Shown in pieces: positions 1-64,000 of a stretch of DNA of 64,000 nt. Numbering within the stretch: position 1 is the first letter of the stretch; every line of letters begins with the position of its first letter. The stretch lies in NCBI GenBank assembly GCA_013239625.1, contig MU055549.1, positions 992,001 through 1,056,000 on the forward strand, given 5' to 3'. This stretch comes from Lama guanicoe (lineage: Eukaryota). The notes under the pieces are model-generated. The model was not told where the DNA came from, ran no database searches, and saw nothing but the letters and a program-made list of their open reading frames with translations. The translations under genes were made by a program, and so were the position numbers.

Positions 1-132
1 TGCAGGTTGGAGACTCAGATGGGAGGAGGCCCTGGGCACCCACCCAGCAGCTCCATGCACCTGCTGAGACCTCGAGCTGGCCTCTAGGAGCTCCTCTTCC
101 CTCTGCGGAAGGATGGAAGCTCAGCACAGAGA

Positions 133-720
133 TGCCCGCAGCAAGGTTAGGGAGGGTGATCCCCTTCCTGAAGTATCAGTCTCGTGCCCCTGGGGCTCCA
201 GGGTAACAGCGAGTCCTGTGCGACCCCGCCGCTACTGGAGGGGCCAGGGCGCCACGCGACCAGTTCACAATGGAAAGGACTGACTTCCCCGAGAGAGAGC
301 GGGGCTCTCTGGCGCGCGCAGCCTAGCCGCTGTTAGGAGTGAGAGGTGGAGGCACCAAGCGGACTAGGGACCCCCGCCCAGCACAAGCTCTAGACTTTCC
401 CGAGCACCTGTGCGTCCCGCACGCAGCCCGGGACCCCGTCCCGCGACGCCCCCAGGGCCCAGCCTGTTTCAGTGACCTTGCCCCGGGCGCGGCCCGGCCC
501 GGCTCGGCCCCCTTGGCCCCTTTAGCTGGGCTCGCTGTGCTTGACTGGACACCGGAGACCCGCGGGCGGCCGGTTGTCCTGACGACCCGGACGCCACTGC
601 TTGCGGGCCCCGCCCCTCCGAGCCCGCAAGGGCCTGCCAGGCTCGGACATGCGCCGGGGTTGCCAGCCCTGGCGCCGCCGCGGACAGTGGGGCCGCCGCG
701 GCGCCGCTCGGCCTGGCCCT
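133..720 (+). repeat. 588-bp direct duplicate of 3865-4452, lying in PWWP2B intron 1
   Basis: Sequence from tgcccgcagcaaggttaggg to gcctggccct recurs at a constant offset of 3732. I see 4 mismatches (236-237 TG vs CA, 703, 710). Confidence 0.95.
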
Positions 721-3022
721 GCGAGAACCCGGGAACCTGCATGAATGCCCCCCGGGGACCAGTCTGCTCTCCCAGGCCCCAGGTCTACGCAGGCACTTGA
801 GGAGCGCTGATGCAGGAGTCACTGGCACACGCCTGGCTGCTGCATCGCGGGCACAGGGTGGCTGCGGCCTGCTGCCCGGAACAGACCTGGCACCAGCCCA
901 CTGCTGTGGGGCCCGTAGGCTCCCGGGGGTGTGCGGGCATGTGGGACCGGAGCTCCCAGCTGCTCTGGCCTGCCTGTCACTGCCCACACCCTCCACAGAC
1001 ACGTAGGGGCGGGGGCGCCCTGAGGAGAAACTGGCCCCAAGGAAGGCAGTGGGCTCCGGGTCCCCGAGGCCGGAGGCCGGATCCTCTCTGCCAGAAACAC
1101 CCGGGCTGGATGTAGGCTGCCTCTAAACCCTGCCCGGCCAGCCGGCTGTCAACTCGAGCACTGCAGCTCCTACTGTTTACAGTAGAGAACTGGGATCACG
1201 GCGAAGCTGATGGTGACCAGCAGGGGAGAGGCGAGGAGGGGCGGGAGAGGAGGCAGCTTCAGGGCCAGCCTCGGACAACTGGAGGAGCTGGGAGGGGCCA
1301 GGCTGATCCTCAGATTCTCTGCAGGGATGGGGGTGGGGGAGCAACACAAGTCAGAGAGAGGCGCTGCTGAGCAGAGCTGTGCCCACCGTGGCCCAGCTCC
1401 TGGTTCCGTGGGCGGCTCCGGTTACAGCCGAATGTGGCCGTGGCGGGGTTGACGCCCACGCGCCCCACAGCTGCCAGTTCCCCTGCTGGGATCCCAGCAG
1501 AGCCTGCTTCCCTCCACAAGGCCAAACCAGGTTATCCACAGGCCTCAGGAACCAGAGCCCCGGCTGGAGGCAGAGAGAAAGGGAGGGGAGTCTGCAGCCT
1601 CTGCAGACATCCCTAACCACAAGTCGGCCCCGGAGCCTCCCCTGTCCTGAGTCAGGGAGTCCAAATAACAGAGTGGGGACCCTCTCTTGCAAGTGTCCCT
1701 CTCTAGGGAGGAAGAGCCAGGCAGGGCCGAGCAGGCAAAGCTGGAGTGCAGCCCTGCACAGAGGCAGGAGCAGGAACAGGCCCAGGGTGGCAGCCCTGCC
1801 TGAGGGAGGAAGTGGTGCCATCAGTGACAGGGAACCTCAGCCACCCCAGGGCGCAGGCTGGGCAGCTTCCAGGTGGCTATGCGGCAGCCCTCGAGGATCA
1901 CTCAGTCCCACCAAGCACTCTCTGCAGTAGCCAGCACGGAGCAGGGCGACAGTCACCTGGGAGGCCATATGTTAAGTCACATGACTTGTACGTAAATGGC
2001 TCTGGCACAGTTAATGAAGAGATAATGCCAGAGGGGTGACTGTCAAAAGGTGGTGGTCCTCTTGCCACGTCCGTGCCATCAGCACAGAATCTGTGCTCCA
2101 CTGAGGGGAAAAGTTGGGCCTTTGCAAAGGGAGCCGTTTACTGCTCCGGGTGTGAAATAAGGCCCAGCCAGAGCCCAGAATATTAGTGCCTGATTAATGC
2201 CTCATCATTTATCTGGGCGACAGCTCACTACCATGTGACACTGTATCCAGGAGACTCCTTCCCGCTGCAGGACTCCCTGCAGCGGCGCACAGGTGCTCTC
2301 GGGGTGGATTTGCCCCAGGCCAGCCCGGGGACCCCTCCACCAGAGAAGCTGAGCTCCGGCAGGGCTCAGGGCTCTGCTCTGCAACTTGCCTCTTTTCATT
2401 CCTGCTGGACCAGGGACTCCTCGACCCGAAAGAGTGTTTTCAAACCCAGCCGCTGGACACAACTGCTTGCCACCAACCCAAACCTCAGCCCTGACTGGCT
2501 CCTGGGAGCCTGGGGGCCCCATTACATTAGGCATGGCACCCCCACTTGTGAGTAACTGACAGGGCAAGTGCGGCCGCACATCTGAACCCACTCCCCGCCC
2601 CCCCACTCCCAACGGATGACAATTCGGAAGACAGCCGAATTCAACAGTGCGTCTGAACAAAGAAAAGTGCGTTAATTATGGCAGACGTGCGGAGTTCGGG
2701 GAGCGGGGCTGCGCGGCGGTGGGCGCGGGCTCTCGGGCTCCACGCGCAGCGCCCAGGCTCCCGCTTGGCGCCCACCGCCGCTCCCCGCCCGGCGCCCAGT
2801 CCCCCTCCCGAAAAGTCGCGACGACTTTCAGAACCACTTTCGCCCCCCGAGTGGCGGCCGCGCTCGCGCACCCCGAAACCGTGGCCGGGGAAACCGAAAG
2901 CGGGCGCCGGCGCCGCGCCGCCCCGCCCTGGAGCCGGTCCCGGCGCTGGGCCAGCTTGGGGTGGGGGGGTCCCGAGGCGATTCCAGGGGTGTCCCGGGGC
3001 CCGCGCCCCCGCCCCCGCTCAC

Positions 3023-3147
3023 TTTTTCGTGCAGTCCAGCAGGATCCCTGCGAAGCTGCGCTCGCCACAGCTCACGGTGACCAGCAGCGCGCCGTTGACG
3101 ACCTGCTCCACCCGCACGGGCAGCCGGCAGCCGGCCCGCGGCTCCAT
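3023..3147 (-). CDS. PWWP2B: PWWP domain-containing protein 2B, coding exon 1 (125 nt; the remaining exons lie left of the window)
   Basis: ATG at 3147 gives MEPRAGCRLPVRVEQVVNGALLVTVSCGERSFAGILLDCTKK, matching the recalled PWWP2B N-terminus. Donor AA|GTGAGC at 3022. Position next to LRRC27 fits the synteny. Confidence 0.95.
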
Positions 3148-3218
3148 GCTCCGCGTCCCGGCCCGGCCCCCGCCCCGCGCCGGGTCAGCCCCGCGCGTGA
3201 CGCCGCCCGCCGGCCGCC

Positions 3219-3226
3219 TGACGTCA
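3219..3226. promoter_or_regulatory. Full palindromic CRE (TGACGTCA) 72 bp upstream of the PWWP2B ATG
   Basis: Exact motif inside the CpG island. Occupancy is not shown by sequence alone. Confidence 0.6.
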
Positions 3227-3864
3227 CAAAGCTCCGCTCGGGGCGGCCTCCGCGAGCGGGCCGGGGGCGCGGGGAGGGGCGCGCGGGGCACCCGCGCCCA
3301 CAGACGCGCGCCGGGCCGTGCGGCCTCCACACTCGGCGTGGAGACGCACTGCGGAGCCCCGCCGAGATGGGGCAGGATGGGGCAGGATGGGGCAGGGCTG
3401 CGCTCCACCCCCGGCGACGCGGGCCGCGAGCGCCCGCGGAAAGGACTGGAGAGCCGGCGCCGGAGGGCGGCGGGAGACCTGCCCCAGCCCCTGCTCTAGG
3501 GACCCTTCGCTCCCTGCCCCGGGCCCAGCTGGGGCGCCTGCCCCTCCCGGCCCCAGGGTGTCTTCCTTGCTCCCCTCCTGGTCCTGGCCCTGGCCCGGGC
3601 CCTTCCTCACTCCCCGTACCCCCGGGTTCCCCGCCTCCGGGTCTGGCGCCCGGGTAGCCACCCAGGCTCTGCGGGGAGGAAGTCCCAGCGGCGCGAGCAG
3701 GAAGCGGGCAGGCCGGGCCGAGGAGACGCAGGGCGCCGAGGAGACATCGGCGGCCACGCTGCAGCGGCCCAGTCTCGCCCTCGCTGCGTGGGGGGCATTT
3801 GGCGACACCCCCCCTGTGCTGGCACCTTCCTGGGTGACGACAGGGCGAGCGCCTGGTTCTGGGC

Positions 3865-4452
3865 TGCCCGCAGCAAGGTTAGGGAGGGTGATCCCCTTCC
3901 TGAAGTATCAGTCTCGTGCCCCTGGGGCTCCAGGGTAACAGCGAGTCCTGTGCGACCCCGCCGCTACCAGAGGGGCCAGGGCGCCACGCGACCAGTTCAC
4001 AATGGAAAGGACTGACTTCCCCGAGAGAGAGCGGGGCTCTCTGGCGCGCGCAGCCTAGCCGCTGTTAGGAGTGAGAGGTGGAGGCACCAAGCGGACTAGG
4101 GACCCCCGCCCAGCACAAGCTCTAGACTTTCCCGAGCACCTGTGCGTCCCGCACGCAGCCCGGGACCCCGTCCCGCGACGCCCCCAGGGCCCAGCCTGTT
4201 TCAGTGACCTTGCCCCGGGCGCGGCCCGGCCCGGCTCGGCCCCCTTGGCCCCTTTAGCTGGGCTCGCTGTGCTTGACTGGACACCGGAGACCCGCGGGCG
4301 GCCGGTTGTCCTGACGACCCGGACGCCACTGCTTGCGGGCCCCGCCCCTCCGAGCCCGCAAGGGCCTGCCAGGCTCGGACATGCGCCGGGGTTGCCAGCC
4401 CTGGCGCCGCCGCGGACAGTGGGGCCGCCGCGGCCCCGCTCTGCCTGGCCCT
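3865..4452 (+). repeat. Probable source copy of the 588-bp duplication (PWWP2B upstream CpG island)
   Basis: Near-identical to 133-720 and continuous with CpG-island sequence on both sides. Confidence 0.9.
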
Positions 4453-7149
4453 CCGGCGGCCGCGCGGCGCGGGGAGCCGGCCGAGAGCAGCCCGGGCGGA
4501 GCCAGGGGACCCGCGGGAACCTCGCGGCGCCCCACTGCCCCCCACTGTACAGGGCTGAGGATGGAGGCCCTGAGCAAGTCCGGCCACAGGCAGCCCTAGG
4601 GGAGGCCTGAGAGCGGAGCAAGCGCTTGTCCTTTGCAAGGCCTGGGTTCCAGCAGACACCAGCACTTCCCCGCGAAGTGGGGGATCCCCCCAGGAGGCCT
4701 CAGGCACCTGACACGACCACCTCTGCGGGGTCAGCCGGCCCCTCCCTGTGACTGCTGGACCCAGAGAGGCCTGACAGCTGCCTGCACCCCCAGGCCTTTG
4801 CAGCGTCCTCCTTCCAGAGCTGAGTGGGTCTGACTTTGGAGCAGAATGGCCAGGCAACAGGGACCCCTGCTGGCACTGGAATGGGGACTGGCCAGAGGCT
4901 GCCCACCTGCTCAGCACAGGTGCCAGCGTGCTCAAAATGCCTGCTGGGCACTGGGGACACAGGGAGCTGGGGGTCTGCGTTAGCTCTGAGCTGGTAAGGT
5001 ACCACGGGTGGGGGCGTGTCAGTATGGGCACAGGGGACTTTGTGTGGATGGGGGTGTCCAGAAAGAGTGCCCAGGAGGGCGATGCTTGAGCAAGCATGTG
5101 CCACAGAGGGAGAAGGGGCCCCACGAGGCCACTTGGGCTGCTCAAGTCTGTTAGCTGGGAAGGCTGGAGATGGGGACCCTGTGAAAGTTCCCTGGGGCTG
5201 AGGTGAGGAAGAGGGGCTGCCGGGGTAGCTCCCAGGTGTCAGCAGGAGGAGCAGTTTGGGGCGGGAAGACAGATGCTCCCGAGCATGTGCTGGGCTTCCG
5301 GAAGGGCTGTGGCGGGGGGTGGGGGCGGTGGGTAGTGGTGTGTGTTGTGGGGGCGTAAGGGGCATGGAGGGCCCAGGACCACCTTGCAGCTCCCCCAGCT
5401 GAGGTGGGTGTCAGTGCAGAGAGGACCCACCCTGCTGTGCGCCTAGTCCTTTTTAAAAACGCCAGCAGACTGGGATATCGGTTTGCATTTTAAGGGGTGG
5501 CTGTTTAGGACTTCAGCCAGCAAACCTGCCCCACTCCCACCTCCGTTCTTGTTTCTAGAAGGCCCTGGGATGTCCTTCAGAGGGGCTTCATCAGCCCGGG
5601 GTCCTGGGTGCTGACCCCACATGCTCCTCCTTCCTCCTGACCCAGTGTCCCCAGCTCTGTGGCCCCTCCAGGGCCATCCCTTTGCAGGCCGGTCGGTGAG
5701 GAGTGCCGAGCCCAGAGAGAGGAGTCCCCGACAGGCAGGGCCCTGAGCGGACAGCCTGAGGGGCTGGGCAGGGGCTTCCGAGTGGCCCCGACTGAGGGAA
5801 AGCCGGGCCAGGAGCCTTTCTCTCGATCCCGGACTTTGGCCCTGAAGCCCTCGCTTCCTGGCCGCTGGCACCACCGCCACTGGCAGGCCTGCCCAGCACC
5901 CAGCCCTTGGCCTGCTCTGCCCAGGGTGCCAGCAGACTGACAGATGGGCAGGTGGGCAGCGTGGCAGCACAGAGGGTGACAGGAGACTGTTCAGCACCTC
6001 ATTAGGGCTGAGCGGGTTACCGCAAGCTGGCAGGAGGGCAGCAGAGGTGCTCTGGGAAGTGACCGATTGTGCCCACCTCTGACCGAGGTCCTCGGCTGGG
6101 ACCTGGAGGAGCCCCAGGACTCACCCCATGGCAGCCTGTTCCCCACACTCTCTGATCTCCTGCTGGCCCCCATCACATCACCAGCCCTGCCCCTCCAGTC
6201 TTTTAGGGTAACTCCTCCAAGTCCCAGCTCAGTGTCCCTCTTGGCCATCATCCGTAGGAGAGCCTGCTGAGCCCCGCCCAGCGCCCAGCACATAATTATG
6301 CCTTTGTCATCCTCTCTGTCCCTCCCATGAGATGGGAGACTCCCTGGGGCCTCCCTAGGACCGGAAGGAGCGCAGCCATGGCTGCTGGCCTGTTCCAGGC
6401 TGCCTGGCAGTCGCCCCCGCCCTGGCCTGCCGCTGCTTCCCGTCCTGGCGCTCACCTGAGTGGCTGGCAGGTGGCTGTCTTGCAGCGCAGCCCCGCGCTC
6501 CCAAAGCCAGGTGCGCCTGAGATGGGACCGAGGTGTCTGATTGAAGGGGGCCTCGGGCCAGAGCCATGGGGCGGGAACCGTGGTTTCTCCAGAGCCAGTG
6601 CCCAGAGCACAAAGGTGTGAGAGCTGGAGTGGGCCCCGAGGCTTGGCCCAGGCCACCTTGTGGCATGTCTCGAGCCCAGGCAGTTGCTGGGAGGGAAAAG
6701 ATGAGAGCCTGGGTGAGGCCACTGGTGTCACTAAGCACCCTCTGCCATGTGCTAGCACCCGCCCTAGGTCCAGGGACAAGTGGGAGCACCTGCCGACCAG
6801 GCCTCCCTGAGGTGGTCAGTCTTGTCATCATCCCCGCCCCCCAGGCCTCTGGGAGGTCTTTGCGTGGCAAACACAGAGCCCAGGGAAGCTGGATCCTCCC
6901 CTGCCAGTCACAGATCCTGTTGGAAATATTTGTTCTCTTGTGCTCCAGCCTGGAAGCCCTGGGTCTGCAAGACTGACTTTGTTCTGTCTGACCACCCTGC
7001 AGGGGAAGGTCTGGACCCTTCACCCTGCCCTGTGGACTATGAGGGTGACGGTGGGGGTGACTGGAGAATTATAAGGGATGCCTGCCACATCTCACAGGCC
7101 TGGCTGGGAACAGAACCTGACAGGACTCCACTGGAGGTACTGCAGAGAG

Positions 7150-7335
7150 TTGGTTAAGAGCGTGGATTTGGCCAGACTGCTGGAGTCCTGCTGTGTGACC
7201 TTGGGGAGACCGCCTGAGTGCCTTGTGCCCCAGTGTCCTCATCTGAAAAGTGGGAACAATGAGAGTATCTACAACATAGGCTTGCAGGGGAGATGACATA
7301 TGATGTACTTAGCACAGCACTGTCCCCAGTAATGA
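7150..7335 (+). mobile_element. MIR SINE remnant
   Basis: gttaagagcgtggattt...ctgtgtgaccttggg...cagtgtcctcatctgaaaagtgggaacaat...cttagcacag resembles the MIR core. Confidence 0.75.
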
Positions 7336-7359
7336 CTCCATAAGAATTAATTACCTACT

Positions 7360-7467
7360 ATCATCCTCCTCACCATCTCCACTGTCATCATCCATCACCA
7401 TCATCACCATCCCACCACCACCACCACCACCAGCCACCATCACCACCACCACCACCACCACCATCCT
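7360..7467. repeat. Imperfect (CAC/CAT)n trinucleotide microsatellite
   Basis: catcaccatcatcaccatcccaccaccaccaccacc... is directly visible. Confidence 0.9.
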
Positions 7468-8577
7468 CCCCTATAGCTGGGCCATCTTCTGTGCAGCATG
7501 CCCCCAAAGTGGTGTTGAGCCTGGGCCCATGCAGATGCTGAAGGGCCCCGGGAGGGGGTCTGGTGCCTCCCAAAAAGCCTTCCCACAACCCCACCTGTCC
7601 TGTAACCTGTGCCCTTCTATGTCCTTGGCAGAGGAGCAAGGCAGCCCCACGAGCAGGGAGGCTCTCGGCAGTGGCCGTGAATCCCCACCAGACCCAGAAC
7701 CAGGAGGCCTTGCAGTTACAGGCATCCGAGCTACAACATTTTTAGGATGGGAATCTCTTCCCCAAAGGATTGCTGTAATTTAAAAACAGTGATGGGTGGC
7801 TCTTCTTTTTCTGACTCAGCTGGCTGTCTCTTCCTTAAGATAAGCCTCTTCTCCTTGATGGAAACCAGAGCATCGCAAGTCGGTGCTGGGTCCCTGAGAA
7901 ACCGTGAGCATTTGTGATGAGGCCCTGTGAGTCTTCTCAGGACTCTAAGGCACGGTCCCATCCCCCACTTGACCTGGTCTGCAGCTGGCCATTGACGTCC
8001 TAGTGTTGGGAAGAGGGGAAATCTACCCATGTTGATCCTTCTCGTTAAGAGTCTAAGATGGGGGATGGGCAGTGTCCTAGGAAGCCCCGTGTGAAGGGCA
8101 GCATGTGCAGTGGCCTGAGGTGCGTTCTTGTCTCAAGGCGGCGGCTCCCCATGGACACATGCCTTGGAAGCTGAGCCTTGCGGCTGTGAAGCACCTAGAA
8201 GCAGGTGCGGCCCCCTCCGTCACCAATGCCCCCTCGCCCGCTAGCCCATGCCGGGGTGAGGGGCTGGAGCCCAGTGCCTGGGACTCTCGAAAGCCTGCAG
8301 CCTGGGGCCTGGCTCTGCCACTGGAAGCGGCAGGCACTTGACATCTTTACATTTGTGACATGGAAGTTCTAGGGGGGACAGCTCTTCTCTGCTGGCTTTG
8401 GGCATAGGACGGCAGGGGAGGACAGCGGCAGGTGGAGTCACACAGGGCGTCTCTGGGACCATCCTCCCAGGCGAGGTCTCCTTTCCCAGCCTCCCGTCCC
8501 CAACCCCCCAGACAGACCCTTATCTTCTCACCAAGAGACGAGCAGGGGAAACCCGGACATGTCCAGCGCCACCTTGT

Positions 8578-8722
8578 GCCCAGGGGCCTGCTGGGATTCC
8601 CCTACCCCCCACACCTCCCTGACCTCACACAGCGCCCAGGGGCCTGCTGGGCTCCCCCTCCGCCCAGGGGCCTGCTGGGCTCCCCACCCCCACAACCGGC
8701 ACCTCCCTGACCTCACACAGCT
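8578..8722. repeat. Short minisatellite-like array
   Basis: gcccaggggcctgctggg occurs three times and cacctccctgacctcacacagc twice. Confidence 0.85.
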
Positions 8723-11700
8723 CCTGTGCGAGGTCACGTTACCCAACAACCTTGCCCAAGTCGCACTAAAGGTGGGGCTTCTGTTAGAGCATCGTGACAG
8801 CTCACAGGTAAACTGGGTCTGAGTTACCCCCACCTGCGGATACTTGAGGAAAACCTCTCCAAGCCTCAGAGGATGTTTTCTCCCCCTCTGGCCCCTGGGC
8901 CCCAAGCCCACCTCAGGGGCAGGCATGCTGGCCACGTCCAGAGGATTGGTGGGCGTGCGGTAGCTCAGGGGACCCGAGTCCGGGGAGCAGCCCCCGGGAT
9001 TCCTTCTCATCACACCCCCTGGAGCGTGCCCCGCTGAGCACAGGCTGGGGCAGCCCTCACCCAGTGCTGGCTGAGGCCCGGAGGACCCCAGGTCCCCCGA
9101 ACCCTAAGCCAGCACAAGACTGGGGGCCCCGGGATGGGATGGGAACTGGGATGGGGCAAGCACGGCAGTCCTCCACCCCCAGCATTAAAGGCCTAAAGTT
9201 GCTTCCGACCTTTTGGCCCCCACCCTGGGAAGGAACGGAGGCTGACGGTTTTATGCTACAGGGGGGCCACACCTCACCTCAGAGTCACCTGCGATCACCT
9301 GGGACTCCACCGCCACCCACAAGGCCCAGGGCCCACGTCGAAACCATGCCCCTGAGCTGTGTGTCCTGAGATGGCAAGGGGCCACAGCGGGGACTCCTAT
9401 GGACTGGACGGTGGCCGTGTGTGGCGGTCGATGGCCCAGCCACGGGCTGGAATGTTCACAGGCAGCCTGTGGGGAGAGAAGGGTCCTTGGCCACTGGCTG
9501 GGCCTGACCCTTCTGCCCTGGTAATCATTTCGGGCCCAGGACTCAGGAACCCAAGCTAGTGGACTCTGCACCAGGGCTTCCGCTCAGGACACAGGATGTG
9601 GTGTCTGGTCGAGGTGGGAAGATGCCCGCTGCTGAGGCCCTGCTCCTGCCTGCGGCCGGGCAGCTGCTGGGCCGTGGATGTGGAGGGCCCAGGCTGGCAT
9701 GTGGCCCCGCAGGGCTGTGTACCCAGTGGCGTCCTGCCCGAGGGATGCCCACTGTGACGTGCGTGGTGGACATACCTCCAGACCAGACACCCCCAGCACA
9801 GTCCTGCCCCCCAGGGGCTCCGGCTTTTGGGCTCTTCTTCCCTCCCTGCTGCCCAAGGCTGCTGGGCAGGAGCGCGATCTGGGCAGCCAGGTGTGGGAGG
9901 CACTCCCTCAGCAGTTAAGGACGGAGAGGGGACAGAGTTGGAGAGGGAGCAGGAAGGGGGACGGTCAGGTGACAGGGACGAAGGGTGTTCCCCCCGAACC
10001 GGATGCCCCAATTCCATCAGGGACAGAGCACCACCCCCCAGACACTCCCAATCTACCAGGGGAGCAGGGCTGCGCTAGGACAGGCCTCCACAGCGCACAC
10101 TCTCCGAGCAGGGGTCCAGGTGGGTCCCCCGTGCAAGCCCAGAGCAAGCGTGGAAGCAGAGGATCCTGTGCTGGCAGAATCAGGCGGCTGTCCCGCAGCC
10201 TGTCCTCGGGAGGAGCAATGAACTAACAGATGAGCCGCCTGAAGTCGGGTGCGTCCCGGGAAGACAGTCACTGCGGGGCTCCCACCCTCCACACCTACCT
10301 GCCCGCCTCCCCCAGTCAGATGGGGGCACCTCCAGGGACGGTGGGCTTTGGGTTCTCTGCCCCCTAACCCCCCCAAGAGAAATTACATGGCACTTCCTTC
10401 CTCAAGGCCAACTGCACTGGGGACCCAGGACGGATCTGGGGCGGCCGGGTGGCGGCTGGGCTGGGCCAGCCCTGCCTCCCTCCCACCAAGAGGCCCAGGA
10501 GCAGCTGAGGAGGCCGCCCGAGCCCCACGCCCGAGGCCCGGAAATGCCGGGAAGCAGGATGGGAGGCAGCACTTTCTGCAGGAGCCTGGGGGTGGGAGGG
10601 TGGAGAAAAGCCTGTGTCCACAGCACTGGCCCCAGTGGCATGGGGGCTGACTCACTGTCCACCGCTGGCGGCCAGACCTGACCCCAGCTAAGGGCCAACA
10701 AACATCCTGGGAGACCAACTGGACTCAAGGAGCCCGTGCCGGGGTGGGGGTGGGGCGCGGGAGGAGACCCAAGCCCTGCGCGCACCCACCAGACTCTCAG
10801 AGCTAAAAAGTGAAGGGTCCAGAAACTAACACAGCATTGTACATTAACCATACTTCGCTAAAAATTTAAAACATACGTAAAAAGTGGAGGGTCTTCCAGC
10901 AGAATTTCGGTAAATGAAATTGTGGGGAGGAGAGTCATGCTGAGATGGGGGTTAGAAATGCCGGACAAGATGTTTCTGGAAAAACTGTCTCAGAGTCGTG
11001 AGCAAGGAGAAGGAAATGAAGGGTGATGGCTTGGGAGCAGAGCCAGGAGGGCTGCAAACGAGCAGCGCAGGGTCCAGGAGACAGAGAGGGACATGAGGAG
11101 GGGGTGCTGCTCCTGGGAAGAGCAGGAAAGGCCGTTCCTGACCTGGGGGGACCATGCCCGCAGCCAGGGGGCTCCCTGACTTCCAGGCAGGGCTGGTGAC
11201 AGGGCCCCCCCCACCCCGTGAAGACCCCGTTGACACAAGCTTTGCCTCTGGAGAGCAGGGGCCAGAAGTCAGCGCCCTGCTGTCCATCCAGAGGCCAGAG
11301 GACCAGCCGCAGCCAATCCAGAGGCAGCCCCACATGGCCCTCGCCTGTCCAGGGCAGAGGCCTGGTCCACAGGGCACGCGCTCACATAAGGAGAGCACGT
11401 TCGAGGTGGGGAGGAGCCCCAGAGACAAGGGAAGTCGGGACAGATGACACTCCACCTCGAGATGGGACAACAGGATCAACCTGGACTGCTGTGTGTCCAC
11501 GCAGATGGCAGCCCAGCTGGGGATGTGGCCCTGACACGCCACATGAAGCGAGATGTGTGGGATGGGAGACTGCGACCGAGACTCCTGGGGGTCTCAGCAC
11601 AGCTGAGTGAGTCTGGGCTGCCCTGTGACTCGAGTCCACTCAGAGGACTTGGAGGGATGGGCTGTGTGAGTTTATGGCGGGAGCCTCCACAACGCATGTC

Positions 11701-12849
11701 TGGAGCCCTGGGCGGCCGTGGGAGAGAGCGAGGCACCTGCCCCGGACACTGCGTGGCGGGGCCACCAGCAGCGGGAAGAGACACCCTCCAGCAGCTGCGG
11801 GGCTCAGGGCTGGCGAGGGCGCCTCCCCAGAGCATGGCGAGATGGAACCAGCCCGCTAAACCCCACCAACCCAGGGCCACGGGAGACCACAACGTGTAAA
11901 CTTGCTGCTTAAGCCCCCGAGAGTCTGTCACACAGCCAGACAGCCGTCAGGGTCGGGGGAGTACAAGCGCGAGGCCTCCCTGGGGCAGCGAGGAAGATGT
12001 GGAGGAGGCGGGGAGGAAAACGCACATCTGATTTTCAAAAAGTAAGAGAAATGGTAAAGGGACTGCAGAGCCCAACAGAGTGGCGAGCACTCGGAACGAC
12101 AGATTAACAGGCCAAAAAGCAGAGCAGACAGCAACCCACACAACACGCATGCACCACGTGGGAGGGGAGTCACGTCGATCCGCCGCCACACTGCCTGCCG
12201 GTGCCGAGTCGTTCCTTTAGCTGTGTTTCATCTTTGACTTTCACCCATGGGCTGTTTCTAAGACTCATTCTTGGAGCAGAGTGATCTTTTTAAAAGGTTG
12301 AAACGAGTGGACTTTGAGTTCTGGGTGGGACCAGCGGCAGCCCCAGCTCCTGCAGCAGCTGGGAGGCGCCCACCATGGAAATCACAGAGGCCGCTGTGCC
12401 GAAGGTCCCTGGAGTGGGAGCGGAGGTCCATGCGCTTCCCTCCCGGGGCGCAGCCTGAGGTGGGGGTCCCCGGGCCCAGAGGGAGGGGCTGGAGCTGCTC
12501 CAGCTGCTGTTCACGTGCTGAGCAGCCTGGGGTGAGGGGCTGCCCTGGCGGGAGTGAAATCTCCTGCCATCACCCTCACCCTTGAGACAGAGACACCGGG
12601 AGCAGGGGGAGCCGGGCCCAGCTGAAGCTCCGAACCTGCCTGGAGGAGGAGGTGAAATCTCTACCTTGCTTGCCTGACGGGGGCGGGGCGGGGACCAAGG
12701 GACCCTCCTAGAGGAAAACAATGTTGTCTTCAGTCTCCACGGTTTCTTAAAAGGTTCATACTGTGTTTGGCACACAACAAAAAGTTATGAGGCAGCGTAA
12801 CACGTGATAGAAAAGAAGAGGAAAAGAAGAGCGAGATGTGTGGGATGGG

Positions 12850-15460
12850 AGACTGCGACCGAGACTCGGCATCTGTCCCTGAAACAGGACCAGCAGGCAT
12901 CCTGGAAGGGAAATGCACACCTGGAGCGCAAAACTGACTGCAAGCAAAAACTCCGTTTTAAAAAATCCCGATTACACATTACAGTACCCCACGGAGGGGG
13001 GCGGCGCGCATGGGCGGCCAGGGAGCCCGGCGGAGGGCGCTCCGGCCAGCTCTCTGCCCCGCCCAGGTCCCAGCGCGCGGCTCTCCTGACGCTGCCTGAC
13101 GTTTCCACATGAAACACCCACTGGCTTTGGGGCCGAGAAAGCAGGAGACAGGCCTCATGGACCCAAAACCACGCGGGCGGAGCATCCGGCCTCAAGTCCA
13201 CAAGGAGTGAAAGGTGAAAAGAACAAAGAGAAGGAAGACGACACAGTCATAGGGTCTAAAATAGATCAATTTGGAGTCCCTGAAAGGGAGGAGAGAGGAC
13301 AGGAGAAAAACAATACTCAAAAAAATAACGGCTGAGAGTTTTCTAAACCTGGTGAAAGATTCAAGCCCACAGACAGCAGTCCTGTACACGCCCAGAAGGT
13401 TAGGGTGAAAAAATTAATTGCAGCTGGGCACAAACCGCTGCAAACCAAAGACAAAGTCTTTGTGACAGGCAGAGAAAAAAAGATGTCACCTTCAAAGGAG
13501 AAAAAGTAAGGATGAAAGTTGACTGTTTAACAAAACTCCTAGGAGCCAGAAGACAGTGGAGGACCATCTTTTAAGTGCTGGGGGGAGGGCTGTAGGGTCG
13601 GGGGAGGGGGATCTGCCCACTTGGGATCCCCCAAACCGAAATAAAGGCAAACGAAGTTCACTTTCAAACCAGCAAGAGCTGAGGGAACTCCCCGTCAGCA
13701 GAGCCATAACCACAAAGACACGACAGCATGAAGAAACTCTAAGCAGTGCTACACACGGAGGGCGAAGGGCGGGGGGCCTGCAGGGGGGTGGGCTGCCCAC
13801 AGCAGCGCCGGTGTCTTCTTTACACACAGGCTGGGGCAGGGAGGTGGCAGGTGGGGCGGACTGCCGTGGGGGCTGGCGGTCTGGGCGTGGTAAAGTTACC
13901 AATGGGCAGGATTAAATCCAGAGCGCATATTATGATCTCTGGGGTGACACCTGAAAGAATCATACAGAAAGCTGCTACTAAAACACTAACAGAAGAGATG
14001 AAACAGAGCAATTTTAAAAATTGCTTAATCTGTCAGGGAGCAGCAAAGGAAGAATAAAGGTACAGAAACATATGAGACACACAGTCAGCAGGATGGGAGA
14101 CTTGAAATTAAAACCAACCCCATGCACAACCGCCTTGAATGGAAGCAGACTGAACACCCTAATCAAAAGACAAGGGTCGGCTGGCTGGAGACACAAGACC
14201 CCACTGCACGACGGTTACATAAGATGTGCTTTAAGTGTAAAGACACACGGAGACTAAAAGTGAAGGGATGGAAGAGGTGTCACGTGACCCTAAGCAAAGC
14301 GGCGGTGGTACATCTGGGTTAACATCCAACAAAACAGACCTTCAGGCAAGAAGATACAAGGAGAGATAAAGAGAAATAGTTCATACTGATGAAAAGTTAA
14401 TCCAACAGGAAGGCAAAAGAACCCTAAATGTGTAGGCATCAAATAACATAGTTCTAAAATACATACAGCAAAAACGACAGAAATAAAGGGAGAGATAAGC
14501 CCACAGGAACCATGGCTGGAAATGGTAACAAACCGGTAACAGCACAGGAGATGTGAGTGATGGGATCGAGCCATCTGACTCCATGTACACAAAACCCTGG
14601 ATCCAACAGCTGTCAGGGAGACTCCGTCCAGTGCACACAGAACGCCGCCCAGCATAAGTCATGTGGTGTTCAGAGAGCACGTCTTCACAGATTGAAAAGG
14701 ACTGGACTCACAATGTGTTCTCCGACGGACGCCCAGACCTGCCAGCCCAGATGAGTCTTCAGACGACACTGCCCCTGCAACCTCATGAGACCCTGAACAG
14801 AAATACCAGCCAAGCTGCTCCCACTCCTGACCCCCAGAAGCTGTGAGAGACAACAAATTTTCATTTATTATCATATATCAATACATTATATATGATAATA
14901 TGTTGTAATTACTTATAATCATTTATTTCTTGCTCATTTTCCAGCTGCTGGAGTAACTTGTTACACAGCAACAGATAACTGACACATTCTCTAGCTTCTT
15001 GAGTTGGAAGCCCAGGTTATTGATTTCACACATTTCTTCTTTTCTGAGGCATGCATTGAAACTGGTAAAGTCCCCTCTGGGCATCAATTAAACCCAAAGA
15101 AAGTTGAAGGCAGGGAAGGCGGAGAGCAGGAATCAGCAACACAGAAACACACAAGAGGAACGTGACCAAGTGAGTTGTTTGAACAGTGGTTGTTGGAAAA
15201 GGTTAACAAAAAGCGCTGAGTCTCCAGCAAGAGGAAGGAAAACAGAGCAAAAGCTCCAACACCAGTAATGAGAAAGGAGACACTGTTACAGGTCGTAAGT
15301 GAGGAAGGGAGCATGAAGACAGCACGAAGAACTTCATGCTGATGGACCTGACACCCTGGATGGAGTGGAAACACTCACCGGAAGACACATTTACCAAAGC
15401 TGATGCAAAAAGAAGTGAACTCTGAAGCGTCCTACGTCCGTTAAAGAAACAGAATCAAAG
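12850..15460 (+). mobile_element. Degraded old L1 (L1M-type ORF1/ORF2 remnants)
   Basis: A-rich plus strand with L1 hallmarks such as ggagtccctgaaagggaggagagag, aataacggctgagagttttctaaacctggtgaaagat and ctaaaagtgaagggatggaagagg. No intact ORF. Boundaries approximate. Confidence 0.7.
14745..14986 (+). mobile_element. MaLR (MLT1-type) LTR, 3' part, nested in the L1
   Basis: gcaacctcatgagaccctgaacaga...ctcctgacccccagaagctgtgagaga...ttgttacacagcaacagataactgacaca is a typical MLT1 3' end. Confidence 0.7.
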
Positions 15461-15792
15461 ATGTTTTCAAGACCAAGCCCACCCTTCACATCCAGCCAGC
15501 CACTCAGTGCAAGACACCAAGTCGCATGGACTCCGGGTGCCCTGGGGGAGGGCACAGGTCTGCGACAGGGGCTGCGGGGGGGCGGGGCGGGCGGCACCTG
15601 GGAAGGATCCCTGGGTAGAGAGGGACAGAGGGGACCTCCCGCTGCAGAGAGTCGAGTCGGTGGTGGAGGCCGGAGGCCGCCTGTGAGCAGGGTGGCAGGT
15701 GGGGAAGGGACACTCAGCTGCAGACACCCAACACACGCTGTCACCTGGACAGGAGGGAAACAGAGCCATGCAGCTGTTCACGGTTTTGTCCT

Positions 15793-15798
15793 TTTAAT
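15793..15798 (-). terminator. Candidate LRRC27 polyadenylation signal ATTAAA
   Basis: tttaat on the plus strand, about 135 nt past the LRRC27 stop codon. Confidence 0.5.
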
Positions 15799-15933
15799 GT
15801 AGGTCACACCTTCCACAGCCCCGGGAGGCGACTCTGCGAAGGCAGGAGCCGCCGGCCCATTTTCCAGGTGGGGAGATTTTCTATCCATACACGTGACACT
15901 CTGTCATTAGTATCTGTAAACCTTTTCAGATCC

Positions 15934-16176
<243 letters not shown>

Positions 16177-17879
16177 TCACCCCATTGGCTGGGCCAGAAA
16201 ACAGTAAAATGAGAATGTGGTGGGCCTCGGTGGGGAGGCGTGCCTCAGTGCAGGGACCTCCCCACCCCCAGGGAGGGCCACTCCTCCGTCCTCTCCTCCC
16301 CTCCCCCTCCTCAGTTCTGTCTCGGGGGGCATAACCTGGATCCCCACAGCCAGCCCAGGCACTGCCGAGGCTCCTCCCCGGCTCCTCCCCTACGGTGTGG
16401 GCCAAACTAACTCAGGGTGTGTGTCACTAGGACCAGGGGGACGTGTGCCACTCATGCTGGAAGCACCTGCTGGCCCGTTTCCTTCCTGTGGAAACCTGTG
16501 TTCTTCATGCACTGACCGCTCCTTTAAAAACACCAACTGTTCCCCGTGCCTGGGCCGTCGTGGAATGCCCCCTCCATCCAAGGATCATACCCTCAGACCC
16601 CATCTCCCCTGGAGGCCCCTGGGCCTGCTGGCGCTCACGTCTGCCCCCTGGTCCCCCCACCTCCCCCCGTGCTGGGAGGACGCACTCCGCCAGTTGCTCT
16701 CCGAGTCCCTGCCGTGCCCACCCTGGTGAGGCCCCTCCGCCCTCGGTCCGGCCTCTGTGTGCGCCCCGCTCCCGCCCTGGACCCAAAGCCCACCAGGATG
16801 CTGAGCCGCGGTGTGGGCTCGGGGCTGCTCCCTGACACCGCCGTGTTTCCTTGCGCATCTCCCTGGTGTCTCAGAGGCCAGGCCTCTCAGTCTGTCCGTG
16901 CCACCTGTCCTGTCTGTTTTCCATCCTTCTTCTCATTTTTGTTCTACTTCCTGGGATTTTGCTCAACTTCATCCACTGATTTAAATGTTTTTTAACTTCA
17001 AAGGAGTTTGGCTGTGTTTCCACTTGACCCTGGGAGTTCTCGGCCCACTGTCTGTGTTTGTAAAGGTTTATTTCTATCACTGCCCAGAGGACTTTCATTC
17101 TAGTTTTCATTTTGTTTCAGACAACGTCTCCCCTTTTCTGGTCAGTCTGTTTGGTCTCTCCTTCACGTAGGGGCTCCCAGCAAAGCTGGGGTCTCCAGCT
17201 CCATCGAGCAGGGAAGAGGCACTGAGACAGGACTAGTTGCTGGGCCGGCCGCTCACTCAGGGTTCCGCGCTCCCATCTCGGCCAGCTGACTTCTCCGGAG
17301 CCGGAGACGGCCCGGTCGGGGAGCGGGAGCCGGGAAACGGGAGCCAGAGCCCGGGGCGTGATGTGACTTCGTGCAGACTCTCCGGGCCTGTGTCTGTGGG
17401 TCCCGAGGAACGAGCCCTCCTCTCAGCCGGAGCGGGGGCTGTGGGCGTGCTGCTGCCCCCCAGTGCTTCTGGAGAAACCCGACGCGGGTTTGCACCTCGG
17501 AAGAGCGCAGACGGGAGGGGAGCGCGGGCCAACGCGGCGGCCCGCACGTCCAAGGCGGCAGCGAGGGGCTGGAGCGCAGGCCCCGGCTGCAGACCGCTCG
17601 GTGACCCTGGGGCATCGCCGCATCGCCTGCGGTCTTGGGCTTCTGACCGCGAGGTGGGGAGCCACCGCCCTCCGCACGGGCAGTGGTGACGGTGCGGGGC
17701 TGGCACGGGAGCAGGCGCTGCAGACGGGCCAGCGCGCCTCCCACGGAGGTCAGTCTCCTTTGGGCCACAGGCTCCTTGTCTGGGCAACGGCATCCCAGCT
17801 CCTTCCTTGGGAAGGGAACACAAGAGCCAGCACCCAGGTTCCATTTCAAAACCAATGTCAGGGTTAGGGTTAGCAGTAT

Positions 17880-20585
17880 TCACACCCAGCAGAGGGGACA
17901 TCGTCACAACTGGGAGCCCACGCTGACGCAGCTCATTGCCCACACACAGTCGGCCTGGGGGCTCACTCCTGGTGCTGTGCATTCTGTGGGTCTGGACAAA
18001 TGTAGTGGCACTGCCCATCAGGACGGCACCATACGCAGGGTCCTTGTGGCCCCCAGACTCCTCCGTGTCCGCCGCCTCGCCCCTCCCCTCAGCCCTGGCA
18101 ACCCTGCTCATTTCACCGTCTCCGTAGGCTGACCCTCCCGAGAACGCCCCAGAGCTGGGCCGGGCAGCAGGCAGCCAGTTCAGATGGGTTTCTTCTGCTC
18201 AGTAACAAGCATTTAAAGATCTTCCGTGTCTTTCGTGGCTTGGCAGCTCATTTCTTTGTGTCTCTGAATAAAATCCCGTTGTCTGGATGGACCAAGGTTT
18301 ATTCATCCGCCCACCTGCTGAAAACATCCTGGTCGCTTCCACATTCTGGTAGTTATGGATAAAGCTGCTGTAAACGTCTGTGTGCAGGTTTTTGTGTGGA
18401 CGTGAGTTTTCAACTCCTTTGCGTGAATACCAAGGGATGCGATGGCTGGACGGGTCACTTGATGAGTAGGTTTAGTCTTGTGAGAAACCATCACACTGTC
18501 TTCCACGGCGGCCGCACGATTTCGCATCCCCGCCCTCCCAGCGCTCCTTACTGGCAGGGCCCCGGCTGCAGCCAGGTGTGGGTGGTGCCACCTCCTTGTG
18601 CTAATCCGCAGCTCCTAAGGCGGGCGTCCCTAATTAGTATCTGTGTGTCTCCTCTGGGAAGGTGTCTGCTCAGATCTGTGGCCTGGTATTTAATTGGGTT
18701 GTTTTCTTTCTGTTGAGTTTTAAGATTTCTTCACATATTTTGGACAATAGTGCTTAACCAGATGTGTCTTCTGTAAATATTTTCTCTCCGTCTGTGGCTG
18801 TCTTATTCTTGACAGTGTCTTTCACGAAGCAGAATTTGTACATTTTAATGAAGTTCAACCTGCCAACTTTTTCTTTCATGCCTTCATGTTCTGTGTAAAA
18901 AGTCATCACCCACTCAGGGTCATCTAGGTTCTCCCTCCGTCGTCTTCTAGAAGCTTTATGGTTTTGCATTTTACACGTAAGTCTGTGACCCACCTTCTTA
19001 CAGCTTCACTGGGGTGTAATTGATACACAAGAAAACTACACATACCCAGCGTATGCAGTCTAAAAGGATGACGCACTTTGAGTTAATTTTTGTGACGCCA
19101 TCAGGTCTGTGTCTGGACTCACATTGTGTGTGTGGCTGTGCAGGTGCCCCTGTCTTTGCTCCACTGTTACCTCTGCTCCTCTGTCAAAGGCCAGCTGACT
19201 ATATTTGTGTGGGTCCGTTTCTGGGCTCTCTGTCTGTTCCATTGATCCATATCCGCCCAGACTTTCACTAACATGACACACGAGCTAGATGCAAAGTCTT
19301 GACATTGGGCGGGGCCCGGCGGGGCCCGCCCTCTGCCTCTGCTCCTCCCCTCCAGGGCTGCTCTGGCTGTTTCGAGTCTTCTGCATCTGTGCATAAGCTG
19401 GAACATCCGTTTGCCAATGTCCACAAAGCCAGTGCTGTGAACCTACGCTGAATCTATAGATCAGTCTGGGGAGAACTGACCCCTCGGCACTACTGAGTCT
19501 TCCTACCCGTGAACATGTACTGTCTCTCCATTTATTTATTCTTCTTCGGTTTCTTTCGTTCAGTTTTGCAGTTTTCCTCACGTAGACTCTGTACCCGTTC
19601 TGCTAGATCGACGCCTTGTACCGTTTTTTCAGTGCTGACATGCCACCTGTCCATCGCTGGCACGTGGGAGGTGATGGACCTCTCCAGGTGAACCCTGTGT
19701 CTTGCTGCCTTCTGCAACTGCTTATCAGTTCCAGGATTTGTTTTTGGTCGATTTGTTGGGACTTTCTACACAGACAATCGTGTCATTTAAAACAAAGCTG
19801 TATCTCCATCTTCTTGATTTGTATTTACTTTCCCTTTCTTGTTGCGTCAGCCAAGATGTCCAGCACGATGCTGAGGAGCAGCAGTGGGAGTGGACTCCTC
19901 CTCTCACACCTGACCTTACAGAAAAGCTTCTGGCCTCTCACCACTCAGTGCGACGTTAGTGTGAGTCTCTGCGGACGCTCTTCAGGCTGAGGAGGCACCT
20001 CGCTGTCCCTGGTTTGCTGACAGCTTTTGTCTCGGGCTTTGATAACTGCTCTTCCTTCCTCTACTGATACAGCCGCACAGTTGCTCTTCTTCAGCCTGTT
20101 GATGTAATGCTTTATTAAACTGGTTTTCAAGTGCGAGCCAGCCTTGCTTGCCTGGGATAAATTCCACTTGCTTGTTGTGCATAATTCTTTCCATACGTTG
20201 TTGGATTTGATCTGCTCGTATTTTGTTGAGGACTTCCGCATCTGTGTTCGTGAGAGAGGCTGCTCTGGAGTCTTCCTCTCGTGTAACGCCCTGGGCTATG
20301 GTATCACGGTGATGCTGGCCTCACAGGATGAGCCACCAAGTGTTCCCTCTGCTTCTATTTTCGGGAGAGACTTAGGAGAGTTCGTATGATCACTCTCTTA
20401 ATTATCTGGTAGACTTCACCAGCAAACCTGCTGGGAAGTTATTAGTTACTGACTCAATTTCTTTAACACACATCCGTCTATTCAGATTGTCCGTTTCTCC
20501 TCGTGTGAGCTTTGGCAGGTAGCGTCTTTCAAGGAATTGGTCCATTTCACGTAGGGCACCAGGTCTGTGAGCACAGAGTTGTTCA
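17880..20585 (-). mobile_element. Old L1 3' region (ORF2 C-terminus / 3'UTR remnant) in LRRC27 intron 10
   Basis: Reverse-strand translations such as KELKTHVHTKTCTQTFTAAL, DQWNRQRAQK, KWRDSTCSRVGRL and QVEFIPGKQGW are decayed L1 ORF2. Confidence 0.85.
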
Positions 20586-21267
20586 CGACGCCGGAGAGAC
20601 TTCTGAGTCTACACTCTGAGCAGTGGGCTGAGACGTGGATGTCCAGAAGCCCCAGGAGGTAGGGTTTTGGGTGTCCAAGAATGAGCTCACTCCCATGAAC
20701 AGATCTGGAGAGAGTAAAGGTTCGCCTGAAGCAGGTGAAACACTCTGGGCCGGAAGGAAAGCGTCTGAGAAGGGGGCTGAGTCTGACCAGGGTGGGGCCT
20801 CCGTGAAGTGAGCAGCCCCTGCCTGCGCTCCCCCCACCACCCCTCCGGCCCCAGGGGAGGGGACATTGTGCCAGGGCCCTTGACGAGCTGTGGGGGTGAG
20901 GCTGCCGCCTCTGGGGCTGCCTCGGTGCAGCCCAGCACAGCAGACCCGGGGCCCTGAGCCACCACCGTCAGGGCGAGACAGTGAGCGGGGGGCCTGGGTG
21001 GTCGGGGAGAACAGGCGAGTCTTCCTGCAGCTGTGAGAGCCAGGGCACAGGGGCGTCGGGCTGGGCCGGAAGGGCCCGTGGAGGCCTGGGCACTCTCGGG
21101 GGGGCAGGGGGGCCGACTGCATCACTCAGGACAGGATGGTGTCTCCTCGGTCTCTGCACTGCTGTGTAACCCCGCACATTTCCCACACACAGCAGCCGCT
21201 GGCGGTGTGGTTTCCTTCAATTTTGAATAAAACCGTGCACCTTCAAGCCGAGCTGACAGGCACCTGC

Positions 21268-21384
21268 CGTCTCCAGGCCCTCGCGGCCCCCCTCACTCCC
21301 CCGAGGGGCGCTAGCCCACGGGACCCGCCTCTCTGGCCGCGCGCTTGCTGCGGCTCTTCTTCCCGGCTCTCCTCCTGGGGGGCA
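21268..21384 (-). CDS. LRRC27: LRRC27 exon 10 (diverged; 3' end at GC donor 21267 or GT donor 21263)
   Basis: Acceptor ctttgccag|TGCC. The ancestral-type frame reads APQEESREEE...GLAPLGGVRGAA and switches frame before EGLET (recalled human ALQERNLEEK...GQAPLEEMRKAAEDLEI). Confidence 0.75.
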
Positions 21385-22627
21385 CTGGCAAAGCCAAGGG
21401 CGATGGGCTAGTCGCGGGGCCTCTCCCATCCCAAGATGGGGGAGGAGCTTCCTCTCCCTCCTTTGGGCCAAACCGCAGTCCCAGGGCGTCGCCAGCGGGC
21501 GGGCGACCTCTCCCCACCCCACCCACGGATGCTGTTTTAAACGCTCCAAGCCCAGGTACCGTGTTACACGCTGAGGACGCTGTGCCGCACGAGGAGAAGG
21601 GGAGTCTTTGCATGTGAAACACACAGTTTTAATGAATCCTCAGACGGAAAGCAGGCACTGCACTGAGCAGGGCTTCAAACACACCCACTCTGCTGGCACC
21701 AGGCCCCCGGGCTCCGGGCCCCTATTCTTTGGTTTTAAATAGGAGCTCCGAGTGGCCCCGGAAGCCCTCGCTCAGAGCTGGGAGTGTGGCGGGAAGGGCG
21801 GCCGGGCCTCCAGTGTCAGGGACACGTGGAGCCTGGTGTGTCCTCTGACTGGGCTCCTGACCGCAGCTCCAACAGCTGCACATCTGTCTGGGTTTCTGCT
21901 CTGAGAATAAAGGCTGAAAGACAGACCACAAGTGTCCTCCACACAGATCAGACCGTGGCCCTTAGGAAAGTCCAGGCCACGGGCCAGGGGTGTCCGTGGA
22001 CAGACATGCTCTGCCGTGGGCTTTCTGAGGGCCCGCGAGGGCGACGTGGGCTCCATAGGGACAGGTGAGAACATCTGAACGCCCTGGACCTCAGTTTAAA
22101 TCACCCACGTGGCTGGGGCTAACCCAGCCTGCAGACCTGTGGCATTTCCTGAGTTCCAGGCCTAAGAGGGATGGCTGGTTCTGCCACCCACCTGTTGCAG
22201 CACGAGGGCTGCTCCAGGCCCTCCGACCATGCTCAGGCTCAGCCCCCGGCAGGAGCAGGGGGCACTTCGCTGCGGTGGGGCAGGAAGGGAGGTGTGGGGA
22301 GGGGTGCGGGGCCCTCTCAGGCGCAGGAGCTCAGAGGTCACCCCACTGGAGTGCAGACACCGGATCAGCATGGTGGGAGTTGTCAGCACAGGGAAAGCAA
22401 GGCCTGCCAGGACCCCGAGCTGCGGGGTTGGGGGAGCTTCTCGGGACCAGGTGCGCACAGCAGGACGGGGTAACTGGACAGAGGCTGCAGTTGCAGCTCT
22501 GAGGGCAGGGAATAAGACTTTCCCACTCTCGGTCCGGTCCCCTCTCTCAGCCGCCTCCTGCTCAGACCAGAGGGGGTGGGGGGGGGTGGCTGGGCCCAGC
22601 AGAACTGAATCAGAACTCGTCACCAAC

Positions 22628-22744
22628 CGCATTCCTTGATTTGCGTGCAGTGATCTCTCTCTGCTTTGTCTCATTTTTCCAGGTGAATTCACGGGTTTTC
22701 TCATTCTGCATCAGATCCGTGGCAAAGGGAATTTTTGATGTCAC
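22628..22744 (-). CDS. LRRC27: LRRC27 exon 9 (117 nt; apparent 2-nt deletion near 22696)
   Basis: Acceptor ttttccag|GTG. Reads VTSKIPFATDLMQNEK, then PVNSPGKMRQSRERSLHANQGM in a different frame (recalled human [39 protein letters not shown]). Donor CG|GTTGGT. Confidence 0.88.
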
Positions 22745-24909
22745 CTGGAAAATGCAACAAGATGGTCAAGTATCCAAGAACACACAGCTGTTGACACCCC
22801 TCTGACCTCTGGGTGCAGCACACGCAGACCCCCGTGCCCCAGACACTGTGGTCACCAGCCCTTGGCCTGGGCTCACTGTCACCTGCTCCGGGCCCTGGGC
22901 TGGCCAGCTGATGGGGGACGAGGCCAGAGCTTGGGACACGGGGCAGAGTGGGCGGTTCCTGCCTCAGCCCAGGTACCAGCACAACAGACCGAACACACCG
23001 TCCAGGGCCCAAGCCTCTCACTCAGACTTGACTGTACCTCCTCACTAAGTCATGCCAACACGTCAGCGCTAACACCTGGCAGGAGAGAAGGCCTCGCACT
23101 CAGAAAACCTGTAACAGAGACTCACGGGGCTTCAGTCAGTGACACGGCGAAGCAGCACAAATAAACTGAAAGTTTGCAACAGAGAGTTCAGTGCGGCTTT
23201 TCAAGGTGTCTGTGATGCCCAGGGAAGACAGGTGCCTCCCGCGCGTGCGTGGACACAGCCAGAGCTCAGCCGTGTCTGCTCACTAGCCCCCCGGCCCGCC
23301 TCAGAGGTGAGGGCAGGCCCCAGGGACCCCATGAGCTCCGGACGGCAGGTCCCAGACACGCCCGCCACCCTGTGACTGCCCAGTGTCAACTACAGAACAT
23401 CTCCTCCTCCCTCCCCAGCAGCTGCGACAGGCGCTACGGGGGAGGAGGTGGCCGGGGAGGCTGGCTGTGGACGGAGGGGGCAGCGGGAGACAGGGTGGGG
23501 GCTGATGTGTTTTGGGATGCTCTCTGTAAGAATTCACTGACCTCTTATTTAGAAAGTGACAAATTCCTTAAAACTTCCATAGCATTACATAAATTATGTT
23601 TAAGTTGCCCTACAAACACTAGAAAATTCACTATTTCTGGCCTGCCCAGACTGAGCGGGTCTCATTGGATTTCATCTACCGCCTCAATGTCTGTCCTCCA
23701 TCTCCTGCAGATCCCCCCTCTCCCCAGCTCCCGGTCTGCCGGGTTGTCTCTCTGTAACCTTCGTCTCCCCTCCTCCCTCCTTGGGCCTGGGCTGCACCTG
23801 GATGTCCGGCAGGAGCTCCAGGCTCCCCTATGCAGACTCCCACCTCCGTGTGCTCCCCTCTGGACTGGCCCTGCTGCTGAGGGCGGAGGCCGGCCCATGG
23901 CTCTCATGCTCTGCTGGGGGCGTCCTTATGAGACCGGGGCTCAGTCCGCTCGCCTGGGCTCCTCGGAACCTGTGTGGCCCCGGCCCTCTGTCCCCTCCCA
24001 CCCCAGGCACCAGGGACATGACTGGAAACACGGCAGGGCCCTCGACCGGCACCGCCACTGCTGCCCAGACCCTGGACCAGTCTGGGAACCAGGCTGACCC
24101 CTCCCCACCTCAGGGAGCCTGGGGCCTGTGCCTGTGTGTCTGCACGTATGAGGGAGGGGCACACCCCTGGGGCAACTGAGAGCAGGATGGAGGGGGCTGG
24201 GGCAAGTGTGGGTGTGGGGAGCAGGCTGGGGGCCGGGGTACTGAACCACCTACCAGGTCACCGTTAAGTGGATCAGCAGGGCAGGACCCGTCTGTCTGCG
24301 TCATCAGCCTTGAGTCTTAGAAGGTGCTTAACACCGCGTGGCGGGGGGAGGAGTGGGAGCAGAAACCACCGGCTGACCTCTCCCCCCGCCCCAGGACGCT
24401 GCCAGGCGGCAGATGCAGCAGAATTAAAGCTGTCTGCAGACTGTCTGGAGGCAGGCACACGTCCATTGACCAGGGTTCTCCTACTAAACAGATTCTAACA
24501 GGAGAAAGACAGACGCTAAATTCGGCAGGTGTCCTTTTAAAGCCAGACATTGAATCTTATTTTACTGTCAAGAGGCGGAGGAGGGAGGAGGACGGTGCCG
24601 CCCCGAGCTCCATGTGTTGAGTGCCGAGCGCACGGTCATGCTCTTCAGGCCAGTGAGACGGACTCAGAGGTCACTGGCAAAGCTGCTGGGCTCAGGGCCT
24701 CATGAAGAAGGAAAATGCAGTGCTTTTCAGAAAGCAGGTGTCAAGGGGCTCAGGACGCAGCTACTGCCCCCGGTTCTGCAGGCGACACCGAAACCCACTG
24801 AGGTGAGTCGTGAACACGCACGCGCCCGTGACCTGGCTGCTTCACTCCCACGAGACGGGCCACCGGAGCTGTGCCAAGAACGTGTGTTTTCACTTTGATC
24901 GGCATTCTT

Positions 24910-27166
24910 CCAGAAGCGGAGGCCCCGCAGCAGAGACGGGAGCCACCTCCCACGCCCGGCCAGCTGGCGGCCTTCCCTGGGCAGGTGCCGGCGGCAGTTC
25001 CTCGAAGCCTCTTTTCTGACCTGACCGCCTCGGGGGCTTCCTGTTTGGGCACCGCCTGTCCGACCCTCCGCCCGTCTCTGCACTGGACTCTTTCCTGTAA
25101 AAACTCTGTCTGTAGTTTTCCTTCATATTTTAGATGTTAACCGTCTGTCACAAACACACATCACAAATGTTCTCCAGTTATCTTCTGACTCTGATGATAG
25201 TATTTTTAGGCCACGTGAAATCCTTCAGTTTCATGAAGTAAAAATTTTCCATTTTTCATTTCGGAGTTTCTAAGTTTCCTATTTAACTTAAGAGGCTCTG
25301 TGCTGCGCCAAGTTATATAAATGTCCTTCAATTTCCACGCCACAAAACGTGGTAACTGGTTCTATGCAGCATTTCCACAAAACACACAGGATGGAAATGG
25401 CCGCCTCCTGCGCGTGCACCGCAGGCGCATTCTAAGCAGAACAAACCTCCCGGGAGAGGAAGCAGCTCCACGCGCCGCCCCCGGTGAGACCAAACGCCGC
25501 GCCCCCTCCCCATGCACGGCAGCCTGGCTCACCACCGCCAGGGCTTCTCGGACCGGATGGATGCAAACGCAAACGTGGTCCGTTCACTCAGGGGAGTGTC
25601 ACTTAGCCTCAAAAGGAAGGAAACTGTGACACGCTGCACTACGGACAAGTCTGAGGCCACTGCGCGCGGTGAAATGGGCCGGTCACAGAGGAACAAGTGC
25701 TGTCTGCCCTCATTTACACGAGTCCTAGAGGAGTCAAATCTGGGGATGGAAGGCGGAGTGGGGGCCGCGGCTGGGGAGGGGGACAAGCAGTCAGGGCTTC
25801 ACGGGGACAGGGTGGGAGACGGGTGCGGCAGCGGTCACACGGGGACAGGTAAGACGGTGAGTTCCCTGCTGCATGTATTTAACAGCCATCACCCAGCAGC
25901 TGCCACAGTCGCCCCCCGAGTGGGCGGGGCCAGGAGGAGACGCCCTCTCTGGAGCCACAGCAGCCTTGGGGCCGTGGTCTCCCAGGGTCCCCTGAACAGC
26001 CCCTCTGTGCCCGGGCTGAGGGGCAGCCTCGCCGCCACCAGAAGCGGAGGCCCCGCAGCAGAGATGGGAGCCACCTCCCACGCCCGGCCAGCTGGCGGCC
26101 TTCCCTGGGCAGGTGCCGGCGGCAGTTCCTCGAAGCCTCTTTTCTGACCTGACCGCCTCGGGGGCTTCCTGTTTGGGCACCGCCTGTCCGACCCTCCGCC
26201 CGTCTCTGCACTGGACTCTTTACTGTAAAAACTCTGTCTGTAGTTTTTCTTCATATTTTAGATGTTAACCGTCTGTCACAAACACACATCACAAATGTTC
26301 TCCAGTTATCTTTTGACTCTGATGATAGTATTTTTAGGCCACGTGAAATCCTTCAGTTTCATGAAGTAAAAATTTTCCATTTTTCATTTCGGAGTTTCTA
26401 AGTTTCCTATTTAACTTAAGAGGCTCTGTGCTGCGCCAAGTTATATAAATGTCCTTCAATTTCCACGCCACAAAACGTGGTAACTGGTTCTATGCAGCAT
26501 TTCCACAAAACACACAGGATGGAAATGGCCGCCTCCTGCGCGTGCACCGCAGGCGTATTCTAAGCAGAACAAACCTCACGGGAAAGGAAGCAGCTCCACG
26601 CGCCGCCCCAGGTGAGACCAAACACCGCGCCCCCTCCCCATGCACGGCAGCCTGGCTCACCACCGCCAGGGGTTCTCGGACCGGATGGATGCAAACGCAA
26701 ATGTGGTCCATTCACTCAAGGGAGTGTCACTTAGCCTTAAAAAGGAAGGAAACTGTGACACACGCTGCACTACGGACAAATCTGAGGCCACTATGCGCGG
26801 TGAAATGGGCCGGTCACAGAGGAACAAATGCTGTCTGCCCTCATTTACACGAGGTCCTAGAGGAGTCAAATCTGGGGATGGAAGGTGGAGTGGGGGCCGG
26901 GGCTGGGGAGGGGGACAAGCAGTCAGTGCTTCACGGGGACAGGGTGGGAGACGGGTGCGGCAGTGGTCACACGGGACCATGCTGCATATTTAACAGCCAT
27001 CACCCAGCAGCTGCCACAGTCGCCGTGATGTTCACATAGGCCCCCCGAGTGGGCGGGGCCAGGAGGAGACGCCCTCTCTGGAGCCACAGCAGCCTTGGGG
27101 CCGTGGTCTCCCAGGGTCCCCTGAACAGCCCCTCTGTGCCCGGGCTGAGGGGCAGCCTCGCCGCCA
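24910..27166 (+). repeat. Head-to-tail tandem duplication, unit about 1128 bp (24910-26037 and 26038-27166), containing an L1 3'-end remnant
   Basis: ccagaagcggaggccccgcagc...gggcagcctcgccgcca occurs twice. About 22 substitutions and several small indels. CCA microhomology at the junction. Confidence 0.95.
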
Positions 27167-28221
27167 TGAAGGGGCTGAGGGGACTCCCGGACTGGGCCTC
27201 GGGGGAAGGCGGAGGAGGTCTGCTCAGGTCGTGCGGCAAGGCCTGGACTGAGGCCCAGATCCCGGCCTCACATGGGCACCCTCGCCGGAGGCCCCGAGCC
27301 CACCACCCCAAGCCCCTCGCCTGTCCACCCGTGGTCAGCGCCCAGAGCAGGAGGCTGGCGAGTCGGGCACAGTGACAGCTGGCAACCGCAGGCCCCACGT
27401 GGCCAGCCCAGGGGCCTGAGGTGGGCGGGGCAGGGGTCTGGTGGGGTCAAGGGGCTGCCTGCAGAGTCCTGGCTGGAGGGCACATGTGGCCGAGGAGCCC
27501 GTGCAGGTCGAGGTCCAGAGCTCCCACACCTGCTCTGAAGACACGGACGGGGGCACGGCAGGCGAGGCCTCAGGCACTGTGGCAGGGAGAAGGTGGGCAG
27601 CAGGTAGGGCCCGGGGCCCCAGAGGGGAGACTTCATTATGACAGCCTTGCTGGGCCAGGGCTGCAGACATGGAGGCTGCCCGTGAGAGAGCAGGGGTGCA
27701 CGCCAGGATAGGTGTGGTGGTGACTGTCCACTGGAGAGGAGACGAGGCCTGGACGCCAGGACAGAGACGACTTGGGGAAAGCGGGCGCAGAGTGAGGACA
27801 GGCGAGGCCTCGGGAATGTCTGGGGGAGGGCAGGAGGAGCAGGCCAAGGCAGGACACGGACAGCTTCCCGAGGGAACAAGGTGGTCAGGGGGGCCCCAGG
27901 AGGGCACGGGGCAGCGACGCTCACTTCACAGCGATGCCCGGGCCTGGCCTGAACCCCCTGGGGGAGCTCCCAGGAAGCCAGGGGAGGGCACCGAGACTGC
28001 AGTGGGGTGGCCAGAGCCAGGGCGAGCGCAAGGTGCTGGGGGAGGCCCCCCTGGAGGCCTGTTTTCTGCCCGAGGTCACCTGCTGGCTGCATGACAGAGG
28101 CTGGCGGGCAGTCAGGCTTTGCGAGGCGGGGTGCCTCCTGCATCCGTGAACCTGGACCCTGGCACCCCTCACCCCAGCCCTCGGGACACACGGGGCACTC
28201 AGGGCAGGGCCCCCGACGTAC

Positions 28222-28318
28222 CACGTTCCTCTGCAGGGGCGGGAACCTGCTGAGCTCCCTCCTCCTACTCTTCATCACCCGGGTCTGCTCCCTCCACTCC
28301 TGCAGCGCTCTCCGGTCC
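28222..28318 (-). CDS. LRRC27: LRRC27 exon 8
   Basis: ttcccgcag|G, DRRALQEWREQTRVMKSRRRELSRFPPLQRNV, GTG|GTACGT. 97 nt. Confidence 0.92.
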
Positions 28319-30907
28319 CTGCGGGAACACGCATGATGTTAGCGTTTGCGTTAAGGGCAGCTGCATGCAAAGCTTTCGAGGATTTCTATCATTGTTTTGA
28401 GAGCTTCACACAAAAGCCCCAACTCCTGGCCCCTCGCCCCGAGGGCAGACTCGGGGATTCTGTGGGCTCTGAAGTGCACGCCTGGGCAGAGCGAGGCACA
28501 CCTAAGCCCGTCCCGCGCTCCCCGAGGGAGGCCGAAGCCAAGCCAGGCCCCCCCAGCCCCCTGCCTGGTGAGGCACCAGGGCCCTTTCCAGGAAGGCCCG
28601 GCCGGGTCTCGGCCATGCGCTCAGCATCAAAGGCTATAGGTGGTCACTGGTCTGCAGGCGGCCTGAGAGGGAGGCTGACTGTCCACTTCCTCTCAGGCGC
28701 CCAAGCTTCACCGAGAGCGTGAGCCTCGTCTCCCCTGCCCGGGCACCTGCAGCCGCACCGCTGGGCTCCCGGCAGCAACCCCCGAGGGACTCACCCCCCA
28801 CAAGACCAGGAAGCTTCTAGACTGAACAGAAAGCACACGCCTGCTCTGGCTGTGCTTACGGCTCTGGGATGGGTGGGAGGTCCTGGGAATCCTCGCGGGG
28901 CCCAGGGCTCCACCCCCTCCCACCTTGTGCTCTGGGTGCTGGAGGCCACCAGGCTTCCATCTGCCCATTTGAACCAACTCCTGCATCTTCCACAAGATTC
29001 CAGCACTCAGCCGAGCCCTCTGTCACATCTCTAACCCTGGCCACCACTCCAGACAGGCCCTGGCCTCTCCAGCCGCCTGCGTCCAGGCCAGCCGTCCTCA
29101 GGGTCACAGTCGCTGATTCTCCTGGGCTCCTTCCTTCTGATGCCTCCCAGCCGAGGGCCTCCGTCCTGTGCTCGGTGCTGAGGCAGGTCCAGGCTGAGGC
29201 ACGGGTTTTGGCATTTCCGGCAGAGGCCCAGGATAGCCAGGCACCCCCTCTGCACCCGTGAGGCTGCTTCCTGAGCCCCGGGTGCTCCCACTTGGAGCCG
29301 TGACTTCGTGACTTTGTGGGCAGTGCTCCCAGACATGGGGTCCTGCGTCTCTGCTGCCTCCTGGTGAGCGGCATGGGTGGGGTCCTTCAGGGGCACAGGA
29401 TGGTCTCGGGAGCCAACGGCGCATAGGTAACTGGGGAGCATGGAGAGTCCACAGAGTTGTGTAGAGGGGAGGCCACAGGACAGGGCCCCCCACACTGCCA
29501 CCAAGGAGGCCACAAACGTCACCTCAGGTCCCCATCAGAGACACCAGGAAGAGGGCCCTTGACAGCCCTTGGTGTTTCAGAGCTGTCCTTCGCAAAGGCC
29601 TCAGACCGTGAGAGGACGCACACTTTCTGCTCTGCCTCCCGCAGCCCTGCAGCTCCCCACCCCCGCTGCATGCCCACCCCGCCCAGGCACCACTGCCCTG
29701 CGCTTCCCTGCAAGTCGCCGGGTTGGGTCTGGCCTAGGCCGGGGGAGGAGGCTATGGGGGCGAGTGGGGCTCATGCACTCATCCGGGCAGCGGGGGATGG
29801 AGACGGGGAGGGGGGGCGGGCAGGCGCCACAGCAGTGTTTCAGAAAATGGCCTCGGCAAACAGGCAGAAGTGAGGAGGGAGTGGGACTTGAGGGTGCAGA
29901 GAGAGGTGGGGCTGTCGCACCTCGGGTCCAGGCCATGACCACACGGCACGTGCACCTACCCTGCCCTGCAGACTCATCCACCAGGGCCCGCAGGGGAGCG
30001 GCAGGTCACCTCCTCGCCCTGCAGCCAGGACCGGAGCTGAGGGACACTCTGGGGAGACTGTGGGGGTTGGCCTGCAGCCAATGACCAGAGTGACCTGGGG
30101 CAGCCAGGCCACACCTTCAGATCTCAGCCTCACTGTCAGCCGGCCGCACCCCTGCCGCTCGTGGGGCAGGGACCCTTCCTCTAAGGGAAGGGAACCGGAT
30201 TAGAAAAGCACGTCCCGTGTCGGGACAGCCCCGGTGGACGTCAGAACATGTGCTCCGTGAACAGCCTGGAGCTGCAGGGTCTGGAAGGAGAACACTCAGG
30301 TGGGAAGGTTTCAGGAGGTTTATTCACAAGGGGTGAAGCCCAGAGGCCGAGCAGGACCCTGCTGGGATAGCGGACAGTGGCCACCCCAGGCCTCAGGGAC
30401 GAGGGAAGGAGTGGCTGCTGGCACCCAAGAGACAGAAGCGTTGGGACGGCCAACGGCCACCGTCAGAGACTCAGCCGGCCCCAGGGGGCACTCACGGGTG
30501 GGCGGGGTCTTCACTCCCCCGCCCTCCCTCTCCCCCTCCCCTGACTGCCTGCAGGACCCCACACTGGCCAAATCCCACCAGGAGATGAGGGGCCCCCAGG
30601 CGCTGTGGGCACCATCCAGGCCGGCTTGCCTCCTGGGGCCCAGAGCTTGGCGGAGGTGCGTGGTCGGCGGAGCTGGAGGGCGGGGCACATGGTGAGGACA
30701 GCAAAGCCCCAGCAGACCCCAGGGGGCGGGGCGGGGGCGAGATCCACTAATGAGTGTTAATTTTAAGTAACTTTCGATAGAAAAGACCTGTAAGCAAGTG
30801 GCTGACGGAGACGAGGGCGCGTCAGGAAGACCCGGGGCAGCTGCAGGCGGACTGAGGCCACAGGAGGCGCAGACACTGCCGTGAGCAGACCCCCGGCCCC
30901 AACTCAC

Positions 30908-31054
30908 CTCCTGCGCTGCTCCGTCTGCACCTGCTTCTCCCGCAGCTCCCGGAGGGCCGCGTCCCGGCTCTGCTCCAGCCGGCAGACGTGCACCAGGGCC
31001 TGGCGCGAGGCGGCGAGGTCGGGCAGGACGCTCTTGAAGGAGGGCCTCTTCCCC
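30908..31054 (-). CDS. LRRC27: LRRC27 exon 7
   Basis: ctgcag|G, GKRPSFKSVLPDLAASRQALVHVCRLEQSRDAALRELREKQVQTEQRR, AG|GTGAGT. 147 nt. Confidence 0.93.
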
Positions 31055-31802
31055 CTGCAGTGACACCAGGCCTTCAGCCGGACCTCTGAGCAGGCCAGTG
31101 ACGGCAGGTGGCAGAGAGCAGACACCGAGTGGGGCGAGGCTTTGGGCCAGCTGCCCGGGGACTGCCTGCCAGTCAGGATGGTAGCCGCCCACGGAAATCC
31201 ACGGTACCCCCGTCCAGGGCCACCGAGCAGGGCTGGGTCAGATCTGAGGGCCTCCGTCCCACTCCCAGGCCAGGCCACAGGCGGACCTACGCCTGGGATG
31301 GGTGAAACCTGCGAGCTGGGGGGAGGCTCGCACTGACTTGGATGAGTTACCACCTCCGTTCACAACAGAGGCGGCAGGACCCTGCACCGGGACGTCGCAG
31401 GCCAGGGCAGCCAGAGACCTGCTCCGTGTGCCTCCAGGACCCCTAGGGCCACGGCCGGTTCATAACACCTGAATAGCATTTTACTTTGAAAATGTTTCAA
31501 ATCTAGGGAACAGGTGAAACAATAGTGCAAAAAACACCTGAACACCTCTCGTGCAGGTCACAGCTCCTACATCTGGCTGTCGATGCTGCCGACCCCGGCC
31601 TTCTGATGGGCCCCTCCCCACAGCCCCTCCGCAGGTTCTACCACAGACACGCGGGACGGGTGTTCACGCCGTCCGCAGGGCCACAGGCCAGAGTGACCGC
31701 TAAGATTCTGCCAGACCCCAAGAGCCAAGTTCTGTGCCCCTGGACATGACGTCGCCCTCCACCAACATGTGTTCTCTCTTGACATACATCCACACATGTG
31801 TG

Positions 31803-31829
31803 CACCACACACACACACACACACACACA
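31803..31829. repeat. (CA)n microsatellite
   Basis: caccacacacacacacacacacacaca. Confidence 0.9.
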
Positions 31830-32045
31830 GAGGATTTGAGGTTTTCTCTCGTGCAATCTCTTCCTCTGAGCCTGTTTCCTGGCCCCCGTGTTCGGCTAAC
31901 ATGGACCCTACACCAGGGCCGGCACCTGCTGCGTGACAGACACTGCAGTGTGGACGCACGTCTACCTGATGCTTCACAAGATCATCACAAGAACAGCACA
32001 ACTTTGCCCAGATGGAGAAGACACACCTTTGCGCTCAGACTTTAC

Positions 32046-32409
32046 CTGAACGCGGGTCTCGGGTCAGGGCGTGGCTTCTCCTTGGCACTCAGCGCGGCCT
32101 TGAGGTTTGGGGGCAGCTCCACGGGCAGCAGCTGGTTCTCCCGAACCCCCGCCTGCTCGTTCTCCACGATCTCCTGCCGCAGCTTCCAGAAACGCTGGAT
32201 TTCCTCCTCGCTCGGCCAGTCTTCCAACGAGTCGGCGGACCGTCCCAGCTCACTCAGGCCCAGCTTTTCAACAGAGGGGAGCAAGTCTGCCTCTGCTGGG
32301 CGCCCGCTTCCCACCGGCGCCTGGGAAGCGGCGGGTCCTCTGTTAGGCACACGCTCTTGGGACACAGCCGCCAGGGGAGGCGACGGTTCACCTCTGGTCG
32401 TCTCTGTCA
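32046..32409 (-). CDS. LRRC27: LRRC27 exon 6 (acceptor position inferred)
   Basis: Contains LSELGRSADSLEDWPSEEEIQRFWKLRQEIVENEQAGVRENQLLPVELPPNLKAAL. Donor AG|GTAAAG. The first phase-compatible AG after the pyrimidine tract is gtccccag|TG at 32410. Confidence 0.88.
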
Positions 32410-34531
32410 CTGGGGACGTCGACAGGGAACAAAACGCCTGCTCCATAAACTGCACTTCAACACAGCCCCCACCGCTCCCACCGCTCCCACCTCCGCACAT
32501 GGCCTCGCCTCCCATCTCTCAGCCGTCCCTCCGCGGGCTCTCCCTCCTCCGTCCACCTCCGAGTGTCCGAGTGCCCCGGGCTCCGGCCGAGCACCCACAT
32601 CGCTCTCCAGGTGACCCCTGCTGCCCCGCCTTCAGGCATGTGCACCGCCGACAGCGCCTCGTCTGTACTGCAAGCCCAGCTCTGCAGGGCCACCGGACTC
32701 CAGACAGGCAGCCAGCATGGGTGCACGCACAGCCAGCATCCACCACCTGGATCGGCCACCTGGTTCTGTACCGGACCTGTCCACCTCCATTCAAGCACCC
32801 ACTCAACTGCTCAGGTCAGAGCCGTGAGCCCCCCTAGGCTGTCCACGTCCCCGTGCCCACACCCTGTCTGCCGGCGAGGCTGTTGGCTCCACCTCCAAAG
32901 GGCACGCGCTCTGTCTGCCTGTCCTCTCCCTCCACCTCCTCCTCGCCAGCCCGGCTGCCGCCCCTGCCTCTGGAGATGCCTTCAAACAAGCAGCCGGCGT
33001 GACCTAAACGTGAACTGGTCTGCCCTGCCCTGCATGGTCCCCTCCCCAAGCCTCCATTCCTCCTGGGGGACGCCCGAGTCCTGGCCACGGCCCAGGGCCA
33101 GGGTCCTCTGCCAACAGCAACCTGACCTCACGGCCAGGCCCCCCGGGCGGCTCTGCCCCAGGCCCACGGCCTCCTCCTCAAACATGGCAGCTCGTTCCCG
33201 GCGGACAGTCTCTCAACCTGCTGGCTCCTCTGCCAGGAATGTCCTTTCCTTTAGGACCAGACTCAAATATCCCATCCACGGATCTACCCCGAGGGAGTGA
33301 CCGGAAGTGCCTCCCCTGTGCCCACCTCCTGCACCCCCAAGACAGGTCACACGGCGACACCTCCTTTCTGGCTTTGGGCTCAAATTGGAAAGAGAGAAAC
33401 TTTGTCCCTGGACACCCTTTCTGAGTAATGACGTTAAATTCTGATCTACAATTAAGAGATAAACATAAGCCTAGGAGAGTTCCTTAGCAACCCAGGAAAC
33501 TCATGATTCACAACAGTGCATCGAGTGCACGGAGCAGACTGCTGGCACCCGGCCCGTGCCCTCGGCCTCCGCTGTCCCCAGTGCGCGGGCGCCCGTGTCT
33601 CTGTCCCTGAGCACCTTCTCTGGCACAAGGAGGCAGGTCCGCAGGGCTGGAGAACCACGTGCTCACCACCAGGCGAGGCCCCACCAACAAAGCATCACTG
33701 GTGCTGGAGCAGGTGTCGGCCCGAACCCTCACCCAAGCGGGGCAACCCCCGGGCCTACCCCAGCACCAGCCCTTCTCAGACGCCACTGTGCACAGAATCC
33801 ACAGGGACCTCATGAAATGCACGGGCCGACTCAGCAGATCTGGGCCACGCCGAGAGGCTGGATGTGACCAGGTGAGGCCCAGCGGGGCCGCACTGCATCT
33901 CGGAGCCCCCGCAGGAGGAAGTGCCGGTGTCAGGGGCGAACCGTGCCGCCCCCCTCCTCCATCTCTCGTGCCTCCATGGCATTTCCCCCCACATCAACCA
34001 CTGGCCCTTGAGTCAGGAGCCGTTTCTCAGGGGCACAGGCTGAGACCATTTACAACATAGTCAGCTCTTCCCATGATGCACTCCTGAGCCACCTGCTCGG
34101 GTTCAGGACCAGACGAAGTGCACGCATCATCACTTCCTGATCACGCTGGCTGCTGCTGCTCATCTTAGCAAGACAGCCACTGGTCACACACTCACGCGGC
34201 GTTGCACACATGACCAGCCTGGCTGGCTGACTCGGGTGTGTGCGCTGCCTTCACTGCAGGAGCTACGTCTTAAGTAGTACAGGTTCAGACATTCTGAAGT
34301 CGACGTTCAGAATGCTTACCTTTCTGGTGCACGTTCAATTACAGCTCTCCTTTAGCTCTAGTTTACTTTAAGTATAACCATAATGCCTTTCAAGGTCAAT
34401 TATGTTATGAGTATTTGAAAGTGTCTGGCTAGTTGGCCACCATGTTGAAAACCTGGAAATGCTCGGTCGTTAATGGGGAGAAGACAGGCTCCTCGGAGCC
34501 CTGGTTCTAGAAAGCTCTAACTTCAGCTTTA

Positions 34532-34783
<252 letters not shown>

Positions 34784-37495
34784 TTATGCTAAGAAAAAAG
34801 CCTGTTGAGAATCTGGGGTGAAATGTTAATGACAAATGTCTGAAATTTGCTTGAGAAAAAAACCAACCGCCCTGTAGACGAAGACCAGGGCAGTTACAAA
34901 GTTCAACAAATAAAAGAAAAGCAATAAATAAACAGAACAAGCAACAGCCCTCAGGTAAAAACCAAAACACAAAGCTACCGTCATACACTCTCTGAAGGCC
35001 TCTTTTCAACAACAGGAGTCCCTACCGGCCAGAGCAAAGGGGGGTGGGACCCACACTCAGGGACAAGCAGCCCAGAGGCTGAATTTAGCCAACAAAGAGC
35101 TCAAAGCAGTCACTACAAGTATGTTCAAAGAAATTTAAAAAAAAAACCAATCTACTTAAACGGTTAAAGGGAAACACAGTTACGATAACTCAACGACGGC
35201 AGAATGCCAGCAGACACGGAAGCTGAAAACAAGCAAACAAAACCAACCGAAAGCAGCTCTGAAGCTGAAACTCACAAAGACGGAGGTGGACACTCACTCG
35301 TGGGACGCAGCACAGACGCGAGATGCGGAAAGAAGCATCACCTGATCTGAAGACCAGAGAGAAGAGATCACAGCAGGCGCAGCGGCTCCGAGACCTGAGG
35401 GACAAGCGCGAGCAGGTGACGGAACCCACAGGTAGCCAGGTGGGAGGGGGCGGAAGGAGCAGACAGGACGCCTGCGGAAACCACGGCCAAAACACCCAGG
35501 TTCGATGATAAGCACTAATGTATATGTTTAAGAAGCTTAAAGGGGTTCACACTTAGAAAAATCGCAGTCGAATTACTGAAAGACAAAGAAGAGAAAGGAT
35601 TTTGAAAACAAGTCGTCAAATAAAAGGACCGACAGCAAGATCAACAGCTGACTTTCTGTCCAAAACAATGGCGGCTGGAAGACAGTGGAACAGCGGCTCA
35701 AGGTGCTGGGAACCCTGCTCTTCAAGCCTCTGGACCCAGCAAAACCGACCTTCAAGTTACAGGTGAAATGAAGACACTCCAGAGCCAACTCAGAGAACGC
35801 AAACCAGCCCTAACGATGAAAAATGAGCTAGTGATTATCTCCCAGCCCCCCACCCCCAACACACACACACAGTCTCCAGCCCAGCTGAGGGCCACTGAAC
35901 CGAGCAGGTGCGCTCAGCAGCGAGCCTGGACACAGCAGAGGACAGGAGCTGTGCGCGCAAAGGCAGGCAGCAGAGAGCAGCACAAACGGGAGCAGAGAGA
36001 GGCCGGGGGGACAAGGGAGGGTCCGGGGCATCGGAGGCAGGATCCAAGTCTTAGCACACAGGGAACTGCAGTCTCAGAATGTGAGGGAAAGACGGCGAGG
36101 AAGACCCAAGTCACAGGAAAAAAGCCAGTTGGCAGGAGTTTCCCAAGTCTGACGACAGACATGAACAAACAGAGTCAAGGAGCTCAGCGAAGTCCAGCAA
36201 AGTGGACACAAGGAAAACCACACCCAGGCACCTCACAGACAAAGTGCTGAAAATTGAACAAAAGGAAGCATTTGAAAGAAGCTGGAGGAAAAAGACGCGT
36301 TGCTTGTGAACGACTCTCAGTGAGACTGCAGCTGACTTCTCAACAGACAACGCAAGTCAAGAGACGATAAAGACATTTTTAAAATAGTGAATGATCCCCC
36401 AAAATCTAGACTCCTGCACACGCAGCCAGAACGCCCTTCAAAATTGAAGGGAAGACCTGCCGTGACTCACTGCCCGCAGACTCGACGACAGCACGAAGGG
36501 CAGGCCTTCAGGCCGAGCAGTCGTCCCAGATGGAAGCGCGAAACTTCAAGAAGAAACGAGGAACCCGGAATGGTGAACACGCAAGGAAACAAACACACTT
36601 TACAAAGCGCCTCCTGGATTCACAAACTCACGTAAAAGCAAAATCCACGAGAACAGCAGCACAGAAGGCAGGGAGGCGGCAGCAGGGCGAAGAGCCTGCA
36701 CAGGTCTCCGTCTGGGAAGCGGTAAGACCAGCCTTCAGCTCAGGCGGGTGGGAGAGAGCCAAGGGCGCACACGCCGCCCCAGAGAAGCACGGAAACGCCG
36801 GCACAGACGGCGCGCGGGGCTGCGCCCCCACAGTGCTGGGTGTGCCGGCGCGCCAGCCAGACCGGCTCCCTGCAGACAACGAGGGGCCGGAGCGAACACG
36901 AGCACCTGCGGGCAGGAGGTCTATGACAGCAGGTGGAGCCAGCGGGGCCACAGCGCCGGGCGGGGATGGCGGAGACGAGGCCGGGTCTGGGGGGCTTCCT
37001 GTGAGCGAAGGCCCCAACTGCCGCCCGCACAACACAGAGAGAAACCTGCACGGCCGTGATGACTTGCAGGGCCCAGGACGGCCTTCAGAGCGAAAGCAGG
37101 AAGGGGTGCAGGCCAGAGGAAGAGGATGACAGGGGGAGCCCTGCCTTGTGCACGCAGTTGTGCAGGGTCTGAGCTGCAGGCGCAGGGACAGACCACCAAG
37201 CAGTGCGGCCTCGGCTGTGGGAGCCCAGCGGGATGTCACCTGCCACTCACCGCAGGGAGGCAGAGCCTGGGGTCAGTCCCCTCAATCTAGCTACTCGTTT
37301 TTAAAAACTCCGCACTCTAGAGAGGAACAGAACAGAAGCCAGCATCTCTGCGCGCATCCATCACAACGTCCAGGACACAGCCCCAAATCACTGGGTGCGT
37401 GGAGAAACAGGAAAACACGACCCATGTTTGAGAGAAGAGCAAACAGCACAGAACACCCTGCGGTAAGCCAAGTCAGCAGGCCAGAGCGGCACAGC

Positions 37496-37860
37496 TGTTT
37501 CGGGCTTAATCAAACCCCCCGAAGTCCTGACACCCAGTACCTCAAGACACCTCTGTATCTGCGGTGAGCCCTTACAGACCAAGTTAGAATGAGCCTGCGG
37601 GGCGGGACCTGATCCAGCCCGACCGGTGTCCCTCAGGGAAGAGGAAGACACACCGGGGACACGTGTGCACAGGGGACAGACATGTGAGGACACAGCGAGA
37701 AGGAGCCGCCTGCAAGCCAAGGAGTGAGGCCTCCAGAGAAGCCAAACCCCCGGGCACCTCGATCCTGGATCCGCAGCCTCCACGACCGTGAGGAAGTCGG
37801 TTCCGTTGTCTGAGCCGCCCGTCTGTGGCAGCTCTGGCCCAGGCAGCTCTTAGAATTACG
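37496..37860 (+). mobile_element. MaLR solo LTR (MLT1A/B-like)
   Basis: gaagtcctgacacccagtacctca...gcaagccaaggagtgaggcctccagagaagccaaacccccgggcacctcgatcctgga...gcctcca. Confidence 0.8.
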
Positions 37861-38330
37861 CTCAAGGAAACCTGTTTGTACCAAGTGGAAAAATGAGAGC
37901 TCTCAGCAGAAAAACGGGAGCTACTGTTTTCAGTGTGAAAGTCCCAGGCCTGAAAGCACCGCGCCTGAAGACACATTACCCAAACGCCCTCCCAGGGCAG
38001 CTGGAGGTGACGAGGCAGACTCGTGACCGCGATGGCACGCGTCTATCTTCTCTGAAGAACGTAAAAAGGACCTTTCAAAGTGTGCAGAGCCTCAGGGACC
38101 TGCAGGACAGTAACCAAAGGTCTAGCGTGCAGGTGAAAAGGGAGAGAAGCAGCAGAGAAATACTTGAAGAAACAGTGACCAACATATCTCCCAAATTCGG
38201 CAAAAGATACGAGTTCAAAAACTGAATAAACTCAACTAACTCCCAGCAAGATAAAGACAAAGATGCCGCCGCCTGGGTATATCACAGTCACACTGCTGAA
38301 AAGCAAAGACACAGGGAAGCCTTAAGACTA

Positions 38331-38548
38331 CGCTGACCCTCAACACAGGCTTGAGCCGCGTGAGTCCTCACACACGTGATTTTTTCCAGTAAACACGCAC
38401 TGTGGTACGACACGGTCGGTGGCTGGTTGAATCCATGGGTTCAGAACTGTGGACTTGGAGGGCTGACTGCAAAGCTGTGCTCAGACTTCCAACTGCACAC
38501 TCGGGTGGGTCGGGGCCCCACCCCCCCACGTCGTTCAAGGGTCAACTG
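38331..38548. mobile_element. Tigger2-family MITE (MER8/Tigger2a-like)
   Basis: Imperfect terminal inverted repeats cgctgaccctcaa...ttcaagggtcaactg, preceded by TA. Internal ggttgaatccatgg...ggagggctgactg. Confidence 0.7.
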
Positions 38549-40105
38549 TCATTGCAATAATCAACACCTGTCACACAGAGAAGGACATCGGAGGCCCAGT
38601 GACAGGAGGACGTCTTTAAAGTCCTGGACATAAAAATTCAACTCATACTTCTACATGAGAAACACCCTTTAAAACTTAAGACAAAATGAAGACATTTTCA
38701 GAAAATTTAAACGACTTCTTTGCCAGCAGAGTGATTTAAGAAATCCCAAGGCAAGTTCTTCAGGCTGAAGGAAGATGATGCCGGACGGAACCTGGGGTCT
38801 TCAGGCAAGAACGAGGAGCACCAGGAGCGCCGAGTGCTGAGTAAAAGGAAACGGCTTCTTGCCCTCTTAGTTTTTAAAAAACATACGTGACTGCTGGAGA
38901 CAAAGACAGCCGTCCTGCCCCGTGGGTTCACAAGACAGGCAGCCGCGGCGTGCAGGACGGCCGCTGCACAGGGAGGGAGGGATGTGGCCCACTGGTCACA
39001 GATGGGTGCGCTTCCTGTGAGGCGGCGCAGCCTAACGCTATGGGTGAGCGCTGTAACCCTGAGAGCCGCCATTAAACCATTAACAGAACGTAAAAGCTAA
39101 AAGCCAATAAAAACTTAGAAGAGAAATCTAAAGAACACGCAACCAACACGAAGGTAGTTAGAAGAAGCGGAGAAACACAGAAAAGCAAGACAAAGAGCGA
39201 AACGGTGGCCCTGAACCCATCCCTACCAATAATTACAGTAAAGCTGAAGGACTACACACTTCAATTAAAAGGCAGAGACTGTCAGGAAACAGAAGCGCGA
39301 GCCCTGACCGTACCCCGCCCACTAGCAAAGCTCTGCAGGAGACAAGTCGGACACAGAGGGCGACAGTGAGAGACTGAACCCGTGCACCAGCCACGGCGCG
39401 CGGAGGCATGCACGGCGCTCAGACACGCCTGGGGCCAGTGTGCGCAGGGAGAGGCCACGCCACCGGCCATCAGAGAATGCATGCGGAAGCTACACACAGT
39501 ACCACCGCACACGCCAGAAAAGCAAAAATAACAGGAAAACGTAAAGCCGTTAACGTTTTATTCAAACAGTAACACAGAATCAAAATATATCAAGCGAAGT
39601 CGATGGATGTAAAAGGAATGGCGGACAGAGCACAACCACGGTGGAGGACTTGCGCACCCTCTCCGGGTAACCGACCAAATAAACAGACAAAACTCAAGCG
39701 AGATCACGTGAACACTGTTTTAGCCAGCTGGCCTAGCCGAATGTGCAGACCTTTACAGCAGTTAACTTGAGAACGCACATCCTTCTCAAGTGCAGGTCCG
39801 TTTACCAGACAGAACACATCCTGGGCCAGAAGGCAAGTCCCAGCAAGTGTCAAATGCCCAGAACCACACAGCCTGCGTGGTGCCAAGTTAGAACTCAGTA
39901 GCAGAGAGACTAGAACATCGCTCGCCGTCAGTAAATTAAGCAAAACTTCTACCGAGCCCACAGGTCAGTGGACCTGAGAAAACACCTGAGCTGAATGATG
40001 GAAACACCGCTCGTCGGAACTTCAGGATGAAGCCCAGGCAGCACTGAGGGAAGCCAGAGTTGCAACTGACAGATTAGAAAAGAAAGATCGAAAACCAGCG
40101 ATCTA

Positions 40106-40203
40106 GGGGGAGGGTCTAGTTCAGGGGTAGAGCACATGCTTAGCACACACGAGGTTCTGGGTTCAACCCCTAGGACCCCCACTGAAAAAAAAAGAGAAAA
40201 TTT
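40106..40203 (+). mobile_element. Camelid Vic-1-type tRNA-derived SINE
   Basis: ggggagggtctagttcaggggtagagcacatgcttagcacacacgaggttctgggttcaacccc plus an A-rich tail. Target-site duplication aaaaccagcgatcta / aaaatcaatgatcta (12/15). Confidence 0.8.
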
Positions 40204-40871
40204 AAAATCAATGATCTAAGTTAGAAAGAAGAATAGCAAATCAAGCCTCGAGAACATAGAGACAACAGACAGCTGAAGTCGATGAGACAAAACTGATGCA
40301 GGACAGAGCGAATCGTCTTCCTCCTCCTCCCTGAAAGGAACAGAAGTGAAGACACCACAGGCACCCACGTCCACATGGATGAACCTCAGAAACTCGGTGC
40401 TGAGCCCCAAACGCCAGGTCACCAGGAGTAATGGAGCAACACAACTCAGACAAAGGTCAAAATGAAGGACCTTTAAACGTTTTATTTGGGGCAGTAAGTG
40501 GTAAAGCTCTCAAAGCAGAGAAGGACGAACAGAAGTCACCTGGCTGAGGCAGGGAGGGAGGGAGGCAGAGAGGGGAACCCCTGGGCCCACGGAGGTACAG
40601 GTGATGCTGACCTTCCCTGAGCACCAGGCACAGGGGCTCCGCCTGTCCTGTTCCCCGTACACACCACGCCTCGCACGCAGGACGTGTGTTGTGACAGTAA
40701 CGGCCCTGGAGAGCCGCGTCACCTCAGGGCCTGGGGAGGACAGGCGTGCAGGGAGTTCAGGCGTCATCTGGCCTCCCCCGCTGCAACACGCCCGATGACC
40801 CATTACAGGCTCGGGTAACTTCAGAAGGCCACGTTTAATACCACCTTTTATTTTATTGTTTTAACACTTAC

Positions 40872-40930
40872 CCAGCTCCACAGGTAACATTTTGATAGGA
40901 TTTCTTTCTAAAAGCAAAGTTTTCAGATGC
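40872..40930 (-). CDS. LRRC27: LRRC27 exon 4
   Basis: ttttaaag|G, HLKTLLLERNPIKMLPVEL, G|GTAAGT. 59 nt. Not in the ORF track. Confidence 0.95.
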
Positions 40931-43900
40931 CTTTAAAACAAAACAAAAGACAAGTAATTGAAAAAGCAGAAAATCAAACAGCCATCCCTAAAACACGCTG
41001 TCAGACTCCTCCATCCGCCGTCTCTCTGGGGGCAGCCCCACCGCGCGCACAGCCGTCCGCCCAGCCTCCGCAGCCCGCGGCAGGGCCTCGTCTCCGTTCC
41101 GGGCTGGGCTGGGCCTCGGCACTGCTGACACGCGGGACCAGCACTTCTTTGCTGGGGGAGGGCACGCCCTGTGGGGCGTCTGGCAGCTTCCTGGCCTCAC
41201 CCCACCAGAGGCTCCCTCCCCAAGTGGTGAGCACCACAGGGTCTCCAGATGCTGCTCATCCGCGGGGCGCCGTCTCCCCGTCCGGGAACAGGGACGTGAG
41301 GACGTCTGGGGGACCTGCTGCTGCGCAGAACGTCCGCCCTGCTGAGAGGTGAGGTGTGTGCCGGGCGCCCCCCGACGTCACAAAGGAAACGCGGTCCAAG
41401 GCGTGCCTCTCCAAGTACGTGACGGAGGATCTCTTCTTTCACTTGTATCTACTATATCCACCACAAACTCCAGCAAACAGCGTGCCAGGGCTGCACCCGC
41501 GAGGTGGAAGGCACCCAGTAACAACCCTCCACTGACGACGGAAGGTAAACCTTTCACATGAAAGCCCCTCTCGCACCTCTTACTCTGCTGCTTTTGTTTT
41601 TCCCATTTCCGAGACTCCATCACGTTAATGATCTGTTTCTCTTTCTCCCTCCCTTTCAGGGATCACCAGCTAAAACCAGGTGTGAAAAGACACCTGGCTT
41701 CCTGGTGTTCAGCCTGGGGTGGGATGGCCCCCCCCATGGGGCGCCCAGGTAGAGGCAGGACCCTGGCCCCTGGCCCCTCCCCGGCCCTGCTTCGCCCCAG
41801 GCTTTGCCGACAGACTGGAGAATCCTCAAACGCCGCACCCCTCAATCTCCAGAGACAGCCTCCCCACAACACCCCACACCCGCCTCGCCTGACACGGTGG
41901 CTTCCTCTCTTACCCCTGCTCTGGAGAGAGAAGCCCCCACCTGCCTTTTCCCTTCTCCTGGGCCCTCTGGGCCCCGAAACCACCGGGAACAAAGGGGACT
42001 GGAATGTATCTCGGGCCCACACCCTCAGCTTTCCTTCCCCAAAAAGCACGGCTCAGGAAGAGCTGCACACAGCCAGCCTCCTACAAGTGCCCCCACGCGG
42101 GACGTTCTGGCTGGGGGAGAGGCCGTCCAGGCTCATTATGCCTTGGAAGGGGAAGAAATGAAAATTCAACAGCACAGCCCACCAGCGTCCCCGAGATTTG
42201 AAAGGAGAAAATACAATTTCACAGACACAAAATCGAGCGCTCCAGTAAGCATTCAAACTACGCTTCACTTATGGATCGGCGGCCCGAGGAAAACCAGGTC
42301 CCCTGAGGGAAAGAATTTCCTTCCCTTTACTTTCTTGGATTTTTATTACTTGAAGTTTTCAAAAAGTAAACTTTGTGAATTAAGCTGTCCTTGATAAACA
42401 CAAAGGCAAATTATTTACACAGTGTTACATCCACTGTCCCTGGTTTAGCCCCCTTTTAACTGTGCTAACAGAGACAGCGGAGGGGTCGGCGCCTGCTCCT
42501 CTAAGGGCCTTCGCCAGGGTCTGCAGGCAGCCAAGTGCCCCCAGCCTCCCCGCACGCCTTTCTCCAAGCCAAGGACGTTCCAGCCCACCCGTCTGTCTGC
42601 TGGCAGGGGAGGGGGCATGTTGGCCAACCATTAACCTGAAAGTGTACAGGGCATTTTCCCACCTTATATAGTTAATAGATTAAAATATTACTATGTACAC
42701 TTGAAGTGATAAACCCATAAATGCTGGTCCCTTAAATACTATCAGTAAGCCGTCGATCATTCCATTTCACTGACTCCCACTGAACACACACCCCTACACA
42801 CTGGATTCGAGTTGACTCCCTAAGGAGGCACAGATACTGGCGGTCTTTCCTTAATCCTCCCTCCCCACTAGCAAGCTTGCACATCCAAGACACCGAGAAG
42901 AGGGAGCATTGTTTCCATTAGGCTTTTTGGAAAGTTTAAGGTTTTTAATAAGCCCAGAATTACTTAAAATTTCTAATGAGTACGCTTCAGCTCTTCAGCA
43001 AACAGATCTGGTTTTAATGATATAATGGCTTATAAACCACATGTGAAATTACATCTTAGACAACATTAAGCAGCTGGCTTTGATGGGCAAAATCAAAGAA
43101 TTCCAAAATCTGAGACCATGTATTTATTTTAGGAGGAAGAACAGTGCCCACGAGAACATACGCTCCTTTATATTTACCCCTTAGTAGCAACCACTGTCCG
43201 GGCCGGAGTGCCAGAGCTAAAACAGCGCGGACCAAACGCACTGAACTGCTCCCAAGGCAGCAGACGACGACCCTTGCAGAGCAGAGCCTCCCCAGCCACC
43301 TGCCCTGCACACGGGCGCGCTGGGCACTCGGCAGAGGCAGGCCCAGAGAGGGCACAGCCACCGTCACGCAGCTGCTGGCGGGCGGGGCTCAGCAGACGCG
43401 CCCCGCTTGGTCGGGACCACCCCTCCCACCACAGGAGGCCTGCTCTGTGGACCCCGAGGCGCCCAGGGGCCCCAGGAAGACAGCTCCTGGCTCTGCTCCC
43501 GCCCTGCCAGGGTGCCCACTTGCCTACAGAAATCAGCTGCTTCCTTGTAGGGCTGGAAAATGCACAAATGGTTCACGGAGATTTTTCTCTTACTGTTACA
43601 TGCGATGAAATACTCACTTCTTAAAAAATACTTTTAAAAACAGTGAGCTTCAGTCCAGCCAAGTGAAGGGCCTTCCACAGCCCCGACTCTGCTGCTCCAC
43701 GGGGGTCACCTTGGACAACCCCCTTCCTCCCAAGCCTACACCCACCCTGAACCCCAGCAGCTCCCCTGCTCGGAGGCCAAGGTGGCCTCCAAACTGGCCT
43801 CCCCGTGGCCACTCTGACCCCTCCGCTCAGAGTGACCTCAAAGCCAGGTCAAATTCCACCCCCTCCATCCAAACCCTCTGCGCCTTCCTGCCTAGTTCAG

Positions 43901-44224
43901 GATAAAATCCAAAACGGCAGCCATGCTGACAAGAGCAGCCTGCGAGCTCCGGCGACCCCTCCCTCATCGCACCTCTAACCCCCACCCCCGCTCCATCCCC
44001 CGCCTCCTCCTCGCTGCCCCCGCCTCGCCAAGCACAGGCCCACCGGAGGGCCTCTCCTGTGCCCTGCCTCTGCCCAGAACACGGTGTCATTGAAGGAGGC
44101 TCTGAAATTCGTACCAGGTTTCCTAAAGGTTAAGAAACAGCCATACAAGGACGGGGCACTGAAGGGCCGCCTCCTGAGGGAGTGAGGATGGCTTCTTCCC
44201 CCAGAAAGGCAAGCGCACAACTCA

Positions 44225-44467
<243 letters not shown>

Positions 44468-45019
44468 TTAAAAGCAAACCCACAACATTTACCCTTGAAT
44501 CGTTTAAACAGGAAACAGGAGAGTCAGGGAGACGAGGCCAGGCCCCACGGTGTGGTGTCTGGAGGGACCCCCGACTGGACATGCTGTTTCTCTCTGGGTG
44601 GCGGATCAGACGCCCCCGCTGAGCACGTCAACCTTTTCTACTGAACATCCTTTAGCAGCAAACTTAGTCCCAGAGTCTGTTTGAATCCTGTTTCCCTTCC
44701 TGGCCCCACACTCGTGTCCGCGGCCCTTCGGCCCGACTGGGAAACGCACCACCTGTGATAAACGGCCAGGAGCCATCACTTCAGGGAGCCGATGCAACAG
44801 GCCCAGGTCCCCGCCATAAGAAGGCAGAACAGGAAGGAAGGGCAGAGGACAGGATGCCGTCTGAGGATGCACAGCTGGGATTTCACGTCAGTGCAGCAGG
44901 GCCGCGAGGACACAAAACTCTCCTCTGATGCTGCTGTGGTAGTTTGCATACATCTGCATCACCATGTATACTGTACATGTGTACATATCTGTACGTCTGT
45001 CTTTACCCAGGCAGCAGAG

Positions 45020-45150
45020 CGCAGACATTAAGAGCCCTGGCCTGGGAGCCAAGCTGCCTGGGTTCAAATCCAGTGTCTGAAAACTATGGGCTGTGTGACC
45101 TCTCTGTTCTCTGGCATCCTCGCTGGTAAAATGGGTCATGGGACCCACAT
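45020..45150 (+). mobile_element. MIR remnant
   Basis: ttaagagccctgg...ctgcctgggttcaaatccagt...ctgtgtgacct...ggtaaaatggg. Confidence 0.6.
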
Positions 45151-45723
45151 GGCAGGGTGTGCCAGGCAAGCAGCACTGCTCTGGCAAAGACCACGGAGCA
45201 GGCAGAGCCCCGCCGGGCTGCCACTCTGCTGTCACAGCTTCTCGGCTCCCAGCTCTGCTGCCCACACCACCTTCCAAGTCCCTCCAAGTTTGAAGCAGAA
45301 ACTTGAGGAACACCAGCTAGAAGCCACCCTCCCTAAGTCCACTGACAACACAGTCTTGAATCAGCTAGGACCAGGGCACCGTCGCTCCCTGCTCGCGGCC
45401 AGTGCAGCCACCGGGAAGTGACGTGGCAGTTCCGGATGCGGCGCAGCCTCGAGGCTGCTCTCTCTCTCTCCAGGCTCAGCAGTGAAGCCACAGGTCCCCC
45501 AAAATCCCAGAAAAGGGATCTCAGAACAGTGAGATGGCACTGGTCCTCACGGAGGAGCTGGTCTGACTGCATCTGGCAGTCCAGCCTTCCTCCTCGGCCC
45601 CGTGAGGCCACGTCAAGGTGGGGGCCTGTGCTCCGCGATTCTAAGGGAGACTGCTGCTCTGGCTGCAGGTGCACCCGGAAGCCCTGGAGTCCACGGCTGA
45701 GTGGTCGCCTCCCTCGGTGACTT

Positions 45724-45737
45724 GTCGCCATGGTAAC
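45724..45737. promoter_or_regulatory. RFX X-box in LRRC27 intron 2
   Basis: GTCGCCATGGTAAC fits GTNRCC-N(0-3)-RGYAAC. A second match, GTGACCGGTAAC, lies at 45927-45938. Confidence 0.65.
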
Positions 45738-46109
45738 AAGATTTATACTGACATCTCTGTTTTCTGAGAAGCATAAGCAGTTATGAAGTTTCTTCACTAA
45801 GCCTGAAGAAGGCTCTGGAGCTTCCCCCTTCTTCCCTTACGGCTGAGGTACTGTGAGCCTCACAGCCCTGCTGGGTTCCGCATTTGGAGCTGAGCATCTG
45901 CCTCATTACAAGTGGCGCGTTACAGGGTGACCGGTAACCACCTGTGCAGGGGAGTGCTCAGGAAAGGACAGCGAGACGGGGCGGGAGCACAGGACCGGGC
46001 TTAGTAAACCAGGTACCCACTTAAAATCTAAGTACACGGCTTTTGTAAAACCACTCACACTTGTCACTCGACAGGGCAGCAGTGCAACGTGTGGGGTGTG
46101 TCCCGTGCT

Positions 46110-46230
46110 GTGGCCACTGCTTTATACGCATTAGTTCGTACAATAACCATGGAAATACCCTCATCCCTATCTTCCAAATGAAGACAAACGAGGTTTGAGG
46201 GAACTGCGTGACTCTCGCACAGGGAGGGAG
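46110..46230 (-). mobile_element. MIR remnant
   Basis: ctttatacgcattagttcgtacaataaccatg...atccctatcttccaaatgaagacaaacgaggtttgagg. Confidence 0.6.
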
Positions 46231-46706
46231 CCCGACTGTCTCTGTCAAAGCCGCGCCCCGACGGAACTTCATTCTAGAAATCACAGGCGAGACGGTACCC
46301 ACTAGGTCTCAAGCAGGCGAGGGCCCGACCCGGCGAGGGCACAAGGGAGAACTGAGCAGGTGACATATGCAAAGACGTGGTGAGAAATGGCCTTTAACTG
46401 TCTTAATGCTGCATTTTTTTAGGGGTCTTGTGTTTTGAATAAGAGACCAAGGGTGTTTCCAGCAAGTTTCCACCGTGGGCTTTCTGGTCTTCAGAAGTTC
46501 CCGAGACAGGACACTGGAATCTGACCCCACAAGGCATTTTCTGTGCCTGAATTTCTCATTTTGTTGTGAGCAGTGCAGGAAACCCCAAGATGACCCTCTG
46601 CCCCATTCTAGAATTTCTCTACCTAAAAAAAAACCCACAAGTGAAACAAGCCTTCGCTCACGTCCACATGGCAGTGTGCACAGGCCTGGAGGAACGCCCC
46701 ACTTAC

Positions 46707-46913
46707 TTTGAGGCTGGGGTCGTTAAAGATCTCTCCTAAGTGGTGAAGACCTCTTTGACTCAAGTCTAAAATCGGTGAGGAAGAAAAGATGACCCCCTGG
46801 ACGCGGCTGTGACCGTCTCTGGCAGGGGACGTGGGCTCACGCCTGGTGTGACCAACACCGCTCTCTGGGTCAGCAGCCCAACAGGGAGGCTCGCAGGGGC
46901 TGCCTCCTTCCAT
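46707..46913 (-). CDS. LRRC27: LRRC27 first coding exon (exon 2)
   Basis: MEGGSPCEPP...GVIFSSSPILDLSQRGLHHLGEIFNDPSLK (recalled human MEGSSSYEVP...GIIFSSSPILDLSESGL). Donor AAA|GTAAGT. Candidate acceptor ctttgtctgcag at 46977. Confidence 0.95.
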
Positions 46914-47899
46914 CCGTCAGCTAGGAGGAAGCAGTCCTCGGGGGACCACTGCTCATCCTCCTGGGTCTGGAGTCACCTGCAGACAAAGGGGAGGGGAGAC
47001 GCAGCGACAACTAGGGACACTGCACAGTCACACAGGCGGCAATGATCTTGCTTGCTTACAAAACCATTGCTTTTAATAAACAGTATCACAAATTTGACTT
47101 TCGTAAAACAAACTGGACCGCAAGGAGTTTCATGTTAAGGTTCTGCTCTTCCCTTTGTTCCATAGAGCTGCATGATTTAATTTTAAATTCCTGGCAAATG
47201 CAAAATTGGAATGGCTACGTTAGGGGCAAAAGCAGATCAGAACCTTTCAAAGTCCACGAGCCAACAGGTCCTCTCCACGAAGGGCAGTGGGGGCACCTAC
47301 ACTTGCACTGTCTCATCTGTGCTGTGGTTCCGTGCCATTCCTGTCAGCGCCACGCTCCGGGCCCGGTCCTGCAGTTCAGTTTACAGTTTTGGCTCAGTGA
47401 TCGGCTCTGGGTCCGGCTCCAATTAGGCACTGGAGAAAATCTGCCAAATTAGAACCTTGAATTTTAGTTGTTTGGCAATACTGTTGCTCAACACAAAGCT
47501 GGAGAACCGAAGCTGGTTCTCCTCGTTTGGTGAGGCACGCTTCCACGTTTCATTCCAAACAATTCATCCAGCAATGACGGTCAGCGCTGCACGGGTTAAG
47601 GGCTCAGAGGCCTCCACCCGTCCATACAATCCGCTCACTGACACAGCCAGCACCTGGTACACACGCTGCATGCATTTCCTTCCATTTTAGGGATGGGGAC
47701 TAGGAGGTGTGGGTCAGTCAAGGAACTGCCCAGATGCCAAGCAATTAACGAGAGGGGGCGAGCCCACGGGTCCCACCCCAGGCAGCCTGCACCCCCTGGA
47801 GGCCCCGAGCCTTTCCCAAGTGGGTCCTTTTCTGTGAACCAGGTGGCAGGGAGGCTTCAGCCTCCCACAAACCTCTGAACAGGGAGAGTGTCTTAGAAC

Positions 47900-48800
47900 C
47901 GCGAGCCAAACGGCAGGACCTAAAGACCGGCAGGGCGGGTGGCGCCGGCTGCTCAGGCCCCGGGCGCCCGGCCTCGTCTCCCCACCGCAGGAGCCGGCCT
48001 GGAGCAAACCCGCGGCGCCCCTGCCCCCAGGTCCGGCTCCCCCCGCGTCTCAGGCTGCCTTCCTGGGACCCCCATCCCCCCGCGACTCCCCGGCCTCACC
48101 TGCGGCGCCCCCGTCCCCCACGCCCCGGCGCCCCCAGCCTCTCCGCTCCCGACGCGCGCCCCGGCCCCGCCTCACCTGCGCGCCTGCCCACCAGCCCGGC
48201 AGCAAGCCCCGCCAGCCGAGAGCCGCGGCGCAACAATGGAGGCCGCCAGGCCCACGCGGTCGCTATGGAAACGCCCAGCCTACGGGGGCCCGCAGGCGCC
48301 AAGCCGCGCGGGAGGCGCGCAGCCGCGGGGCTCGCGTGGCGTGTGGCGCGCATGCGCACGCGGCCCTTGTCCACTCGTCCGGCTGCGGAGCCCCGCCCGG
48401 TCCCCAGCGCTGGCCCGCTGCCCGCGACCTCCTCCGCCGGGTAGTCAGGGACACACACAGCGGTTGGAGCGTCCCGGACCAAGGGGTCATGTGTGCTGAA
48501 GCCCGGAGAGTCAGGATGCGCGAGGAGGGCGCGGCGGGGGCCGGTGGGCCGTTCGGGGGACCGCGGCTTTCACACGAGAAAGCTCGAATTTCAGGTTATC
48601 CGCCGGCGTCAAGAACTTGAAAGCCCTTCCCGTTTTTTTATCTTCCCGTATGCAGCAGCAGCTCTACTTCCTCTTGGGGTCACGGACGGCTGTCCCAGTT
48701 GCCGTCCTCGCACGGACACCCATCGCCCGGAGGGAGACGGACGCATCCTTCCCAGAAGCACCCCCCGCCCCCCGCCCCCACTCCCAATAATTGCCTCTGT
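47900..48800. promoter_or_regulatory. CpG island; head-to-head promoter of LRRC27 (minus) and upstream STK32C transcripts (plus)
   Basis: CpG-dense. X-box-like GTCGCTATGGAAAC at 48259-48272 and NRF1 palindrome GCGCATGCGC at 48348-48357. Confidence 0.8.
48100..48270 (-). other. LRRC27: Probable non-coding exon 1 of LRRC27, with two alternative donors
   Basis: CAG|GTGAGG donors with exon ends at 48176 and 48100. The transcription start is approximate. Confidence 0.55.
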
Positions 48801-49092
48801 GAACTGGCCAGAATTGCTTCGGTTACGTTACCTAGACCAGTCAGTGGCCCGAAGGGAAAGGAGACCACCACCAGGGCTCGAACCAATCAGGATTTCTCTC
48901 TGGGTCTGGGTCCCCTCCTCAAGTCTGTATCAGTCAGGCGCGGAGCCGCTGGGGGATGCCACGGTTAAGGGGTTTGGCCTGCGGTTGCGGGGCTGGTTGG
49001 GTAGTCTGAAGGCTGCTACCCTGTGCCTGACGCCACAGCTGGAAGTGTGCGGAGCAGGTAGTCTGGAAGGGAAGGTGCAGCAGTGAGGACAG

Positions 49093-49734
49093 ATGAACCT
49101 GCAGCAAACTGGACATCGGGAGCCCAGGCTGGACCCCACGGGGATGCGTGGAGCACGTGGCTGTCCTGCAGAAGCTGGCACTGTTGGTCACAGAACTACA
49201 CACACACCTAGCCCAGGAGTTGGGGAAGCTCTGTGCTGGGCAGAGTGGGCCCCACAACATCACCAAGGTCTTGTCTCCATGCTGGGCAGGCTTCCCTGTC
49301 CTGGGCGGAGCGTCCGCACTGACCCAGCCTCTCTGTTCCAGGCTCCAGCACCTGTCCCCCACCCGGTGTTGGCTGCCCAGCCGAGTCGGGGCGAAGTCCA
49401 TCGGGGGGACACAGCTGACTGGTCCCTGCAGAGACTGACCCACAGCCGTGACCTTGGAGGGCAGATATCCCAGCTGCCCAGTATGGATACCCCACCCAAC
49501 GCTTACAAGCTGCTGCTGGACGCTCTCCCGGGCGGGTGGCCTCCCCCAGCCAGACGGCACTTTCCCAGGGCCTGGAAAGCACACAGGGTGCTGCAAGTCT
49601 TGTCTCAGCATCACAGCCCCACGACGGACTCAGAGAGGGAGGACATGACAGCCCACTTGGAGCCACAGGAACCAGGACGATGCAGGAAATTGGCTTGGAC
49701 CTTTCTTCCAAAGACTTCAGGAGAGTTTGTGTAG
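49093..49734 (+). other. STK32C: 213-aa ORF whose 49384-49644 part resembles the alternative upstream first coding exon of STK32C; start codon and donor appear lost
   Basis: SRGEVHRGDTA...SRDLGGQISQLPSMDT...GGWPPPARRHFPRAWKAHRVLQVLSQ...DSERED resembles my recollection of the long human isoform N-terminus (MRGEAAAGDTA...RSLGIKISELPCTDT...RAREAHRALEALSQ...SEREE). Confidence 0.55.
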
Positions 49735-51669
49735 AACTGCCTCAGAAACAAGGTTTCTCCCCCAACCCTTCCTCCCCGTGTGGCTTCACCCTTGACAAGC
49801 CCCCTGGGCAGATCTGAGGTTCACTTTCAATTTAAAAGTGTACCGGATATCATGAGAGGACAGTCACTGTGGAGGGTGGCTTGGTGGCTCCTGTGTGTCA
49901 GAACTGGGGTGTGGGGGTGGAGACGCAGCCAGCCCCAGGCCTGGAGGGGAGCTCAGGCTGGTGACAGCCACCTCCCTGCCTGCTCCAGAGTGACGTTCTC
50001 CCAAGAAAAGGTAAAAGTGTCAAATGTAAAGAGCTCTGAATCCAGTGTGCGCCCAAGGGAAAAGGGGTGGACCAATGAGTTTCAATCTGCATCTGTTTGG
50101 GGAGGGCGACAATGGTGGGTGACAGGATGGGGCGGTGCCACGCCACCAGCCCGCAGACGTCACACGTGGACACGGCCAGCCCCTCCTGGTTCACCACACA
50201 CGGGCTCTGCACTCTGGGAGCTGGGTGGGCGTCCCGATGCGCTCGCGTGAGCCTGCACTGGAGACGTCGGCCCCAAGTCTCCCAGCCTGTAATTCGTGTC
50301 ACTGTGAGGCGGGTAGGACAGGACGTGGGCGACAGCCTGCACACACAGGGCACCCGCTGCACTTGTGCTCCCCTCTTGTTGTTCATGGAGGCCGAATAGT
50401 TTAGGTTAAGCGTGACTCCACTAGACACGCCTCGTTCAGGGTAAAAGAATGTCTCTAAAGAGGAGATTTTTAAAAAGCAGGCCTAGGAAGTGCCCAATAG
50501 ACTGAGTCCCAGCTGCCTAATAACAAGACACTTTGGAACCTTGTTTTTCTGCCCTTTGGAGGTGCTTTCCTGGTGCACACCCTGATTGCTATGGATGAGG
50601 AACCTCAAGCTCAGAGAGGCTAAGGACTTGCTGGGGCCACACAGCGAGAGAGCGGGGCTGGGGGCCCGATCATCAGTCGCTGGAGGACTGAGGTTCCAGT
50701 GCCAGCTATTTTTCAAATGTGAAGAAAAAGAAAAGGATTCGAAACCTCACCAGTCACAGAGGATAAGAATGCAAAAATTCACTGCAAAAGAAATAAGAGT
50801 TCTACCCCAGGGCAAGCAGACTGCAGCTCCTGGCCCTGCCTTAGTCCTTGACCAGCGGCTGGGCCCTCAGACGCCCTGCTCAGCTCACAGCGGCCAGCGC
50901 GTCCTTTCAGGGGCCTGTCTTGGGCAGCGCCGTCCGCCCCAATGTGGGTGGGGCACGAGCTCTGAGAGCCGGTGGCCAGGGAGAGCCTGCAGACTGAGGC
51001 GTCGTGCACACGGCTGAGTGGCCGCCACCCACCTGCTCCCTGGGGGCCGGGGACCCGCAACAGGTGAGGCCTCCTCCCCAGGCCCGCTCCTCCAGGCAGC
51101 CAGCGCGCCCAGCCCATCCCACCCCAGTGCCTCGCCTTGGTCCGCAGGCCCCCAGCCACCAGGAGCTCTGGGTCCACGTCCTCTGTGATGCAGCAGACAG
51201 ACAGGAGCAGAGGCCTGAGTGCTCTTGCAGCTTTGTGTTCACGTGGGAAGCACATGAGTGGCCTGTGGTCCCAGAAGAATGAGAGCCCATGGGACCCACC
51301 CCAATGAATCCACGTCCCAGAGATGAGCCAACCACGGCCGCCCTGCAGACCTCGAGTCACAGCCGATGCTGGACACTGTGGCTGCCAAGTTTGGGGTGGT
51401 CACTATGCAGAGTTCTTATGGGAAGAGCTGGCTGTAAGGCTGCTTTGTCTCCTACAGACTTTCTGGGACATTGGCCAAGGTGACCCAAGGCCGCTCCCTC
51501 CGGGGTCCCCAGCGAGCAGGCATCTCCTCCCTCCAGTGGAGCCTCTTCACCCCGTCTTGTCTGCAGTCTCCTCTTCTGAGGTCCAGCAGGTAAATGCAGA
51601 GCTTGTGGATTATACGCTGAAGAGCGTGGGGCTACGACAAACTTAGACAAAAGACCACAGCCCGTTGTA

Positions 51670-54200
51670 AAGCCACAAGGCAGGGCTTCTAGTGAATTGA
51701 CCGAGTTGTGCAGCCCTCACCGTGCTCCAGCTGCAGCACATCCCCCTCGCCCGCCAGATCCCCACAGATCTGAGTGTTGACCTTCCTCCTTCTCACCTCC
51801 AGCCCCAGGTAAGCATTGATTTGCTTTCTGTCCCTGTGGCATCTTCAGGATATTTCACATCAATGGAATCAGGCTTTTTTCATCCTATGATAATTCTGAG
51901 GTCCATCTGTGCAGTAGCAGTTATCAGTATTTCACTCTCTGTTGCTGAGTAGTTTTCCACAGCATGGAGGTCCTGTTGGTTTATTCATTCACCCCTGATG
52001 GACAGTTGGACTATTTACACTTGGGGGATATTAAGAAGAGCATTGTTACGACTTTTCGTGCACGAGTATTTGAGTTGCCACATCTTTTCTTTTTTTGGAC
52101 AGACTTCTAGGAGTGGAATTGCTGGCTCATCTGGTAAGTTTATGCTTGAATTTTTAAAGAATTACCTGTTTTCCTAAGTGGCTGTACCATTTTACATTCT
52201 GATCAGCAAAACACAAGGATCCCAGTTCTGCCAATTCCTGGAAAACCCGTGGGAGGAGCTCTCCGGCCCTCGTTTGCTGAGAAGCAGGGCGTCCATTTCC
52301 TTCTTTGAAGGTGTTCCCCTTACCCCACGCCAGGAAGAGGCGACCACTCTGACCATGGAGATGGTCAAGCTGAGTCGTGTAACAGACTTTACCAAACAAC
52401 CGTTACCTTCCATTAGTTCTCTCCATGTATTTATCTTCCCACAATTCACCTCACTAGAAACCCACACTGTTTTTCCTTTGTCTTGTCACTTCCCCATAAT
52501 TTATTTCCCTTTTTTGAAATGGTATATAAACTCTTGGATATGATCACTTTCTGAGTTTTCACTTCTTTTCTGTGACCCCCGCCACCTGCTGTGTATACAA
52601 AATAAGCATTTTCTCCTGTCATTCTGTCTTTTGTCGGTTTAATTCACATGCCCCAGGAACTGAGTACAAGAGGATAGAGGAAAAGCTTTTTTTCCTTTGC
52701 TACAGTATTGTCTGTCTTTTTTATTGTGGCCTTTCAAGTAAGTATATAGTAGTAACTCACTGTGGTTTGAATTTTCATCTGCCTAATGATTCATGGTGGG
52801 AAGCACAGTTTTATGTGTGTATGTGCCATTGGTATGAAATAGTCGGATGTCTATTCAAGGCTTTTGTCTACCTTTTAATTGGGTGGCTTGTTTTCTTATG
52901 ATCGAGTTGTAAAAGTCCTTTATATATTCTGTGTACAGGCCTCCAGAAATATGATTTGCAGTATTTCCTCCCAGTCTGTGTCTTGTTTTTTTGTTTTCTT
53001 AATGGTGTCTTTTGAAGCACAAAAGTTTTTGAGGTTAGTGGAGACCAGTTTAGGGTTTTTCCAGGCTCGTGTGTTCGGTGTCACAGCCAATAGCTCTTTG
53101 CCTAAAATAAAGCCGTGCAGGTAGTCCCCTCGGTGTTCTCCCAGTGCTTAGTGTTGGCTTCTACACTTAGGCCTCTGACCCATTATGAGCTAACGTTTAT
53201 GTGCAGTCCAGGCTTACTGTTCTCATGTGGACGTCTCAGCGCCTGCTGTTTGCTTTGGGGGAATGTTCTTAATTATAAATTCCATTTTGTTTACATACAT
53301 GGGCCCCTCACGTTTCCTGTTCTGTCAGTTTTGATAAATTGTATTCTTCAAAGAACTTCTCCATTTCATCTGAGTTGTGAGTTTATGGCACAAAATTTTC
53401 ACAATACTCCTTTTTATTACTCTTCTAGTGTCTCTAGGCTCTGTGGTGATACCCCTTTTTCATTTCTGAAATGGCAATTTTCTTGCTCCTTTTTCTTATT
53501 CTGTAATGCCAGAAGTCTGTCGATTTTATTGATTTTTTCCAAGGGAACAATAATTTGCTTTGTTGATTTTTCCCCAGCATTAATTGCTTTCATGGATTTC
53601 TGCTCTGATGTCTTTTCCTTCCTTCTTTCTTGAATTTAAATTACTCTCCTTTTTTTCAGCTCCTTAAGATAGAGCTTAGATCACTGATCTTAAACTTCTC
53701 TTATTTTTCTCATATAAGCATTTAAAATTAGCTGCATCCCACCAATTTTATTATGTTGGTTTTCATAATATTCAGTTTTAAATATTTCATAATTTCCCTT
53801 AGGATTTATTACTTGGTCCATGGATCATATAGAAGTTAGCTGCTAAATTTCCAAATGTTTGTAGACTTTTAGCGTATCTTTATTGCTGATGCCTTATTTA
53901 ATTTCTCTGTGTTCAGACAACATATTCTGTATGATTTCAAACCCTTGAAATTTACTGAAACTTGGGGTTTTTTTCTCCCAGGATATAACTTATCTCTGTG
54001 AATATTCCTTGCACACTTGAAAATAATGTGTGATATGCAGTCGTTAGTTACAACGTCCTATAGATGTCAGCCCAGTCAAGTTGTGTAGTAGTGTTCCCCA
54101 GACTTCTGTGTCAGTAATTCTGCATGTGTGTGCTTGTTCTGTGGACTACTGTGAGAGAAGAATGGAAATGTCCTGTGATGGGGGATAGTCTGCTCTTTCC
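51670..54200 (-). mobile_element. Old L1 remnants (3' end and ORF2), interrupted by an LTR
   Basis: T-rich plus strand with ctaggagtggaattgctgg, gtggctgtaccattttacattc, ctcactgtggtttgaattttcat and tttgaagcacaaaagttttt. Confidence 0.8.
52249..52704 (+). mobile_element. ERV1-class solo LTR (MER34/MER39-like); 5' boundary uncertain
   Basis: TATA-like ggtatataaac and 3' end aagaggatagaggaaaagctttttttcctttgctaca. Confidence 0.6.
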
Positions 54201-54209
54201 TTGGGCTGT

Positions 54210-55532
54210 TGTATTAGTCAGGGTTCTCCAGAGAAACAGAATCAATAGGACATAGATGGATAGACAAACAGATATATAGATGTAGACATAGATGCAGATG
54301 CAGATGTAGATGAGATAGATGTGGACGTAGACATAGATGTGGATGTAGGTGTAGATACAGGTGTAGATGTAGACATAGATGCAGATGCAGATGTAGACAT
54401 AGATGTGGATGTAGGTGTAAATGATGTAGATGTAGATGCAGATGTAGACGTAGATGTAGATGTTGATATAGATGTAGATGACATAGATGTAGATGTAAAT
54501 AATGTAGATGTAGATATAGACATAGATGTAGATGCAGATCTAGATACAGATGTAGACATAGATGTAGACATGGACGTAGACATGGACATGGATGTAAATG
54601 ACATAGATATAGACGTAGACTTAGATGTAGATACAGATGCAGATGTAGACGTAGACGTAGATGTGGATGTAGATACAGATGTAGACGTAGATGTAGATGA
54701 CATAGATGTAGATACAGATGTAGATGTAGATGCAGATCTAGATACAGATGTAGACATAGATGTAGACATAGACGTAGACGTGGATGTGGATGTAAATGAT
54801 GTGGATGTAGAACAGACGTAGATGTAGATGTGGATACAGATGCAGACGTAGACATAGATGTGGATGTTGATGTGGGTGTAGATGTAGATATGGATGTACA
54901 TGATGTAGATGTAGATGTAGACATAGGTGTTGATATAGATGTAGATGACGTACATGGAGATGTAGGCATAGATTCATACGTAGATGTAGCCGTGGACTTA
55001 GGTGTGGATGCAGCTGTAGGTGTAGATGCAGATGTAGACATAGATGTAGATGCAGATGCAGGCGTAGATGTAGACGTATGAGAGGATACACGGTTCTGGC
55101 AGCTGAGAAGTCCCAGGAGCTGCTGTCTGCACGTGGGGAACTGGGGTGGGGGCTGGCGGTGTAACTCGCAGCCCGAGGCCTAAGGCCTGGGAACCGGGGA
55201 GAGGGGTGTGCGGGTGGGGAGGGCGCTGGGGCGAGTGCAGGGTCTGAAGGACCAGGAACCAGGAGCTCTGATGTCCGTGAGCAGGGAAAGATGGACGTCC
55301 CAGCCCGAGAAGGAGAGAGTTCTCTCTTCCTCTGCTGATTCGTTCTCTTCAGGCCCTGCGCGGGTTGGCTGGGACCCACCCTGTCGGGGAGGGCCGCCTC
55401 CTTTCCTGAGTCTACTGACTCGTGCACTAATCTCCGCCAGGAACACCTCACGGGCACACCCAGAAACCAGGCTTGACTGGCGAGCTGGGCATCCCTTAGC
55501 CCAGTCAAGCGGACGTGAAGTTAACCACCACA
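54210..55532 (-). mobile_element. MLT2 (ERVL) LTR with an internal microsatellite expansion and an adjacent stub of internal sequence
   Basis: Starts tgtattagtcagggttctccagagaaacagaa and ends cccagtcaagcggacgtgaagttaaccaccaca, followed by agtccacctcttgtca (PPT side of ERVL-int). Confidence 0.85.
54252..55078. repeat. About 830-bp imperfect (GATGTA)n hexamer array
   Basis: Directly visible variants gatgta, gacata, gatgca, gacgta. Confidence 0.97.
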
Positions 55533-56241
55533 AGTCCACCTCTTGTCAGCTTCTCACCTGGATGCATCTTAGTCCGCACGTCATCTCCAAATAAGGACAA
55601 GAACAGTCTGGGCGTTTCTACCTTTTCATTGAAGTTATTAGTCCAGGGGCGCTGACTAGCTGTTGACGTGGCTGTGTTAAGTCTGCCACTCTTGCCCTGC
55701 TGTTTATTTGTCCCATCTGTTTTTTATTTTTTAAGGTCTCCTGTTATTCTTTTGGATAAAATGAGTGTTTCTCTTACTCTGTTTACCTTTTCCGTTGGGT
55801 TTTTAGCTCATCACTTTTTAAAGTGATTGCTCTGGATTATAATATGCATGCTTGACTTAGCAGCCGTCCTCGGCCTGACATGACACCGTTTCCAACACAG
55901 CAGAAGGAGCTTTGTAACTTCTTGGCCTTTGTTTGCGCTACTGTTGTATATTCACTTCTGTACGTATTACAGACTTGGTCTACGGTGTGATGACTTTTAC
56001 TTTGAGCGGTCAATTATCTGTTAAAGATTTAAAATTTATGGAAAGTAAAAGCATTTTCTAGTTACCTGCTTGACATTTTTGGGTACTCTTCGTTCCTCTA
56101 TGTAGATGCAAGTTTCCAATAGTGTGATTTTTATTTATCTCAAAGAACTTCTTTTTCCATTTCTTATGGTGCTGGTCTGCTGGTGACAAATTCTCTCAGT
56201 ATTTTTGTTTACCTAAAAATGTGCTTCTTTACCTTTATCTT

Positions 56242-56365
56242 TGTTTGTCTGTTTTTTGGGGGAGAGGTAATTAGGGTTACTTACTCACTTGTTTGTTTTA
56301 ATGGAGGTCCTGGGATTGAACCCAGGGCCTCGTGCGTGCCAGGCCTACTGAGCTATACCCTCCCC
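56242..56365 (-). mobile_element. Camelid Vic-1-type tRNA-derived SINE
   Basis: Reverse complement ggggagggtatagctcagt...gcacgaggccctgggttcaatcccaggacctccattaaaa. Flanks tacctttatctt / tgcctttatttt resemble a target-site duplication. Confidence 0.8.
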
Positions 56366-56419
56366 ATGCCTTTATTTTTGAAGAATATTCTCCCTTGGTA
56401 CAGAATTCTATGTTAAAAA

Positions 56420-56525
56420 TACTTATCTGACTCAGCAGGTCTGGGGTAGGCCCAAGATTCTGCATCTCTAACCGTTCCAAGGGGCCGCTGCAGCGGCCTG
56501 TGTGCTGCGTGTCGAGAAGCAAAGC
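56420..56525. mobile_element. MER5A-like hAT DNA-transposon fragment
   Basis: tctgactcagcaggtctggggtaggcccaagattctgcatctctaac. Confidence 0.7.
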
Positions 56526-57129
56526 TGCAGTATGCCAGGGAAATTCTGGCGTTTCAATCTCTTAAGTGCCACCTACCACTGAGTCAGCCCTCCCTTACCA
56601 ACCTGGGTGGTGATTAATGCCACCTCCAGGCGCTCGGATCAACCTATGAAATCCTGGTGCATGCACCCGGGTTGGTAGATTTGGTCCTGTCAAGCCTTAT
56701 TTCCTCTTCCCTGGAGCAACAAGTCTCAACTCCACTTCCTTGCTTGCTCTTGGATACAGACAAGTGAGGTTTTGTAGCTCCTTTTGCATAAAGGCCGTCT
56801 CCTACCAGAGCAGTCTCTGCACTTGTGCATCCTGGCTCTGTTGTCATCTCAATATCTGATGAGCCTGCAGGCACGGGGGTGTTAAGGGTGGGTCTTGAAA
56901 AGAACTGGCATCAGCTTGGGAGGCACCTGCTCCAGGTACAGTCACTCAGAGGCTTCTCTGTGCACAGGAAAGCTTATTCCTCCAAGGGGAGAAGGGCTGC
57001 TTCTGCCAGCAAAGGAGGCTCAGGGAGACTCGGCATTAAGGTTCTCTACCTCATCGTGTCTGCCCAGAGGTCTCCATCTGACTCTCAAGGTGCCCCTTCT
57101 GCCCCACACATGTTTGACTCTAACACAGG

Positions 57130-57310
57130 GGTAATGGTTAGTTTTATGTGTCAACTTAGCCAGGAGTTATTTAATCAAATACTAATCTAGGTGTTGCTTT
57201 GCATGTGTTTTGTAGATGTGTTAATATCTGCAATCAGTTGAGTTTACATGAAGGAGATTACCCTCTGCAATCTGGGTTGGTCTCACCTAATCAATTGAAA
57301 TGCCTTGAAG
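57130..57310 (+). mobile_element. MLT2-like LTR 5' fragment
   Basis: gtaatggttagttttatgtgtcaacttagc...aatactaatctaggtgttgct...tgtagatgtgttaa. Confidence 0.7.
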
Positions 57311-59053
57311 AGACGATTGGTAAAAAGTTGGACCATAAAGGTTTTTCTGGTGAACGCTCAGAGGGAAATAAAAAGCAGGGCAGAAAAAGCTGTCGTCTTA
57401 GAGAACATACATGCCATCATGAACACAGTGTTCCTAGAAATGTGAGCGTTAGAGGTGCTTCTGGTCAGATCTCAGATGAAATGAGGAAGGAGCTGTTGGA
57501 CACTGGAGGAAAAGTGAATCGTGCTATAAAGTGGCAGAAAACTTGACTAAATTGTGCTCCAATGTCTAGTGGAGTGCAAAATTTGTCAGCGATGAGCTTG
57601 GATATCTGGCTGAGGAGACTTACAAGCTAAGTGTTAAAGGTGTGGGCTGGTTTCTTCTTGCTGCTTACAGTAAAATGTCAGAGGAAAGAGATAAATTAAG
57701 AAGGATCTGTGAAGTGGAGATGAAGTAGCATTTAAAGATTTGGGAGATTCTTGGCCTATCCAGATTGCAAAGGATATTAAAATTAGGAGATTTGCTGTGG
57801 GAAGAGCACGTTCCAAGTAGCGGGTCAAGGGTGTGGCTGGACCACCTTTTGCTGAAGAGACTAGATGTGTGACTCACCAGTGCTCTCAGCTGTCTGAGCA
57901 GAAGCCAGGAACGGAGCCCGGGTTACCCAGGAAAGACCTGCAGAGGCCCTCTTGTTCAGTGACCCCTGTGACATACGCAGGGACTCACAAGGCTTTTGAG
58001 GATGTTGTATCAGCAGAAACAGTGCTCGCTTGGACGGAGAGGAACAGATCCAGGTCTAAGTGAAGGAGGGCTGTTAGACGTCCACAATTCTGGAAGCAGG
58101 AAGTGAGCTGATGGAGCAACTCAGCTGGAACTCCGCGCTCCCCTTCAAGGAAGAAGGAAGTCTGACCCTGAGGGTAGAGCAGAGGCTGGAGGGACCCCTG
58201 TGGGCCCAGAAGGCAGAGCATCAAACCACAGAGAATCCTTCTCAGCCTGGAAACTGCACGGAGTTTTCCTGGCTGGATTTGAACTTACTGGGAACTGGTA
58301 ACTCCTGTGTTCCTTCCAGCGGCTCCCTTTGGGAATGGAAATGACTGTGCTACGTTTGTCCCACCATTGTGCTCTGGAGGCTGGTAACTTGTGTTCTAGT
58401 TCCACAGGTCCACAGATGGAGAGGAGTTTTGCCTCAGGGTGGGTCATGCTGAGTCTCACCCATACCTGATTTAGGTGAGAAGACTTGGAACGTTTGAGCT
58501 GATAATATTTAGATGAGATTTTGGGCTTAGAGTTGATGCTCCAATTGTGAGGCTTTTGTGGGATGCTGGGATGGGGTGAATGTATTCTGTGCATGAGCTG
58601 GGGTTAGATTTTGGGGGACCAAAGGGTGGATTGTAGTGGGCTTAGTGGTGGCCCCCCGAAAGATACGTCCACCCAGAATCTGTGAACGTGACCTCATTTG
58701 GAAAGAGGGTCTTTGCAGATGGAAGTAAGTTAAGGCTCTTAGGAAGATGTCATCCTCATTAAGGTGAGCCCTAAATCCTCTGACAAATGTCCTTGCAAGG
58801 GAAGAACAGGGGAAACCACACACAGAGAGGAAAAGGCAACGTGATGACAGAGGCAGAGCTTGGAGCCAGCAATGCCAAGGGCTCCCAGGAGCCGCCAGGG
58901 GCCGCCGGGAGCTGGGGGAGAGGTCTCAGGACCTCCAGAAGGAACTGCCCCCGCTGACACCGTGACTGCAGACTTCTGGCCTCCAGAATAGGGTCTGCTG
59001 TTTTCGCGCACACATCCTGGCTCTCGGGCACAGCAGCCCCGGGCACTGACGCA
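57310..59053 (+). mobile_element. MaLR/ERVL-type internal remnant followed by an MLT1C-like LTR (58632-59053)
   Basis: PPT-like gggggaccaaagggtggat precedes tgtagtgggct...gtgacctcatttggaaagagggtctttgcagatg...gacttctggcctccagaa. Confidence 0.7.
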
Positions 59054-62050
59054 CGAGGAGTCTGACGGAGCTCAGCGGGGTGTTTGGGCTTCAGCCCCGG
59101 AGCTGTCACAGCAGAGGTCAAGCAGCCATGGGCTCCCGTTCCCCACTGCGCGTTTCCCCCTGCCTGTCTGTGCTCTCTGGACTCATCAGAGGGAGCCAGG
59201 CGGCCCCATGACATGGAGAATCAGTCCTGTCACCTGGCAACCCAGCAGTTGCTTTCCTGTGTCCCTCCTTCCACACGTACTTTGTCCCACATCCCACCAG
59301 GGCTACGTCTGATGGCACCACAGCCGGGGATGCCCTGGTTTCCCATTTCCTGCCAGGAAAGGGGCTCAGGGATTCCCCATACAGGTGAGCCACCCAGGAC
59401 TGGAATCCCACTTGAGCTTGCTTCCTGGGGCCGGTTCTGCTGTTTCCCAGCAGGAAGCAGCACATTAAAATTGGAAATCTGAGTGGAGTTTCATAAAAGG
59501 ACTATTTACAAAGGTGCATGCAGCGTGGGAAGCCCACAGTGTTAATTTCAGAATGACGGTTTCACACAAGGTACACAGAGAGCTGGAGACTCTGCTGTGT
59601 GCTGTTACCTGGCAATCACACCCTCTCCGGAAGCACAGCTTTGGGGACGAATTAGAGGCCGGTGCATATTTGTGCTTGGGTTTCAGGGGCTGAGCCTCGA
59701 CCAGAAGTCAGACCCCGGCTGTTCTGCACAGCCCTCAGTGGGCACTCGCTGTCCCCCAGACACGAGCCATATTCTGTCCTCGCACATTAGCTCATTTCGG
59801 TCAGGGACAGTGTCCTAGCAGCTCCTGGGCCCCAGGCCTTCACAAGGTCCCCTGCTCGGACCCCTGCTGACCACCCCAGCTGCGGTGGTCCTGTGATCAC
59901 ACACTGCCACCATCCTGTGTAGGTGCTCCTGCGCGCGGGGTGTTGTGGACAAGTTTATCTCCCGTCACTGGAACAGGACGGAGAGGTCCCTGTCCTCACC
60001 CCGCTATGTTCCTGGTCAAGGTGGGCACCCCGGGCCCAGGGATGCTCTGTTGGCTTCATTCCCCCTCTCTGTTCACAGGCTAAGGCCCTTCCAGGCCTCT
60101 AGAACGTCACAGCGGCCCCCAGTGGGGTGTGGCAGCCTGGTCAGCCCCCGGGTGAGGGGGCTGCCGACCTGCTGTGACTCCTGTCCACACTCCGCGCCCC
60201 TGCTCCAGCCTGCCTGGGCCTGTGCCCCACTCAGAGCTCCCCCGCTCAGAAACATTCCTGCCCTCACTGCTGCACCGGACCGAAGTCTACAGAGCATCTT
60301 CTCTGTGCAAGCGCTGAGCTGCGTGCCGGCAATATGCCGCCTGGGAAAGTGCGAGGGAGCCACATGTAGAGAGCTGTGGCAGCTCTATCGAAGGAGGCTG
60401 AGGCCAGTCTGGGAGCCTGGAGCCCAGGGCACTTGCCTCGTGGAGCTTAAGTCAAGACTGGATGCAGGTGTCAGCCAGGCAGGGAGACCTGCGCTGGACG
60501 GCCAGGTCGTGCTGTGGGGAATGTGACCCCCAAATCTCAATGACTTAGCACAGTGCCTGACCTCTCCCTGGTTTTGTGAGTCCGCAGCTGATCACAGGTG
60601 GGCCCCAAGTGATCAGGACTCTTAGCCAGAGGCATGGATGGCTGGTTGGGACCCCGGCCCCTAAAGTGTGGCCCAGAAACGACACAAATCACCTCTGCTC
60701 ACATTTCCTTGGTGAGGTGGGCCACACTGAGTTTCAGAGGTGGGGCCGAGGACAAGTGTAGTCCTACTATGGCAGGAGACTGAAGTGGGAAGAGCCAAGA
60801 CAGAGCACCACAGCTGGGCTGGAAGCTGAGTCAGTGAGGGATGGTGAGGGAAGTACAGGGCCCAGGGGTCTGAAGGATAGCGGCGGGGAGAGACCCGCAG
60901 GGTCTGAGACTCAGCCTGTAAGCCAGATGGGTGGTACGTCCTCACTGGGGCAGCAGGAGGCCCTTCCAGGGCTTCCTAGGGCAGGAAGGAACCGCCATCT
61001 CTACGGCCTGGCTACCAAGGAGGCAAAGGCCTCCGAAGAGTCAGAGTAAAGCAACCCATAACAAAAACGACGCTTCAGTCCTAGGCGCGGGGAGCAGGTG
61101 ACAGGAGAGTCGTCTGCCGGGGCGTGGGCTGTGCAGAGGGCCTTACTGGCGAGGTCTCTCCTGGCCAAACGGACCGGGTAGTGGGGGGGACGCATCGAGG
61201 TCAAACCGCGCCTCGCTGCCTCCCCTCCCCCGCAGACGCAGTACACCATCCCCGGGCGGGCTTGAGTCACGGACCTGCGCCAGGGGCTTCCGCCCGGGAC
61301 CGGTGCCTGGCCGGCAGCTCTGAGAGCTGGACACGGGACCCAACGAAGGGGACTCCGAGAGCGCCGGACGTGTGCTCCGCGTCGCCGCGACCCCATGCGC
61401 GCCCGTGCGCGTGCGCGCGCGCTTGCTTGCAGCCAGGGTCTGAGCCGGCCGCGCGGGAGGGGCTCTCGCACCCGGCTCACCCCCTCCCCGCCTCCTCTCT
61501 CCCTGTCCCCGGCGCGGCAGCTGGGAGGGACTGGCGCCGGACCCTGGGCCGCGGGCTGCGCGTCCTGACGCCGACCGGCCTAGGCCCTCGCGCGGCCGTT
61601 TCCCGCCACCGCATCCCGGGCCCTGCGCGCGGCCTCGGGAAGCGCAGAGCCGCAGGATGAAGTTTAAGGTCCCCCAGGCCGGGCGGCAGGGCTCCTTGGG
61701 TCAGCTTAGTTCACAGTGGCCAAAGGACCCCGCTTCTTCGCTCATGTCTCTGCCGCCGCGTCGGTGTGCGCTGCATGGGAGGTGGCCGGCGGGTACCGGG
61801 TACCGCTCGCCGCACCCCGCTCCGGCCCGCCCCGTCTCCGCCCCCAGCGCTCGCTCCGCCCCGGCTCCTTCCCGCCGGCCCCGCCCCCGCGCGCTCGCAG
61901 TCGGCGGAGCCGGCCGGGCGGCCAGGACCCGCGAGCGCAGAGCCAGGGGCGCAAGGCGGGCGCTGCCGGTCTCTCCCGGAGTTCCCGCTCCCCGCTCGGC
62001 GGGCAGGCCATGCCCGGGACACCAGCCGCGGCACACACCCCGACCTGGCC

Positions 62051-62198
62051 ATGAGGAGCGGCGCCGAGCGCAGGGGCAGTAGCGCCGCGGCGCCCCCCGC
62101 CCCGCCGCCCCCCGGCCGCGCGCGCCCTGCCGGCCCCGACGCGCCCCTGGCCCCGCCGCCGCCCGCCGCCGGCCAGCCCCGGGCCCGGGACTCAGGCG
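62051..62198 (+). CDS. STK32C: Serine/threonine kinase 32C, first coding exon (partial; 3' end lies in the assembly gap)
   Basis: gccATG then MRSGAERRGSSAAAPPAPPPPGRARPAGPDAPLAPPPPAAGQPRARDSG, matching the recalled STK32C N-terminus. Divergent from LRRC27 as in human. Confidence 0.93.
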
Positions 62199-62330
62199 NN
62201 NNNNNNNNNNNNNNNNNNNNNNNNNNNNNNNNNNNNNNNNNNNNNNNNNNNNNNNNNNNNNNNNNNNNNNNNNNNNNNNNNNNNNNNNNNNNNNNNNNNN
62301 NNNNNNNNNNNNNNNNNNNNNNNNNNNNNN
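62199..62330. other. Assembly gap (132 N) hiding the rest of STK32C exon 1 and its donor
   Basis: Run of N. Confidence 0.99.
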
Positions 62331-64000
62331 GAGGTCAACGTGGGGACCCGCGCGCGGCCTGGGAACCCCGCGCGCTCTCACTGGGGGACCGCCGCCGCAG
62401 GGTTTCCGGTGGTCTGGACACCACGGCCCCCCCCCAGTGGGACGGCGTCCCCGGGTGTCTCGGTTTCCCAGGAAACTCGCGGACGGTGCCTGCTGTGCCC
62501 ACGCGCTCGCGGGGCGCCAGCCTGCATCCTCCGTGTCCAGTGGGGCGCTGGGGGCGGAGCAGGCAGGCTGGCCCTGAAGGGTGAGGATTTGCGGTCGGGG
62601 TGGCTCAGGCTTGTCGATGTGTTTCCAATTTGCTTTTATGCGCGGTGTGAGGGTCGGCTGTTACTCTGACCTGTGATGTGCCTCGATTTCGGAGGGAGAT
62701 GCCTGCCCCACAGGTGGCGCGGGGCCCGGCCCTTGGAGCTCTCAGTGCGCGTTGAGGGTGACGGTGCTGCACGGCTGCCTGCATGCCCAGCCTTTGCACC
62801 CAGATGTGCGGTGGACGCTTCCCTTTGTGCAAAGACCTGCCCTTTGGGGAACTCGTTTGCCCTCAGGTCCTCCTGCAGGGAAAGCCGGTGACCCGGAGTT
62901 GGGCGCCGGTGGAAAGCAGGCGGCAGGTTGCAGGCCTGCAGGCACACCTCCGGAGCCCTGCGGCCCCGGGACTTATGGCTTAGCACCCTCTGGGCCGGTG
63001 GCCACCCAGTGTCCGCCGCTGGGCACTGGGATACGTCTCGGGCAGACAGCTCTTCTCTACAGATGTCATGCAGAGAATTTAAATGCTATGAGATGACACC
63101 TTTGATGTTTTTTGACATTTTCGTAAAATAGTTGAAATATCCATTTTTTTTTCATTTGTAGGCAGTCTGCGGAGGTCTGATGGCTCTTTTTATAATTTTA
63201 GAGCACAGCTCAGCAAAAGAGCCCAAGCTATTTATTTCTGATAAATAATTTAAGCATTATGGGAAATTACAATAATGCGATTTCAGGCCAGTGTCAGAGA
63301 ATGTGCAGGCCGTGCAGGCAGTCATCTTGGAGGGCACTTGGAACCTGGGCTCCGTGCTGCCCAGGGAGCCTGGGCTCCGATGAGGGAGTGGGTCCCTGGA
63401 CTCGGCGGAGGGGCGTTCAGGACCAGACACACCCGCACACTGCTCCGGGGCGGCCTGTCGTTGTGTTCTGAGCTTTGGGACACGGGCACTGCTGTGAGTG
63501 TCCCTCTTTTCCACGTGGACGTGCGAAGTCAAGAAAGCCCAGAGTGAATTAGGAGCCCGTCAGGAAGCAGGTTTGCATCCTGCCTTTGGCTGCGGGATGA
63601 GGAAACCTGAGAGACACATCTGGTTTCAGTGCTGGCCGCTGTTGGCCGAGAGCTGGCCTGTCTTTCCTGTCTTAGCATCGTGCTCGCCGAGGCAGGTAAC
63701 GTAGACGGGGACACTGATGCAGCACATGGCTGCCTTCAGCTTTTTCAGGCAGAATTTTCCTACGTGTTCACAGTGTTGTGCCTCAGAATTCAAGGACCAT
63801 TAAAGAGGAACAAAGAGCACGGAACCTGTTTGCTGCGCCCAGTCCAGCTTGGGAACTACCGAATACCTGCCCCTCCCTACTTGCCTGTAGCAGGCCGGCA
63901 GAGGTCCCAGCTGTCCTGGGCTCGGGAGCAGTGGGGAACTGGCTTCGGCTACAGGTGCATGCTCTTTAGGGCAGGTGACCATCAGTCACTTGGTCATCCC

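Follow-up and report, generated by a model that had tools for sequence, protein, structure and literature searches.

The window, by which we mean the whole stretch of 64,000 nucleotides of Lama guanicoe DNA analysed here, contains the gene LRRC27 on its minus strand, as identified by tblastn. Exon coordinates (Table 1) were obtained by tblastn of database LRRC27 proteins against the window, and the database proteins were also used for all full-length comparisons. All coding exons of Vicugna pacos LRRC27 were recovered with 98-100% identity per exon, and identities to Camelus ferus LRRC27 ranged from 87 to 98% per exon. The similarity is collinear exon by exon and includes the LRR region, as expected of an orthologue, and the database matches of the gene are named LRRC27 and carry LRR Pfam domains. 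The same exon order, LRR region and C-terminal exon are found in LRRC27 of other mammals (pig, peccary, deer, cattle and horse). Exons 9 and 11 lie 6665 nt apart. A stretch at 23687-23830, considered as a diverged exon by comparison with the human protein, was dropped as it found no support in tblastn. In the main coding exons, five residues differ between the window and alpaca RefSeq LRRC27 (V>D, R>C, E>K, L>V and E>Q), at sites in 46707-46913, 44226-44356, 34564-34717 and 28222-28318 and at 22708. The DNA thus probably belongs to a New World camelid species or lineage distinct from that of the alpaca reference.

Table 1. Features of LRRC27 in the window; a slash marks a splice boundary.
Feature	Position	Strand	Evidence
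Coding exon	46913-46707	-	tblastn
Coding exon	about 44356-44226	-	tblastn
Coding exon	about 40932-40872	-	tblastn
Coding exon	about 34717-34564	-	tblastn
Coding exon	about 32416-32046	-	tblastn
Coding exon	about 31056-30908	-	tblastn
Exon 7, directly before exon 9 (..RRELSRFPPLQRNV), donor GTG/GTACGT	28318-28222	-	tblastn with camelid proteins, and sequence
Exon 9, 117 nt, frame 0 throughout (VTSKIPFATDLMQNEK, then new TREFTWKNETKQREITARKSRNA)	22744-22628	-	tblastn, RefSeq camelid proteins
Site of 2-nt deletion, lone A at 22696	22696..22695	-	outgroup similarity changes frame here
Alternative terminal exon in intron 9 (PLFSEQKPRQ..LLFKTKE, stop), V. pacos isoform X1	21913-21722	-	tblastn, 98% identity
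Exon 10, likely a decaying leftover; 121 nt to GT donor, 117 nt to GC	21384-21264	-	outgroup alignment
Likely 1-nt deletion in Asp codon (..GCG AGG G-C CTG GAG ACG)	21278-21277	-	..AAR DLET.. of outgroup proteins
GCAG/GT: GC at the presumed original donor (21267-21266), GT 4 nt downstream (21263-21262)	21267-21262	-	sequence
Exon 11, last coding exon, stop TAA at 15936-15934; alternative acceptor 16075	16080-15934	-	tblastn, camelid isoforms

The borders of exon 9 are normal (acceptor AG, donor GT). In comparison with LRRC27 proteins of seven outgroups (pig, peccary, deer, cattle, horse, colugo and tamandua), exon 9 aligns over its initial 16 codons (VTSKIPFATDLMQNEK) in frame 0 and, collinearly, over the following 22 (PVNSPGKMRQSRERSLHANQGM) in frame +1, with a lone A at 22696 standing in place of an outgroup Thr/Ile codon between ..NEK and PVN... 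The switch from frame 0 to frame +1 at this lone A therefore points to a loss of two nucleotides at 22696/22695. The pig counterpart of the exon comprises 39 residues plus 2 nt, i.e. 119 nt. A 117-nt exon 9 with a frame switch at 22696 and a 2-nt deletion had been proposed in an earlier sequence-only reading of this DNA, and all seven outgroup proteins agree with it, so that the deletion is well supported by protein comparison.

Sequence reads over positions 21000-23100 were compared in one DNA run and three RNA runs, with a likeness cut of 95%. The contigs of the DNA run (X2), which bears another organism label and belongs to another study, cover this interval without gaps and have no length change in exon 9 or exon 10; their sole exonic change is 22708 G>C, which replaces Gln by Glu, the residue of alpaca RefSeq LRRC27. 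Furthermore, exon 9 is represented by the same 39 frame-0 codons in the RefSeq proteins of three camelids, with ..MENEKTREFTWKNETKQREITARKSRNA in V. pacos and ..TGEFTWKSETKQREITARKSRKA in C. dromedarius and likewise in C. ferus. As the shifted exon is common to alpaca, dromedary and wild camel, the deletion is real and arose before camels and llamas diverged. The alternative of an assembly or sequencing error, with a true exon 9 of 119 nt, could appeal to the short A run that the deletion adjoins (GAAAAC), an error-prone context, but is exceedingly improbable in view of the gap-free contigs of an independent DNA run and the 39-codon exon shared by gene models of three other, concordant camelid assemblies.

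Exon 11 matches the outgroup proteins in frame 0 with scores of 121-174 and is 100% identical to that of V. pacos isoform X3. The exon is open, and its C-terminal motif is kept in both dromedary and the window, which bears out the earlier claim of an open and conserved last exon. We infer that selection acts on this tail. C. ferus isoform X1 changes frame within the exon (..ALWGRL, corresponding to window frame +2; 15937-16080), either as a real lesion of the wild camel or as an assembly error, and this frameshift weakens the case for selection.

The camelid LRRC27 protein cluster consists of 20 members, all of them named database entries, and the member sequences that were read were mapped onto the window. 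In V. pacos X3 (XP_072828249.1), C. dromedarius XP_064344644.1 and C. ferus X1 (XP_032346516.1), exon 9 is joined straight to exon 11 at 16080, in frame, and the joint in the RefSeq models reads ..SRNA/ARKLQDEV. The last exon is thus still reached in frame in the models of three camelids, as had been proposed. Over this tail, identity of the window to alpaca X3 is 97% for the exon 9 part and 100% for the exon 11 part. In V. pacos X6 and C. ferus X4 the acceptor used after exon 9 is 16075 instead, giving KAAG and then a stop, and V. pacos X1 joins exon 9 to the alternative terminal exon in intron 9, before which an acceptor (ctttcag/) is visible. Other isoforms depart after exon 7. Splicing at the 3' end of the gene is diverse, and further alternative terminal exons (20690-20704, 23037-23075 and 27271-27770) read ICSWE-stop, VLALTCWHDLVRR-stop, SSLSWRPG.. 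and CLRPRLPCPRP...

Exon 10 is absent from all alpaca isoforms examined (9 of 9), including unproductive ones. Since several of these isoforms are unproductive, the alpaca models seem to follow transcripts rather than homology and appear to have been built on transcript evidence. Only one wild-camel isoform, C. ferus X2, contains exon 10, and it terminates in a stop. Its exon 10 corresponds to window frame X (PPGGDPGRRA..AASARPE) and then to frame Z (EAGPAGWRPSGEQGGP), which implies a frame-changing indel between camel and llama within the exon; consequently, no single exon 10 frame is common to camelids. The RefSeq models thus suggest skipping of exon 10 as the main route. Exon 10 itself looks like a decaying leftover.

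Against the outgroups, exon 10 of the window aligns collinearly in the frame APQEES..LAPLGGVRGAAR, with scores of 34-62. After ..GAAR the outgroup proteins continue with D-L-E/Q-T/V and then ARxLQDEV; the L-E-T of the window falls in the other open frame. The outgroup length is restored if one base of the Asp codon was lost at about 21278 and the exon ended at ACG (21268). The 1-nt deletion in exon 10 that had been proposed earlier is therefore likely, with L-E-T in the other open frame in its favour and a placement at about 21278, although this protein comparison turns on three matching residues. The original donor probably lay at 21267-21266, where GC is now found instead of GT; the letters ACG/GCAGGT are present as had been claimed.

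The frame shifted by the exon 9 deletion is stop-free through the exon 9 tail and exon 10, again as claimed. In shuffled sequence of matching composition, an open frame is expected with a chance of 0.30 in the exon 9 tail and 0.61 in exon 10; for both parts together the figure is 0.18. Among 117-nt windows taken from the adjacent intron, 42% are open, and the G+C content of exon 10 is 76%. A stop-free shifted frame is by itself not unusual.

Splice donors were compared by a rough position-weight score based on consensus tables. On this score the GT donor of exon 10 (CAG/GTGCCT) reaches 1.1, against 4.7-7.5 for the better donors of LRRC27, and the GC donor (ACG/GCAGGT) is off consensus at positions -2 and +4. 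Both candidate donors of exon 10 are weak on this score. GC donors usually have a strong consensus around them. Inclusion of exon 10 as 21384-21264 (121 nt) leads to a stop after GQKAAG in the last exon. A second AG within the exon offers a possible start at 21374.

RNA contigs of 57 nt from two runs belonging to two studies, X15 (depth 500) and X17 (depth 68), span the joint of exons 7 and 9 and begin with 27 letters (..CAGGTTCCCGCCCCTGCAGAGGAACCT) and continue into exon 9 for its first 30 nt. This junction, at 22744, is in phase 0 (..FPPLQRNL/VTSK..). The 3' part of LRRC27 is therefore transcribed and spliced. Within 21000-23100, RNA contigs were found for neither exon 10 nor the remainder of exon 9, a result that is uninformative given the 95% cut, and the third RNA run (X18) gave no contigs in this interval. 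The RNA runs differ from the window at 13 of 383 intron letters (3.4%) and probably derive from another camelid, so exon contigs may miss the 95% likeness cut. A unitary pseudogene is contradicted by the in-frame path together with the spliced contigs at depths of 500 and 68. Exon 7 ends with the codon GTG in the window and with CTG in the RNA contigs, and the RefSeq proteins have Leu there. With GTG, another GT arises three bases before the donor (AAC/GTG/GTACGT; 28222-28227), a possible in-frame alternative donor.

We put at about 70% the probability that skipping of exon 10 is the rescue of the exon 9 frameshift, with 23 new residues. According to this reconstruction, the 2-nt loss occurred in the third-from-last coding exon of LRRC27 in an ancestor shared by camels and llamas, and the camelid mRNA would also omit exon 10. 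As it lies between phase-2 and phase-0 boundaries, exon 10 would have a length of 3n+1, assuming conserved intron positions. The 2-nt deletion and the skipped exon would then together be divisible by 3, so that exon 9 would meet exon 11 in phase 0 and the downstream frame, as in the annotated models, is kept. In the product, 23 new residues (TREFTWKNETKQREITARKSRNA) would replace the former tail of exon 9, about 40 residues formerly derived from exon 10 would be gone, and the conserved C-terminal 48 residues would be retained. Exon 10, freed from coding constraint, would have decayed, as suggested by the likely 1-nt deletion, by the GC at its probable donor and by the frame-changing differences between the camel and llama lineages. 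The order of the 2-nt deletion and the loss of exon 10 is tentative in this reconstruction.

An alternative route, which had been favoured in the sequence-only reading, retains exon 10: entry into the exon would be at 21384 in phase 0, translation would follow the shifted frame (CPPGGEPGRR..GSEGGREGLET), and the exit would be the GC donor after 21268, so that the two deletions would offset each other and about 57-62 residues would be new. The arithmetic fits, with 117 + 117 nt, an open frame and the letters ACG/GCAGGT in place; the 1-nt deletion near 21278 is plausible, and C. ferus X2 shows inclusion of exon 10 to be possible in at least one camelid. However, exon 10 occurs in none of the alpaca RefSeq isoforms examined, the GC donor lacks a strong surrounding consensus, and an open frame at 76% G+C is expected by chance (0.61). 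Moreover, inclusion of exon 10 in C. ferus leads to a stop in a frame unlike that of the window, and read-through can therefore not be a rescue shared by camelids. We consider this route improbable. Transcripts skipping these exons had been set beforehand as a test, and the annotated models do skip exon 10, which speaks against the segment of about 57 residues; the RefSeq models point to 23 new residues instead. Of the original proposal of a lineage-specific frameshift with rescue, the frameshift is real, the state is confined to camelids among 43 proteins and the tail stays in frame, whereas the read-through of exon 10 most likely gives way to its omission. Exon 10 of the window nevertheless measures exactly 117 nt to the GC donor and is open in phase 0, as an in-frame cassette exon would be. 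Two open frames and an in-frame length would coincide by chance with a probability of about 0.06 (by shuffling, with 1/3 for the length), which counts against skipping. There is accordingly a slim chance that llamas and alpacas produce a minor in-frame isoform with exon 10 via the GC donor, and it is similarly doubtful that in llamas and alpacas, and not in camels, exon 10 was reborn as an in-frame 117-nt cassette with a GC-AG intron. If so, about 62 consecutive residues would be in a frame unused by other mammals with the conserved tail still reached, and the compensated frameshift would span an intron.

The 3' end of camelid LRRC27 could also be degenerating, with products ending in alternative exons or soon after exon 9, and exon 11 intact by chance. 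The number of annotated alternative 3' ends is compatible with such a process (27770-27639, about 27570-27271, 23075-23037, 21913-21722, 20704-20690 and the KAAG-stop form at 16075), as is the frameshift inside the last exon of C. ferus X1, and on a rough consideration 71 codons could have stayed open over the camel-llama divergence without selection. We regard degeneration as unlikely, since the last exon is open with its motif kept in dromedary and the window, the 2-nt deletion is matched exactly by the loss of an exon of 3n+1 length, and in-frame full-length models exist in three species. Entry into exon 10 at the second AG (21374) and exit by the GT donor at 21264 would give a 111-nt exon in the ancestral frame (EESREEE..LAPLGGVRGAARAWRRQ), and 117 + 111 nt would likewise join in phase 0 at both ends with an open frame. 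This path is used by no annotated isoform and has a weak donor, and it is very improbable. Skipping of exon 10 hence remains our preferred reading.

The spacing between the motifs SKIPFATDL and LQDEV was counted in 43 mammalian LRRC27 proteins that contain both. Most have 71-85 residues between them. A spacing of 56-60 was found in rabbit, hare and one further protein, in which part of the exon 10 segment is missing, and a spacing of 38 in three camelids only. Camelid LRRC27 thus differs from that of other mammals in a spacing of 38 as opposed to 71-85 residues, with 23 of the 38 in a new frame. Rabbit and hare (..RIKQHTQQ) and the protein P0008 (..VRGQS) run straight into ARKLQDEV, the second half of the exon 10 segment being absent, and their sequences suggest an independent shortening of the same region. 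As rabbit and hare do without part of it, the exon 10 segment looks dispensable. From these protein sequences, the segment appears variable in length and the camelid state unique in the 43-protein sample.

Exon skipping that restores the reading frame is the principle of Duchenne therapy and a general splicing phenomenon. The camelid gene resembles this type of skipping in that an out-of-frame lesion is made in-frame by omitting a neighbouring exon of complementary length; it differs in being a fixed evolutionary state common to a mammal family, rather than somatic or therapeutic. The case is also comparable to compensatory pairs of frameshifting indels, which are reported to be rare after stringent filtering and enriched near gene ends and in less conserved genes (Biba, Klink and Bazykin 2022, PMC8935012). 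Shared features are a frameshifting indel near the gene end in a poorly conserved protein, its offset by a second change, and the resulting new residues. Unlike in such pairs, an entire exon of 3n+1 length most likely dropped out as the second change in camelids, and the likely second small indel, in exon 10, probably sits in sequence that is no longer translated: in the annotation, the models of three species skip exon 10, so that the stretch between the two indels is left out rather than translated in a shifted frame.

If the preferred reading, skipping of exon 10, holds, a gene may tolerate a frameshift over many millions of years through the loss of a neighbouring exon of complementary length; what results is a shorter protein that gains a short new peptide and retains its conserved end. 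It also follows that a second indel that restores the frame may be located in a disused exon, and that frame arithmetic on the genome alone can overstate the amount of new protein. LRRC27 is poorly studied; the 12 best-ranked of 77 papers naming it are association or expression studies, and a literature search for LRRC27 together with camels found none. The biological weight of the case is modest for this reason, and its novelty is limited in that the skipped form is already present in public RefSeq models. We regard camelid LRRC27 as a compensated frameshift that is ordinary to mildly interesting.

Some further observations concern the surroundings of the coding exons. A run of 132 N at 62199-62330 is located in very GC-rich sequence well upstream of LRRC27 exon 1, and a long low-complexity repeat at 54100-55500 translates as HLHL, IYIY or STST runs. 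The dromedary gene model KAB1270977 begins with MYIRIYIYTHINIHIYVY.., an IY-rich low-complexity run resembling this repeat, and its start looks like an annotation artefact, if it derives from the corresponding camel repeat. In intron 10 (18000-20400), open frames resemble retrotransposon remains. A 2658-nt RNA contig of run X15 starts at 21109 and extends into this intron.
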